64,000 bases of DNA from assembly GCA_965215005.1 (NCBI GenBank), contig CBDCCZ010000014.1, positions 160,001-224,000 on the forward strand, written 5' to 3'. Origin of the DNA: Kofleriaceae bacterium (GTDB taxonomy: Bacteria > Myxococcota_A > Polyangia > Haliangiales > Haliangiaceae). This document shows positions 1-64,000 of the stretch, piece by piece (the first letter of the stretch is position 1; every line of letters starts with the position of its first letter). Position numbers and translations under genes: made by a program. The notes under the pieces are model-generated. The model made no database searches. It worked only from the letters and a program-made list of their open reading frames with translations, and was not told where the DNA came from.

Positions 1-203
1 GTGCGATTGGCGGGCAAGTCATAGGCCAAGAGAATCTCCCGCAGCGCGTTGCGCATGGACTCCGGGCTGATGACAGGATATTCATGACCGTCCTTGCTGA
101 TCTTCTGAATGACGGTTCGGTTCTCTTCGCTCTCTCCTCGATAGTTGGAGCTGGGAGCGGCGTACGTGAGTACAGTCGCGAACAAATTTGGGTGGGCGGT
201 CAT
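1..203 (-). CDS. cas7: Type I-B (MYXAN) Cas7/DevR, 5' part; runs off the window
   Basis: Manual translation from ATG 203 (GGAGG upstream; an in-frame ATG at 245 overlaps the cmx8 stop): MTAHPNLFATVLTYAAPSSNYRGESEENRTVIQKISKDGHEYPVISPESMRNALRE. This is a typical DevR/Cst2 N-terminus, directly downstream of cmx8. Confidence 0.88.
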   Translation of the reverse strand, partial: MTAHPNLFATVLTYAAPSSNYRGESEENRTVIQKISKDGHEYPVISPESMRNALREILLAYDLPANR

Positions 204-241
204 GCGTTGTTCCTCCAGGAGTTGAATTTCATTGCGGTCAC

Positions 242-604
242 TCATGCGCGAGCGCTCAACGCCAACAACGTGAGCGTTCGGATCTCGTCCGGATCCGACA
301 TCAGCTTTTTCGTGAGCGCCACGTAGCCGGCTTCGCCGCGGCGCTGCGGAACCGAACAGAGGGTGCCGGCGAAGTACTCGATGAAATCGGCACCGGTACG
401 ACTTCGAATCGCTAAGAACGCATCTTTCGCGATCTTCTCCCGCTTGTCGCTAAAGTCTCGTTGCTTGCGCTCGTCTCCCGCCACCTGCTCCCAAGACAAG
501 CCGTGCTTGCTGGAGACCCTTCGCGAGAGAAAGGTGCCTACGATGCGATACACGATCTCCTCAGCCTCGATTCCGGCCGCTCCGTCGTTGAGCTCATCAC
601 TCAT
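242..604 (-). CDS. Putative internally translated Cas11-like small subunit within cmx8 (120 aa)
   Basis: In-frame ATG at 604 preceded by GGAG-ACCAAT. The product MSDELNDG...EEIVYRIVGTFL...DAFLAIRSR...YFAGTLCSVPQ is the helical C-terminal domain of Cmx8. Confidence 0.6.
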   Translation of the reverse strand: MSDELNDGAAGIEAEEIVYRIVGTFLSRRVSSKHGLSWEQVAGDERKQRDFSDKREKIAKDAFLAIRSRTGADFIEYFAGTLCSVPQRRGEAGYVALTKKLMSDPDEIRTLTLLALSARA

Positions 605-1819
605 ATTGGTCTCCAATCCCGTTAAAGCTTCACGCGCATCCCGACGAAAGGAATTGCGCCCCAGCGTCTGCTCATAGCCCGTCGTGCACAGCATGTGCGT
701 GAACGCGCTAAACCAAGGCTTCTCTTGCAGCAAAGCTCGCAGTCGAGCCTGGCGGAACCGAGCGTCTCGATAGGCGCTGCGAATCCGCGTGTATTCATCG
801 ACGATGTGGCCCGGCTCGACACGCGCATGGGCCAGGATCCTCACGTTGTTGCCGACCTTCAGCAGATGCAGCACATCGACGCCGAGGACGAGATCACTCG
901 TCCGCTGTGCGCCGGTACGCTGCTCAAGGCGAGCTCGTAACTGACGAAGCATGTCGAGCCCACTTTCTTCGACAATATCGATCAAGGCGTCGCGGGGCCG
1001 GTAGGCCACGATCTCAGCACCGCGCTCGCGAAGCAAGCCGGGCAACTCTCGGCAGAACATATCGAGAGTCGACACATCCGGGATCGCCAAGGCGAAGCCG
1101 TGAAACTCGCGCTTGCCGTCGTTGTCGACGACGTTCGGCACGTAGATGGTGACCACGAACGGCCAGAAATGGAGTAGGAAGAGAAAACGATTTCGGTCTT
1201 TCATGGGCACGTTGTCGGCCGTCGTCGCCATGGCACCGATGAAGTACGTGCTCGGCAGATCGCTGGCTCCATCGGGTTGGCTCAGCGCCGTCCATGTTTC
1301 TTCCGCGTCCGTCGCTGGCGTACCGTTGGCTCGCGCCTCGTAGGGAGCGCGCTGCGCGGGGATGCCGCGAAGCACACTCCAAACCGTGTCCCGCCACAGC
1401 TTCGTCCACCTGCCCTGCTCGCCCGTCGGGTCGTGCTCCAAGAGAAACGCGCCGCGAGGCACAATCTTGGGATAGTAGAAGACGGTCTTCCGCTTCACCT
1501 TGCCGCGCCTGTCGGTCTCCTCGACCTCGACCTCGCGGAGCGGCGGAATCACTGCTTTCTTCTTGTCCTTCCTGAGTTTTGACTCCGCCACCTCTTCCTT
1601 GGAGGCGGCGTAGACGTGGTCGAAGAGCTCTTCCAGGCCAGGCCGGTCGAGGCGAATGACGGCCGTGTGGGCCCCGAGGTCCACCAGCTCGGCGATCCCT
1701 TTGCGCTCCCCGGGCTGTCTTTCGAGCCACTGGAGCATGATCACGAGCCCCGCAAGCCCGGCTCGGTGTTGCGAAGACGGGAGCTCGGCCAGCTCGTAAT
1801 TTAAAGTGACTGCAGTCAT
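242..1819 (-). CDS. cmx8: Type I-MYXAN large subunit Cmx8 (Cas8b-type)
   Basis: 525 aa. Motifs LPSSQHRAGLAGL, W..LWRD..W..LRG.P, FLLHFWPFV and C-terminal TLLALSA. Lies between cas3 and cas7, with a TGATG overlap with cas3. Confidence 0.9.
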   Translation of the reverse strand: MTAVTLNYELAELPSSQHRAGLAGLVIMLQWLERQPGERKGIAELVDLGAHTAVIRLDRPGLEELFDHVYAASKEEVAESKLRKDKKKAVIPPLREVEVEETDRRGKVKRKTVFYYPKIVPRGAFLLEHDPTGEQGRWTKLWRDTVWSVLRGIPAQRAPYEARANGTPATDAEETWTALSQPDGASDLPSTYFIGAMATTADNVPMKDRNRFLFLLHFWPFVVTIYVPNVVDNDGKREFHGFALAIPDVSTLDMFCRELPGLLRERGAEIVAYRPRDALIDIVEESGLDMLRQLRARLEQRTGAQRTSDLVLGVDVLHLLKVGNNVRILAHARVEPGHIVDEYTRIRSAYRDARFRQARLRALLQEKPWFSAFTHMLCTTGYEQTLGRNSFRRDAREALTGLETNMSDELNDGAAGIEAEEIVYRIVGTFLSRRVSSKHGLSWEQVAGDERKQRDFSDKREKIAKDAFLAIRSRTGADFIEYFAGTLCSVPQRRGEAGYVALTKKLMSDPDEIRTLTLLALSARA

Positions 1820-4143
1820 CAGACCTCCGTGCCTTGGAAACCCAACCAGGCGTCATACTGCGCAGCTGAAACGATCCCGAGATAGTGTGGCAACCAGCGC
1901 GGCCGCTCCTCCGCCCGCAACAGAAAGCGACGAGGCGCCGCGAGGACCAGGCCATCGATTGCTTGTCCGCCCGCTCTGAGCGCCTTGATCTGAACTAGAT
2001 CGGTATCAAGAACACTCGCAGCGAACTGGTCCGATTCTTCGCGCACGGAGCCCGGCGTCGCGTAGTAACCACTCTCGAGAAATCGTGCGCTACGTACGAG
2101 CTTCGCTTCATCGACCGAGAATGCCTGTAGCGCCTCGGCGAGCTGGCGCTGTGAAACCGCTGGGCCGGCGACAGCGGCAATGAACTCCCGTGCCTTCTCG
2201 AGCTGCTTGTCCTCATAAGGTCGTTGGCTGGGAGCCGGAATCACGACGATCTCCGCCCGAAAGTCTGGTCCGCGCGCCAAGTGCCGATTTGTTCGACCGA
2301 AGCGCTGAATCAACGCGGACGTGGGAGCCAGCTCAGTGATGAGGAGGTCGGCGTCGATGTCGAGACTCATCTCGCACACTTGCGTCGTCACGGCCAGCGC
2401 CGAGCGCGATACCTGCTGGAAAGCCGCGACGGTGTCCTGATGGGCTCGCTTACGGTCGCAGAGGCGGAAGCGGCTGTGATAGCAGAGCACGTCGGTGGAA
2501 AGCTCGCGCTTCAGGCGCGCTGCCCATGCCTGGGCCCGCGCTACCACGTTGACGACCATGAGCACTCGCCGGCCCCGAGCAAGTGCCTCACGCACTCTGG
2601 GTACGATTGCCTCGCAATCGTCCGCGTGCTCAATCTGATATCGGCAATGATGTTCTTTCTCCTCCAGGGCCACAAGCTCAACCCGGTCCTCAGACGACGG
2701 AAACATCTGCAGGCCACTGTCGAGCAGCTCTTGCTGCCGGCTACGAGGAAGCGTTGCCGTCATACAAAGAGCGGGCACGTCGAAACTCCGCAAGAAGTCG
2801 ATAAGCGTTTTGAAGAGGCGTTTGTCGTAGCTGTGAACCTCGTCGAAGATCACAACCGAGTCCGCCAATGCGGGCAGCAAGCAAAGGCTGTCGTAGCGGT
2901 GCTCCATGAAGGCGAGGAATTGGTCGACAGTGGCGCTGTAGTAGCGCTTCGACCACAAGCCGAGCGCGTAGAGCCGATCAGCGGCCTCATCGACGAGAAG
3001 CTTGTCCTCGACGCTCTCGGGCGGATTGGTAGCCATCTCCTGCAGCTCGTATCGAGCGGTACCGTGCACGAGCGCCGCGTCGGCTTCTGGCGCCCAGCCG
3101 ACGTAGTCCCGAAATCCTTCCGTTGCCGTCCCGCGAGTGGGGTAAAGGAAGACCACTCGACCGGCCGGCCTCTCAGCGAGCCGCTGCTGTGCCCAATTCC
3201 AAGCTGCCAGCGTCTTCCCAGCACCGCAGGCCGCGAGCAGAAGCACTCTCTCGCCGCGCTTTGCCACCTCCGTCTGAAATCGATCGAGTTGGATCGACTG
3301 CTTTCGACTCCTCTCGAGCTGCTCCAGTCGCGGCCGGATCACGTCGCGTTCGACCTCGATCGAGGTCGCTGGCTCGCGGTGAACGACCTCCTCGATCCAA
3401 TCCGGCAGCGAGTAGTCCTCGCGCACCAAGGCAGACGCAACCGAATCCGCGACAATCAAGCCAGCCTTGACGGCAAAGAGCAACCCACGACGGTTCGCTC
3501 GTTCGGAGGTGTACGGAGCTTGCAGCTCACGACGCAACGCGCGAGCCGAGCGCATTCCTTCGGTTAAGGCCGCAGACCAGGGCGAGCGCTCACTCCACGA
3601 ATCGGGCCAGGTCACGACTAGCGTCGGGAGATTTGCGACATGAGCGATTCGGCGAAAGGTCGATGTCACCTGAGCATGATCGAAGCGCAGCCGAACCCGC
3701 CGAGCGCGGCGTGACTGCCCCCAACGCCACCGCTCGTCCTCCTCTGATGCCTTGAGATGATGTGACAGCACTGCCGCCGTGACGACCTCGAGATCAATGG
3801 CCGCATTCGCGGCGAGCCAACCGCGGACCTCGGGGAGGTGAAGAACCAGGGCGCTGATGTGCTCGTGCCGCAAGCTCTGCCTGGAGTCTGGCCTGCCCGA
3901 GATCGCCGCTTGGAACTCATCATTGGCCTTGCCGATATCGTGAAGAAGCGCCGCCACCCGCAAGTTCAGCAGGAACCGCGCCCGGTCATCGTCGCTGAGA
4001 CGGAAGAAGCGACAGAACGCCTCACCCCAGCGGCCATCGAGACGAAACACCCTCTGAGCCGCCTCCTCCGTATCGAGAAGATGTTTCTCGAGAGAGAGCG
4101 CATCGCGGCCAGTGCGCCGGCTCTTGGCGAACAGCGACGCCAT
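1819..4143 (-). CDS. cas3: CRISPR-associated helicase/nuclease Cas3 (HD + SF2 helicase)
   Basis: LFAKS start, HLLD...LLHDIGKAN HD domain, GAGKT Walker A, DEVH, MTAT, HSRF and QRFGR motifs. Start set at ATG 4143, just after the cas6 stop. Confidence 0.95.
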   Translation of the reverse strand: MASLFAKSRRTGRDALSLEKHLLDTEEAAQRVFRLDGRWGEAFCRFFRLSDDDRARFLLNLRVAALLHDIGKANDEFQAAISGRPDSRQSLRHEHISALVLHLPEVRGWLAANAAIDLEVVTAAVLSHHLKASEEDERWRWGQSRRARRVRLRFDHAQVTSTFRRIAHVANLPTLVVTWPDSWSERSPWSAALTEGMRSARALRRELQAPYTSERANRRGLLFAVKAGLIVADSVASALVREDYSLPDWIEEVVHREPATSIEVERDVIRPRLEQLERSRKQSIQLDRFQTEVAKRGERVLLLAACGAGKTLAAWNWAQQRLAERPAGRVVFLYPTRGTATEGFRDYVGWAPEADAALVHGTARYELQEMATNPPESVEDKLLVDEAADRLYALGLWSKRYYSATVDQFLAFMEHRYDSLCLLPALADSVVIFDEVHSYDKRLFKTLIDFLRSFDVPALCMTATLPRSRQQELLDSGLQMFPSSEDRVELVALEEKEHHCRYQIEHADDCEAIVPRVREALARGRRVLMVVNVVARAQAWAARLKRELSTDVLCYHSRFRLCDRKRAHQDTVAAFQQVSRSALAVTTQVCEMSLDIDADLLITELAPTSALIQRFGRTNRHLARGPDFRAEIVVIPAPSQRPYEDKQLEKAREFIAAVAGPAVSQRQLAEALQAFSVDEAKLVRSARFLESGYYATPGSVREESDQFAASVLDTDLVQIKALRAGGQAIDGLVLAAPRRFLLRAEERPRWLPHYLGIVSAAQYDAWLGFQGTEV

Positions 4144-4147
4144 ACCG

Positions 4148-4771
4148 TCATCCAAGAGAGACTCTCCGCGGCGGTGGCACGAACAGGCCTGCGCCCATCC
4201 GCCGCCGGCCACCGAGCCCCGCGCTCTGCGTCGCTAGGGACGCACTTGCTTCCAAGTGCCCCAAAGCCACAGCGAAGCCGACAACGACTTTGTCTTTGAT
4301 GCGCATCACCCGCCGCGGGCCCACCGCGACCTCTATGCGCTCCGGGTCCTGCCCAAGATCGGGAATGTTTGCCAGCTGCCGACGCAGAGAATGCAAGAAC
4401 GGCTCTGGTTCGCATGCGCCCTTGATGGTGACGAAGCGAGCTCGCAGCGACACCGACGGGATAAGCGGGAAGATGCGCGGTGGTTCAAGCCTAATGCGCT
4501 GACCGCCAACCTCGATCGTTTGATCAGTGAGTGGGAGAACCGTCGCGATCACCGAGTTTGGAACGCGCAGTTTGACGTGAGATTTCGGCGTTAACGCCAG
4601 CACGCCTGCCTCCGTCCTCTGCCCGAGTATTGGATGCACGCCCCAATCTCGTTGTGCGTGAAGCTCCGGCAATGCTCGCGACAACGAAGAAAACAGCGAG
4701 TATCCGTGGTCGAGCGGTACCAAGCGACCGCGCGCAGGAAACGCTAGATCGACATAAACAGCGGAGCTCAT
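4148..4771 (-). CDS. cas6: Type I-MYXAN Cas6/Cmx6 endoribonuclease
   Basis: VDLAFP..G..VPLDHGY.L N-terminus, C-terminal G-rich loop GLGGRRRMGAGLF, strong SD GAGGGGGGAG. Confidence 0.93.
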   Translation of the reverse strand: MSSAVYVDLAFPARGRLVPLDHGYSLFSSLSRALPELHAQRDWGVHPILGQRTEAGVLALTPKSHVKLRVPNSVIATVLPLTDQTIEVGGQRIRLEPPRIFPLIPSVSLRARFVTIKGACEPEPFLHSLRRQLANIPDLGQDPERIEVAVGPRRVMRIKDKVVVGFAVALGHLEASASLATQSAGLGGRRRMGAGLFVPPPRRVSLG

Positions 4772-4926
4772 CTCGATTCTCCCCCCTCATGGAAACGAAA
4801 CTGCCGATGGTGAGCACGCGTCGAGCATGCTGACTGCCGTGCTCCAAGCGTCGTGAAACAGGAGCGTCAACGATCGATGATTCGACGGTACCGCCCCCGC
4901 TTAGCCGTCGAGAAACTGGTGTGCCA

Positions 4927-5029
4927 GCGCCCCCGCGTCTCCGGCATCAACGCGAGTGAGTGGCTCGTTGGCAGGGCGCACGACTAGAGCTGAATGCTCA
5001 ACGCCGGAACGACAAGGCTTGCAGCGTCG
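4927..5029 (-). CRISPR. Degenerate single-spacer mini-array (crRNA-like regulatory RNA): pseudo-repeat 5029-4994, spacer 4993-4963, pseudo-repeat 4962-4927
   Basis: Minus strand reads ...CCGGCGTTGAGCAT|TCAGCTCTAGTCGTGCGCCCTGCCAACGAGC|CACTCACTCGCGTTGATGCCGGAGACGCGGGGGCGC. The two flanks resemble the two ends of MYXAN-type repeats (...TGATGCCG...GGCGTTGAGCAC, recalled from memory). The spacer matches 5091-5106 at 13/16 positions. Confidence 0.72.
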
Positions 5030-5090
5030 TCGCGACCATCGGGTCCACGCAGTGACGCTGACACCAACCAGAACTAGCACGCGAAGATTT

Positions 5091-5135
5091 GCACTACCAG
5101 TGCTGACATAATTTTTCTTCGAAAGACAATAATGC
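5091..5135 (-). promoter_or_regulatory. Predicted Cascade target (protospacer 5091-5106, PAM ATG 5107-5109) in an AT-rich, probably promoter region upstream of the cas operon
   Basis: Minus strand ATG-TCAGCACTGGTAGTGC versus spacer TCAGCTCTAGTCGTGC. Adjacent AT-rich tract CATAATTTTTCTTCGAAAGACAATAAT. I could not place exact -35/-10 boxes. Confidence 0.6.
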
Positions 5136-5442
5136 GCACCTCGAGTTCCCCCCTGATCATCCGGCTCGCGACCAGTCGCCCCGATGACTCCAGATCAGAT
5201 CCGACGCTCTCAGCTCCCTGCGCGATCGAAACGAGACCAGTGGATCCGCCACGAGCACCGAGCGTATGCGGATTGACCTGAGAGCGCTCCGGGAGTGCTG
5301 CCACGCTGCATGAGATTGCTTTGAAGCGTTGGCTGATGAGTTTCTGTTCTTGAAGTGGCAGCTGGGAACGAGCAGCGGATCGCCTCGCACGAGCTGCGGC
5401 GCTGAGTGAGGTGTGGCGCTGCGTCGCTGCGCGCCAGGCCCG

Positions 5443-6555
5443 TCATGGCGGTGGAATGGGCAGCTCGGGGCGCGGTGGCAGGGCGCCGGCGATGATGAGG
5501 GCGTCTTCTTCTTCGGGGGCGAAGTCGCGGCGGCCGAAGCGGATCATGGTGAGAAAGAAGCTCACGGCCAGGGGGCCGACGATGAGGCCGATGCCGCCGA
5601 GCATGAGCATGCCGCCGATGAGGCTGAAGAAGACGACGACGCCGTGAATCTGCACGCCGCCGCGTATCAAGATTGGCTTTAGCAGGTTGTCGACCAAGCC
5701 GACGACGACCGCGGCCCACACGGCGAGAAAGATCGCCTGCCACGTCAAGCCCAGCAGCAGCAGCAAGCCGCACAGCGGATACGCCACGATCGCAGTGCCC
5801 ACGGACGGCAAAAAGGCGGCGAAGAAGGTCAGCAAGCCGAAGAACAGTGGATTGGGCACCGAGGCGATGACGTAGCCAATGGTTGCGACACCCCCTTGCG
5901 CGGCGGCGGTGATGACGCTGGAGCCGACGACCGATCGCGAGACGTGACGAAAGCGAACCAGGAGCTCGGTGGTTTGGCCGTTGGGAAGCGGCGAGATTTT
6001 CTCGAGCCAGACGAGCAATCTCTTGCCGTCTAGGAGCATGGCGTAGAAGGCGACGAGGAACATGCCGAGGTCCAGGAGCAACTGCGAGAGGATGCCGAGA
6101 ATGTCGCCAATTACACTCGCGGCCACCATGCCGCGCGCCGCCGCCTGTTGCGAGAGTCGCTGCGGATCGACCGGCAGTCGGCTGATGAGGTCTCGTAGCG
6201 GCTCCTCGAGGTGATCGGGAAGCTTGCCGGCTAGGGCGTTCAGCCCACCCTCCTGCAATGTCTCGCGCACGAAGGTGTAGGCGGCCAGTGCTTCGCGAAG
6301 CGCAATGGTGATGACGGCTGCGAACGGCAGTAGCAGCAGCAACACCACCGCAGTTGACATCAGCGCAGCCCCGAGCTTGTCGCGATTACCGAGCCACCCA
6401 CTGATGCGGTCGGTTGCGGGCTTGAGAATGCCTGCTAGCACAGCGGCGAGAAACAACGGCTCCCACAGCGGCCAAACCACCGCCAGAAAGAGGAGGATCG
6501 AGGCGGTAAGAAGTACCCCGTAGGCAACCCACGAGGTCCGGCTTTGCGTGCTCAC
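5443..6555 (-). CDS. AI-2E (PerM/TqsA) family transporter
   Basis: Multi-TM protein with PLFLAAVLA..L.P, ...P.VG.A.V..P and VDNLLKP.LI...IH...VFFSLIGG....G..GLIVGP motifs. Confidence 0.9.
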   Translation of the reverse strand: MSTQSRTSWVAYGVLLTASILLFLAVVWPLWEPLFLAAVLAGILKPATDRISGWLGNRDKLGAALMSTAVVLLLLLPFAAVITIALREALAAYTFVRETLQEGGLNALAGKLPDHLEEPLRDLISRLPVDPQRLSQQAAARGMVAASVIGDILGILSQLLLDLGMFLVAFYAMLLDGKRLLVWLEKISPLPNGQTTELLVRFRHVSRSVVGSSVITAAAQGGVATIGYVIASVPNPLFFGLLTFFAAFLPSVGTAIVAYPLCGLLLLLGLTWQAIFLAVWAAVVVGLVDNLLKPILIRGGVQIHGVVVFFSLIGGMLMLGGIGLIVGPLAVSFFLTMIRFGRRDFAPEEEDALIIAGALPPRPELPIPPP

Positions 6556-6667
6556 GGCGGCATTGTACTCACGTCGGCTCGAGTCTCAGTAGCCATCATG
6601 CTTGCGATGATCTGTTCTCTACCAACGCGCATCTTCACGCTTTAGCCGCAGCGAACGTCTTGACGAG

Positions 6668-6702
6668 CCCTGGCGACTCATCGACCCCTGGCGACTCATC
6701 GA
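6668..6702. repeat. Two-copy 18-bp tandem repeat (CCCTGGCGACTCATCGA)
   Basis: Identical 17-mers at 6668-6684 and 6686-6702. Confidence 0.85.
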
Positions 6703-6754
6703 AGGCTGGTGCAGCCCGCGTTGTCACTCGCGCCGCGCAAGCTCGAAACATCCA

Positions 6755-6959
6755 GCGCAGCAGCGTCAGCTCGTGTGCGAGCGAATCCTCGAAGTCGCGC
6801 ATCGAAGACGGCATGCGCAACACGGCCGCGGCGCCGTGATCGGGCAGGCACGCTCGCGCAGCAGCGTCAGCTTGTGAGCGAGCGAATGATGTCCTCGAGC
6901 TCGCGCATCGAAAACGGCTTGCGCAACACGGCCGCGGCGCCGTGATCATCGGGCAGGCA
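6755..6959. repeat. Diverged ~100-bp tandem duplication of the 3' end of the response-regulator gene
   Basis: 6755-6850 and 6856-6959 share GCGCAGCAGCGTCAGC...GCGAGCGAAT...TCGCGCATCGAA...GCGCAACACGGCCGCGGCGCCGTGAT...CGGGCAGGCA. Confidence 0.85.
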
Positions 6960-7307
6960 GGCGGGATCCATCGCAGTAATAAATACCACCGGCACCGTCC
7001 ACCGCAGCTCGCGAACCGCGGACGCTAAGGCAAGACCGTCTTGGAGCGGCATGCGGACGTCGGAGATGATGACGTCCGGGCGCGGCGTGGAGCCGGGCTC
7101 CATGGCTACTTCGGTGGCGTAGCGAACGAACTCGCCGCCATCGGCCACCCCATCGACGACAAACCCGACGCGGCGCAGCGCGTTCGCGCACAGCACCCGG
7201 AACTCGTCGTCGTCATCCGCCAACAGCACCCGAATCGGTCGCTCGAGTTGTTCACCGCGATCCCAACTCGTGTCGCGCTCTGCTTCCATGGGGCGGGTTC
7301 CCAACAT
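6867..7307 (-). CDS. Single-domain response regulator (receiver)
   Basis: RVLLADDD, DVIISDVRMP..DG, VVFITA and LRKPF motifs; AGGAGG before ATG 7307. Confidence 0.9.
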   Translation of the reverse strand: MLGTRPMEAERDTSWDRGEQLERPIRVLLADDDDEFRVLCANALRRVGFVVDGVADGGEFVRYATEVAMEPGSTPRPDVIISDVRMPLQDGLALASAVRELRWTVPVVFITAMDPACLPDDHGAAAVLRKPFSMRELEDIIRSLTS

Positions 7308-7553
7308 TCATCCTCCTGCTTGATTAGCGTGCACCCCGCGTGCCACCGAGCTTCCCCCGCCCCCGCCGGATGCCCCTCGTCGCGCCGCCGATGCCTGCCG
7401 CGATCACGACGAGCGCCGCCACGCTGTGACAATGCGCCTCGACGTCACGCGCGCAGCTCAGGCAGGTCGAGGCACGAGCCATGCACCGCACACCGCCATC
7501 GGCAACCTCTCGTTGCTGCTGGCAAGGACCCAGGTTCCTCCTCGAGGTTGCTC

Positions 7554-8447
7554 ATGACAACGCTCCCTTCTGAACAGACTCGCTCAACCAACGCGTGGCC
7601 CGGACGCGGCACCGACCGGGTTCGCACCGGGATCTTGCTCGATGCCGCCGGCGCCACCGACCGCGGGTGCGTACGCGAGCACAACGAAGACCAGTTTGCC
7701 ATCGTCGAGCTCACCCGCGGCGCTCACGTCCACGACAGCAGCCTACCGGCGGCGCACGAGCGTGAGTTGTCAGCCGGCGTTCTCTTCGCTGTCGCCGATG
7801 GTCTCGGTGGCCACGCGCGTGGCGATTTAGCGAGCGAAACCGCCGTGCGCACCGCGCTCGATGATCTCACCCGCACCCTTGCCTGCCGTGCCGACGACAC
7901 CACGATCCTCGACGGCATGGAGGCAGCGGTGCATCACGCCCATCGGGATATCACCGCGCTCGCGCAGCACGCGGACCCGGCCGTGGCCGACCGTCCGCCG
8001 GGGACCACTCTCACGATGGCCTTCATGGCGTGGCCCACGCTGTACATCGCGCACGTTGGCGATAGCCGCCTCTATGTGATCTCGAGCGGACGCTTGCAGC
8101 AAGTCACGCATGATCACACCGCCGCGCAAGCGCTGCTCGAGCGCAACCAAGCAACGGCCTCTGAGCTCGATGGGTCGCGACTTCATCATATGCTCGCCAA
8201 CGCGGTTGGCGGCGGCACCCAAGGTGCCCCGCGCTGCGAACGGCAGCAGTTGAAGCTGCGGTCGGGCGATGCACTCATTCTATGCAGCGATGGGCTGAGT
8301 GGGCACGTAGATGACGCTGCGATTCACCGCGTGGTCGCTTCCGCGGCCAGCTCGCGCGCAGCGTGCTCAGCGCTCATAGAAGCGGCCAAAGCCGGTGGCG
8401 GCAGCGACAACATCACCGTGGTGGTGGCGCGCGCGCTCCCCGCATGA
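7554..8447 (+). CDS. PP2C-family Ser/Thr protein phosphatase
   Basis: TDRG.VR..NED, VADGLGG, GTT, HVGDSR, LCSDGL and GGSDNITV motifs; start ATG 7554 with GAGG upstream. Confidence 0.93.
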   Translation: MTTLPSEQTRSTNAWPGRGTDRVRTGILLDAAGATDRGCVREHNEDQFAIVELTRGAHVHDSSLPAAHERELSAGVLFAVADGLGGHARGDLASETAVRTALDDLTRTLACRADDTTILDGMEAAVHHAHRDITALAQHADPAVADRPPGTTLTMAFMAWPTLYIAHVGDSRLYVISSGRLQQVTHDHTAAQALLERNQATASELDGSRLHHMLANAVGGGTQGAPRCERQQLKLRSGDALILCSDGLSGHVDDAAIHRVVASAASSRAACSALIEAAKAGGGSDNITVVVARALPA

Positions 8448-8588
8448 CGGGCAATTGTCATGGCTCGTTTACCCTCGCTTACAAACGAAGACTCTGTTTT
8501 ACAAAAGAAGCGTGGTGCTGGAGGCGGAGCGGCTCTAGTCTGAGAGGGTATCGCGAAGAGTTCGCGAACGAGGTACGGAGGAATCCCC

Positions 8589-8909
8589 ATGAAACGCTTT
8601 GCTCTCACTCTCATGACCGTCGTTACGTTTGCCTTCGCGGGCGCTGGCTGCAAGAAGGACGAGGCCCCCGCCGACGAGGCGCCCGCCGCCACCAAGACCA
8701 CCGAGCTCGAGGCTCTCGAAGCTGACCAGGCTGCTCAAGAAGCTGCCCGCGCTGCTGAGCAGGCCGCCCAAGAGGCCGCTGCTGCTGCCGAAGCCGCTGA
8801 TATGGCCGGCGAAGGCGATGGCGTCGAGCAGGCCGCCGACGGTGCCGAGGAAGCCGCAGAAGGCGCCGAGGAGGCCGCGGAAGGCGCTCTCGAAGCTGCC
8901 GACGAATAA
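8589..8909 (+). CDS. Small acidic Ala/Glu-rich lipoprotein
   Basis: GGAGG SD, signal MKRFALTLMTVVTFAFAGAG-C lipobox, low-complexity AEEAAEG repeats. Confidence 0.8.
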   Translation: MKRFALTLMTVVTFAFAGAGCKKDEAPADEAPAATKTTELEALEADQAAQEAARAAEQAAQEAAAAAEAADMAGEGDGVEQAADGAEEAAEGAEEAAEGALEAADE

Positions 8910-8935
8910 GTCGACGGTCCTTTAAAGCTAAAGAC

Positions 8936-8970
8936 GGAAAGGGCTTCCAGCTGGGAGCCCTTTTTCGTTT
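8936..8970 (+). terminator. Intrinsic terminator (possibly bidirectional)
   Basis: AAAGGGCTTCC-AGCT-GGGAGCCCTTTTT hairpin plus T-tract, between convergent genes. Confidence 0.85.
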
Positions 8971-8975
8971 GGGGT

Positions 8976-10043
8976 TCACGGCCGCAATGCCGCGAGCGCA
9001 CGCAAGAAGTTATCGCCAAGGATTTTCTCGATGCGGGTCGTGCTCCAGCGGCGGTCGAGCATGACTTGCACCAGGCGCGCATAGCTATCGCCCGACCGCA
9101 GATCGCGCGGCGGAAGGATGGCGCCATCGTAGTCACTGCCGATGCTCACGAAGTCCTCGCCGACCACCTCGATGATGTGCTGCATGTGGTCGACGATCAT
9201 CGACGCGTCACGCGGGCCGCGGCGGCGCAGAAATGGCGCGTGAAACATCACGCCAATGACGCCGCCGCGCTCCGCGATGGCGCGGATTTGCTCGTCGTCG
9301 AGATTGCGCCAATGCGGCGTTACGCCTTCGACGCCGGTGTGTGTTACCAGCGCCGGCTGCGTCTTATCGTGCACCGCCAACGCCTGCCAGAAGCCTTGTT
9401 TCGAAATATGTGCCAAATCAACGAACACGCGGTGGCGATTGAGCCGCGCAATCAGCTCTGCACCATGGGCGCTGAGCCCGCGCTGACGGCTAGCTTGCCA
9501 CGGCTGCGACGACTGCCCGACCAGCGAATTGGTCAAGTGCACCAACGTCACCCGGAGGAGTGCAGGGTCGGGTAAAAACGCTCCTTCCGTGGCGGCATCT
9601 AGCGCATTGCCACCCTGAATCGCCAACATCACGGCGTGGGCACCGCGGGCACGGGCGGCGCGATACTCGCCAAGAGAGCCCACGACCGAGGTCTTCTCAC
9701 CGGCCGCCGCCAGCGCTACGCGCAGACGCCCGAAGTTTTTGCGCACCGCTCGCCAGCGTCCCCGCCGCGATCGCGCCGGATTGGTCGTTACCGACCACAT
9801 CGCTCCACCAAGCCCCGCCGCCTCGATACGCGGCAGGTCCAGATGCCCCGCCAGGCGGCCACGCAGCAGCCCCGGTCCGTGCGCGCGATGGATGTCGTAT
9901 CCCCAAAGCCGCATCGGAATGAACGTGTCGATGTGCAGATCGAGCGAGTTGCACTGCCGCACCGCCGCCGCCGCCTCGCGCGACACCCCGAGGCGCTGCG
10001 CCAGCGCATCGTCGACGGGCGTTTCGCAGTGGTTCTCTGCCAT
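8976..10043 (-). CDS. Membrane dipeptidase (peptidase M19, amidohydrolase fold)
   Basis: DLHID, VDLAH.S, VTH, RNLDD.Q and IGSDYDG motifs. Confidence 0.88.
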   Translation of the reverse strand: MAENHCETPVDDALAQRLGVSREAAAAVRQCNSLDLHIDTFIPMRLWGYDIHRAHGPGLLRGRLAGHLDLPRIEAAGLGGAMWSVTTNPARSRRGRWRAVRKNFGRLRVALAAAGEKTSVVGSLGEYRAARARGAHAVMLAIQGGNALDAATEGAFLPDPALLRVTLVHLTNSLVGQSSQPWQASRQRGLSAHGAELIARLNRHRVFVDLAHISKQGFWQALAVHDKTQPALVTHTGVEGVTPHWRNLDDEQIRAIAERGGVIGVMFHAPFLRRRGPRDASMIVDHMQHIIEVVGEDFVSIGSDYDGAILPPRDLRSGDSYARLVQVMLDRRWSTTRIEKILGDNFLRALAALRP

Positions 10044-10168
10044 TGGCACGCCACCATAGCACTCCCCACAGACCCTGCCGAGACGCTTCCCTGCGCAGTC
10101 AGGCCAAGAAACTGACCTCGGTTACCGCGGCGCCGCGATGCCTCGCGGGTATCATCCCGATCGTGTCG

Positions 10169-12064
10169 ATGCCGGCTGAGAAGCTCTCTGGTTTGCGCGC
10201 TACGTGGGAGGAGCTCAATCGTCACGCGGTCGAATTGCCGAGCAGCGCCGCACTGTGGCAACAGCTCATCGACCAGCACCACGTGGCTACCGCGCGCGCC
10301 GTGGTTCACTTCTTGGAAGCGACCCACGCGTGCGTGCCTTGGGCAGACACCGGCTGGCATCCGTTCTTCGACCCACTGCTCGCCCGTAGCGACCTTCTGG
10401 CTCATCTCGGCGAGGCCGACGAGCCGGTGCGCTCAGCTCTCGCCCACGGGTTGACGCTCGTCGGCAAGCTCGCCGCCGCCGCGCTGCCCGAGACGCTACT
10501 CGAGCGCGTGGTCGAGGGCTTCGTCGCTAGCGGCGGCTTCGATCGCCGCGAGTTCGCACGGCAGCGCGAGCTGTGGCCGAGTGGGCAGTGGGAACACGCC
10601 CTCGCCGCGCAGCTCGTCGAGCTTGGCCCGATCCACGACGAGCTCGCCGCGGCTCTCGCCCCGCACGCGACTCCGCGACAGCGCGTGCGCATCGCTTTGA
10701 TGAGTGACGACAGCGCGTTGCCGCAGCTGATCGCACTGGCCCGGCAGGCAGCGGCTCCACTGCTGGCCGTAGCCGACGATCTGTTGACTGCGAGCAACCC
10801 GCCGATGCGCCCGTGTCTGCTGCTATGGCTGGCGCTATGTCGCACCGCGCGCCATGCAGAGCGCTACGACGGCTATGACCGGCTGCTGTTGCCAGCGCTC
10901 GCCGCCGCGGGAGCCGAGGAGCCGCCGCTCTTGCGCGAGGCGCTCGGCCACCTCTCTGCCGCGCGTCGCGAGGTCTTACTATTGACCACGCCCCTGCCGT
11001 GGACGGTGCTGGATGCCTGCGCAACTGCCGCCGTGATCAGCCGCGCCGTAGATGTCGCGCTCGAGACACGAGCGCGCAGCGAAGGCACGACCGTGGCCAT
11101 GCGCCGTGCACTGTGCCGACTCGGAGCACCGGCGCTCGCACAGCTGGAAGTGCGCGCCGAGCAAGCGGCGCCAACGGGCGCGCCAGCCTTGGCCGCCGTG
11201 GTCGCGGCGCGTCTGCGCCGACCGCCGCCATCGCAGACAGTGGGGGATGCTTGGAGCCCGTTGCCGGTGACGCTGCGACGCCCCCTCCTCGAGGCCTGGG
11301 AGCAGGTCGAAGAGGATCCGGATGCTGTGCTGCCGCGCGCCGCCGTCGGCGCGGTGCTCGAGGCCCTCGGGCCGCTGCCACGCCTTCTCGACCCTCTCGA
11401 AATCGACGCGGTGGCGGTTCACCGGCCCGAGCTCGCCGCGCTCCTGGCGCAACGCGGCGGCAATCTGGTTGCACCGGCACGCACTCAGCTGGTCGCGCCG
11501 CACGAGCGCGCCGCAGACCGACTCCAGCGTCTCCTGGAGCTCGATGCGCCGCCTATGGTGTGCCTGCGGCAATCGCGGCTCGTGAGCCAGCTGCGCGAGC
11601 AACCGTTTACGCCCGAGGTGGAGGCGGTTGCGCATCTGCCGTCTGCCGCCGCGCAGTGGCCGGGGCTAACGAGACGCGTCGCACTTGCAACCAGCGTCGT
11701 ACGCCGCGCGCTGCCCCTGTGGCAGGCGCGTCTTCCCAGGGACGAACGCTGCGCTGCCGTTCTACAAGAGCTGGCGCATGGCAGCGGAACCTCCGCGGCA
11801 GCGGCGTTAGACTCGCTTCGCGCCGACCTTGCCAGCGACGCTCTCGATGACAGCCGCACCGACCTCGCGCGCGCCGTACTCGCTCTCTGGCAGCTGGCCA
11901 CCCACGGATCCGTCGCCACCGACGAGCCCGTAGAGCTGCTCATCGCGAGCGTTTGGCAACGCGAGGCGAGTTGGGCGGGCAATGAGCCAACAGCGCGAGC
12001 ACGTGAGTTTTGGCAATGGTGGCTTTTAGAAGCGGTGCCGGCGGCGTGGCGCTGCGTGGTCTGA
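10169..12064 (+). CDS. Large helical protein with a C-terminal Imm5-like immunity domain
   Basis: C-terminus VRRALPLWQARLPRD...AREFWQWWLLEAVPAAW resembles the Imm5 family. The N-terminal ~360 aa were not recognised. Confidence 0.6.
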   Translation: MPAEKLSGLRATWEELNRHAVELPSSAALWQQLIDQHHVATARAVVHFLEATHACVPWADTGWHPFFDPLLARSDLLAHLGEADEPVRSALAHGLTLVGKLAAAALPETLLERVVEGFVASGGFDRREFARQRELWPSGQWEHALAAQLVELGPIHDELAAALAPHATPRQRVRIALMSDDSALPQLIALARQAAAPLLAVADDLLTASNPPMRPCLLLWLALCRTARHAERYDGYDRLLLPALAAAGAEEPPLLREALGHLSAARREVLLLTTPLPWTVLDACATAAVISRAVDVALETRARSEGTTVAMRRALCRLGAPALAQLEVRAEQAAPTGAPALAAVVAARLRRPPPSQTVGDAWSPLPVTLRRPLLEAWEQVEEDPDAVLPRAAVGAVLEALGPLPRLLDPLEIDAVAVHRPELAALLAQRGGNLVAPARTQLVAPHERAADRLQRLLELDAPPMVCLRQSRLVSQLREQPFTPEVEAVAHLPSAAAQWPGLTRRVALATSVVRRALPLWQARLPRDERCAAVLQELAHGSGTSAAAALDSLRADLASDALDDSRTDLARAVLALWQLATHGSVATDEPVELLIASVWQREASWAGNEPTARAREFWQWWLLEAVPAAWRCVV

Positions 12065-12081
12065 GCTGCTCAGCAAGCGGT

Positions 12082-12237
12082 TCAAATGCCGCCAAAGAGG
12101 ACGTAGAAGAGCAGCACGGCGGCAAGTGCGAGCACGGCGGTAGGAACGCCCGCGGCATCGCTAGACGGCGGCTGATGCCGCGCATGCAGGACTTTCCAGC
12201 TAAACGTAGCGGCCGCGTAGGACTGTGAGTGCCTCAT
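12082..12237 (-). CDS. Putative 51-aa membrane protein
   Basis: Manual translation MRHSQSYAAATFSWKVLHARHQPPSSDAAGVPTAVLALAAVLLFYVLFGGI; C-terminal hydrophobic helix; follows the PilZ gene. Confidence 0.35.
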   Translation of the reverse strand: MRHSQSYAAATFSWKVLHARHQPPSSDAAGVPTAVLALAAVLLFYVLFGGI

Positions 12238-12296
12238 GTCTCGTACCAACGCGTGCCGCAGCGCCGCGATCTATCGCGGCCGCGACGGCTCCGCCT

Positions 12297-12710
12297 TCAC
12301 CGAGCGCCCGAGGTGAGGCGTTCGCTGTTGCTACTGCGCGCGCGCAGCACCTCCGTGAGCCAGCGACCGTAGCGCTCGCGGGTGGGGCTCGGCGCGCGGT
12401 CGAGTAGCAACTGCACACCGACGTCTAGCTTGTCACCGGCGCCGGGGCGATACCACGCGATGCGGCCAGGCAGCTCAAACTGCCCCGCATCGACCTCCAG
12501 ACGCAACACCACCTCGGCGCCGGCGGTGAGCATCAACCCCTCGCCACCGACGATTCCCATCCCGGCACCGTCTCGCGATAGCGAGCACAGGTTGACCGGC
12601 AAGGTGACGTTCTTCGCCGGCACCTCGATGTCGGCGCTGGCGATGCGCACGTCCATCTCGGCGGGGCGTTCGTACGGAATACGTGGCGATTCTCGGTCCT
12701 CTTGATCCAT
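12297..12710 (-). CDS. Stand-alone PilZ-domain protein
   Basis: RxxxR (RESPR), an SLSRDG variant of (D/N)xSxxG, and GRIAW...VGVQL; GAGGA SD. Confidence 0.78.
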   Translation of the reverse strand: MDQEDRESPRIPYERPAEMDVRIASADIEVPAKNVTLPVNLCSLSRDGAGMGIVGGEGLMLTAGAEVVLRLEVDAGQFELPGRIAWYRPGAGDKLDVGVQLLLDRAPSPTRERYGRWLTEVLRARSSNSERLTSGAR

Positions 12711-12845
12711 TCGTCCTCAATCAACAGCGCACCTGCGCCAAGCCCCATGGTAGTACGCCCAGCCGGCGGTACCACGCGCTTGTAACACGTGGCATAGCTC
12801 ACAAATCCGCTGCGAGCGAACCCGGTGCGCGCCCCGCACCCATGT

Positions 12846-13517
12846 ATGCTCCTGCCCGTGGCCCTCTACGTCGCAATCTTGTCGCTGCTACTCCTCGCGG
12901 TCGGCCCGCTGGTCGCGTTTCTCGAGCTCGTGCCCCCGGTCATTGGTCTGGCGCTCTTTGCCGCGGGCTCGCTGGCGGGGCTGGTCGCGCTCGTCGCCGG
13001 GCTCGTGGCAGTGGTCCGCGGGCGCCGCCGCTACGGGCTCGTCGCTGCCGCCGTGGGAGCACCGGCGCTACTCATCGGGGTGGCGTTTGTCGCCAGCGGC
13101 GCGCGCCATCCGCGCCTCAACGACGTCACCAGCGACGTGAGTGATCCCCCTGAGCTTGCCACCCAGGAGCCATATCCCAGCGATTTTGCGCCCGTCGCCA
13201 GCGCCGCGTACGGCGACGTGCAGACCCTTACGCTAGCGATGCCGGCGGAGACGGCGTTCGCGCGAGCGGTCTCGGTGGCCCGCAAGCAGCCCGGCTGGAC
13301 CGTGGAGCGTGTCGACGACGATGCGCATCGGCTGTGGGGCGTGGCGGTGAGCCCGCTGTTCAAGTTTCGCGATGATTTCGTGATTCGCGTGCGAGCCGCC
13401 GCAGACGGCACCGCGCTCGTCGATATGCGCTCGCGCTCGCGCGCCGGCAAGAGCGACTTTGGCGCCAACGCAGCGCGCATTCGGCAGTTCTTTGCCGCGC
13501 TCGCCAGCGGGACCTGA
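12846..13517 (+). CDS. DUF1499 membrane protein
   Basis: Three N-terminal TMs, NDVTSD..DPP, and F.FRDD..IRV...VDMRSRSR.G.SD.G.N..RI. Confidence 0.88.
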   Translation: MLLPVALYVAILSLLLLAVGPLVAFLELVPPVIGLALFAAGSLAGLVALVAGLVAVVRGRRRYGLVAAAVGAPALLIGVAFVASGARHPRLNDVTSDVSDPPELATQEPYPSDFAPVASAAYGDVQTLTLAMPAETAFARAVSVARKQPGWTVERVDDDAHRLWGVAVSPLFKFRDDFVIRVRAAADGTALVDMRSRSRAGKSDFGANAARIRQFFAALASGT

Positions 13518-13525
13518 AAGCGCAG

Positions 13526-14113
13526 CTACCGCGGGTTCTTGGAGAAGTGATGATAGTCGCGGGTGTCGAGCCAGTCGCCGCCCCACGACCAGCCGATCGC
13601 GTCAAAGGCGTTGGTCACCGGTCCGGGACGAACGATCATGCCCGGGCGGCCGTGGGTGCGATCGAGATACGCTCGTCCGGCTGCGGGCTCGACGCGGTGC
13701 TCACGGACCCACGGGTTCTGCACTGGGTTGAGATCCACCGCCAAACCGCCGGCATGTTGCGACAGCCGCCGAGTGCCTGCGATGAGCCGAAAGTTGAACG
13801 CCGAGCTGTTGTTGGCCGCCATCGACAGCTCGTCATCGCCGCCAAACGCATCGATGGGCTGCACCGACTCGAGCGGAAAGCCGGCGACGTGGAGCCGGTC
13901 AAACACCCACGCTAGCTCGTCTGCGACCGAAGCGTGCACGATGAGACAGCCGCGACGCGCGCGCCCGGCAAAGTCCCAGTGCGTGACATGCAGGACTCGC
14001 AGCTCGGCAAACGCGGGGCACTGCGGGTGCTCGTGCCACGACCGCGAGCGCATGGCCGCTGCCCGTGCCGCGTCGAGATGCTCGATCGAAGCGGGAGCCG
14101 CCGCGACGCTCAC
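13526..14113 (-). CDS. M15 family D,D-carboxypeptidase
   Basis: [21 protein letters not shown] and WGGDW...DYHHF motifs. Confidence 0.88.
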
Positions 14114-14772
14114 ACGAGCATTCCCTGACCCATCTTCTTGATGCGCTCGACGTCATCGGTATCGCGAAGCGGCACCGCGCGCCCACGCTGCACCGCCGGG
14201 CGCGCCGCTACCTCGGCAAGCCAGCGCTGCAGGTGTTGCAGACCCTCGATCGACACGCCCGACCACGCATGCGTGTGCACCCAAGACCACGTGGCGATGT
14301 CGGCGATCGAGTAATCACCCGCCAAGAACGCCGCCGTTGCCAGCTGGCCATCGAGCACCTCGAACAGGCGCCGCGATTCGCGCTGATACCGATCGATGGC
14401 GTAGGGGATCTGCTCGGGCGCGTACCGATAGAAGATGTTGGCCTGGCCCATCATCGGGCCGATGCCGCTCATTTGAAACATGAGCCACTGGACCACCCGC
14501 GAGCGCTCCTTGCGCGCCGTCGGCAGCAGGCGCCCAGCCTTCTCCGCCAGGTACATGAGAATCGCGCCGGATTCGAAGACCGCGAAGTCGTCTTCGTCGC
14601 GGTCTACGATCGCCGGAATGCGGCCGTTGGGATTGATGAGCAAAAATGCCGGCTGCTTTTGCTCCTGTTCGCCAAGACTGAGCGCGTGGAGCTGATAGGG
14701 CAGCCCCAGCTCTTCCAGAGCAATCGAAACCTTCCAGCCGTTGGGAGTGGGTGCCGTGTAGAGCTCGATCAA
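14110..14772 (-). CDS. Glutathione S-transferase (YfcG/YghU-like)
   Basis: [23 protein letters not shown] and YSIADIA motifs. Confidence 0.93.
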
Positions 14773-14873
14773 GGGTTCCTTTCGCGGTCACACCACCGCT
14801 GGCGCCTGAGTGCTTTACGAACGCTACTCGGCGACCGCGTTCAGAGCCGCCGTTGAGCGCGCAATTGGGAAGG

Positions 14874-15890
14874 TTATGGCGTGGCGGACTCGTCCTCAAG
14901 GCGGGTCGAAAGCCACGCGTGCACGCGCGGCGCGGTCTGCTCGAGATAATCACCGCCAAGCCGCGGCGGCACCTCAGAAAGCACGTGTGCCGCCATTTCC
15001 ACATCGCCCTGGCGCTCGAACACCCACGCTAGCAGGGCCAAGGTGAGGCCAAACCGGTTGGTGCGCAGCGCCGCCTTGGACCACTCGTAGAGCTCTTCGA
15101 TCATCGGCAGGCGCTCGGTGGAGTCCGAATAGAACGCGATGAGCAAGTCGGTGAGGATGCGTTCCATGAAGAAGTAATCTCCCGAGGGCGCCTCATCCAG
15201 GCGCGGGCGAGCCGCCAGCGTTTCCTCGAGTTGCCCCATCACCGCCCACAGCTGAGCGCGGTCGAACGCGCAGATCCAGTACATGCCTTCGCGTTCGAAG
15301 TGTTTGCTCGTCTCCTGCGCGGCAATCGCGCGAGCGTAGCGCTCTTGCGCCGCTTCGAAGCGCCCGTCTTGCCAGAGCAGCTTGCCCATCAAGTAGTCGA
15401 TGGTGGGCTGGTAATGCGCCGGTGGTCGCTTGCTCTCGAGCGCCTCGACCACCGCCCGCGCCTCATCGCGACGACCCGCCGAGGCCAGCGCCAAGGCACG
15501 CTTGATGGTCGGCCCGAAGCGGGCCTGCCAAGCGGTCGCACCGGTGAAGCCCAGCGCTGCCACCACGCCCACCGCCACCGAGCTCACGATCATTCCCGCG
15601 GCGGCGCCACCTAAGACGCCCATTCCGACGACGCTCCCCCAGCTCTTGAGCGTCGCCCAGCGCTGCGCCTTCGGCCCCAGCACCTCACCGCGACTCGACA
15701 ACATCATGACCTCGCCAGCTCGCATGTCCTCGAGCGAGGCGGCGAGCTTCCAGCGCGGTGCATCCGCGGGCATCAGCGCGGACTGTGGAACCTTGGAGTG
15801 AGGCAACGGTCGATCTTCCGTGGTATCGCGGGGCGCACGAGCCAATCCCCCAGCTCGGCGCAGACCATCATCGCCACGCTTGGCCTCCAA
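14874..15890 (-). CDS. Membrane-anchored TPR-like protein
   Basis: Two TM helices followed by TPR-like helical pairs (YLMGKLLWQDGRFEAA); start uncertain. Confidence 0.6.
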   Translation of the reverse strand: MEAKRGDDGLRRAGGLARAPRDTTEDRPLPHSKVPQSALMPADAPRWKLAASLEDMRAGEVMMLSSRGEVLGPKAQRWATLKSWGSVVGMGVLGGAAAGMIVSSVAVGVVAALGFTGATAWQARFGPTIKRALALASAGRRDEARAVVEALESKRPPAHYQPTIDYLMGKLLWQDGRFEAAQERYARAIAAQETSKHFEREGMYWICAFDRAQLWAVMGQLEETLAARPRLDEAPSGDYFFMERILTDLLIAFYSDSTERLPMIEELYEWSKAALRTNRFGLTLALLAWVFERQGDVEMAAHVLSEVPPRLGGDYLEQTAPRVHAWLSTRLEDESATP

Positions 15891-15966
15891 TGGAGCACCT
15901 GGCGGCTAACCAGCGCTAACTCCATGCGAGCGCGCTCGCTAGCACGAGACCTTTCTCGCGTCGCGG

Positions 15967-16380
15967 CTACATCCATCGGCGATGATCCGCGAGCGTGCAG
16001 CGATCTTGGATCACCTCGATTCCCGCCTCGGTGAGTGCCGCCGCGACCGCCTCATGGCGGATGCCGAGCTGCAGCCACACCACTTTCGGCAGCGGGTCCA
16101 TGGCGAGAAGCTCCTCCAGATGCGAGGGCAGAGCGGATGCCGCGCGAAACACATCGACCATGTCGACCGGCTCGTCGAGCTCGGTGAGCGAAGCCCGCAC
16201 CGGCTGCCCCCATAGCTCGTTGCCGACGAGCGTGGGGTTGACCGGCAGCACCCGATAGCCTTGCTCGTGCAAGTACGCCGGCACGTAACACGCCGGCCGC
16301 TGCGGATCGGAATGCGCACCGAGCACGGCGATGACCTTGCTGGAGCCGAGGATGCGGACGATGTCGCTGCGCTCTGACAT
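15967..16380 (-). CDS. CoA-binding protein (YccU-like)
   Basis: IAVLGA...RP...V..YL..QGY.V.PVNP, VDVFR, VWLQLGI and DRC motifs. Confidence 0.92.
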   Translation of the reverse strand: MSERSDIVRILGSSKVIAVLGAHSDPQRPACYVPAYLHEQGYRVLPVNPTLVGNELWGQPVRASLTELDEPVDMVDVFRAASALPSHLEELLAMDPLPKVVWLQLGIRHEAVAAALTEAGIEVIQDRCTLADHRRWM

Positions 16381-16437
16381 CCCGGCAATGTAGCGCGCTC
16401 AAGCCGCTGCTGCCGTCTCCTCGTGTAAGCTGCCGCG

Positions 16438-18702
16438 ATGGTCGAGAGCGACTCGTCTGAGCGCACCATCGGTCTCGTCGGCGCTACCGCGGTCGGCGTG
16501 GGCGCCATCGTCGGCGGCGGAATTTTGGCGTTGGCCGGCGTTGCGTACGCCAGCAGCGGCCCCAGTGCGATCATCGCGTTCGCTCTCAACGGCGCGGTTG
16601 CCTTCATCACCGCGATGAGCTTTGCCGAGGTCTCGAGCGCGTTTCCAGAGTCCGGCGGCCCCTACACCTTCGCCAAGAAAGTGTTGTCGGTGCGCTCGGC
16701 GTTTGCCGTGGGCTGGGTGCTGTGGTTTGCCTACATCGTCGCGGGGGTGCTCTACGCGCTCGGCTTCGCTTCCTTTGCGGTGTTGGCCGCCAAAAGTATC
16801 TGGATTGGGTTTGGCGCTGAGGTGCCGCTGTGGCTAACCAGCCGCCGCATGCTGCTGCTGCTGGCCTCTGGCGCGACTGCGACGTACGCGCTGGCGCTGA
16901 TTCGCAAATCCACCGGCGGAGGCCAGTGGGAAACTGCCGGCAAGGTGGTGGTGTTTGCGATCCTCATCGCGGTCGGCCTGTTTGCGCTCGCGCGCCAACC
17001 CATCGAGCAGACCCGCGCCGCGCTCGACCCGTTTATGCCTGGCGGCGCTGCGGGCGTGTTCTCTGCCATGGGGTTCACCTTTATTGCGCTGCAGGGGTTT
17101 GATTTGGTGAGCGCAGTGGCCGGCGAGGTCAAGCGACCCGCGCGCAACATTCCGCGCGCGATGTTCGTGTCGCTGTCGATCGCCATGGTCATCTACCTGC
17201 CGCTGCTGTTCATCGTCGCAACCGTAGGCGTCGCGCCCGGCGAGCGGATCGCGGCGCTGGCGCGCGCCGAGCCCGAGGCGGTCATCGCCATCGCAGCGCG
17301 CCGCTACATGGGCGACATCGGCTATTGGCTGGTGATCATCGCGGCCCTCTTATCAATGCTCTCGGCGCTGCAAGCCAATATTCTGGCTGCCTCGCGTGTG
17401 GCGCTGTCGATGGCGCGCGATCGCACCCTGCCGATCGTGCTCTCACGCCTCCACCCGCAGCGCGGCACCCCGGTCATGGCGGTCTATGCCACCGGCCTCA
17501 CGCTCGTGGCCATCGTCTTCATGATTCCCGATCTCGCTGCCGCCGGTGCCGCGGCCAGCTTGATTTTCCTAATCTCGTTTGCCCTCACGCACGTCAATAC
17601 ATACCTGGCGCGCGTCCGCGGCGGCATCGGCGCCGATGCCTACCACAGCCCTTGGTTTCCGCTGGTGCCGGTCGTCGGTGGACTGGCCTGCGCGGCGCTG
17701 GCGGTGTTTCAGGCGGTGGTGGTGCCGGATGCGGCCGGAATCGTGGTCATGTGGGTCGGCTTCGGCGTCATTTTATACTTCGCATTGTTTGCTCGCGCCG
17801 CGCGCACCACCGACGCTGCCGCCGAAGCGTTCGATCCCACGTTGGTGCGGCTGCGGGGACACAACCCACTGGTGCTCGTGCCCTTGGCCAATCCCGCGCG
17901 GGCCCAGGGAACGGTGCAGGTCGCCCATGCACTGGCGCCCCCGAGCGTGGGGCGGGTGCTGGTGCTGGCGATCGTGCGTGCCCGCGATGCCGAGGAGGCC
18001 GTCGCCCAGCTGCCGGTTGCGCAGGACGTGGTGCGTGCAGCGCTCGCCAGCTCCTACGCCGGCGGCGGGCAACCCGAAGCCCTCATCACCGCCTCCGCCG
18101 AGCCGCTCGAGGAAATCGCCCGCGTTGCCGACGAGCACGGCTGTGAATCGGTGCTACTCGGCCTCTCTGACGTCGCCGCCGAGGCCAGCGACCGCGAGCT
18201 CGAGGAGCTCATCAATGATCTCGGCCGCGACGTCGCGATCATGCGCGCGCCGCAGGGCTGGAATCTCGATGAGGCCAAGCGTATCTTGGTGCCTATCGGC
18301 GGGCGTGGCGGCCAAGATGAGCTGCGCGCGCGGTTTCTCGGCAGCCTGTGCCGCACCTCCCCCCGCGACGTGACGTTTCTGCGCATCGTCGCCGACGACG
18401 CCACGGAAGAAACCGTGATCGCGGCCCAGCGCGTCGCCGAGCGAATCGGCCAGCGTCAGCTCGCCGGCGCTACCGTGGTGGTGGTGCGCGCCGCCGATCC
18501 CGCCGAGGCCATCTTGCGCGCTGCCGAGGACGCGGACCTGGTGATCTTGGGACTGGCGCAGACCGGCATGCGTCGCTTCGGTCTCGGGGAACTATCGGTG
18601 CCGATCTCGTGGGAAGCACCTAGAACCGTGTTTGGCGCCTTGCCGCTGGCGGTGGCGCGCCGCGCCCGCTGCGCCACCGTGCTGCTCGGCAGTCGCCTAT
18701 AA
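16438..18702 (+). CDS. APC amino-acid permease fused to tandem universal-stress (USP) domains
   Basis: G.IVGGGI and AE.SSA.P.SGG.Y motifs, ~12 TMs, then VLVPLANP and ILVPIGG USP starts. Confidence 0.88.
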   Translation: MVESDSSERTIGLVGATAVGVGAIVGGGILALAGVAYASSGPSAIIAFALNGAVAFITAMSFAEVSSAFPESGGPYTFAKKVLSVRSAFAVGWVLWFAYIVAGVLYALGFASFAVLAAKSIWIGFGAEVPLWLTSRRMLLLLASGATATYALALIRKSTGGGQWETAGKVVVFAILIAVGLFALARQPIEQTRAALDPFMPGGAAGVFSAMGFTFIALQGFDLVSAVAGEVKRPARNIPRAMFVSLSIAMVIYLPLLFIVATVGVAPGERIAALARAEPEAVIAIAARRYMGDIGYWLVIIAALLSMLSALQANILAASRVALSMARDRTLPIVLSRLHPQRGTPVMAVYATGLTLVAIVFMIPDLAAAGAAASLIFLISFALTHVNTYLARVRGGIGADAYHSPWFPLVPVVGGLACAALAVFQAVVVPDAAGIVVMWVGFGVILYFALFARAARTTDAAAEAFDPTLVRLRGHNPLVLVPLANPARAQGTVQVAHALAPPSVGRVLVLAIVRARDAEEAVAQLPVAQDVVRAALASSYAGGGQPEALITASAEPLEEIARVADEHGCESVLLGLSDVAAEASDRELEELINDLGRDVAIMRAPQGWNLDEAKRILVPIGGRGGQDELRARFLGSLCRTSPRDVTFLRIVADDATEETVIAAQRVAERIGQRQLAGATVVVVRAADPAEAILRAAEDADLVILGLAQTGMRRFGLGELSVPISWEAPRTVFGALPLAVARRARCATVLLGSRL

Positions 18703-18807
18703 TCGCACGGGTCGCACGCGCGACGAATTGGCGACCGACCCCGCAGGTCGACCGCGAAGTCTGATACGTTTCGCGCGCGACAGAATCTCATTCCGAAGAG
18801 GCTGCAT

Positions 18808-20088
18808 ATGTCGGACACAGCGAAACTCATCGTCGACGGCAAAGAGTATCAGTACCCCATCATCACCGGTACCGAAGACGAACGGGCCATCGACATCAGC
18901 AACCTGCGAAGCGATACCGGTTTGGTGACGATGGATCCGGGGTACAAAAACACCGGATCGACGCACAGCACCATCACCTATCTCGACGGCGAGAAGGGCA
19001 TCCTCCGCTACCGCGGCTATCCCATCGAGCAGCTCGCGGAGAACTCGAGCTTCGTCGAAACCAGCTACTTGCTCATCTTCGGCAAGCTGCCGAACAAGCA
19101 AGAGCTCGCGTCGTTTTCCGAGAAGCTCACCTATCACAGCATGCTGCACGAGCAGATGCGCCACTTCTTTGATGGCTTTCCCTACGACAGCCATCCAATG
19201 GCGATGCTCTCGTCGATGGTCTGCTCGCTGTCGGCCTACTACCCCGACTGCCTCGACCAGCGAACCTCGCCCGACGTGCATATTACGCGGCTGTTGTCGA
19301 AGGTCCGCACCATCGCCTCGTTCGGCTACAAGAAGTCGATCGGCAAGCCGATCATGTATCCGAAGAACTCGCTCAGCTACTGCGCAAATTTCCTCCACAT
19401 GATGTTTGCGGTGCCCGCAGAGCCGTATGAGCCCGATCCGGAGATGGTCAAGGCGCTCAACACCCTGCTCATCTTGCACGCTGATCACGAGCAAAACTGC
19501 TCGACCTCCACGGTGCGCTTGGTCGGCTCATCAAACGCCAACCTTTACGCGGCGATCAGCGCCGGTGTGCTGGCGTTGTGGGGGCCGCTGCATGGTGGTG
19601 CCAATCAGGCCGTCATCGAGATGCTCGAAGAAATCGCGGAGAGCGGCGGCGACACCAAAAAGTTCATGAGCGACGTCAAGGACAAGAAGTCCGGCCGCCG
19701 GCTGATGGGCTTTGGCCATCGCGTCTACAAGAATTACGACCCGCGCGCCAAGATTCTCAAGAAGATGGCCGATCGGCTGCTGCCTCATCTCGGGGTGAGC
19801 GATCCGCTGCTCGACATCGCAAAGAATCTCGAAGAAGTCGCGCTCACCGACGAGTACTTCATCGCGCGCAAGCTCTATCCCAACGTCGACTTCTACAGCG
19901 GCGTGGTCTATCGCGCCCTCGGCATCCCCACCAACATGTTCACGGTGATGTTCGCGCTCGGTCGACTGCCGGGCTGGATCGCGCAGTGGAAAGAGATGAT
20001 GGAAGACCCGACGCGGGTCATCGGTCGACCGCGGCAGATCTACACCGGCGAAACCGAGCGGACGTATACGCCGATCGATCAGCGCTGA
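18808..20088 (+). CDS. gltA: Citrate synthase (type II)
   Basis: DPGY.NT, LHADHEQNCSTSTVR, GPLHGGAN, GFGHRVYK and YPNVDFYSG motifs. Confidence 0.98.
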   Translation: MSDTAKLIVDGKEYQYPIITGTEDERAIDISNLRSDTGLVTMDPGYKNTGSTHSTITYLDGEKGILRYRGYPIEQLAENSSFVETSYLLIFGKLPNKQELASFSEKLTYHSMLHEQMRHFFDGFPYDSHPMAMLSSMVCSLSAYYPDCLDQRTSPDVHITRLLSKVRTIASFGYKKSIGKPIMYPKNSLSYCANFLHMMFAVPAEPYEPDPEMVKALNTLLILHADHEQNCSTSTVRLVGSSNANLYAAISAGVLALWGPLHGGANQAVIEMLEEIAESGGDTKKFMSDVKDKKSGRRLMGFGHRVYKNYDPRAKILKKMADRLLPHLGVSDPLLDIAKNLEEVALTDEYFIARKLYPNVDFYSGVVYRALGIPTNMFTVMFALGRLPGWIAQWKEMMEDPTRVIGRPRQIYTGETERTYTPIDQR

Positions 20089-20174
20089 GCCCATCGGGCG
20101 TCGCCCGAGCCTGTACGTGCTGACCCGCATCAGCCGCCCTTGCACCCACGCGCTGCGCGCGGCAAAGTCGGCGC

Positions 20175-20591
20175 GTGCACCCCAACGTTGCCGAACCTAC
20201 ATCCAGCGCCGTCACCCAAGGAATCCGGGTGACGGTGCAGTCGATCTATTTGCCGGATCAGTCAGAGCCCGAAGACCGCCGCTACGTATTCGCCTACACC
20301 GTGTCGATCTCCAATGAGGGCCCGCAACCGGCGCAGCTTCGCACCCGGCACTGGATCATCACCGACGGCGCCGGCCAAATCGAGGAAGTGCGCGGTGACG
20401 GCGTGGTGGGCGAGCAGCCACACCTGCTCCCCGGCGATAGCTTCCAGTACACGTCCGGCTGCGTGCTCAAGACCCCGCTCGGGACCATGCACGGCACCTA
20501 TCAGATGATCCGCGACGATGGCTCGAACTTTGAAGCCACCATTGCTCCCTTCACCCTCGCATCGCCGGTCTCGGGCCGAGTGCTCAACTGA
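20175..20591 (+). CDS. apaG: ApaG protein
   Basis: YVFAY.V.I.N, RHWIITD, V.G.GVVGEQP and YTSGC.L.TP.G.M.G.Y motifs. Confidence 0.95.
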   Translation: MHPNVAEPTSSAVTQGIRVTVQSIYLPDQSEPEDRRYVFAYTVSISNEGPQPAQLRTRHWIITDGAGQIEEVRGDGVVGEQPHLLPGDSFQYTSGCVLKTPLGTMHGTYQMIRDDGSNFEATIAPFTLASPVSGRVLN

Positions 20592-20817
20592 GACCGATCC
20601 CGCTCAGCGCTATTCAACAGCGATAGCCGTTGCAACGCCAGATGTGGCTTTCACGGCGGTAGGAGCGACGGGTGCGTGAGCACCCGGCGCTGGCGGCGTG
20701 ACGGAGGTTGCGCCGCAGTGGGAGTCTGGCCCCCACGAGCAGACGCAGCATGGCTGCTAAGTATGCGTTGACGCGAACTGTGGCGGTGGCATTGAGTTTG
20801 CTGCTGTGACGCATCCG

Positions 20818-22134
20818 ATGACCACGCCGCGGTACCACGTCTCCAAGAACCGCCTCGAAGGCTCGCTGTGCGACACCTCGCTCGGACAGCTCCTCGACTC
20901 GTGCCGCAAGCACCTCGTGACGGGCGAGATTCGGATCGTTGGGGCCGGTGGTCAGCCTCGGCGAGGCCACGTGCGGGTTCGTGCAGGGGCTGTCGATGAA
21001 GCGCAGTGGGGTGAGCTCCGGGGCGATCTCGCAGTGGTCGAGATGCGCGGGCTCACCGACGGGCTCTACGAGCTTGGCCAACGCCTGCCCGACCTCGGGG
21101 GCGAGCTCGGCGAGGCGGCGGCGTGCGCCGGTGAGCTCAAGGACGTGCCGCTGGCGGCGATCATGCGTCACTGCGAGGAGCAAGCGCTATCGTGCACCAT
21201 CGCCATCAGCGGCGTCGAAGGCAGCGGTGAGATCAGCTATCGAGCTGGCGAAATCGTCGGCTGGTCCATGAATGGCGACAGCAGTGAGGACGCCATCGTC
21301 GCGGTCACGCAAGTGCGCGACGGCCACTTTCGCGTCGATTCGCCGCCGCTCGCCCTGGATATCGGTGGCTGGCCGTCGGTGTCCAGGGATCCGACGCAAC
21401 CCTTCAAGATCGAGCACTTGGCGGCGATGCGGCCCAAACCTGCCAAGCCGTCCGCACCCGTTGTGGCGCCGCCGCCGGTGCCTATTGGCGGGGCAACCGG
21501 CGCCTTGCGAGCTGCGGCGCCAGCGGCCGCGACGCCAGCGACCCCGCCACCGCTGCCGGGCTTGGGTGTGGCATCAGGCGCGGCGCGGGACGAAGGACCA
21601 GTGATCATCGAAGCGGCCGATCGAGCCCCCGCGACGGCCATCTCGGCGCCGCCGGCAGGCAGCGATGCGCACAGTGGCACAGACAGAACCCCTGCGCTGC
21701 TGAGCCGCGCCGCGCGCGGCACCGGCGCCGCGGCAGTGCCCCACGCAGGCGGGGGTGCCGCAGCGTCCACCGTTCCCAAGCTTGCAGATGCCGAGCTTCC
21801 CAGTGCCGCCGCTGCCCTCGAGCTTCCAGACGCAGCGCTTCCCAACGCCGCCGCTGAGGTTGGCGACCCCGCCGGCCCGCCGATGCCTCCGCCGGGCGGC
21901 GCCGCGCCTATCGAGCAGTCGCTTCCGCGCGAGTCCGATCGCGGCGAGGGCCGCGCCGCGGCGAGCCCGGGCTGGGCGGTGCCGCCCTTGCCTGCTCTCG
22001 CTGAGCCAATGCGGCCTCCTCCGCGGCTCTCTACGGAGTCGAGCCGCGGCCGCGATTGGCGCGTCTTCGCCGCCGTGAGTATCGCGCTCGTGGTGTTTGC
22101 CGCGCTGCTTTGGTGGGTTTTGGGCGTGCTTTGA
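20818..22134 (+). CDS. Protein with two DUF4388-like domains, a Pro/Ala-rich linker and a C-terminal TM
   Basis: LEGSL.DTSL.QLL.....TG.I and GELKDVPL..IM segments; C-terminal hydrophobic helix. Confidence 0.65.
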   Translation: MTTPRYHVSKNRLEGSLCDTSLGQLLDSCRKHLVTGEIRIVGAGGQPRRGHVRVRAGAVDEAQWGELRGDLAVVEMRGLTDGLYELGQRLPDLGGELGEAAACAGELKDVPLAAIMRHCEEQALSCTIAISGVEGSGEISYRAGEIVGWSMNGDSSEDAIVAVTQVRDGHFRVDSPPLALDIGGWPSVSRDPTQPFKIEHLAAMRPKPAKPSAPVVAPPPVPIGGATGALRAAAPAAATPATPPPLPGLGVASGAARDEGPVIIEAADRAPATAISAPPAGSDAHSGTDRTPALLSRAARGTGAAAVPHAGGGAAASTVPKLADAELPSAAAALELPDAALPNAAAEVGDPAGPPMPPPGGAAPIEQSLPRESDRGEGRAAASPGWAVPPLPALAEPMRPPPRLSTESSRGRDWRVFAAVSIALVVFAALLWWVLGVL

Positions 22135-22311
22135 GCACCTGCGAAGTCGTGTCAGCAAGCGCATAGCATTGCAAGGCTGTTGCGGGTCCCGGCGGCGATT
22201 TCCGCGCAAACAATCCCCCTTCGCCCTACGAGGCGCCGCCTGGCTGCCCGCGCCGATGATTTTGCGGTAGCTTTGCTCGACCGCGCCGGCGGATCGAGCG
22301 TTGAAGTTCGA

Positions 22312-22980
22312 ATGGCTCTGCCCCACCCACACGAAACTGCCAGCGTCCTCGTCGCGCGGGCCAAAGCCGGAGACGATCACGCCTTCGGTGAGCTGGTCCG
22401 CCGGTATCGCGACCGAATCCTGGCGCTCGCGCTGCATATGACCGGCGATGAGAGCGAAGCCGATGACATCGCGCAGGAGGTGTTCCTGCGCGCCTACGCC
22501 AAGCTCAGCGACTTCCAAGGCCGCAGCGAATTCTTCACCTGGGTCTATCGCATGACCGTCAACCGCTGCCTCAACCTCACTCGCGACCGCAAACGCCGCT
22601 GCGAGACCGCATTGGACGATCCCCGCATCGCCCGCGCTGTCGCCGTCGACGCCGCAGGCGACCCGGTCAAGGCCACCGCGCTGCGCCAAACTTACGCCCG
22701 GCTCCTCGTCGAGCTCGACCGCTTGCCGCCGGCGATGCGCACCTCCGTCATCCTGGTCGCGCTGCAGGGTCTTAGTCACGCCGAGGCCGGCGTGGTGCAA
22801 AAGTGCTCGGCAGGCACCGTTGCGTGGCGGATTCACGAAGCGCGCGTGCGGCTAAAGGCGGCTCTGGAGCCCTCTGCCAGCGGCGCGCCGGTGCGCCGGC
22901 GACGCTCGAGCATCTCCGGCGAAATGGTCAGACTGCTGCGCGAGTTTGGCCTGCCGCTCGCGTCTAGCTCGAGCCACTGA
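22312..22980 (+). CDS. ECF sigma-70 factor
   Basis: GD..AF.ELVRRY, DIAQEVFLRAY, F.TWVYR...N and GLS..E......GTV..RIH.AR motifs. Confidence 0.92.
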   Translation: MALPHPHETASVLVARAKAGDDHAFGELVRRYRDRILALALHMTGDESEADDIAQEVFLRAYAKLSDFQGRSEFFTWVYRMTVNRCLNLTRDRKRRCETALDDPRIARAVAVDAAGDPVKATALRQTYARLLVELDRLPPAMRTSVILVALQGLSHAEAGVVQKCSAGTVAWRIHEARVRLKAALEPSASGAPVRRRRSSISGEMVRLLREFGLPLASSSSH

Positions 22981-23114
22981 GCATCGCGTGAGCGCGACGC
23001 GGCGTTCGCATCGCACCCGCGACGTAGCAGGCACAACGAGGAGCCGCACGCGCTGGCGCCGAGCGCCTGCCGCGAGCTAAGCTCGATTTCTAACTGGTAC
23101 CGTCGAGGAGCTCG

Positions 23115-23636
23115 ATGCGCCGCTTGATACTCGCCGCCCTGCTATCGCTAAGCATCTCCGGCTGCTCGCTCGTCACCGTCGAGCAGTCGCCGTTCGATCC
23201 GCTCGACATTCGAGCCGAGCGACCACCTCCTCCACCCCCGCGGGTGGTGCTCACCGAGTCGAGCATTCAGATCAATGAGAAGGTCCAGTTCGAGCTCGGC
23301 AAGGCAACGCTGCTGCCCGCCTCGCACTCGCTGCTCGACGAGGTGGCGCAAGTGCTGAAAGAGAACCCGCAAATCACCAAGATTTCAGTCGAAGGTCACA
23401 CCGACACGACCGGCGGAATGGCGCGCAACCAAGAGCTCTCGCGGCAGCGCGCCGAGTCGGTGCGCAGCTATCTCGCTAGCAAAGGCATCGCCGGCAAGCG
23501 CATGGTCGCTCACGGCTATGGGCCCGAGCGACCTATCGCCAGTAACGACACGGAAGAAGGTCGAGAAGCCAATCGCCGGGTCGAGTTCAACATCCTCGAG
23601 CAAGGGCCCAAGAAGGTCCTCGTTCAAGACGAATAG
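23115..23636 (+). CDS. OmpA-family peptidoglycan-binding lipoprotein
   Basis: Lipobox ISGC; VEGHTD, N..LS..RA.SV and NRRVEF motifs. Confidence 0.92.
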   Translation: MRRLILAALLSLSISGCSLVTVEQSPFDPLDIRAERPPPPPPRVVLTESSIQINEKVQFELGKATLLPASHSLLDEVAQVLKENPQITKISVEGHTDTTGGMARNQELSRQRAESVRSYLASKGIAGKRMVAHGYGPERPIASNDTEEGREANRRVEFNILEQGPKKVLVQDE

Positions 23637-23647
23637 AGGTGGAAGTC

Positions 23648-24022
23648 ATGGCGCACCTTCATAAAGCCAGAAACCTGGCTCTCGCCCTGCTCAGCCTCGT
23701 CGCCGCTTGTGGTGGCTCCGGGCTCGGCGCCAACGTCCGCAGCGACATCCGCACCCAGGTAGCGACCATCCAGGAGCCGGTGGCGGCGTGTTATGAAGCA
23801 GCCCTGGAGCGGGATCGCAAGCTGCGCGGCCGGATGCTCGTCGGCTTCGATGCGGCGCCCAAGACCGGCGAATTTACCAACGTTCACATCGTAGAGAGCG
23901 AGCTGAGCGACCCCGACCTCGAGCGCTGCGTCACCGAGCACGTCGCTCGCCTGCGTCTTTCGACGCCGCAGAAGGCCAAAGTCGCCGCCAGCTATCCGCT
24001 CGACTTCGCCCCCACCAACTAG
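23648..24022 (+). CDS. Lipoprotein with an AgmX/PglI C-terminal (TonB-C-like) domain
   Basis: Lipobox VAAC; CYE.AL.R...L.G and SEL.D..LE.CV...YPLDF motifs. Confidence 0.7.
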   Translation: MAHLHKARNLALALLSLVAACGGSGLGANVRSDIRTQVATIQEPVAACYEAALERDRKLRGRMLVGFDAAPKTGEFTNVHIVESELSDPDLERCVTEHVARLRLSTPQKAKVAASYPLDFAPTN

Positions 24023-24059
24023 TACCCGGCCACAGGGAAGATGATCGATTCAGGCACCT

Positions 24060-24320
24060 TCACCGAAGGGTGGGGAGATGCTCGGGGCGGACCAGTAGCT
24101 CAATGCTTCGAGCCGTGCGTGGCGTTCGGCGGATCAACCCCTTGCGCTCGAGCTCTCTCACCATTCTGTGCACGGTAGGCGGCGTCACGTCGAAGAAGCG
24201 CTGCATGTCAGCTTCGGCTGGTGGCCGTCGGTTGAGCTTGGTGTAGGAGTGAATAAAGGCCAGGTATTGGCCCTGTAACGGGGTGAAGTTGGCGCAATTC
24301 GTCTGCGATGGGATCGACAC
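24060..24320 (-). CDS. LexA N-terminal-like winged-helix DNA-binding protein (IS passenger)
   Basis: TPLQGQYLAFIHSY.....RPP.EADMQRFF.VTPPTVHRMV..LERKGLIRR.P..ARSI; no peptidase domain. Confidence 0.82.
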   Translation of the reverse strand: MSIPSQTNCANFTPLQGQYLAFIHSYTKLNRRPPAEADMQRFFDVTPPTVHRMVRELERKGLIRRTPRTARSIELLVRPEHLPTLR

Positions 24321-24367
24321 GATCGTCGGATGATGATCCCGTCGGCGTTCTCTGGAAAGGGGACGCG

Positions 24368-25510
24368 ATGAACGTCAAATATGTGGTGGAGCTGAGCGAA
24401 GCGGAACGCGAGGAGTTACGGGCGCTTGTTCGCGGCGGGACGAAGTTGGCTCGCACCGTGAAGCGCGCCCAGGTTCTTCTTGCGGCTGACGAGGGTACGG
24501 CGGATGCATCGATCGCTGCCACGGTCCGGGTCGGCACATCAACGGTGTATCGAACCAAGCGGCGATTCGTGGAGGATGGGCTCCAGCGAGCCCTCAACGA
24601 TGCCCCCCGACCGGGAGCCGGGCGTAAGCTGACAGGCAAGGAAGAAGCATTGCTGGTGGCGCTGGCGTGCTCAGATCCGCCCGCCGGCCGCGCCAGGTGG
24701 ACCATGGAGCTGATAGCTGGTGCGTTCGTCGAGATGACCGAGCACGATGAACTTTCGGGTGAGACCGTGCGCCGCCGCCTAAAGGAGAAAAAGATCAAGC
24801 CTTGGCAGCACAAGATGTGGTGCATCCCGAACGTGAACGCGGCGTACGTAGCGCGGATGGAGGACGTGCTCGAATTGTATGCAGAGCCTGCTTCCGAGGA
24901 AGCGCCGGTCGTGTGCTTCGACGAATCACCGGTGCAGCTCATAGGAGAGACGCGCCGACCGATTCCTGCATCGGCCGGCAGACCCGCACGTATCGACTAC
25001 GAGTATCGCCGCAACGGCACCGCCAACCTCTTTGTGTTCCTGGACGCGCATCGCCCGTGGAGGCACGTGAAAGTGACCGATCACCGCAAATGCGACGATT
25101 TCGCCGAGTGCATGCGGGATCTGGTCGACTCCCATTACCCAAACGCCAAAAAAATCCGAGTCGTGATGGACAATCTGTCGACGCACAGTGAAGCCGCGCT
25201 CTATCAAAGCTTCGCTCCCGCTGAAGCCCGACGCATCCTTCGCAAGATTGACTTCCACTTCGTGCCCAAGCACGCGAGCTGGCTCAACATGGTGGAGATC
25301 GAGATCGGTGTGCTCAAGAAGCAGTGCTTGAGCCGCCGCATAGAGGATCAGCAGACACTCCGCTCAGAGATCGCAGCGTGGCAGACCACGCGCAACGAGA
25401 CGGGCCGACGCATCCGGTGGATGTTCACAATCGAAAAGGCGCGCCAGAAGATGGGCCGAGCCTACCCGGAGCCCGCATCCGCCGCGTCCCCCGGTGAGGC
25501 CGCGGCCTGA
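24368..25510 (+). CDS. IS630 transposase
   Basis: N-terminal HTH (D.PRPG...KL), DDE triad CFDES / MDN / WLNMVE, EYRRNGT motif; single uninterrupted frame. Confidence 0.96.
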   Translation: MNVKYVVELSEAEREELRALVRGGTKLARTVKRAQVLLAADEGTADASIAATVRVGTSTVYRTKRRFVEDGLQRALNDAPRPGAGRKLTGKEEALLVALACSDPPAGRARWTMELIAGAFVEMTEHDELSGETVRRRLKEKKIKPWQHKMWCIPNVNAAYVARMEDVLELYAEPASEEAPVVCFDESPVQLIGETRRPIPASAGRPARIDYEYRRNGTANLFVFLDAHRPWRHVKVTDHRKCDDFAECMRDLVDSHYPNAKKIRVVMDNLSTHSEAALYQSFAPAEARRILRKIDFHFVPKHASWLNMVEIEIGVLKKQCLSRRIEDQQTLRSEIAAWQTTRNETGRRIRWMFTIEKARQKMGRAYPEPASAASPGEAAA

Positions 25511-25618
25511 ATGAGTCAAAACCACTGTGGCCGGGTACTAGCGCGTTGCTCGCCGCGGCACCTGCCGCCGCCGCGCGCTGTTGCCGAGCGACCTTCCAGT
25601 TCGCCTATACTCCGCGGC

Positions 25619-26107
25619 ATGAGCTTGCCCATCGCCCCGGCGGCCAAGAAGAAGCCCAGCCGACAGCCCACGCACCGCGCAATCGACCATGCACGCCTCC
25701 TAAGGCTCGGCAGTGACGTCGAGGACGAGGCCGACGAAGACACCGTCGACTTCGCGCTCATCGATCGCATGGCCGTCGAGCAGGGCATTCCGCACAGCCA
25801 CCTCTACGCCGGTGTGGCGCTGACCACCGAGCTCACCGTCGAGGCCGAGGCAGCGGTGCAAGTGGCGGTATGCGTTGGCCACTGTCAGCAGTGGGGCGCC
25901 CTCGAGTGCATCGATGCACTTGCAGACGCGCGCATCGAGCGCGGCGAACGCGGCGCTCCCACCTTCGACATTCTCCCTAAAGAGTGCCTCGATGCCTGCG
26001 AGCACGCCGCCGCGGTGAAGCTCCGCACTCCTGCCGGCACCGCGCTGATCCCTGCAGCCACCCCCGCAGCACTCGTCGAGGCGGTGGAGACCGCGCTCGA
26101 CGAGTAG
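25619..26107 (+). CDS. Thioredoxin-like [2Fe-2S] ferredoxin (NuoE-like) domain protein
   Basis: VAVCVGHCQQWGA and KECLDACEHAAAV cysteine motifs. Confidence 0.65.
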   Translation: MSLPIAPAAKKKPSRQPTHRAIDHARLLRLGSDVEDEADEDTVDFALIDRMAVEQGIPHSHLYAGVALTTELTVEAEAAVQVAVCVGHCQQWGALECIDALADARIERGERGAPTFDILPKECLDACEHAAAVKLRTPAGTALIPAATPAALVEAVETALDE

Positions 26108-26120
26108 CGCCTTGAAACGC

Positions 26121-28019
26121 TCAGGCGGCGCGCGCCATCAACTCGGACATCAGCTGCACGAACGCCGACGGATCGTCGAGCGCGCCGCCCTCGGCCAACA
26201 CCGCCTGGCCGTAAAGGAGCTTTGCGTAGTCGCCGATGAGTGGATCCGAGCTCGATCCCGAATGCCGTGCCGCGAGCTTTTCCACAACCGGGTGCCGCGG
26301 GTTGACCTCGAGGATTCGCTTTGACGTCGGAATGCTTTGCCCGGTGGCCTTCATCAACCGCTCCATCTGAGGAGTGAGGTCACCCCCCGCGGTCACCAAG
26401 CACGTCGCCGACGTCGTGAGGCGCTTCGAAACCCGCACTTCCTTGACCTGCTCCTGCAGCGCCGCGCGCATCGCCATTAGCAATCCGTCGAGCTCCTGGC
26501 TTGCAGCTCCCTCGTCCTTGGTGGTCTCTTCGGCGCTGCTCTCCTCGGCTTTTTCGAGCTCGGGAACCTCGGCGGACAGGACACTCACCAGCTTCTTGTC
26601 CTGATACTCCGCCCGTTGTTGCAGCCAGATCTCATCCACCTGATCGGTGAAGAACAGCACCTCGATGCCGCGCTCGCGAAACGCTTCGAGGTGCGGCGAA
26701 CGCCGCAATGTGTCGAGATTTTGCCCCGTGAGGTAGTAGATGGATTCCTGACCCTCTTTCATCCGCTCGACGTATTCGGCCAGCGAGGTCGGCGCGTCGG
26801 GATCCCGGGTGGAAGCAGTGATGACCAGCTCGAGCACCCGCTCTTCGCGCTGGCCGCTGGTCAACAGCCCTTCTTTCAGGCAGGGCCCGAGCTCTCGCCA
26901 AAATTCCCGGTACCCGGGAGCATCATCCCGCTTTAGCTCGACCAGCGCATCCAGCACCTTTTTGACCAGGTGCTTGCGAATCACCTGTACCTGGCGATTC
27001 TGCTGAAGGAGCTCTCGCGAGACGTTCAGCGGCAGATCCTCGGCATCGACCACGCCCTTGACGAACCGCAAGTAGCTCGGCAAGAGCTCTTCGCACTCAT
27101 CCATGATGAAGACGCGCTTGACGTAGAGCTGCACGCCGCGCCGGCTCATGTCGCGGTAATACAGATCGAAGGGCGCCCGCGACGGAACGAACAGCAACGC
27201 ACGGGCCTCGAAGCTACCCTCGATCTTGGTGGCGATACGCAGCCGCGGGTCGCTCCAGTCATGCGAGACGTGTTTGTAGAACTCGTTATACTCCTGGTCG
27301 GTCACCTCGTCGGCGGGGCGTGTCCAGATCGCCTTCTGCGAGTTGAGGGTTTCCTCACCGCCGTCATCGCCTTCTTTGGCGATGCGGATCGGATAGCCGA
27401 CGAAGTCTGAATAGCGCCGAATCAGACCTTGCAGCACCCAACGGTCGGCGTAATCCGCGATGCCCTCTTCCTGATCGGCAGCGACGAGATGCAGCGTCAC
27501 GCTGGTGCCTGGAGTCTGCCGGCTGGCATCATCGACGGTGTAGGTGCCGTCTCCCGTCGATTCCCAGCGACTCGCGGCTTCCTCGCCGACCTTGCGCGTG
27601 ACCAGAACCACGCGCTCGGCGACCAAGAAGCTCGAGTAAAAGCCGACGCCAAACTGGCCGATGAGCTCTGGCCGTGCCTCGCCCTCGCCCTTCTGGCGCA
27701 GCAGCTCAGCCAACTCGCGAGTGCCCGAGCGAGCAATCGTGCCGATGTTGGCGATGAGCTCCTCGCGGCTCATGCCGATGCCGTTGTCGGAGATGGTGAG
27801 CGTGCGCGCGTCGCGATCGACCTCGAGCCGGATCGCCAGCTCCTCGGCGGCGGCGAGCTCGGGCTGGGTCACCGCCGCAAAGCGACGCTTATCCAACGCA
27901 TCGGAGGCGTTGGAGATCAGCTCGCGCAGGAAGATGTCGCGGTTGGAGTAGAGCGAGTGGATCATTAGATCCAACAGGCGCTTGGTCTCGGTCTGAAATT
28001 CGTAGCGGTTCGATGTCAT
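26121..28019 (-). CDS. htpG: Molecular chaperone HtpG (Hsp90)
   Basis: YSNRDIFLRELISNASDA, DNGIGM, IGQFGVGFYS, LPLNVSRE and LEVNP.HP motifs. Confidence 0.98.
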   Translation of the reverse strand: MTSNRYEFQTETKRLLDLMIHSLYSNRDIFLRELISNASDALDKRRFAAVTQPELAAAEELAIRLEVDRDARTLTISDNGIGMSREELIANIGTIARSGTRELAELLRQKGEGEARPELIGQFGVGFYSSFLVAERVVLVTRKVGEEAASRWESTGDGTYTVDDASRQTPGTSVTLHLVAADQEEGIADYADRWVLQGLIRRYSDFVGYPIRIAKEGDDGGEETLNSQKAIWTRPADEVTDQEYNEFYKHVSHDWSDPRLRIATKIEGSFEARALLFVPSRAPFDLYYRDMSRRGVQLYVKRVFIMDECEELLPSYLRFVKGVVDAEDLPLNVSRELLQQNRQVQVIRKHLVKKVLDALVELKRDDAPGYREFWRELGPCLKEGLLTSGQREERVLELVITASTRDPDAPTSLAEYVERMKEGQESIYYLTGQNLDTLRRSPHLEAFRERGIEVLFFTDQVDEIWLQQRAEYQDKKLVSVLSAEVPELEKAEESSAEETTKDEGAASQELDGLLMAMRAALQEQVKEVRVSKRLTTSATCLVTAGGDLTPQMERLMKATGQSIPTSKRILEVNPRHPVVEKLAARHSGSSSDPLIGDYAKLLYGQAVLAEGGALDDPSAFVQLMSELMARAA

Positions 28020-28201
28020 GGCGTGTGGTCTCGGAAGGAAGCTGAGGGGGCTTGGTAAGCACGCCATGCCGGGCCCGCAAGGGTGAAATGTGCCTCCGGG
28101 GGCAAGATCCGGCAAGCTTCTGCTCAAACGAGCTCCTCGCATTCTGCCGCTGGCTCGTCACTGCCTTTACCGCTAGCCTGCCGGGAAACGTCGAGACCAC
28201 C

Positions 28202-28870
28202 ATGTCGATGCTCCGCCTGCAGCGAATCAACAAGTACTATCACGTCGGCCATCAGCCGCTGCACGTCCTACGCGACGTCGATCTTGCCGTTGAAGAAGGC
28301 GAGATGGTCTCGATCATGGGCTCCTCCGGCTCGGGCAAGTCGACGTTGCTCAACATCTTGGGAATCCTCGACGGCTACGACTCCGGTCGCTATTACCTCG
28401 GAGATACGCTCATCGACGGGCTCAGCGAAGCCAAGGCCGCGCAATATCGCAATCGCTTCCTCGGCTTCGTCTTTCAGTCGTTCAACTTGCTGGCTTTCAA
28501 GAACGCCATGGAGAACGTCGCCCTGCCGCTGTATTACCAGGGCGTCCCGCGGCGCAAGCGCAACGACTTGGCCCTCGAGTACCTCGAGCGCGTCGGCCTG
28601 GCGAGTTGGGCAGAACACTTGCCTTCAGAGTTGTCCGGCGGGCAAAAGCAGCGCGTGGCAATCGCTCGCGCGCTCATCGGTCAGCCGCGACTGATCCTCG
28701 CCGATGAGCCAACTGGCGCTCTCGACAGCGAGACCAGCTATCAAATCATGGAGCTGCTCGAAGGCATTCACCGGGACGGCATCACCATCGTGGTCGTGAC
28801 GCACGAAGCGGATATCGCCGAGCGCACCCAGCGCATCATCCGGCTCCATGACGGCAAGGTAGCCGCGTAG
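28202..28870 (+). CDS. ABC transporter ATP-binding protein (MacB/LolD type)
   Basis: GSSGSGKS, LSGGQKQRVAIAR, LADEPTGALD and VVVTHE motifs. Confidence 0.95.
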   Translation: MSMLRLQRINKYYHVGHQPLHVLRDVDLAVEEGEMVSIMGSSGSGKSTLLNILGILDGYDSGRYYLGDTLIDGLSEAKAAQYRNRFLGFVFQSFNLLAFKNAMENVALPLYYQGVPRRKRNDLALEYLERVGLASWAEHLPSELSGGQKQRVAIARALIGQPRLILADEPTGALDSETSYQIMELLEGIHRDGITIVVVTHEADIAERTQRIIRLHDGKVAA

Positions 28871-28872
28871 CC

Positions 28873-30102
28873 ATGTTCAGCCTCGATGTATGGCAGGAGA
28901 TTCTCGACACGATTCGCCGCAACAAGCTCCGCACCGCGCTCACCGCGCTGTCGGTGGCGTGGGGCATCTTCATGCTCGTGCTGCTGTTAGGCGCCGGGCG
29001 GGGACTGCAGAACAACATCGAGCACGAGTTTGCCGACGACGCCGTCAACAGTATTTGGTTCTTTGGTGGCGTCACCTCGATGCCACACCAAGGGCTGCCA
29101 ATCGGTCGCGAGATCACCTTCGACAACGATGACTACGACGCCATTCGCCGGCTTCCCGGTATCGAGCACCTCACCGGTCGCAACGAGCTGTGGGGCGAAG
29201 GCATCGTTCGCTATGGCGATAAGGCCTCGCCCTTCGACGTTCGCGCCAGCCATCCTGCGCATCAGTATATCGAGAACACCATCATCACCAGCGGGCGGTT
29301 CCTAAACCAGCTGGACCTCGACCAGCGCCGCAAGGTCGCGGTCATCGGCCAAGCAGTTGCCGAGTTTCTGTTCGCTGACGTCGATCCCCTCGGCGAGTGG
29401 ATCGACGTCAACGGCGTCAACTATCGCGTCGTGGGCGTGTTCAAAGACGAGGGTGGTGAGGGCGAGCTGCGCAAGGTCTACCTGCCGCTGAGCACGGCGC
29501 AACGCGCGCACGGCTTTGGCGACACCATCCATATGCTCATGCTCACCGTCGGCGATGCCTCGATGGAGGAAAGCCGCGAGCTGGAGAAGCGCGTGCGCCA
29601 ACTTCTCGCCAAGCGCCATGACTTCAATCCCGAGGATAGCCGCGCGCTTCGCTCACGTAACAACTTAGAAGGCTTTGCCGAAGTAAGCGAAGTGTTCCTG
29701 TTGATACGCCTGTTCGTATGGATCGTCGGCATCGGCACCATCATTGCGGGCGTGGTGGGTGTGTCGAACATCATGCTGATCGCGGTCAAGGAGCGCACGA
29801 AGGAGATCGGCGTGCGCAAGGCCATCGGCGCCACGCCTCGATCCATCGTCGCGATGATCGTTGCCGAATCGGTGTTCTTGACCGCGGCGAGTGGGTACCT
29901 CGGCTTGGTTGCGGGCGTGGGCGCGCTCGAGCTGGTGCGAGTCCTGGTCCCTGAGAACGACTACATTCGCGATCCGCAGGTGGACCTGGGGGTCGCGGTG
30001 AGCGCCACAGTATTGCTCATCGTCTGCGGCGCCCTCGCCGGCTACTTCCCCGCCCGCCGCGCTGCGCGGGTCAATCCGGTGATCGCGCTCAAGGACGAAT
30101 AG
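28873..30102 (+). CDS. MacB/FtsX-type ABC permease
   Basis: NKLRT.LT.L and GV.NIML..V.ERTKEIG.RKA.GA motifs. Confidence 0.93.
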   Translation: MFSLDVWQEILDTIRRNKLRTALTALSVAWGIFMLVLLLGAGRGLQNNIEHEFADDAVNSIWFFGGVTSMPHQGLPIGREITFDNDDYDAIRRLPGIEHLTGRNELWGEGIVRYGDKASPFDVRASHPAHQYIENTIITSGRFLNQLDLDQRRKVAVIGQAVAEFLFADVDPLGEWIDVNGVNYRVVGVFKDEGGEGELRKVYLPLSTAQRAHGFGDTIHMLMLTVGDASMEESRELEKRVRQLLAKRHDFNPEDSRALRSRNNLEGFAEVSEVFLLIRLFVWIVGIGTIIAGVVGVSNIMLIAVKERTKEIGVRKAIGATPRSIVAMIVAESVFLTAASGYLGLVAGVGALELVRVLVPENDYIRDPQVDLGVAVSATVLLIVCGALAGYFPARRAARVNPVIALKDE

Positions 30103-31353
30103 ATGCTCGACGCGGACAAGTGGCAGGAGATTCTCGCGACCCTGCGCAAGAACAAGCTGCGCACGGCGCTCACCGCGCTCGGCGTGTTTTGGGGCGTCTT
30201 CATGTTGCTGGTCATGCTCGGCTTTGGCAATGGCTTGCAGCGCGGCGTCGCACGCAACATGCGCGGGTTTGCAACCAACAGCCTCTATGTTTGGGGCCAA
30301 CGCACCTCGATGCCGTTTCAGGGCCTGCAACCCAATCGCAGCGTCGACTTCGACAACAGCGACGTGGCGGCAATCCAGCTCGAGATTGCGGGCATCCGCT
30401 ATTTGGCGCCGCGCAATCGCCTCGGCGGCCATCGCGGCGGCGCTCAAGTTAGTCGCGACGGCAACGTGGGAACTTTCAACGTCACCGGCGATTTCCCCGA
30501 GATTGTCGAAATTACGCCGGTGCGGTTCGTGAGCGGTCGGTTCCTCAATCCGCTGGATCTGGCTCAGCGCCGCAAGGTGGCGGTAATCGGCCGCGCAGTC
30601 TACGATCAGATGTTTCGGGCCGGTGAGGATCCGATCGGTCAACACCTCAAGATCAACGGCGTGTACTTTCAGGTCGTTGGGCTGTTTGAGCCGCGGCAGA
30701 CGGGCGAGCAAGGGGATCGGCAGGCGCAAAACATCCACGTGCCGTTCACCACCTACCAGCAAGCCTTCAACATCGGCGACGAGGTCGGCTGGTTCGCGAT
30801 CATGGCGGAGCCAACCATTGGTGCCAGTGAGGTCGAGCAGCGCGTGCGACGGCTCCTGGCCGAGCGCCACAAGATTCATCCTGAAGATGAAATGGCGATA
30901 GGGTCGTTCAACGCCGAGGAGGCGTTTGGCAAAGTCCAGTCGCTGTTCATCGGCATTCAGGCGTTCATCTGGTTTGTGGGCGTCGTGACCCTCTTGGCCG
31001 GAGTCATCGGCGTTTCCAACATCATGTTGATCGTCGTGAAGGAGCGCACCAAGGAGATCGGCATCCGCAAGGCGCTCGGCGCCAGGCCGCTGTCGATCGT
31101 CTCGCTGGTGATTCAAGAGTCGGTGGTGCTCACTACCATCGCCGGTTACTGCGGGCTAGTCGCTGGAGTCGGGCTGCTAGAGCTGGTCGGGCGCCTGTTG
31201 CCCGCGGATGCGCCGCTCGCAGATCCCACCGTCGATCTGCAGATCGCCCTCATTGCCACCGCAATCCTGATCGTCGCCGGCGCGTTTGCCGGCGTCATTC
31301 CCGCAACCCACGCTGCCCGCATCAGTCCTATCGAAGCGCTGCGCGCAGAATGA
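30103..31353 (+). CDS. MacB/FtsX-type ABC permease (paralogue)
   Basis: Same motifs as the preceding gene. Confidence 0.93.
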   Translation: MLDADKWQEILATLRKNKLRTALTALGVFWGVFMLLVMLGFGNGLQRGVARNMRGFATNSLYVWGQRTSMPFQGLQPNRSVDFDNSDVAAIQLEIAGIRYLAPRNRLGGHRGGAQVSRDGNVGTFNVTGDFPEIVEITPVRFVSGRFLNPLDLAQRRKVAVIGRAVYDQMFRAGEDPIGQHLKINGVYFQVVGLFEPRQTGEQGDRQAQNIHVPFTTYQQAFNIGDEVGWFAIMAEPTIGASEVEQRVRRLLAERHKIHPEDEMAIGSFNAEEAFGKVQSLFIGIQAFIWFVGVVTLLAGVIGVSNIMLIVVKERTKEIGIRKALGARPLSIVSLVIQESVVLTTIAGYCGLVAGVGLLELVGRLLPADAPLADPTVDLQIALIATAILIVAGAFAGVIPATHAARISPIEALRAE

Positions 31354-32483
31354 CCGCCGAGAGCATGTCTATGAAGAGAGTTGCTTGGATCATCGTAGCC
31401 CTCACTCTGCTCGGTGTGTTTGGCTACACGCTGGTGTTTCTGTGGAGCAAGTCGCAGACGCCGCCGACCGTGTACGAGACGGAAGAGCCCGTTCACACCG
31501 ACATCGTCAAGAAGACCGTCGCCACCGGAGCCATCATTCCGCGGCAAGAGGTGGAGATCAAACCGCGGGTTTCGGGCGTCATCGAGGAGCTAGCGGTCGA
31601 GCCGGGTGCCGCGATCAAGCGCGGTGATCTCATTGCACGGATCGAGATCGTCCCCGACGTCGTCACGGTCAACCGTGCGGAGTCCGAGCTCGCAGCCGCC
31701 AAGATAAGTTTTGGCAACGCGCAGCGCGAGCTCGAGCGCCACCAGCGGCTGTTCGAGAAGAAGGTCCTATCAGAGACCGAGCTGGCGCAGCGACGGCTTG
31801 AATTCGAGCTGCGCCAGCAGGAGCTCGCCGCGGCAGCGTCTAACCTGCAACTGATTAAAGAAGGCGCTTCGCGCAACTCGGGCAAAGTCTCGAATGAAGT
31901 GCGCTCAACCGTCGACGGAATGGTGCTCGAAGTCCCGGTGCGGGTTGGGGAGTCGGTGATCGAGAGCAACACGTTCAACGCCGGCACCACCATCGCGTTC
32001 GTCGCCAACATGGGCGACATGATTTTCGAGGGCAACGTTGATGAGTCCGAGGTCGGCAAGATCAAGGAGGGAATGGCGCTCGATATCCAAATCGGCGCGA
32101 TCGAGGGGCAAACGTTTGCCGGCACGCTCGAGTACATCTCGCCCAAGGGGGTGGAAGAAGAAGGTGCCATTCAGTTCGAGATTCGCGCCGCCATCGCACC
32201 CCACGAGGGCACGTTCATTCGCGCCGGCTACAGCGCGAATGCCGACATCGTTCTCGACCGCCGCGAAGGTGTGCTCGCGGTGCGCGAGAGTCTCCTGCAG
32301 TTCGAAGACGGCAAGCCATATGTCGAAGTGCAGACGAGTAATCAACGGTTCGAGAAGCGGTTTCTCGACGTCGGGCTGTCCGACGGGATCCACATCGAGG
32401 TCAAAAACGGGATCGAGACGGACGCAAGGCTCAAGCAGATCACCGGCGCCCCAGGCAGCGGCCCACCCCACCAGCGCGGCTAA
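31350..32483 (+). CDS. Periplasmic adaptor subunit (MacA/HlyD-like MFP)
   Basis: N-terminal TM, lipoyl half-motifs (SG.IEEL.V..G..I..GD), coiled coil, V.ES...KI..G. Confidence 0.9.
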   Translation: MTAESMSMKRVAWIIVALTLLGVFGYTLVFLWSKSQTPPTVYETEEPVHTDIVKKTVATGAIIPRQEVEIKPRVSGVIEELAVEPGAAIKRGDLIARIEIVPDVVTVNRAESELAAAKISFGNAQRELERHQRLFEKKVLSETELAQRRLEFELRQQELAAAASNLQLIKEGASRNSGKVSNEVRSTVDGMVLEVPVRVGESVIESNTFNAGTTIAFVANMGDMIFEGNVDESEVGKIKEGMALDIQIGAIEGQTFAGTLEYISPKGVEEEGAIQFEIRAAIAPHEGTFIRAGYSANADIVLDRREGVLAVRESLLQFEDGKPYVEVQTSNQRFEKRFLDVGLSDGIHIEVKNGIETDARLKQITGAPGSGPPHQRG

Positions 32484-32797
32484 GTACGCCGCCGCGGGAT
32501 TCATGACGCTGAAATCATTGCCCGGTCGCAAGCCCGCGCCTACTCGAAGCGAGACGCAGCCGCGTAATTTTGTTCAGAGAAATTGCGCCGCATACCGCTC
32601 CAGGCGGTCGCATCGAGGCAGGGTCATCGTCGGCACCGTCAGTCACACGGCCATGGCAGAATTTGCTTTGCGAGCCGGAGCTGTTCGGCTAAATCGGTTG
32701 GAACCACGTTGTCACACTCCGGCCGCAGAATGCGCCGGTGGCATCCTGGCACTCCGCGGCTTCTGGACGCGCTTGGCTCGGGCGTAGGCACCTTCCC

Positions 32798-34366
32798 ATG
32801 GTTAGTAGTTACAAACTGGGCGCGATCGATGCCGGTTCCAACGCGCTCCGCATCGTCATCGCAGAGTCGTCGGCTCCAGGTCAGCTCGACCGCATCATGA
32901 GCGAGCGCGTGCCGGTTCGCCTCGGCCACGGCGCCTTCACCGGCGGCGAGCTCGACCAATCAACACTCGACGCGGCGGTGAGTGCCTTCGTCAGGTTCCG
33001 TGAGCTGTTCGATCGCCACGGCGTGCAGCGCTATCGAGCGGTGGCCACCAGTGCGGTTCGCAACGCTCACAACCGCGATGTCCTTCTCCACCGCCTCTAC
33101 CACGAGGCTGGGATCGAGCTCGAGGTCATCGACGGCGACGAAGAGGCGCGGCTGATCCGCAAGGCAGTCGTCGCGGCCTATCGCGATCGAGTGGTTCCGC
33201 GGGTGATCCTCGATCTCGGCGGCGGCAGCCTCGAGATCAACTATCACCAAGGCACCGCCTGGCGCGCCGCTTCGCTGCCGATCGGCACCGTGCGGCTGCT
33301 CGAGGTCTTCGGCCTCACTGGCTCGATCGGCCCTGAAGAGGCGGGCATGGTGCGCCGTTACGCGGCCACCCTGCTGCAAACTGTGCTTGCCCGCGTCGGT
33401 CCCGATCGCATGCCGGCAGCGGCGTGTGGCGGCAACGCCGAGGCGTTTGCCAAGCTGCTCGGCGGCATCGACTCAAACGGCACCGGCTTCGAGCTGAGCG
33501 CCCTCGAAGACGCGCTGCCGGCAATGCTGGCGGCCAGCGTGGAAGAGCGCATGCAACGATACAACGTCCGCCGCGACCGCGCCGAGGTCATGGGAGTCGC
33601 CGCTCTGGTGCTCGCGACCATCGCGCGCGGCTTGCAGTTGCCGCGGCTGGCGGTGCCTGGAGTCGGCGTCCGCGAGGCCCTGCTCCTCGATCTCGCGGAG
33701 TCGGTGGCGCAAGAGAAGAGCCGCGCCGACAACGCGCAGGGCAAGGCGGTGCTCACCGCCGCCAAGTCGTTCGCTCACCGCGTTGGCCACGACATCACCC
33801 ATGGCGAGCAGGTGCGCCGGCTGGCGGTGCAGCTCTTTGATCAGCTGCCCGATGTCCACGGCCTGCCGCCGGACTGCCGCACGGTCTTGCAGGTCGCCGC
33901 GCTGCTTCACGACGTGGGCGAAGTGGTGCACGCGCGCAGTCACCATAAGCACAGCGAATACATGATTCGCTGGGGGCGGATTGCCGGGCTCGAGAGCCCG
34001 CACCGCGAGATGACGGCCGCCTTGGCCCGCACCCATCGCAAGAGCCACCCGGATCCGCGCAAGCACACCAGCTACGGCGAGTTACCCAAAGACAGGCAGC
34101 GCCAGGTGCGGCGCCTGGCGGCGCTGTTGCGGCTCGCCGATGGCCTCGATTTCGAGCACAAGCAGCGAGTGGAGGCGGTGCTGGCTAGCCGCATGGGCGA
34201 CACCATTGCTCTCGATCTCCAGGTTCGCGATGGTCGCACCCAACGCGACGCCGCCATGGTTCGCAAGGCAGATCTGTTCGAAGCTGAGTTTGGCTACAAA
34301 GTTACCTGCACGGTCGGCCACGTGCTCGAAGCGCCGACCTTGCCAAGCGAGGCAACGTCGCATTGA
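32798..34366 (+). CDS. ppx: Ppx/GppA exopolyphosphatase with C-terminal HD domain
   Basis: IDAGSNA.R, ATSAVR.A.N, DLGGGSLE, GVRE and LLHDVG...HHKHS motifs. Confidence 0.9.
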   Translation: MVSSYKLGAIDAGSNALRIVIAESSAPGQLDRIMSERVPVRLGHGAFTGGELDQSTLDAAVSAFVRFRELFDRHGVQRYRAVATSAVRNAHNRDVLLHRLYHEAGIELEVIDGDEEARLIRKAVVAAYRDRVVPRVILDLGGGSLEINYHQGTAWRAASLPIGTVRLLEVFGLTGSIGPEEAGMVRRYAATLLQTVLARVGPDRMPAAACGGNAEAFAKLLGGIDSNGTGFELSALEDALPAMLAASVEERMQRYNVRRDRAEVMGVAALVLATIARGLQLPRLAVPGVGVREALLLDLAESVAQEKSRADNAQGKAVLTAAKSFAHRVGHDITHGEQVRRLAVQLFDQLPDVHGLPPDCRTVLQVAALLHDVGEVVHARSHHKHSEYMIRWGRIAGLESPHREMTAALARTHRKSHPDPRKHTSYGELPKDRQRQVRRLAALLRLADGLDFEHKQRVEAVLASRMGDTIALDLQVRDGRTQRDAAMVRKADLFEAEFGYKVTCTVGHVLEAPTLPSEATSH

Positions 34367-34401
34367 TGCAGTGATCGCCAGCAAGTCGCACGTCAAGGGC
34401 A

Positions 34402-35712
34402 TCAACGTGTCCGCTTGCGGTGACGAGCCACCGCGGTTGCCGACGGATTGACGGTGAGCGTGCCGCTGTCGCCGTCGACGATGACCAGGTCTTGGGCGCG
34501 AACCCAGGCATAGAGTCCGCTCACCTGCGCCAGCACTGGCACGCCGCCGGCCTTTGCGATGATCGCGCCCGGGGCATCGGCGGCCACGTGACCATCCACG
34601 ACGATGGCACTGGCGCGTCGCGCCACGGCAGCCAACGCCACGAAGGCGCCGAGTCGCTCGGTCGCGATCCATACTTCTCCCGTGCGCAGCCGCTGCCGAC
34701 CATGCGCGGCAGCGTGCAGGAGCACGCATAGATCCTCGATCTCGCGAGCGCGCTCCGCCAGCGACACCTCCATCAGCACCTCACGGCTAACGACGCGATA
34801 CGGAACGCGTGCGTAGTCCTTGGCCACCGCCGAGAGCCGCCGTGTCAAATCGGCGCCAAGCCCTGAAACCACCCGCTGCCGAAAGCGCTCATCCTGCAGC
34901 GCGAGCGTTAGGTTCGAAAGCGCCCTTCCGACCTCGGCAGCACCGCTGGCCTCGAGTCGCTTGCGCGCCCGCGCGAGGTCGCTCTCGAGTCCCGCCAGCG
35001 CCATGAGAATGGACGGATCGGCGCCCGTGAGCGACTCCTCGTTTGACTGCGACGCCAGTGCCTCGAGGGTGGGAATCATCGCAGCGCGACCGAGCGCGGC
35101 TCCGGGTGCGACCGTCACGCCGCGCAGTCGGGCCGCGCGCGAGGCCTCGCTTCCGGTGCCTTCGCGGGCGCGGCGATGCGCATTCTCGATGGCAAAGCCA
35201 ATCGGTGCCGCCAGGGCCGTCGCCAATGCGATCTCGGAGCCGATGAACGCAAGCGCCTGCCGGCGCTGCAACACCAGCACGCCACTTGCACGGGCGCCGT
35301 GCAAGAGCGGCACCGCCAAGAACGCCGGATATTGCTCCTCACCGAGCCCGGGAACGTGCTTGTAGTGGGCGTCGCGAGGCGCGCGGGCCACCGAGACCGG
35401 GCGCAAGCACTCGGCGGCAAACCCGCTGATTCCCTCCCCGACGCGCAGCCGTACGGAACCGATGGCCGCCGCCGGAAAGCCGACGTTGCCGCGCAAGGTG
35501 AGGAGCTCGTCGTCGGGCGCCCGCTCGCGAACGTAGACACTGGCGATATCGGCGCCAGCGATGGCGGCGATGTCGATGCACATCGCGCCGAGGAGCTCCT
35601 CCAAGGGTCGGTCGCTGGCGGCCAACTCGATGAGCCGGAGGATGCCATCGAGGCTCGAGTCACCGCGTTCGTGGACGCGAACTCGGACGTCTGAACCTGC
35701 CGTTGCCACCAT
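34402..35712 (-). CDS. PtsP (EI-Ntr)-like protein: GAF + EI N-terminal + PEP-mobile domain, lacking the PEP-binding domain
   Basis: L.LRG..G.....G.VRL.VGEG..G, Y...PG.GEE.Y..FL.VPL and AIIAKAGGVP...VIVDG..G...VNP motifs; ends at 436 aa. Confidence 0.75.
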   Translation of the reverse strand: MVATAGSDVRVRVHERGDSSLDGILRLIELAASDRPLEELLGAMCIDIAAIAGADIASVYVRERAPDDELLTLRGNVGFPAAAIGSVRLRVGEGISGFAAECLRPVSVARAPRDAHYKHVPGLGEEQYPAFLAVPLLHGARASGVLVLQRRQALAFIGSEIALATALAAPIGFAIENAHRRAREGTGSEASRAARLRGVTVAPGAALGRAAMIPTLEALASQSNEESLTGADPSILMALAGLESDLARARKRLEASGAAEVGRALSNLTLALQDERFRQRVVSGLGADLTRRLSAVAKDYARVPYRVVSREVLMEVSLAERAREIEDLCVLLHAAAHGRQRLRTGEVWIATERLGAFVALAAVARRASAIVVDGHVAADAPGAIIAKAGGVPVLAQVSGLYAWVRAQDLVIVDGDSGTLTVNPSATAVARHRKRTR

Positions 35713-35816
35713 GACGCTCGAGTGTGTCCGACGCAGATTTCGCGGCGGTTTCCACCGCGCTAAAGCTGCGTGTCCTGGGCAACACAGCTACGAGGCGCAG
35801 CTGTTCCTGCTTGCGC

Positions 35817-37604
35817 TCAGAAAACCTGCGCCGCGCCGGCAGTGAACCGCCCCGGCAAGCCGTGACCAGGGCCGTCGAATGGCACCGCCCAGTCGATGCG
35901 ATACACCAGCGTCGATAACTGCGGAATCAACATCCGCAAACCGAGGCCGACGTCGTGGTGCAGGCCTACGGCTGACCAACGCTCGTCCGCATCGCCGGCG
36001 TCCCAAAACGCGACGCCGCCGACGCGAAGGAATGCCAGCGCCAGCGGCACGCTGCGAGCCTCGACGTTGAACCGAAGCAGCCGCTCGCCGATAAAGGCGC
36101 CGATGGGATACCCGCGTAGCCCCGTCTGGCCGCCGATGGAAAAGAAGGTATTGCTGGCGTTGTCGACTAGCGCGGCGACCTGTGCCGCCGCCACCAGCCG
36201 GCCAAAGTCATACACCGTAGGCGTGACCACCCGCAGCGACGCCGTTAGCTGCTTGTCGATGAGTTTGTCGTCTTGCCAGCGTCCGCTCACGCCGCTACTG
36301 GCGCTCGCGTAGCCATCGAGCCATCCCAGGGTCCAGTTGCCACCCAGCGCCAGGCGCAAGAAATCGTCCTCGGAGCCGATCACCTGCAGGGCGGTGGCGA
36401 CGTTGAGCTCGAGCGCGGGGCCGGTGCGCACCGTTTCCGTCAGATCGAACGTGTCGATATTGTGCAGGTTGCGATAGTTGGGTGTGAAGACCTCGTAGCC
36501 GTAGGTGATTGCCGAGACTCGCTCCGATCGCGGCAACACGTCGCGCTCGAAGGCGCGCCGTACCGCGTCGTCGAGCTCTTCATCGAGGACCTGCGGCCGC
36601 TGCCACGACAGCTCGTGCCCCAGCGAAACGCGATGCAGAATCGAGTCGCCAAAACCGCGGGTCACGCCGGTAGCGAGCGCAAACCGGCGCTGTCGATACT
36701 GCCAAGGCACCGTCTCGACCGCGGTACTGTCGGGGTTGTCGTAGGTGCGCAGCGCGGTGCCTTGAAAGACTCGCTCGACGGTGTAGCGATGAGAGAGCTC
36801 GAGCCCCGCAGCCCAGGTGTCCCGCAGCGACCACAGCGGGCGCGCGAGCTGCGTCGCACTCTCGGAGCCTTCGGCGTCGCCGGTTTCACGGCTGAAAATC
36901 AAGCCCGAGCGATGGCTGAGCTGCACCCGCTTGCCGAGCACGTTCTTGTCGATGTAGAGCGGACCAAACGAATAGCTGCCCTGCTGGAGCTCGAATACCA
37001 GCGACAGCAATTTGCGCCAGCCAAGAAAGTTGTTCTCCGCGAGCGAAACAGTGAGGTAGGTGAGCTCGGACTCCTGCAACTCAAAGCTCGAATTGAGCCG
37101 CAAGCTCCACACATCGCGCGTTACCACCAACAGATCGACGAAACCATCGGCGTTGGCCTGCACGGGCACCGCCAGCGCCAGCGTGGTCGAGATCGGGTCG
37201 CGAAGCTTGCGCTCCGTCTCCTCGACAGTCTCCTTGTTCCACAGCTGCCCGGGACGCAGCAGCACCTCGCGGGCGATGATCTTCTCACGCGTGGTGCGAT
37301 GAAAGGCGTTGAGCCAGTGCAGTGCCGCCCAGTCGTCTTCGACGAAGACGTCGAGGTTGACGACGATGATGCGCCCCAGCCGTTTGCCCTCCGGCGCCTC
37401 ATCGATGACCAAGCCGCGGCGCTCGAGGGCGCCGGCGAGCGCGCGTTGCTCATAGTCGCCGAGCTCTGCGGCGACCGCCTCGTCGACCTCGGCTTCCTCG
37501 GCGGCGGCCCCTGACACAAACGCCAGCGCCACGATCGCGATGACAGCTGCGACGCAGATCGGGCGCCGCAGCGAGGCGGGCTCGTGGAGACTTCTCGAGC
37601 CCAT
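35817..37604 (-). CDS. Omp85 (BamA/TamA)-like outer-membrane beta-barrel protein
   Basis: Signal peptide, POTRA-like TR..II.RE.L...G segment, GLRGY, DVG.GLR...RIDWA.P, C-terminal Phe. Confidence 0.8.
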   Translation of the reverse strand: MGSRSLHEPASLRRPICVAAVIAIVALAFVSGAAAEEAEVDEAVAAELGDYEQRALAGALERRGLVIDEAPEGKRLGRIIVVNLDVFVEDDWAALHWLNAFHRTTREKIIAREVLLRPGQLWNKETVEETERKLRDPISTTLALAVPVQANADGFVDLLVVTRDVWSLRLNSSFELQESELTYLTVSLAENNFLGWRKLLSLVFELQQGSYSFGPLYIDKNVLGKRVQLSHRSGLIFSRETGDAEGSESATQLARPLWSLRDTWAAGLELSHRYTVERVFQGTALRTYDNPDSTAVETVPWQYRQRRFALATGVTRGFGDSILHRVSLGHELSWQRPQVLDEELDDAVRRAFERDVLPRSERVSAITYGYEVFTPNYRNLHNIDTFDLTETVRTGPALELNVATALQVIGSEDDFLRLALGGNWTLGWLDGYASASSGVSGRWQDDKLIDKQLTASLRVVTPTVYDFGRLVAAAQVAALVDNASNTFFSIGGQTGLRGYPIGAFIGERLLRFNVEARSVPLALAFLRVGGVAFWDAGDADERWSAVGLHHDVGLGLRMLIPQLSTLVYRIDWAVPFDGPGHGLPGRFTAGAAQVF

Positions 37605-37874
37605 GGGGCAGCAACTACTGTACGTCGATGGCAGCCGCTGTGCCGCTGCCAGGGCGCGGAATCTTCATGCGCAGGGGCGGCTCGTGACGGCTGCCGAAAC
37701 CGCCATGATCGACGCAGTGGCGTTCATGGGGGCCAGGACAAGGAATTGTCTAGCGGGATGCGACGCTCGAGCTCTGCGCCCACCTCTGCCCACGTCCTAT
37801 CGCGGGGTGCGGCGACTATCAGACGGCTTGGAAGGCCTCGCGGCGCGAATCGCTGCGCGCTACCGGCGACGAGC

Positions 37875-38696
37875 TCAGAGCTCAACGCTCATCCCCTCGC
37901 GGGCGACGAGCGATCCTTCCCACTGCTCCGACGCTTCGCGCTCGATACGCGCCATGACGTCATCGGTGTGGTCGGGATCATGATGGAAGATGGCCAGCCG
38001 GCGAGCGCCCGCGGCGCGACATAGCCGCACCCCTTCCTGCCACGTCGAGTGCCCCCAGCCGAGCTTGGCGGGAAACGTTTGATCGGTGTACGTCGAGTCG
38101 TAAATGACTAGGTCGGCGCCGGCGATCAGCGCCAGGACCCGCTCATCGGGCGCGCCGAGAACGTGCTCCGTATCGGTGACGTAACACAGCGACGCGCCGC
38201 CATATTCGATGCGATACGCGGTGGCGCCGTTGGGATGATTGAGCGGCGTCGTCTTGATCTGCACGCCGCCAGCGAGTGCGAACGCATCGCCGGCGTCGAA
38301 ATCTTCGAATGAGAAATCGGCGCGCATCGCATCCAGCGGCACGGGAAACATCGGCTGCGCCATTTGGCCTTCCAGCGCTGCGCGAACGCCGCCGTGGGCG
38401 CGCAAGTGTCCGGCCATGACGGTGAACTGACGCTGCGACTGAAACGCCGGCGCAAAGAATGGAAAGCCGTTGATGTGGTCCCAGTGGGTGTGCGTGAGCA
38501 GAAGCACGCCGCGGCTCACCCCCGCGTCCATGTACCAGGCGCCGAGCTCACGGATGCCAGTGCCCGCATCGAGGATGATGTGCTGGTCACCGGCCGTGAC
38601 CTGCACGCAGCTCGTGTTGCCACCGAACTGAATGTGCCGCGGCGTGGGACACGCAATGCTGCCGCGAACCCCCCAGAATTTGAGCGTGAGCGCCAT
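37875..38696 (-). CDS. MBL-fold metallo-hydrolase (phosphodiesterase-like)
   Basis: FWGVRGS..P, GGNTSC, DAGTG, THTHWDH, TDTEH, WGHS and HHDP motifs. Confidence 0.92.
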   Translation of the reverse strand: MALTLKFWGVRGSIACPTPRHIQFGGNTSCVQVTAGDQHIILDAGTGIRELGAWYMDAGVSRGVLLLTHTHWDHINGFPFFAPAFQSQRQFTVMAGHLRAHGGVRAALEGQMAQPMFPVPLDAMRADFSFEDFDAGDAFALAGGVQIKTTPLNHPNGATAYRIEYGGASLCYVTDTEHVLGAPDERVLALIAGADLVIYDSTYTDQTFPAKLGWGHSTWQEGVRLCRAAGARRLAIFHHDPDHTDDVMARIEREASEQWEGSLVAREGMSVEL

Positions 38697-38732
38697 CTGC
38701 TCTGCGGATCCACCGTAGCAGAGCCGCTCTAG

Positions 38733-40414
<1,682 letters not shown>

Positions 40415-40469
40415 CCGCTGCGAGCAATCGCTTGCAAACTGCAAAGTGATGCACTAGTTTCCCCCGGCT

Positions 40470-40814
40470 ATGCCGAGCCGTATCCGCAAAGGGGACACTG
40501 TCCAGGTCATCGCCGGCCGCGAAAAGGGCAAGCGCGGTGAGGTCGCCGAGATCCTGCGCAAGCAGGGCAAGGTCCTGGTACACGCCGTCAACGTGGTCAA
40601 GCGCCACCAGAAGCCCACCCAGCAGAATCCGCAGGGGGGCATCGTCGATCAGGAGGCGCCACTGCCGATTTCCAATGTCATGCTGGTGGATCCCACCGAC
40701 GATAAGCCCACTCGCGTCGGCTTTAAGCGCGTCGATGGGCAGTGGGTTCGCATCGGTCGTCGAACCGGCGCTGAGCTCACTGGGAAGAAGATCGAAACCA
40801 GCGCCGCCGAGTAA
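40470..40814 (+). CDS. rplX: 50S ribosomal protein L24 (stand-alone copy)
   Basis: IRKGDTV.VIAG..KGK.G.V and N..KRH.KP......GGI...EAP..ISNV motifs. Confidence 0.95.
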   Translation: MPSRIRKGDTVQVIAGREKGKRGEVAEILRKQGKVLVHAVNVVKRHQKPTQQNPQGGIVDQEAPLPISNVMLVDPTDDKPTRVGFKRVDGQWVRIGRRTGAELTGKKIETSAAE

Positions 40815-41000
40815 TTTCCCAGTGGTTTACGACGGAAGTCGTGAACCGCTCGCACAAGCTCCCAACGCTGCGGGGCCACCAAGCAGACTGGCGCAGCGGG
40901 TGGTTGGTGTCTGCCCTTGCCCCGCATTGGGGCGTCGGTTACCACCACAACATACCCTGCTATATCCAAGAGGCTCTCGCGCCGCAAGCGCCAGGGTCTC

Positions 41001-41123
41001 TTCGTGCTTCCGTGACGCTGCTCGTGCTTCCGTGACGCTGCTCGTGCTTCCGTGACGCTGCTCGTGCTTCCGTGACGCTGCTCGTGCTTCCGTGACGCTG
41101 CTCGTGCTTCCGTGACGCTGCTC
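41001..41123. repeat. VNTR: six tandem copies of CTCGTGCTTCCGTGACGCTG (20 bp)
   Basis: Identical units at 41021, 41041, 41061, 41081 and 41101, plus one at 41001 with a single mismatch; no spacers. Confidence 0.95.
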
Positions 41124-41233
41124 CGCAGGTGCCGAAGCGACCGGTGGAACTGCCGTGTTCAGACTGCGCTCGCGCCGCGACGTTCAAGCGCGGTCGTCCG
41201 GGGCACAGATGCTGCACGGGCCGTGGGTCATCC

Positions 41234-43975
<2,742 letters not shown>

Positions 43976-44016
43976 GGCGATTCGTACGCTGCGTGCCCGC
44001 GACGCGCAGCTCGCAC

Positions 44017-44295
44017 TCAGCTGACCGCGACGCCGCGCCAGAACGCGACGCGGTCGGCAATCTCTTTCGCCGCTGGCTTCGGCTCCGGATAGAACCAGGC
44101 GGCGTTTTCATTCTTCTCGCCGTTCACATCGACGTGGAGATACTGCGCCTCGCCCTTCCACGGGCAGTGCGAGGTGTGGTCGCTAGAAGTGAAGTACTCA
44201 CGCACAAGCGACTCCCGCGGGAAGTAGTGATTGCCCTCCACCACCACCGTGTCGTCGCTTTCTGCCAAGACAGTTCCGTTCCAAGTTGCTTTCAT
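44017..44295 (-). CDS. DUF427 protein
   Basis: MKATWNG.VLAES...VEGNHYFP, CPWKG.A.Y and AAWFYP.P motifs. Confidence 0.92.
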   Translation of the reverse strand: MKATWNGTVLAESDDTVVVEGNHYFPRESLVREYFTSSDHTSHCPWKGEAQYLHVDVNGEKNENAAWFYPEPKPAAKEIADRVAFWRGVAVS

Positions 44296-44348
44296 AGAAT
44301 CAGGACGTCCTTCGTACATAGTACGTTTGGCCAATTGGGAGCAGTCGC

Positions 44349-46289
44349 TCAAATATGCTTGATAGCGCCCTCGTACATGCCATCCAGGAGGCTCATGTAC
44401 TTCTTTTCCACCGCCTTGCGCTTGACCTTCAGGCTCGGTGTTAGCTCGCCCTCTTCAACGGTGAGGTCGCGTGGAAGAATGGCGAACTTCTTGATGGTCT
44501 CGAAGCTCGCGAGCTGTTGATTGAGCTCGTCGATGAACGGCGCGATCAGCGCCTGCGCCTCGCTACTAGCGGATAGCTCCTCATAAGAGCGCTGCTCAAG
44601 GCCATTCTGCGCAGCCCACGAAGTGATTGCCTCCGGATCCAGCGCCACCAACGCAGTACAGAAGTTGCGGCGGTCCCCGTGCACGATGATCTGGCTTGCG
44701 TACGGGCACAGCGCCTTGAACTTGCCCTCGATGAGCTGCGGCGCCACGTACTTACCGCCCGAGGTCTTGATGAGGTCCTTCTTGCGGTCGGTGATGCGCA
44801 GGAACCCCTCGGCGTCGAGCTCGCCGATGTCGCCGGTTCGCAGCCAGCCATCGCTCGAAAGTACTTCCGCGGTTTGCTCGGCAAGGTTGTGGTACCCGCG
44901 CATGACCCCCGGGCCGCGCAGCAAGATCTCGTTGTCTTGCTTGGCAAGCCGCACCTCGGTGCCCGGCATGGGTAGGCCCACCGTGCCAAAGCGATAGGCA
45001 CTCCGGCGATTCACGAACGACGCGGCGCTGGTCTCGGTGAGCCCGTAGCCTTCGAGAATCAGAATGCCCGCGCCGTGAAAGAACTCGGCGATTTGCCGCG
45101 ACAGCGGCGCGCTGCCGGAGATGAACAGCCGCACCCGCCCACCAAAGCGCGCTCGAAGCTTGGAAAACACCAAACGGTCGGCGAGCTTGTATTCGAGCGC
45201 CAGCAGTCCGGCAGGCTCCTTGCCCTGTTGCCGCAGCTTCGAGACCCGCTTGCCCACGCCGACCGCCCAGCGGAAGATCGCGTACTTGAGCTTGGGACCA
45301 TCTTGGGCGCTCTGAACGACCTTGTTGTAGACCTTCTCGAAGATGCGCGGCGCGGCCGCCATGATGGTGGGACGAATCACGGCGAGGTTGTCGATGAGCC
45401 GCGGAATCCGCCCGTCGATAGCCGTTGGATAGCCGACCGTGAGCTGGCTCGCTAGCAGCACCTTGCCGAAAGCATGCGACAGCGGCAGCCACAGATACTG
45501 CAAATCCGTGGGCTCGAGCAGATCGATGGCGGCAAGGGCCTCGCCTTCGTAGGTCCAGCAATCGTGCGTCAGGCGCACGCCCTTGGGCTTGCCGGTGGTG
45601 CCCGAGGTGTAGATCAACGTCGCCAACGAATCTGGAGTGATGCCCGCGCAGGCGTCATCGACCGCGCTGGGCGCCTCCGCGAGATGTTGCGCGCCACGTG
45701 CTTCGAGAGCTTCGAGGCCTATCACCCAGTCGCCATCACCGCTGCCATCGAAGGCGATGACGTGGCGGATCGCCGCCAGCTCGCCGCGGCGCTCTCGCAG
45801 CTTGGCAACCTGCTCATCGTCTTCGGCAAACACAACGCGCGTGTCGGAATCGGCGAGGATGAACGCGCAGTCGTCGGCGCCGCTAGAGGGATACACGGTC
45901 GTGGTCGCGCCGCCGGCGGCCATGATGGCCAAGTCGGCCAGTACCCAGTCGAGTCGGGTCGACGACAAGATGGCGCAGCGCTGTTGGCTAGTGACGCCGA
46001 GCGACAACAGACCAGCGGCGATACGGCGCACCCGCTCATCGACCTCTTGCCACGTCATGCTCTTCCAGGAGTCGCCCACCGGGTGGCGAAACGCTTCCTC
46101 GGAACCGGACAGGGCCACGCGATGAAAGAACATCGCTGGAACCGAGCGGAACCTCCGGTTCAGTGGCTCAGAGGGCGCTTCGGGGGCAGCTACAGCAGCG
46201 GCGGGTGTAGACAAATGGCGGCTCCTTTCGCCGGCGATGATACCGCCAGGACCTCCCGGTGCAAACCCAAGGCGGGGCTTGCGCTTCAC
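44349..46289 (-). CDS. Long-chain fatty acid-CoA ligase (AMP-binding)
   Basis: YTSGTTGKPKG, EGYGLTE and TGDIG...ITDRKKDLIKTSGGK motifs; exact start uncertain. Confidence 0.92.
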   Translation of the reverse strand: MKRKPRLGFAPGGPGGIIAGERSRHLSTPAAAVAAPEAPSEPLNRRFRSVPAMFFHRVALSGSEEAFRHPVGDSWKSMTWQEVDERVRRIAAGLLSLGVTSQQRCAILSSTRLDWVLADLAIMAAGGATTTVYPSSGADDCAFILADSDTRVVFAEDDEQVAKLRERRGELAAIRHVIAFDGSGDGDWVIGLEALEARGAQHLAEAPSAVDDACAGITPDSLATLIYTSGTTGKPKGVRLTHDCWTYEGEALAAIDLLEPTDLQYLWLPLSHAFGKVLLASQLTVGYPTAIDGRIPRLIDNLAVIRPTIMAAAPRIFEKVYNKVVQSAQDGPKLKYAIFRWAVGVGKRVSKLRQQGKEPAGLLALEYKLADRLVFSKLRARFGGRVRLFISGSAPLSRQIAEFFHGAGILILEGYGLTETSAASFVNRRSAYRFGTVGLPMPGTEVRLAKQDNEILLRGPGVMRGYHNLAEQTAEVLSSDGWLRTGDIGELDAEGFLRITDRKKDLIKTSGGKYVAPQLIEGKFKALCPYASQIIVHGDRRNFCTALVALDPEAITSWAAQNGLEQRSYEELSASSEAQALIAPFIDELNQQLASFETIKKFAILPRDLTVEEGELTPSLKVKRKAVEKKYMSLLDGMYEGAIKHI

Positions 46290-46323
46290 TGCGATAGGCG
46301 GACCCTCATTCCGCGGCGTCGAC

Positions 46324-46791
46324 CTACCCGCCCCAGCGCTCGTGGGCCTCGCGCTCAGGGTCCGGCGGCAGGTTGATGAATTCCTGCGGGAACGCCTCGG
46401 CGAGGTGCCGCAAGATGTCGCGAATCGAGAGGATGCCGAGCGCCTTGTCCTCCCGATCTACCACCGGAAGATGCCGAAAATTGCCGCTGATCATCCGCCG
46501 CAGCGCCGCGGCCAACGTGCTGCTCTCGCGCACGGTCACCGGCGCCGCGGTCATCACGTCTTTCACAGCGATATCGGTCCAGCCCGACGCTCCAACGTCC
46601 ACCCGCATCATTAGATCCCGCTCGGTGAAGATGCCGGACAGACGCCTCGCATCCTCGACCAGCACCGAACCCCGGCGAGCCTCGCACATACGCTCGACGG
46701 CTTCCTGCACCCGCGCCTGCAGAGGCACGCGCACGGCCTCGCGACGCGCGATATCGGCCACCGGCGTCGACACCAGCTCCTCGAGCCGCAT
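46324..46791 (-). CDS. CBS-pair protein
   Basis: GIFTERD, VMT..P and FRHLPVVD...GILS.RD motifs; TGATG coupling with the upstream gene. Confidence 0.88.
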   Translation of the reverse strand: MRLEELVSTPVADIARREAVRVPLQARVQEAVERMCEARRGSVLVEDARRLSGIFTERDLMMRVDVGASGWTDIAVKDVMTAAPVTVRESSTLAAALRRMISGNFRHLPVVDREDKALGILSIRDILRHLAEAFPQEFINLPPDPEREAHERWGG

Positions 46792-47258
46792 CAGCCGCCA
46801 CCTCCGATATCGACCCATTCGTCGCTCGCTGGCAGACGGCCTTCCGGCCCCTCGACGTCGGTGAATACCTGTGACAGGTGGTTCATGACCTCGCGAATAT
46901 CGAGCACGGCGACGGGAGAGCCGTGCTCATCCACGATGGGAACGTTGCGAAACCCGCGCATCGCCATGCGATTGATGACATAGGAGATGCAGTCCCGCGG
47001 CCGCAACGTCTCGGGATCGCGCGTCATTACCTCGGCCACCACCGTATCCTGCGGGTCGCGGCGCTGGCCGGCGACGCGATTGAGAAAGTCACGCTCGGTG
47101 AAGATGCCGACCAGCGCGCCGTCGTCGACCACGAGAATTGAGTCTGCTTGCTGCTCGCGCATTTTCTGCACGGCGCGAGCCACCGATGCCGACGAAGGCA
47201 CCGCGGCCACCGCTGCATCCGTGATGAACTCGGCAATCGTCTTTTGGATTCGCTGCAT
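46791..47258 (-). CDS. CBS-pair protein (paralogue)
   Basis: VGIFTERD, VMTRDP and FRNVPIVD motifs. Confidence 0.88.
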   Translation of the reverse strand: MQRIQKTIAEFITDAAVAAVPSSASVARAVQKMREQQADSILVVDDGALVGIFTERDFLNRVAGQRRDPQDTVVAEVMTRDPETLRPRDCISYVINRMAMRGFRNVPIVDEHGSPVAVLDIREVMNHLSQVFTDVEGPEGRLPASDEWVDIGGGG

Positions 47259-47381
47259 GAGCCCTCGAAGCACCCAGGGCACGCTGCGCCATCGAGCATC
47301 GGTGGCCGACGCGCCGGGTCTCTATAAGATACCTAAGATACGACGATGGCGAAGCCAGCGCACGCCCCTGGGCCTCTGCGC

Positions 47382-48191
47382 TCATTCGCATATGAACGTC
47401 GCGAAACTGAGAGAATCCGCCATGAGCCGGACCGCGCTTGGACCTCGGCAGCCGATCCCGGCGGGCGGGGTCACGGTGACCATCGCGGTGCCATCGCCAA
47501 CGGCGACATTGGCAACCAAGACGTAGGCGTCGGTGGTAATGGCGCCGGTACTGAACGAGCCGTCGGCGGCGCGCGCAAAGGCCTGCTCGCCTCCCGCGAC
47601 CTCGACCTGCGCCCCCACCACGGGCGCCGAAGCGGCATCACGCACCTCGATCATCACCTGCGCGGCGCCTTCGACGCGCGCGGGCAACGGCGCCGCAAAG
47701 ATGGTGTCGAGCTCGGCGAGCGCCATGCCATGCGCGGTGAAGGGACCGGCGGCAGCCCCGACCGTGTAATAGGCGGGCAAGTACTCGGGATGCTCGAAGC
47801 GCACCACCGCGCCCTCGCCGCTTACGCACAAGGTGCCGCGGCCGTTGGGAGCGGTGCGCGCCGTGCGTTCGGGTTGGCCCTCTTCGGTCCACAGCGCGTC
47901 GAAAATGCCGGCGAAGTCGGAAGGGGTGCTGTTCCAGGTCACGTACTCGCCGGACAACAGCAGCGCTTGGCCGCACGGCCCCGCATCCGCGAGGCTGGCG
48001 TCGGCCTCTGGGCCGGCGTCGCTGCCAGTGTCGCTGCCGGCATCGGCCGGGTTGCTGTCGCCACCGCCGCAGCCGCCCAGAAGCGCAGTCGCTGCGACGA
48101 CCAAGAGGAGCCGCGAAGCGCTGACAGCGCCGGGCCCGCGGGGAAACGGACGGGAGATCGCATGAAGCTGCACCGGCCAAGGGAAGCACAA
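47382..48191 (-). CDS. Hypothetical lipoprotein with beta-rich (carboxypeptidase-regulatory-like) segments
   Basis: LLLVVAATALLGG-C lipobox, DAG-rich linker, PVVGAQV motif; start uncertain. Confidence 0.6.
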   Translation of the reverse strand: MCFPWPVQLHAISRPFPRGPGAVSASRLLLVVAATALLGGCGGGDSNPADAGSDTGSDAGPEADASLADAGPCGQALLLSGEYVTWNSTPSDFAGIFDALWTEEGQPERTARTAPNGRGTLCVSGEGAVVRFEHPEYLPAYYTVGAAAGPFTAHGMALAELDTIFAAPLPARVEGAAQVMIEVRDAASAPVVGAQVEVAGGEQAFARAADGSFSTGAITTDAYVLVANVAVGDGTAMVTVTPPAGIGCRGPSAVRLMADSLSFATFICE

Positions 48192-48517
48192 AATCGGCCG
48201 GCGCGCTCATGACTCGCGTCACCAGCCGGCGCACGGGTCAGCAGCTACCCAGTGCCTGCGGCGGCTCCCCCGGCGATGGTTGCTCCTCTAGACATCGCTT
48301 CTCGACTGCTCCACGGCTGCCGAGGTGAGCCTCCCGAGGTTGCCGAGCCGCGCCACGTCGAGCGCGCTACATCGAGCCACCATGGTTGCCCCGAGACAAA
48401 GAGTTCGAGCAAGAGGTGCATCAAGCCGCTCGCGGCGTTGACTCGAGCATCGTCGCGAGCTATCGCACGTGAATAAGCCAGCGTCGCTCCCGCGACGTGC
48501 CGCGAGAGAAGCCCACC

Positions 48518-49582
48518 ATGATAGAGAGCCCCTGGATTCGACTGAGCGCGCAGCTAATCGATCGATGGCGTCGCGACGAGATGGTCCTCATCGACGAGGA
48601 AAGCGCCCGACTTGCCGATGAGCTCGCTGATTGGCTAGCTGGCCAAGCCGGCACCGATCGCCTCGGCCCAAAGCTCGGCGAGTGGCTGCTAGCGCAGCGA
48701 GCCGTCGAGGACGTATTTGCCAGCGACGATGAGTTGGCAGCAACGGTCCTCGAAGAGGCCGGGCGGGTGCAGTCGAGCGGCCGTCCGCGCCCGGCAGCGG
48801 ACGGCCAAGAAACCCACGAGTTGCCGCCTGCCATTGCCGACCTGCTCGAGCGACTGGGACGTTGTGCCTTTCGCCCGCAGGTGAACGAAGGCGACGACGG
48901 CGCCGTGACCGCTTCGAAGTTCGGCGGCAGTCCGTATCTGCCGCCACGCGAGAAGTGGCCGAGCTGTGCAAACTGTGATCAGCCGCTGCAGTTCTTCGTG
49001 CAGCTGGATCTAGCCGCGTTGCCCGAGGAGCTCGAGCACCCGCACCGCACCGGCCTGGTTCAGCTGTTTTACTGCACCAACCCCGAGACCAAGTGCGAGT
49101 CCGCTTGTGAAGCGTGGCTGCCGGGGGCCAAGTCCGTGCTGGCACGCTGGGTGCCGGCGCCTGGACCGCGCGCCAAACCCAAGGCGAGCAGCGTCGAGAA
49201 CCAGCGGCCGCCGTTTCGCAATAAGGACTGGAAACCGGGGGTTATTACCGGCTGGCGGCGCGAGGCCAAGGCTGAGCTGCCCAGTCAAAACGCCGAACCA
49301 GGCATCTTGGCCGAAGACGCCAAGCTCCTAGACGAGTCCTGGGACGAAATCCACGAGCATGATCTGTTCGCGCGCCCTGGCGATAAGCTCGGCGGCTGGC
49401 CCGACTGGGTACAAGATCCCGAATACGCGCCGTGCCCAACGTGCGGCAAGAACATGCGCTACCTCTTGCAGCTCGAATCCAATGGGCTCACCGGCCACCA
49501 GTTCGGCGACCTCGGCGCCGGGCATCTCTGCCAGTGCGACGACCATCCAGAGCAAGTCGCGCTTACCTGGGCCTGTCACTAG
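48518..49582 (+). CDS. DUF1963/YwqG-family protein
   Basis: SKFGGSPY....WP.C..C..PL.F..QL, DKLGGWP.WVQ and FGD.G motifs. Confidence 0.82.
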   Translation: MIESPWIRLSAQLIDRWRRDEMVLIDEESARLADELADWLAGQAGTDRLGPKLGEWLLAQRAVEDVFASDDELAATVLEEAGRVQSSGRPRPAADGQETHELPPAIADLLERLGRCAFRPQVNEGDDGAVTASKFGGSPYLPPREKWPSCANCDQPLQFFVQLDLAALPEELEHPHRTGLVQLFYCTNPETKCESACEAWLPGAKSVLARWVPAPGPRAKPKASSVENQRPPFRNKDWKPGVITGWRREAKAELPSQNAEPGILAEDAKLLDESWDEIHEHDLFARPGDKLGGWPDWVQDPEYAPCPTCGKNMRYLLQLESNGLTGHQFGDLGAGHLCQCDDHPEQVALTWACH

Positions 49583-49639
49583 CGCGGCGATCGAAGTGCG
49601 ACCCAGGTAGGCGGAACGCTTTCGTGCCGCCTACCTGAC

Positions 49640-50539
49640 TCAGCCTTTGCGACGCTCTTCCAACTCTTCGAGCGTCTTGGGCCAGTTTTGCTTGAGCAGG
49701 CGCGACAGACCGCGGTCGGCGAGTAGTCGACCCGCGGTCTGACATTGAGCACAGTAGTTTGCTTCGTTATCGGCGTAGCGGATGCGCTGAATCTTCTGCC
49801 CACACCTGGGACACGGCGCGCCGTACTTGCCGTGCACCGCCATCGCCTCGCGAAACGCGGTCACCTTCTCGGGAAAGCCATCTCCCGCGTCTTCACGCAG
49901 CCGCTCGGTCCATTCGCTAAGGACCTCGAGGATGGCACCGTGCACTCGCGCGTGCTCTTCGACCGACATCTTGTGAGTCTGCTTGAACGGCGAGAGACGC
50001 GCGCGGAACAAGATTTCATCGGAATAGGCGTTGCCGATTCCACTGAGGATCGTTGGATCCGTGAGTGCGCGCTTGATCGTATGGTTCTCGCGCACGAGCG
50101 CCTCGCGCACCTCCGAGGCGCTCGCGTTCATCACCTCGAGGCCACCGCGGTCGAACTCGCCCAGCGCCGCCCGCCCGCGCACCAAATGCATCGAGGCGCG
50201 CTTCTTGGGACTGGCTTCGGTGAAGAGGACCGAGGCATGGTCGAAATCGAACGCGGCAAGACCGAGCTTCTTAGGGACTCCAGCGCCGTACTTTCGCCAC
50301 TTCAAGCGCCCGGCAACCATCAAGTGAATCACCACGAACAGCTCATCTTCGAGCTCGAGCACGATGCGCTTGCCGATCCGCGACACCCCGAGCAGCCGCT
50401 GTCCCGCCACTGCGCCCAGCGGCGGGTCGACGGAGCGCAACACGAACGAACTTACCAGCCGCACCCGCTGCAGCACGTGGCCGCCGGCCATGGATTCGAG
50501 TCGCTCGACGTAAACGGTCACATCGGGAAGCTCGGGCAC
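49640..50539 (-). CDS. Fpg/Nei-family DNA glycosylase
   Basis: N-terminal PELP, R.GK, HLM..G, GIGNAYSDE H2TH motif, CPRC...CAQCQ zinc finger. Confidence 0.93.
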   Translation of the reverse strand: MPELPDVTVYVERLESMAGGHVLQRVRLVSSFVLRSVDPPLGAVAGQRLLGVSRIGKRIVLELEDELFVVIHLMVAGRLKWRKYGAGVPKKLGLAAFDFDHASVLFTEASPKKRASMHLVRGRAALGEFDRGGLEVMNASASEVREALVRENHTIKRALTDPTILSGIGNAYSDEILFRARLSPFKQTHKMSVEEHARVHGAILEVLSEWTERLREDAGDGFPEKVTAFREAMAVHGKYGAPCPRCGQKIQRIRYADNEANYCAQCQTAGRLLADRGLSRLLKQNWPKTLEELEERRKG

Positions 50540-50568
50540 CGAACCAGTATACGGCGCGCCGGCCGGGA

Positions 50569-52647
50569 CTAGCGCGGCCGATAGCCCTGCGCGTTGCCGT
50601 AGCCTTGCGGCCAGAGCAGCGGGTAGCCCTGAGCGGCCGCCGCACGGCGGACGAAGAACGGGTCGAACGCCAGAGCGGCATCGAGCGCGCAGAGGTCGGC
50701 GCGTCCGGCGGCCAGAACGCTGTTGACGTCATCGAACGAGTCGATCGCGCCCTCGGCGATGGTGACGACCTTGGCCTCGTTGCGCAGCCGATCGGCGTGC
50801 GGGACCTGATAGAGGCGTTGCGCATGCGGCAACGCAGTCACCACCGAGACGAAGTCGCAGCCAACCTCGCGCAGCCGCCCTGCCACGTCCACGGCGTATT
50901 CGGGCGTGATGCCATCGGCGGCGCCTTCGTCGGCGCAAAGTCGCACCCCCAGTGGCTGCTCATGCAGCTCGCGGGCCGCGGCGCAGAGCTCGATGAGAAG
51001 CCGCATGCGACCCGCCGCATCGCCGCCATAGCCATCGCCTCGCTGACTTCTGCGCGGTGACAGCAAGTGCCCTAGCAAGGTGTTTGGCGCCGCATCGAAC
51101 ATGACGGCGTCGAAGCCGCTTTGCACCGCGCGCCGCACCGCCGCCGTGAACGCCGAACGCACGTCTGATAGATCGCCGGCTGACAACTCTACCGGCCGAT
51201 GCCCCAGCAGCGCACATACCGCGGTGGTCGGCGCGCACGCAGCGAGCGACTCACGCACCGCGGACCAAGCGGCGACATGGCTATCGCCCCAGAGCCCAGC
51301 CGCCCCCGCCGAGGCTCTGGCGGTCGCGCGCACCGCACACGACTCGCTCACCAGCAGCCCAACCCCGCCGAGCGCTACCGCCCCGAGCTGGACCTGATGC
51401 AGCGCCCCCACCACGCCTTCTTGTGCCGCCTCTAGCGGCTGCGGCGCGAGCACTACGCGATTTGCCAACTGGCATCCACGCAGCGCCAGCGGCACGAACA
51501 TCGGCGGCGGAGGCGCCAATTCGTGCCCTGAAAACCACGACTCGACCTCGGCGACCAGCGCCGGATCCCGGCGACGAAGATTTTCGTGGGTGACGCGCAG
51601 GCTACGGGTGAGGAGGCTGTAGGCAAATTGAATCGGCGCTAGCTCTAAGTACCGCTCGGTGTTCTCAAACCAGTCAAGACTCACCTCTGCCGCTCGTTGC
51701 AGCTTCTCCACCTGGGGCCGCCGCTGCTGCTCATACGCGGCCAGCCCCCGTGGGACCTCGCGGTGCTGTTGCAGCGCAGCGGTTAACGCGATGCCATCCT
51801 CCATCGCCAGCTTGGTGCCCGAGCCGATCGAGAAGTGGGCGGTGTGCGCGGCATCGCCCACCAAGACGACATTATCGACGTGCCAGCGATCGAGCCGCAC
51901 GGTCGGAAAGCTGCGCCAGATCGAGCGGTTTTTGTGCAGACGATGCTCACCGAGTTGGCTAGCGAACACTCCTTCTAAATAGGCGATCGTGCCGTCCTCA
52001 TCGCTGCGATCGAGTCCGGCGCGGCGCCACGTCTCCTCCGTGCACTCGACGATGAAGGTCGAGCCGTCCTCGGCGTAGCGATACGCATGCACGCGAAACA
52101 GCCCGGCGGCACTGCGCTCGAAGTAGAACGTGAAGGCCTCGAACGGGACCGTGGTGCCGAGCCACACGAACTTGTTGGGCCGCCAATCGACGTGCGCGCC
52201 CACCGCGGTGCCGAGCTCGTCGCGAATGCGACTGCTCACGCCATCGGCTGCGATCACCAGGTCGAGGTGCGAAAGCTCCGCGAGCGTGACCTGCCGCTCG
52301 AACACCAGCTCGACACCGAGCTCGCGCGCCCGCCGTTGCAGGATCGTGAGCAGCTCGAGTCGCGCGAGGCCGCAGAAGCCATGGCCCGTCGAGCGGAAGA
52401 CGCGGCCGCCGATGTGGGTCTCGATATCGTCCCAGTGGGCGAAGCGCTCGGCGATGGCCGCGTAGCTCGGCGGGTCGGCCGCGGCTAAGTTGCCGAGCGT
52501 GGCGTCGCTGAACACCACGCCAAAGCCAAACGTGTCGTCGGCGCGATGCCGCTCGAAAACCGTGACAGCACGACTCGGGTCGGCTTTCTTTAACAGGATC
52601 GCGGAATACAGCCCCGCCGGTCCGCCACCAATACACGCAATACGCAC
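50569..52647 (-). CDS. Salicylyl-/2-aminobenzoyl-CoA monooxygenase-like FAD enzyme fused to a degenerate old-yellow-enzyme domain
   Basis: GGGPAGLY, TFGFGVVFSD, GDAAHTAHFSIGSGTKLAMED and SLLTRS motifs; C-terminal part has NRVV..P, D.YGG and GRADLC. Confidence 0.85.
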   Translation of the reverse strand: MRIACIGGGPAGLYSAILLKKADPSRAVTVFERHRADDTFGFGVVFSDATLGNLAAADPPSYAAIAERFAHWDDIETHIGGRVFRSTGHGFCGLARLELLTILQRRARELGVELVFERQVTLAELSHLDLVIAADGVSSRIRDELGTAVGAHVDWRPNKFVWLGTTVPFEAFTFYFERSAAGLFRVHAYRYAEDGSTFIVECTEETWRRAGLDRSDEDGTIAYLEGVFASQLGEHRLHKNRSIWRSFPTVRLDRWHVDNVVLVGDAAHTAHFSIGSGTKLAMEDGIALTAALQQHREVPRGLAAYEQQRRPQVEKLQRAAEVSLDWFENTERYLELAPIQFAYSLLTRSLRVTHENLRRRDPALVAEVESWFSGHELAPPPPMFVPLALRGCQLANRVVLAPQPLEAAQEGVVGALHQVQLGAVALGGVGLLVSESCAVRATARASAGAAGLWGDSHVAAWSAVRESLAACAPTTAVCALLGHRPVELSAGDLSDVRSAFTAAVRRAVQSGFDAVMFDAAPNTLLGHLLSPRRSQRGDGYGGDAAGRMRLLIELCAAARELHEQPLGVRLCADEGAADGITPEYAVDVAGRLREVGCDFVSVVTALPHAQRLYQVPHADRLRNEAKVVTIAEGAIDSFDDVNSVLAAGRADLCALDAALAFDPFFVRRAAAAQGYPLLWPQGYGNAQGYRPR

Positions 52648-52683
52648 GCCGGCAGTGTCGCCGCCACGCGAGGGCGCCGCAAG

Positions 52684-53685
52684 CTACCAGCGAACCGCCA
52701 CGCCGCCCCAGGTGAGCCCAGCGCCGAGTCCGCAGTGCAATAGCAGCATGCCGTCGTCGAGGCGACCGGCGCGCACCGCTTCATCGAGAGCCAGCGGGAT
52801 CGACGCGGAGCTGGTGTTGCCGAAGCGATCGAGGTTGACGAAGAACCGCGATTTATCGACACGTAGCCGTCGCGCCACTGCGTCGATGATGCGCAGGTTG
52901 GCCTGGTGCGGGATGACGAGGTCGACCTCGCTGGCCTCGAGCTCGCACTTGGCAAGAGCGCGCTCGCAGGCATCGGAGAGGTTGCGCACCGCTTGGCTAA
53001 AGATCACCCGGCCATTCATGCGCAGAACGTGCTGATTCGCGGCCACCGACTCGGCCGACGGCGGATGCAGCGTACCGCCGCCGAGGATGTTCAGATCCGG
53101 CCAATACGTCGAGTCGCCATCGATGTGACTCGCGAGCACGCCGCGCGCAGCGGGGCTCGAGGCAGGCACGTCCTGCTCATCGGCGACGGCCACCACCGCG
53201 CCCGCCCCATCGCCAAACAAGATGCAGGTGCCGCGGTCCTTCCAATCGAGAAACTTGCTCAGCGCTTCTGCTCCAATGAACAAGATCCGCCGAAACATCC
53301 CGCTGCGGATCAGCGCGTCGACCACGGTCGTGCCATAGGTGAAGCCCGCGCAAGCAGCTGCCACGTCAAAGGCCGGGCCGCGAATCCCGAGCTTGTGTTG
53401 GGTCATGATCGCGCACGAAGGCATCGGCATGTCGGGCGTGGTGGTGGCGACGACGATACACTCGAGGTCGCTTAGCGCGATGCCCGCCGCCTCACACGCG
53501 CGACGTCCTGCCTCGGCGGCGAGATCACTGGTGGCTTCCCCGCTCTGCAGCACGTGCCGTTGGCGAATGCCGGTGCGCGTGCGAATCCAGTCATCGGAGG
53601 TCTCGAGGTAGCGGGCGATGTCATCGTTGCTGACGACTTTCTCGGGTACCGAGCTGCCCGTCCCCACGAATCGGGTGCGGATCAT
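52684..53685 (-). CDS. fabH: Beta-ketoacyl-ACP synthase III
   Basis: RTGI..R, AACAGF, LFGDGAGA, PHQAN.RI, GNTS.ASIP and GAGLTWG motifs. Confidence 0.93.
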   Translation of the reverse strand: MIRTRFVGTGSSVPEKVVSNDDIARYLETSDDWIRTRTGIRQRHVLQSGEATSDLAAEAGRRACEAAGIALSDLECIVVATTTPDMPMPSCAIMTQHKLGIRGPAFDVAAACAGFTYGTTVVDALIRSGMFRRILFIGAEALSKFLDWKDRGTCILFGDGAGAVVAVADEQDVPASSPAARGVLASHIDGDSTYWPDLNILGGGTLHPPSAESVAANQHVLRMNGRVIFSQAVRNLSDACERALAKCELEASEVDLVIPHQANLRIIDAVARRLRVDKSRFFVNLDRFGNTSSASIPLALDEAVRAGRLDDGMLLLHCGLGAGLTWGGVAVRW

Positions 53686-53912
53686 GTGTGCCTCCGGGTT
53701 CGAAGTCGCGCCGACCGACGGCTCGCGAGCGAACCCAATACGGCGGCAGCCCCGTGGTACTCGCTATCGCCTGTTCTGGCAACGAGTCGCGGTTGGCTTT
53801 TTCCCGTGCCGCAGCGCAGCACCTCGGGCAAGCAGCTGGGAATGCGTTCAGGTGCAGAGCCCGAGCGCCGGTCGCTACGCGGGGCGGCGCGCGAATTGCT
53901 AGTATCCCTCCC

Positions 53913-54779
53913 ATGGCAGCGCGCTCGATTGGCTCGGCAACGGTCTCGTTCGGACTGGTCTCGATCCCGGTCAAGATCTACACCACCACCTCCTCGAGCT
54001 CGGCGGTGCGGTTCAATCTGGTCCACCGCGACACCGGCCAACGGCTCAAGCAACAGTACGTGCTCAGCGACGGTACGCCCGTGGACCGCAGTGACATCGC
54101 CAAAGGCTATGAGTTTGCCAAAGGGCAATACGTCGTGTTGACCAATGAAGAGGTCAAAGCGCTCGACGCGGTTGCCGATGAAACGGTCGCACTCGTAGAG
54201 TTTGTGCCCGAAGCGACTCTCGACCCCCTGCTCTACGATCGCGCCTACTATCTCGGACCTGACAAGGGCGGCGACCGCGCCTATCACTTGCTGGCCCGCG
54301 CCATGCGCGAGACCGATCTCGTAGGGATTGCGCGCTATGCCGCCCGCGGCAAACAGTACACCGTGGTGCTGCGCCCGTACGAGAGTGGGCTCGTCATGCA
54401 GCAGCTTCACTACGATGACGAGCTCAAGAGTTTCGAAGAAGTGCCCATTGGCGATGCTCCCGCGATCAATGACAGTGAAGTCGAGCTCGCCAAGCAAATC
54501 ATCGCGCAGATCGCCCACGACACCTACGATGCGAGCCAGTACCACGATGAGGTCAAGGAGCGGGTTCTGGCGTTGATTCAACAGAAGGTTGAGGGCGAAG
54601 AGATCACTGCCACCGCCGATGCACCGGCAGGTCAGGTGATCGACTTGATGGAGGCGCTCAAGGCAAGTCTTGGCGCCAGCGCCGCTCCTGCCGCAGAGCC
54701 GCAAGCGCGCAAACCAGCCAAGCAGGCACCGACCAGCGCCAAGAGCAAGTCGACCAGCCGCAAGCGCAAAACTAGCTGA
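53913..54779 (+). CDS. ku: Non-homologous end-joining protein Ku
   Basis: R.I....SFGLV.IPV, KGYE, YYL.P, Y.LL..A and VIDLMEALKASL motifs; basic tail. Confidence 0.95.
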   Translation: MAARSIGSATVSFGLVSIPVKIYTTTSSSSAVRFNLVHRDTGQRLKQQYVLSDGTPVDRSDIAKGYEFAKGQYVVLTNEEVKALDAVADETVALVEFVPEATLDPLLYDRAYYLGPDKGGDRAYHLLARAMRETDLVGIARYAARGKQYTVVLRPYESGLVMQQLHYDDELKSFEEVPIGDAPAINDSEVELAKQIIAQIAHDTYDASQYHDEVKERVLALIQQKVEGEEITATADAPAGQVIDLMEALKASLGASAAPAAEPQARKPAKQAPTSAKSKSTSRKRKTS

Positions 54780-54832
54780 GCGGGCCGGCGCGCTTCGGTG
54801 TGCGGCGGCCAGCTATCGGTCGAAAGGAAGCC

Positions 54833-55393
54833 ATGTCCATCACTATCTTGGGAATCGCTGGCAGTCTTCGACGCGCGTCCTACAATGCGGCACTACTGCG
54901 CGCCGCCGCTGAGCTGGCGCCTGACGGAGTCGCGGTGGAGCTCGAGTCCGTTCGTGGGATTCCGCTCTACGACGCCGATGTCGAGGCCGATAGTGGCATT
55001 CCGGCGCGGGTCGTCGAGCTCAAAGAGCGAATCGCCGCCGCCGATGGCCTGCTCTTGGTGACGCCCGAGTACAACAACTCGATGCCCGGGGTCTTCAAGA
55101 ACGCCATCGATTGGCTGTCGCGTCCCCCCAAGGACATCGCGCGCGTCTTCGGCGATCGGCCGGTTGCGCTGCTGGGGGCCACGCCGGGCCGCGGCGGTAC
55201 GCGCCTTGCGCAAGAGGCATGGCTGCCGGTGCTGCGCACCCTCGGGACCCGACCGTGGTTCGGGCAACAGCTTTACGTCGCCGGCGCCGGCGATGCGTTC
55301 GACAGCAATGGCGCGCTCGTGGACCCCACGATCCGCAAGCTCTTGAGCTCTTATATTCAGGGCTTCAGCGACGCGGTGCAAAGCGGTCGCTGA
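54833..55393 (+). CDS. NADPH-dependent FMN reductase (ChrR/SsuE-like)
   Basis: GSLRRASYN and TPEYNNSMPG.FKNAIDWLSR motifs. Confidence 0.93.
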   Translation: MSITILGIAGSLRRASYNAALLRAAAELAPDGVAVELESVRGIPLYDADVEADSGIPARVVELKERIAAADGLLLVTPEYNNSMPGVFKNAIDWLSRPPKDIARVFGDRPVALLGATPGRGGTRLAQEAWLPVLRTLGTRPWFGQQLYVAGAGDAFDSNGALVDPTIRKLLSSYIQGFSDAVQSGR

Positions 55394-55413
55394 TACCGGA
55401 TGCGGACCAGGCG

Positions 55414-56046
55414 CTACTGCGAGTCGCCTTCGTCCTGCCGCCGGCGGTTGCGCGCCCGCCGCAGCTTGATTAGGCGATAGACGTAGAAGATGGCCATGAC
55501 GCCGAGGATCCCCCACGTGACCGGCCCGAGATACGTCGCGACCTCGGTGTACTTGCGCCCCAACGCATAGCCGAGCCAGGTCAATGCTCCGGTCCAAACG
55601 GTGGTGCCGATCGCCGAATACAAAAGATATTGCGCGAGCGGCATCTTGCAGAATCCCGCGGGAACCGACACGAACGTCCGGATCGCCGGCACCAGCCGAC
55701 CGAACAACACCACCAGCCTGCCGCGGCGCCCGAACCACGACGAGGCCCGATTGATGTCTTTGGGCTCGACGGTGAGCCAGTGCCCGTGCTCGCCGACCCA
55801 GGAGCAAAGCCGCTCTTCCCCGATCCATCGCGCCGCGTAGTACCAGGGCAGCGTGCCGATAATGGTGCCCACGGTGCCGACCGCGATGGCGATCCAGACG
55901 TTGAGCTCGCCATTGGCCGCCGTGTACCCCGCCAGCGGCATCACGATCTCCGATGGAATGGGCGGGAAGATGTTTTCGAGCGCCATCAGCAACGCGACGC
56001 CCGCGTACCCCATGGAGCTGACGATATCGGTGACCCAGCTATCCAC
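55414..56046 (-). CDS. DedA family membrane protein
   Basis: LMALENIFPPIPSE and GRLVP.IRT..S.PAG motifs. Confidence 0.93.
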   Translation of the reverse strand: MDSWVTDIVSSMGYAGVALLMALENIFPPIPSEIVMPLAGYTAANGELNVWIAIAVGTVGTIIGTLPWYYAARWIGEERLCSWVGEHGHWLTVEPKDINRASSWFGRRGRLVVLFGRLVPAIRTFVSVPAGFCKMPLAQYLLYSAIGTTVWTGALTWLGYALGRKYTEVATYLGPVTWGILGVMAIFYVYRLIKLRRARNRRRQDEGDSQ

Positions 56047-56214
56047 GAGCGACGGCGTGTGCAAGCACGGTACCGGCGGTCTGGGAAGGACGGCGCGCTC
56101 AGAAGGTTTCGCGTGGGGCGAAGGCGCACGCACGGGCGAAGGCGCCCGGTTGGGTCGCAGCGCGTCCAGCGCCCCAGGGTGAGCAGCCGGCGCTCCCGCT
56201 GGCTCCGACAGCGG

Positions 56215-56694
56215 ATGTCATACCGAGGCTCTAGCGTGAGCAGGGTGGGCACCCTTCTCGAGCTCTTTCGCAGCGACGTCGACGCCGAAGACTGGTTCGA
56301 GCGCGCTCTCCAATGGGAGCAATCCGCGCCGCAGCGGGCCATCAAGCTGTATCAGCGAGCGCTGCAGAAGGAGCCTCGCCATGCCGCGGCTTGGGCCAAC
56401 CTCGGTCGACTGCTTCATGAAGAGGGCGATCTAAGCGCAGCAGAGTCTTGCTATCGGCTGGCGAGCCTGTCCGATCCTGCCGAAGCCACCTACTGGTTCA
56501 ATCTCGGCGTCGTGCTCCAAGACGCGCATCGCCTCGCCGAAGCCGCGCAGGCCTACCGCGCCGCGCTCGCGCGCGACTCGCTGCTCACAGATGCCTATTA
56601 CAACCTCGCCGGCGTCTATGAGGCACTCGGGGATGAATGCGCCGCGGTGCGCTGCTTGGCAGCGTTTCGCCGGCTGGTTCGCTGCGCCGGCTGA
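56215..56694 (+). CDS. TPR-repeat protein
   Basis: AWANLG.L, YWFNLG.V and AYYNLA.VY repeats. Confidence 0.85.
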   Translation: MSYRGSSVSRVGTLLELFRSDVDAEDWFERALQWEQSAPQRAIKLYQRALQKEPRHAAAWANLGRLLHEEGDLSAAESCYRLASLSDPAEATYWFNLGVVLQDAHRLAEAAQAYRAALARDSLLTDAYYNLAGVYEALGDECAAVRCLAAFRRLVRCAG

Positions 56695-56867
56695 TCAGCA
56701 CCTGCGCCATTTGCACGTTGCGGTGAAGCGGGCGGTTCACGGCGGGCATGCCCGCGCGCATCAGCGGGGTGCGCTTCGGGCAAACGCTGCTTCGATGAAC
56801 GTCGCGCGTTACAGCCGCGGCGAGTGCGCTAGGCTTGCCGATCCCCGCGCTAGCCGCCGCTCGACCA

Positions 56868-57833
56868 GTGTCCGCCCCTCCCGATGACATACAGCGCCGT
56901 GGCGCCGGCCTCGCGGCAGTGGTTCTCGCGACGATGGCGTTCAGCTGGGGCTTCATCATCGTCAAGTCGCTGCCCTATCCTGCGGCCGTCGTTGGTTTCT
57001 ATCGTCTCGCGCTCGGCGCCGGCGTGCTGTCCACCGTCGCGCTGATTTGGCGCGTTCCGTGGCCGCGAGCACGCGGGCCGCTCATCGGCGCGGGCCTGGC
57101 ATTCGGCGCCCATCAACTGCTGTTCATCGCCGCCACCCAGCGAACCGCAATCGCCATCGTCACCCTCATCGGCGCCACGCAGCCGCTGCTCGTCGCGCTC
57201 ATCAGCCGGCGGACATTGGGGGAGCGGGTCTCGCGCGCCGTTTACGCGTGCGCGGTGTTGGCAGTGGCTGGGGTCGGACTCGTGGTCGCCGGTAGCGCCG
57301 GTGACGACAGCCGCACACTGCTGGGAGATCTGTTTGCGGTCGCCAACGTGCTCGTCTTCACCAGTTACTTCCTGCTCGCCAAGCGCGCCCGTCTCAGCGG
57401 CGCGCCAACCCTCACCTTCACCGCGGGATTCCTCGCGATCGCGCTGCTCCCGGTCGGCATCGCGATGCTGCTCGTCGGGCCGGTCATGCCCAATGCTCCC
57501 TCGCTTGCGCTGTTGTTGTTGCTGGCGATGGGGCCCGGCAATGGCCACTTACTCATCAACTGGGCCCACGCCCGGGTGAGCGCCGCGCTCAGCTCCATCG
57601 TGCTGGCGCTGGTTCCGGTGCTGGCCAGCATTTGGGCTCATCTGGTGTTGGGCGAGCCCTACACGTGGTACCACGCGGCCGGCATGAGCCTCACGCTGGT
57701 CGCCATCGAGGTCGGACGTCGCGCCGAGCGCCGCAGTCGGAGCGCACCAACGTCGCTTGCCGGAGCAACCTCAGCGTCGACCCGCGCACCGCTGGCTCCT
57801 CCAGAGGCGCAAAAACCCCCGCGCGAGTCGTGA
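56868..57833 (+). CDS. DMT/EamA family transporter
   Basis: Ten TMs in two EamA repeats (QP.LV.L.S...LGE; P....WA..VLGE). Confidence 0.88.
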
Positions 57834-57867
57834 AGGACTCCCCGATGACCTCTATCATCGACCGCGC

Positions 57868-59273
<1,406 letters not shown>

Positions 59274-59277
<4 letters not shown>

Positions 59278-60239
59278 ATCATAGCGCGGCGCGCCACCAG
59301 CTCGAACGCGAGCTCGAGTGCAGCGATGAAGCTGTCGGGCCGCGCAAGGCCCTTGCCGGCGATGTCGTAGGCGGTGCCGTGATCGGGGGAGGTGCGGATG
59401 ATCGGCAGCCCCAGCGTCACATTCACCGCCCGCTCGAAGTCGACGAGCTTGACCGGAATGAGCGCTTGGTCGTGATACATCGCGATCAGCACGTCATACG
59501 CACCGCCAACGGCGTCGCGAAAGGCGGCATCCGGCACCAGCGGCCCCGTCAACGACACTGCCTCGCCCAAGAGCTGCCGCGCGCTGGCGATGGCCGGTCC
59601 GATGACGTCGAGCTCTTCGCGGCCAAACAGCCCGCCTTCTCCGGCGTGTGGGTTGAGCCCCACGACTCCGACGCGCGGCCTCGGCACGGCGAAGTCGCGT
59701 TGCATCGTCGTCGCCGCAAGCCGTATCACCTCGACGAGACGTCGCGGGCACAACTCGGCTGCAACGTGGGCCAAGGCCACATGCACCGTCGCGAGCACCA
59801 CCCGCAGCGAAGGGCCCGCAAACATCATCGCCACCGCCGGCGCCTGCAGCCGCTCGGCGAGCAGCTCGGTATGGCCGGGAAACGCAAATCCCGCCGCGCG
59901 CGCCTGCGTCTTCGATATCGGCGCCGTGACCAAGCCGGCTATTTCGCCGCGCCGTGCCGCCGCGATGGCCGCTTCGAGATACGCCACCTGCGCCGCGCCG
60001 CCCGCGGTCGTCGGGTGGCCGGCGACGATGTCACTGCCGCCGAGCACTCCGCGGTCGTCGATGCGCACCTCGGGCGGCACACCTCCCAGCGGTCGACACG
60101 CCGCAGCAAGTATCGGCGCGTCGGCGAACACCCTCAGCGAGGACCTTTTCCGTGCATCGAGTCGAGCCAGCGCCGCAGCGATGATTTCTGGGCCAACGCC
60201 AGCGGGATCGCCAAGCGTGATTCCAATGACTCCGCTCAT
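59274..60239 (-). CDS. pdxA: 4-hydroxythreonine-4-phosphate dehydrogenase
   Basis: [25 protein letters not shown] and RTSPDHGTA motifs. Confidence 0.95.
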
Positions 60240-60433
60240 GGCTCGCCATCATCGACCACTCCTGCCGGCTAGGCCACCTCATCGTGATGAGCGTCGCGCT
60301 CTTGAATACCGACCTGCGACGCCGGCAGAAGCGAAATCCAGCCGCTAAACACGCCTACATCAGCGAATCGGCAGCGGCCGCATTACCTACCTTGCGTCTG
60401 TAGCGCTTGCAGGTCATCCCTTATTAAGGACGT

Positions 60434-61312
60434 ATGATTGCGCGGGCTCTCGCCACCTCGGGCGTCGCTGCGATGTTGCTCTGCGGCAGCGCCTGCGGCG
60501 GCTCCAATACCGGCCTCCGGGAGGCGCCAGGCGACACGGCGGCGCTCTTAGGCCCCCCCGAAGACTTCATCGGCGCCCGCCCGTTTTTCCTTCCCGGCGA
60601 GCGCATGAGCTTTGAGCTGTCGCTGCGGGGCGTTGTTGCAGGCGAGGCGATCATCTCCGTCGGCGACCCCGGTCAGCTCGACGACAAGAACGTCATCATC
60701 GTGCGGTCTCGCTCGCAGAGCGTTGGCGTCGGCAAGCTGTTCAAAGAGGTCCACGATGAGGTGACCACCTGGGTCGACCTCGATACCGCGTTGCCCATTC
60801 GCCACGAAGCCGACCTCGTCTTCGGTGCCAAGCACGTGGTCGTTTCCACCAAATTCGGCACCGGTCCCTTCGTGCTCGAGTACCAAAAGAACGACGAAGC
60901 AGAGCGCCGCGTGCGCCAGACCCTGCCGCCCGAGCTGCACGCCTACGATGGCCACGCCGCGCTCGGCGCACTGCGCGCGTGGGAGCCCGAAGCCAGCGGC
61001 GCCCGCGGCTTTTTATACGCATTGAGCGGACGCCGGTTGTGGAAGAGCACCGTTCGCTTCGTTGCCCGTGAAGAAGTTCGCACCCAGCTCGGCGTCTTTC
61101 CCGCCTTGCGCTTCGAAGGCCTCGCCTGGCGGCTCGAGCGCGACGGCCGCATTGATCGAAAACATCGCCCCCGCCGCTGGTCCCTCTGGATGAGCGACGA
61201 CCTCGACCGCTTACCCCTGCTGGTCGTCTCGACCAGCCGCTTTGGCGAAGTCACCGCCGAGCTCACCGACTACGTCCGCCCCGACGACGCCCCCGCCATC
61301 GTCCACCGCTAA
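60434..61312 (+). CDS. DUF3108-like lipoprotein
   Basis: Lipobox-like GSAC, PGE...F.....G..AG and W.SDD..RLP......FG motifs. Confidence 0.65.
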   Translation: MIARALATSGVAAMLLCGSACGGSNTGLREAPGDTAALLGPPEDFIGARPFFLPGERMSFELSLRGVVAGEAIISVGDPGQLDDKNVIIVRSRSQSVGVGKLFKEVHDEVTTWVDLDTALPIRHEADLVFGAKHVVVSTKFGTGPFVLEYQKNDEAERRVRQTLPPELHAYDGHAALGALRAWEPEASGARGFLYALSGRRLWKSTVRFVAREEVRTQLGVFPALRFEGLAWRLERDGRIDRKHRPRRWSLWMSDDLDRLPLLVVSTSRFGEVTAELTDYVRPDDAPAIVHR

Positions 61313-61719
61313 CAGCGCCAGCGCCGATGGCCTCGGCGCCCATCCGCCGCTGCCGAAATGGTGTCATTCGCCAAGCGAGTCGTAGACCACACGTGTTAGC
61401 GAAGCGACCATCATGTAAAAGGCGCTGATTGGCAGCCTGTAGCATTGTCGACTGCGCTCGTTTCCCACCGCAGCAAACAGACACCGCGTCGCAATCCCTT
61501 AGCGACCGTTCGTGTCAGAGCGGTTAAGGAGCTCGCAGGCACGCAGTCGCACCGGACGAGCTGGCGACTCGACGGGCGTCATATGGCACCGATTCGACCA
61601 CAACGCGGGCCCGAGCTGCGGGGCAGCGTCTCGGCCTCGACGTTCCACCGTATTCAATTCGCCGAATCACAGGCTAATGCGCTGCGAGCTGACGCGCGCT
61701 GGCATCGCGCCCTCGCCGT

Positions 61720-61975
61720 CTCTCTCAGGACACTTTGTGCCGAGTCAGACACGGAGCTCGGGACCGTGCGCGCGAGCGACATAGCCAGCGCTCGAGCCTC
61801 GCTACGCCATAGCTGCGCGTGACGTCGCGCAGGCGGGCGGAAGCGCTGCGTGCTCAGCTCACGCAATGTGGCGGCAAGCTCGCCGTGCTGCGGCTCAGCG
61901 GCGAGTAATGGGGCCAAGAATCTGGCTACCAAACCGCGCGGGCACCGCGCCGTGATCCTTCGGCGCGGTGCTCGG
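61720..61975 (-). pseudogene. Frameshifted N-terminal relic of a DDE-integrase-type transposase
   Basis: Consecutive segments in different frames give APKDHG..RF.SQILGP.TRR / HGELAATLRELSTQRFRPP / DVTRSYGVARLERWL, the N-terminal pattern of a myxobacterial transposase family. Confidence 0.55.
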
Positions 61976-62087
61976 AACGAATGCGCACCGTCGCCCTGCA
62001 ACGGCCAAACGGGACGTCAGGTCTCCCGCAGGCTACTTCACCGAATTAGACCGGCCCTCCGACCGGCCCCAAGGTCTTCGCCGCGCC

Positions 62088-63060
62088 TCACTTCTCGCCT
62101 TCCACCTTCGGAGCTCGATACTTGGTGAACGCTGCGTCCATGCGCGCCAGTTGCCCGCCAGAGAACATGTCCATGCAGTCGTCGTCCGTGTAATCCATGA
62201 AGTTGTGGATTGGATCGAGACCCTCCTTCTTGGGGCAGCTGTTCCGGTCGACGGGGCAACCATACGCCGGAGATGCTTCGGCGGGCGTGTCCTTGACTTC
62301 GTCGAGGTCGGCGCACCCGCCTTGGAAGGTGTGATAGAGGCCGAGCCAGTGGCCGACCTCATGCGTGCCGGTGTCGCCCTCGCTGAAGGGACCATCCGAG
62401 CCCCCTGGAAGCGAGTCGTGTCGCAACACTACGCCATCTTGCTTGGGCTTCTTGACGCGGACCTCGGGCCAGGTAGCCCATCCCAAGAGTCCTTGGCCGG
62501 GATTGGCGGTATAGATGTTGAGCGCCTTGGGTCCACCTTTGTGAAGCGCCTTCTTGGCGGCGATTTCTGCAGCGCTTTCGGGCAGCATTGTGAACCAGTC
62601 GTTGTTCGTCGTCCGATCGACTTCTTTCAACTCGAAGCGGGAAGGGCGTGTTGGCGGCTCCCTTGCCAGTAGCGCCGCTGAAGCTCGAGTTGAGGACGGC
62701 GATCTGGTCGTCGATCTCCTGGCGCGTGACATTGCCGAGGATCTGCTTCTCGCCCGGTGTCTTGCCCGCCTTCTCACCTTGGATGATATGGAAGTAGACC
62801 GGAATGGTGACCGAGCCCGGAGCGCTGGCGTCGGTGAGCGGATCGCCAGCCACGCCGCTGATCCCGAACCCCTTGACCCCGATCAAGTCTCGTTCGGCGG
62901 CCGCGATGTCAGCGCGGCTGGGCGCTTTAGTGCCGCAGATGCGGGTGCCCCGTGCTTCGGCGGAACCCAGCTCATCGGGTGCCACGTCGGGAAGAGTGCA
63001 GCCCGTACCGCCCGCCAAAGCGAACACAGTACCAAGAAGAACCAACACCTTCGTTTCCAT
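62088..63060 (-). pseudogene. M43 (pappalysin/ulilysin-like) zinc metalloprotease lipoprotein split by a +1 frameshift near 62640
   Basis: The N-terminal frame gives METK..GTGC..RICGT..IPVYFHII..QIAVLN..NTPF; the second frame gives RFEL...HEVGHWLGLYHTF...NFMDY. There is an extra C in TTC-C-CGC. Confidence 0.85.
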
Positions 63061-63307
63061 ACGACTACCTGCCTTTTCAAGAACGGCACACGTCCGCGGT
63101 TGCGACTGAGGCACCACCGCGCTCGTGTTCTGAATGGCGGCTCCTCCCGGCCACGAGTCCGCACGCTATATACCTGTTGTCTACCGTAGCGTCCCCGACC
63201 CCTTGGCCGACCTTATTTGTCACTTAGGACTCGTGCAGCAACCTGCTGTTCAAGGCGGCCAGGAACCGGCGTGGCAAGAAACGCAGAATCGAATAAAGAT
63301 AGTCAAC

Positions 63308-63538
63308 AAAGCAGCCAGACCTAAGGCCCAAGGCAGAAACAAAACAGTCAAACAGTCCGACCTACGAACAAAATAGCCAACACAGCAAGCAACCTAAAAG
63401 CAGCCAGACCTAAAGCAGCCAAAGCAGCCAGACCTAAGGTCGGTGAAAAGCAGCCAGACCTAAGGTCGGCAAAGCAAGCGCTAAAGCAGCCAGACCTAAA
63501 GCAGCCAGACCTAAAGCAGCCAGACCTAAGGTCGGCAA
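63308..63538. repeat. A-rich cluster of ~15-bp repeats (AAAGCAGCCAGACCT)
   Basis: Full copies at 63308, 63397, 63421, 63447, 63483, 63498 and 63513, plus a partial copy at 63412. Confidence 0.9.
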
Positions 63539-63800
63539 GTAAGCGCTCGACAGTGCGCACCTGCTTGAGGCCGTGCGGCTGTGGCAAACGGCAGGCCTGA
63601 AACGGGGTGAATCAGGAAGAACAGCCGCGGACGGGCTACCCGACGCTTTAGCGCCAGAAGAGAGTGTCACCTGCGGCCTACTTTAGTCACTTGCGGGCCG
63701 CGAGTTGGGCGCGTGGCAGGAGCTCAGCAGCGCGGCTCATCTTCCAGTGATTACCGACTTTGTCGATGATGTCGGCGAGGAAGTCGTAGGGATCGACGCC
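63539..63800 (-). mobile_element. IS66-family right-end remnant (TnpC C-terminus + terminal IR)
   Basis: GVDPYDFLADII....W...RAAELLP (63687-63800) is the IS66 TnpC C-terminal motif. GTAAGCG at 63539 is typical of IS66 ends. Confidence 0.7.
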
Positions 63801-64000
63801 ATCGGGCTGCTGCTGAAAGTTCGATGCGCTTGGGTCGATGGATCTCAAGGACTTCCAGAAGCTATCGAGACGACGTTGCACGATGATGCGATCCGGCACC
63901 TGGGCATCGCAGCAAATTGGCAGGAACGGCAGTGAAAGCTCGGCGCGGTCGCTTTTGCTCGAGCGATACTGATCGCGGCTTCAATCGGGTACGGCGGCCG

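Follow-up and report, generated by a model that had tools for sequence, protein, structure and literature searches.

CreTA toxin-antitoxin RNA pairs were reportedly described by Li and colleagues in Science in 2021. CreA/CreR-guided autorepression has been published for haloarchaeal type I-B, Salmonella type I-E and type V-A systems (Liu et al., 10.1101/2023.03.10.532045); the class of RNA to which a first-pass annotation had assigned the present locus was therefore, as stated there, already known. The creA and creR genes keep the handle end of the repeat in a first degenerate repeat, psiR1, and the 5' part of the repeat in a second one, psiR2 (10.1101/2023.03.10.532045; PMC8501985). In the type I-B survey of Shmakov et al., repeat-like sequences were enriched beside cas6 (27%) and mini-arrays were present in 18% of 1243 I-B loci (PMC10120712). 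The MYXAN/Cmx8 Cascade of Synechocystis PCC 6714 has 5'-AYG-3' as its preferred PAM, ATG being the one employed, and every sixth base is flipped out in it (PMC11096372); this agrees with both the ATG PAM and the non-pairing of every sixth crRNA base that the annotation had given as background. Neither 'Myxococc' nor 'MYXAN' nor 'Cmx8' is found in the available text of 10.1101/2023.03.10.532045, and the main text of PMC10120712 names no myxobacterial or MYXAN case. More generally, no 'Myxococc...' word appears in the main texts consulted on crRNA-like regulatory RNAs, the supplements of which may list such loci. With the CreR-like class already published, the unit described here is an added case in MYXAN systems.

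The window, i.e. the whole stretch of 64,000 nt that was analysed (C14:160001-224000), is part of a 6.2-Mb assembly in 62 contigs; the studied genome is labelled G000. Signature proteins of a MYXAN (Cmx8) type I-B system are present, with matches to TIGR02807 (Cmx6, Cas6), TIGR04413 (Cmx8) and TIGR02586 (Cmx5/DevS, Cas5; 112.8 bits) that all exceed their cut-offs. The cas operon starts within the window (Table 1) and continues beyond it, after cas7, with cas5 (DevS type), a cas4-cas1 fusion, cas2 and the array. The MYXAN Cas1 profile TIGR03983 matched as two pieces with a stop between them; cas4-cas1 is interrupted by an in-frame TAG, and the locus may therefore be decaying. The native array (C14:156407-150680) lies beyond the window, on the same strand as the cas genes; it comprises 80 repeats, with spacers 33-44 nt long. 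The consensus of these 80 repeats, GTCGTACTCGCCGTGATGCCGAAAGGCGTTGAGCAC, contains the end typical of 36-37-nt MYXAN repeats, GATGCCG-NNN-GGCGTTGAGCAC, and GGCGTTGAGCAC is the repeat end common to 23 arrays of other cas6_cmx6 (MYXAN) loci. The repeat end that the annotation had named for MYXAN systems is thus the one found in the native array.

Upstream of the operon, an intergenic gap of about 670 nt separates cas6 (starting at 4771) from the gene of an AI-2E-family transporter (ending at 5443). Read along the minus strand, this gap contains an A+T-rich stretch, an ATG, a protospacer-like target, about 60 nt of further sequence, and then psiR1, a spacer-like guide termed psiS, and psiR2, followed by cas6.

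Table 1. Features of the cas6-upstream region and of the adjoining cas operon. Positions are those of the window.
Feature	Position	Strand	Basis
A+T-rich stretch with presumed promoter(s)	5107..5150	.	G+C profile; promoter function presumed
PAM-like ATG, directly 5' of the target	5107..5109	-	sequence reading
Target (protospacer-like) TCAGCACTGGTAGTGC	5091..5106	-	13/16 identical to psiS nt 1-16
psiR1, first degenerate repeat	4994..5029	-	last 12 nt = GGCGTTGAGCAT, 11/12 versus native repeat end
Predicted 5' handle UUGAGCAU, last 8 nt of psiR1	5001-4994	-	native-repeat comparison
psiS, spacer-like guide TCAGCTCTAGTCGTGCGCCCTGCCAACGAGC, 31 nt	4963..4993	-	sequence reading
psiR2, second degenerate repeat, begins CACTCACTCGCGTTGATGCCGGAGACGCGGG at 4962	4927..4962	-	native-repeat comparison
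Small hairpin CTGG-CACA-CCAG then TTTCT, possible weak 3' end of the predicted small RNA	4911..4927	-	inference
cas6 (Cmx6), first gene of the operon	4148..4771	-	TIGR02807, 177.3 bits versus cut-off 98.85; 155 nt downstream of psiR2
cas3 (HD nuclease and helicase)	1819..4212	-	TIGR01587 and TIGR01596 above cut-offs
cmx8 (Cas8b, large Cascade subunit of MYXAN systems)	242..1819	-	TIGR04413, 578 bits versus cut-off 150
cas7 (DevR type), start of gene	3..245	-	downstream of cmx8 on the same strand

psiR1-psiS-psiR2 constitutes a mini-array of two degenerate repeats around one spacer-like guide, on the same strand as the cas genes and the native array. psiR1 resembles the native repeat in its last 12 nt only. 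The handle TTGAGCAT, which cleavage by Cas6 would leave on the RNA, is identical to the native TTGAGCAC at 7/8 positions, or at 11/12 with the preceding GGCG, and the last base of the predicted handle is U where the native one is C. In psiR2, ACTCGCGTTGATGCCG corresponds to positions 6-21 in the 5' part of the repeat (14/16), and the 3' handle part is lost. psiS is shorter than every native spacer; the guides of other mini-arrays, described below, are mostly 28-36 nt long. Re-reading of the minus strand returned all coordinates and bases that the first-pass annotation had given for mini-array and target, including a pseudo-repeat GGCGTTGAGCAT ending at 4994, a 31-nt spacer at 4993-4963, and a second pseudo-repeat with both arms of a CTCGCGT/ACGCGGG pairing from 4962 on. 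The alignment of both pseudo-repeats to the native repeat, which it had proposed as a check, gave the values of 11/12 for the 3' end of psiR1 and 14/16 for psiR2.

The pairing of CUCGCGU with ACGCGGG in psiR2 is present in the fold of the 156-nt context. Folded alone (36 nt), psiR1 forms a hairpin (-11.1 kcal/mol) that keeps the native register in its 3' strand, and this in-register hairpin is absent from the minimum-energy fold of the 156-nt context. The 156-nt region as a whole folds no better than shuffled sequences (z = +0.61; 145/200 shuffles at least as stable). The small hairpin beyond psiR2 did not pass the terminator scan, and a search of Rfam over 4600-5600 yielded two matches only, both at chance level. 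When a loose pattern of the handle plus TGATGCCG was searched in the whole genome, 69 matches were found outside the array; repeat motifs alone are therefore not rare.

The target lies 113 nt upstream of psiS and 320 nt upstream of cas6. As the annotation had reported, the 13/16 match of spacer nt 1-16 to 5106-5091 is preceded by 5'-ATG, with mismatches at positions 6, 9 and 12 only; beyond nt 16, 1/15 of the next positions matches. In a shuffle test, the first 18 guide bases were shuffled 20,000 times and sites identical at no fewer than 13/15 positions (positions 6, 12 and 18 ignored) were sought within +/-600 nt. Such a site was found for 66/20,000 shuffles, and a site with an ATG flank for 1/20,000. 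In the genome (12.4 million positions on both strands of an assembly that is 92.8% complete), 10 other sites reached at least 13/15, none of them flanked by ATG, leaving the cis site as the sole ATG-flanked one of at least 13/15 in 6.2 Mb. Of the 69 loose handle pattern matches, none but the one upstream of cas6 is accompanied by an ATG-flanked target of this kind. The nearby ATG-flanked spacer match is not due to chance.

We consider it probable, at roughly 65%, that the mini-array encodes a CreR-type guide which brings Cascade to the promoter region from which the guide itself and the cas operon would be expressed. The stretch 5029-4927 (minus strand) would be transcribed together with cas6 or just ahead of it, and the transcript would give rise to a crRNA-like RNA consisting of the 5' handle UUGAGCAU, the 31-nt guide and a degenerate 3' part. 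Loaded with this RNA, a Cascade of Cmx8, Cas7, Cas5 and probably Cas6 would recognise the ATG-flanked site at 5109-5091 by its ATG and by pairing with the intact seed (guide positions 1-5, 7 and 8), followed by a short interrupted R-loop. Located at the start of the unit that holds the RNA gene and the cas operon, this R-loop would block RNA polymerase without recruitment of Cas3; pairing limited to positions 1-16 with three mismatches is predicted to suffice for a transcription block and to be too little to license Cas3. The predicted outcome is a negative feedback in which an increase of free Cascade lowers cas transcription, while removal of Cascade or competition for it would lift the repression. 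The target precedes the RNA gene as well, so that synthesis of the RNA would likewise come under this repression.

G+C content drops to a minimum of 0.417 at 5080-5139 compared to about 0.62 around it, and the target is inside this minimum of the intergenic region, in line with the AT-rich setting that the annotation had noted. On the minus strand near the target nothing passed the promoter scan. On the plus strand, a sigma-70-like match (CTGACA at 5103-5108, 16 nt, GACAAT at 5125-5130) overlaps both the PAM and the target and is directed away from cas6, and because of this a CreA-type antitoxin is a live rival, although we rate it as unlikely. Cascade would then mainly silence a toxic or growth-arresting gene by the target, with cas regulation as a secondary effect, and the cell would depend on an intact Cascade. 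A comparable geometry is described for Haloarcula hispanica, where the CreA target is tightly flanked by the divergent creT and cas8 promoters (10.1101/2023.03.10.532045), and in three Myxococcaceae genomes a small gene, with a product 83% identical to DevI, is located between target and mini-array. In G000, however, target and psiR1 are separated by only about 60 nt, the ORFs in this interval are products of mechanical calling that lack a visible ribosome-binding site, and the 306 nt downstream of the plus-strand promoter match are without an Rfam match. No toxin candidate, as convincing small ORF or Rfam match, was found in 4772-5442, with the limit that sequence alone is a poor guide to RNA toxins.

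Loci with cas6_cmx6 were taken from family-level relatives (5/41 genomes with the gene), species genomes (39 loci), metagenomes (80 loci), the phylum (12/401 genomes) and the family of a Myxococcus genome (14/121). A unit was defined by a handle of at least 7/8, a second pseudo-repeat in most cases, and a flanked site with a seed match no more than about 320 nt away; the resulting counts are lower bounds, as many contigs were too short for flanks, and some loci were fetched twice. Units were present in 12/126 scanned sources (G000, L025, L031, L036, L044, L051, L101, L102, L103, L112, L118 and L123), in 0/9 further cas6 loci from the 401 phylum genomes and in 2/19 Myxococcaceae loci (L144 and L146), to which L163 was added via DNA similarity. 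Hosts named among the unit-bearing loci are Polyangium, Sorangium, a Thiosymbion symbiont and Planctomycetota; the rest are metagenome contigs or Myxococcaceae. The unit was absent from all 6 cas6 loci of the 4 family-level relatives with cas6, and in L020 a mini-array was present for which no clear target was found. One of the relatives lacking the unit, L004, has an HTH-WYL-WCX regulator gene and palindromes upstream of cas6 instead. Looser criteria (handle 6/8, or any 13/18 match) were tried and given up, the result being drowned in noise in this G+C-rich DNA; among the intact-seed matches of the loose search ATG was the commonest flank (11/197).

From G000 and 15 loci, 16 spacer-target pairs were collected. 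The flank is ATG in 15/16 of them and ATA in L031. The guides of different loci are unrelated in sequence and each fits its own neighbouring site; moreover, a compensatory change is seen between L101 and L103, where both guide and target differ at guide position 3. Spacer/target co-variation, which the first-pass annotation had suggested looking for in related genomes, was thus observed in 15 further MYXAN loci, and its interpretation of the element as a regulatory RNA is supported by comparative evidence at the level of sequence. Of the refuting conditions it had named, those accessible to sequence analysis did not speak against it.

The arrangement of the parts varies. The order target, unit, cas6 is shared by G000, L051 and the Myxococcaceae loci L144, L146 and L163, and the order unit, target, cas6 is found in L112 and L118. 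In L044 and L101-L103 the unit is placed between cas6 and the next gene, and in L031, L025, L123 and L036 it is divergent from cas6 or further off. Alignment of the upstream regions of G000 and L051 revealed no usable DNA homology. Sigma-70-like hexamers are readable by eye 8-14 nt upstream of the PAM in L118, L123 and L051, which suggests that the target is at the transcript start in these three loci; promoter scans of L051 and L146 gave no promoter-like site.

Mismatches between guide and target are not evenly spread. In 11 independent lineages, 35 mismatches were counted at guide positions 1-16, 27 of them at multiples of three: position 6 was mismatched in 7/11 lineages, position 9 in 8/11, position 12 in 9/11 and position 15 in 3/11, whereas positions 1-5 and 13 were mismatched in 0/11. 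These tests are post hoc, the pattern having been suggested by the first cases. Mismatches at 6 and 12 are expected from the solved MYXAN Cascade, where each sixth base is flipped out; sixth-base flipping does not account for the mismatch at position 9. The latter is the sole mismatch in 18 positions in L146, and it persists in three related Myxococcaceae genomes though both sides have changed (target/guide A/T, A/T and T/G). The E. coli Cascade is said to read DNA with a 3-nt periodicity (Jung and colleagues, Cell, 2017). A coding cause of the every-third-base mismatches, with ATG as start codon and wobble drift behind it, was rejected as a general cause: the ATG is followed by TAG in L112, the frame stops after 6 codons in L036, L031 has ATA, and the differences in L025, L031 and L118 alter the amino acid. 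The guide-target differences are synonymous in G000 and in the Myxococcaceae loci. If selected, the mismatch at position 9 could tune Cascade binding so that repression occurs without licensing Cas3.

Native spacers were also inspected for PAM evidence. The whole G000 array gave no match to phage and plasmid records. Two of its spacers perfectly match other contigs of the same genome, with the 5' flanks AGA and TGC, and the TGC-flanked self-match reads ATG if the boundary is shifted by one base. One spacer of the near-identical array of Myxococcus sp. Y35 (L035) matches phage terminase genes at 83-93%, and the flanks GCG and CGG observed there are those of homologues in unrelated phages, not of the spacer source.

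Alternatively, the mini-array could be an inert remnant of a former array or of a stray repeat insertion, and the nearby match a leftover or a coincidence; the heavy degeneration of both pseudo-repeats, the close relatives that have cas6 without the unit, the interrupted cas4-cas1 and a region that folds no better than shuffles would all agree with this. We regard it as quite improbable nonetheless, given that the genome has no second ATG-flanked seed match of this quality, that 1/20,000 shuffles equalled it, that 15 other loci repeat the arrangement with other sequences and a similar PAM and mismatch pattern, and that degeneration has spared what a Cascade guide requires, namely the handle and, in the second repeat, the 5' half. 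As a further rival, the RNA could be real and act on a target outside this region, for instance a host gene or a second defence system, so that the cis site would be secondary. There is a precedent in crRNA-like RNAs by which the promoters of other immune systems are repressed (10.1101/2024.12.27.630466). This rival is very improbable here, as the 92.8% complete assembly has no other ATG-flanked site of at least 13/15 and its one ACG-flanked site (C49:235376) is mismatched at guide position 1.

In Myxococcaceae, the CreR-type reading favoured for G000 may extend to the dev operon. An insert of 360-400 bp is found between the upstream gene and cas6 in L146 (9.0-Mb genome), L144/L162 and L163, and is absent from three sister genomes of the insert-bearing Myxococcaceae. 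It contains, in this order, the ATG and an 18-nt target, AGGAG directly after it, a 40-codon ORF, about 55 nt, the mini-array and about 40 nt before cas6. The ORF product is identical to a hypothetical protein, and the DevI-like protein to which it shows 83% identity is annotated as 'CRISPR-Cas system negative regulator DevI'. devI, the first gene of the dev operon, encodes a sporulation inhibitor of 40 residues and is missing from most natural isolates; deletion of devT, devR or devS raises the dev transcript about 10-fold (10.1101/2023.07.26.550624; 10.1101/415331), and DevI is kept low by the Cascade proteins (10.1101/2023.07.26.550624). A 2021 review describes the mechanism of DevTRS autoregulation as unknown, with no matching array spacer seen, and states that Cas3 and Cas6 activity are not needed for it (PMC8616872). 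A Myxococcaceae mini-array is not mentioned in the available text of this DevTRS literature (10.1101/2023.07.26.550624, 10.1101/415331, PMC8616872).

A guide supplied by the Myxococcaceae mini-array would explain the need for exactly DevT, DevR and DevS as well as the independence from Cas3, and the reported Cas6 independence counts against the simplest version of this explanation. We tentatively propose, as a broader idea that we would put at somewhat short of an even chance, that MYXAN Cascades are generally steered by such crRNA-like RNAs, and that the copy between devI and cas6 is the missing guide of DevTRS negative autoregulation, its target being the site with an ATG flank that immediately precedes the ribosome-binding site of devI. 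Under the same proposal, the mismatch at position 9, or at multiples of three from 6 on, may reflect selection for a design rule as opposed to drift.

The CreR-type reading accounts for the 670-nt 'empty' region before the CRISPR operon and, if true, makes MYXAN a further subtype in which self-regulation relies on a degenerate guide. The ATG flank in 15/16 pairs is PAM evidence across several bacterial groups that is independent of one solved complex, and the natural mismatch pattern (6, 9 and 12, sometimes 15 and 18) provides a data set on the guide positions that Cascade needs. For DevTRS autoregulation, the three Myxococcaceae genomes in which target, devI homologue, mini-array and cas6 follow one another offer a testable mechanism.

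Compared to known systems, DevTRS of Myxococcus xanthus is of the same CRISPR subtype family, with DevT as large subunit, DevR as Cas7 and DevS as Cas5. Its independence from Cas3 is as expected for binding without cleavage, whereas its independence from Cas6 fits poorly with a simple Cas6-dependent maturation of a mini-array RNA. As in CreTA (PMC8501985), a crRNA-like RNA would guide Cascade to a cas-adjacent promoter, and divergent promoters can flank the target; unlike CreTA, no toxin was found in the window, and the Myxococcaceae relatives have a protein gene, the DevI homologue, and not an RNA toxin. With the I-B mini-arrays of Shmakov et al. (PMC10120712) the locus shares mismatches at 6 and 12 and a PAM-flanked putative target, which is in the cas6 promoter region in that survey and upstream of cas6 in G000. 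That survey spans all of type I-B, and a recurrent mismatch at position 9 is not among the features described in its main text (PMC10120712).

The closest resemblance is to CreR. There are two differences in the target: the Salmonella CreR guide is matched over 15 consecutive bases, whereas the G000 pairing is broken at 6, 9 and 12; and, unlike in the tested CreR cases, the G000 target is upstream of the RNA gene itself. As in CreR (10.1101/2023.03.10.532045), two degenerate repeats surround a guide, with the 8-nt handle kept in psiR1 and the repeat part that yields the 3' handle kept in psiR2, complementarity is on the seed side, the site is PAM-flanked and adjoins a cas promoter, which in G000 is a presumed one in the A+T-rich minimum, and the proposed outcome is autorepression by Cascade without cleavage. 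Judged by these sequence features, the mini-array belongs to the CreR class.

A single sigma-70-like promoter match was detected between window positions 4600 and 5600. It overlaps both the target of the mini-array guide and the PAM-like ATG and is directed away from cas6, and no recognised gene lies in the 306 nt ahead of it. The coordinates of this match and of features at the other collected cas6_cmx6 (MYXAN) loci are compiled in the table.

Location of promoter-like, regulatory and repeat features at MYXAN loci
Feature	Position	Strand	Remark
Sigma-70-like promoter match	window 5103-5130	+	CTGACA, 16 nt, GACAAT
Insert upstream of cas6, Myxococcaceae	L146:2040-2480	minus	counterparts in L144/L162 and L163
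HTH-WYL-WCX regulator gene	L004:2240-3241	minus	upstream of cas6
G+C-rich tandem repeats, Sorangium	L028:9330-9601
G+C-rich tandem repeats, Sorangium	L031:8847-9038
G+C-rich tandem repeats, Sorangium	L032:9214-9533
G+C-rich tandem repeats, Sorangium	L047:9226-9454

Three Myxococcaceae genomes carry a 360-400-bp insert 5' of cas6, absent from three sister genomes, that combines an ATG-flanked target, a 40-codon homologue of the sporulation inhibitor DevI and a mini-array, whose guide in L146 is identical to the target at 17/18 positions. At another locus, L118, a second handle-like element (TTGAACAT) was noted at L118:3914, 120 nt downstream of the target L118:3802-3819, which the 18 nt following the element match at 14/18 positions; this shared target is thus bracketed by two guide-like units. 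A mini-array common to two Planctomycetota loci (L020:2552 and L044:10709, minus strand) lies approximately 115 nt downstream of cas6, on the strand opposite to that gene. The L044 guide has a weak ATG-flanked match with mismatches at positions 6 and 10 and pairing that stops at 13, and no clear target was found for the L020 mini-array. The Sorangium tandem repeats, situated 0.4-1.1 kb 5' of cas6, are not related to the CRISPR repeat.

Family-level relatives without a mini-array show palindromes of the type TGTCTCAC-N6-GTGAGACA ahead of cas6, in L004 within the stretch between cas6 and the regulator gene, and similarly in L005 and L007. Palindromes and regulator gene would constitute a protein-based alternative to RNA-based control.

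Outside the window, on the minus strand, the cas4-cas1 fusion gene contains an in-frame TAG (L010:1051-1053, corresponding to C14:157350-157352) located, on the Cas1 model, between positions 217 and 227, indicating either a broken adaptation gene or an assembly error. Two spacers of the native array perfectly match other contigs of the assembly: spacer 8 at C7:228-263 (36/36, 5' flank AGA) and spacer 73 at C17:91096-91129 (34/34, 5' flank TGC). These sites represent either self-targets or mobile elements that were assigned to this genome during binning.

Mismatches were tallied in 13 spacer-target pairs over the first 18 guide positions. Within positions 1-16, 27 of the 35 mismatches across 11 lineages fall on multiples of three from position 6 onward. 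Position 9, mismatched in 8/11 lineages, is not among the positions flipped out in the solved MYXAN Cascade.
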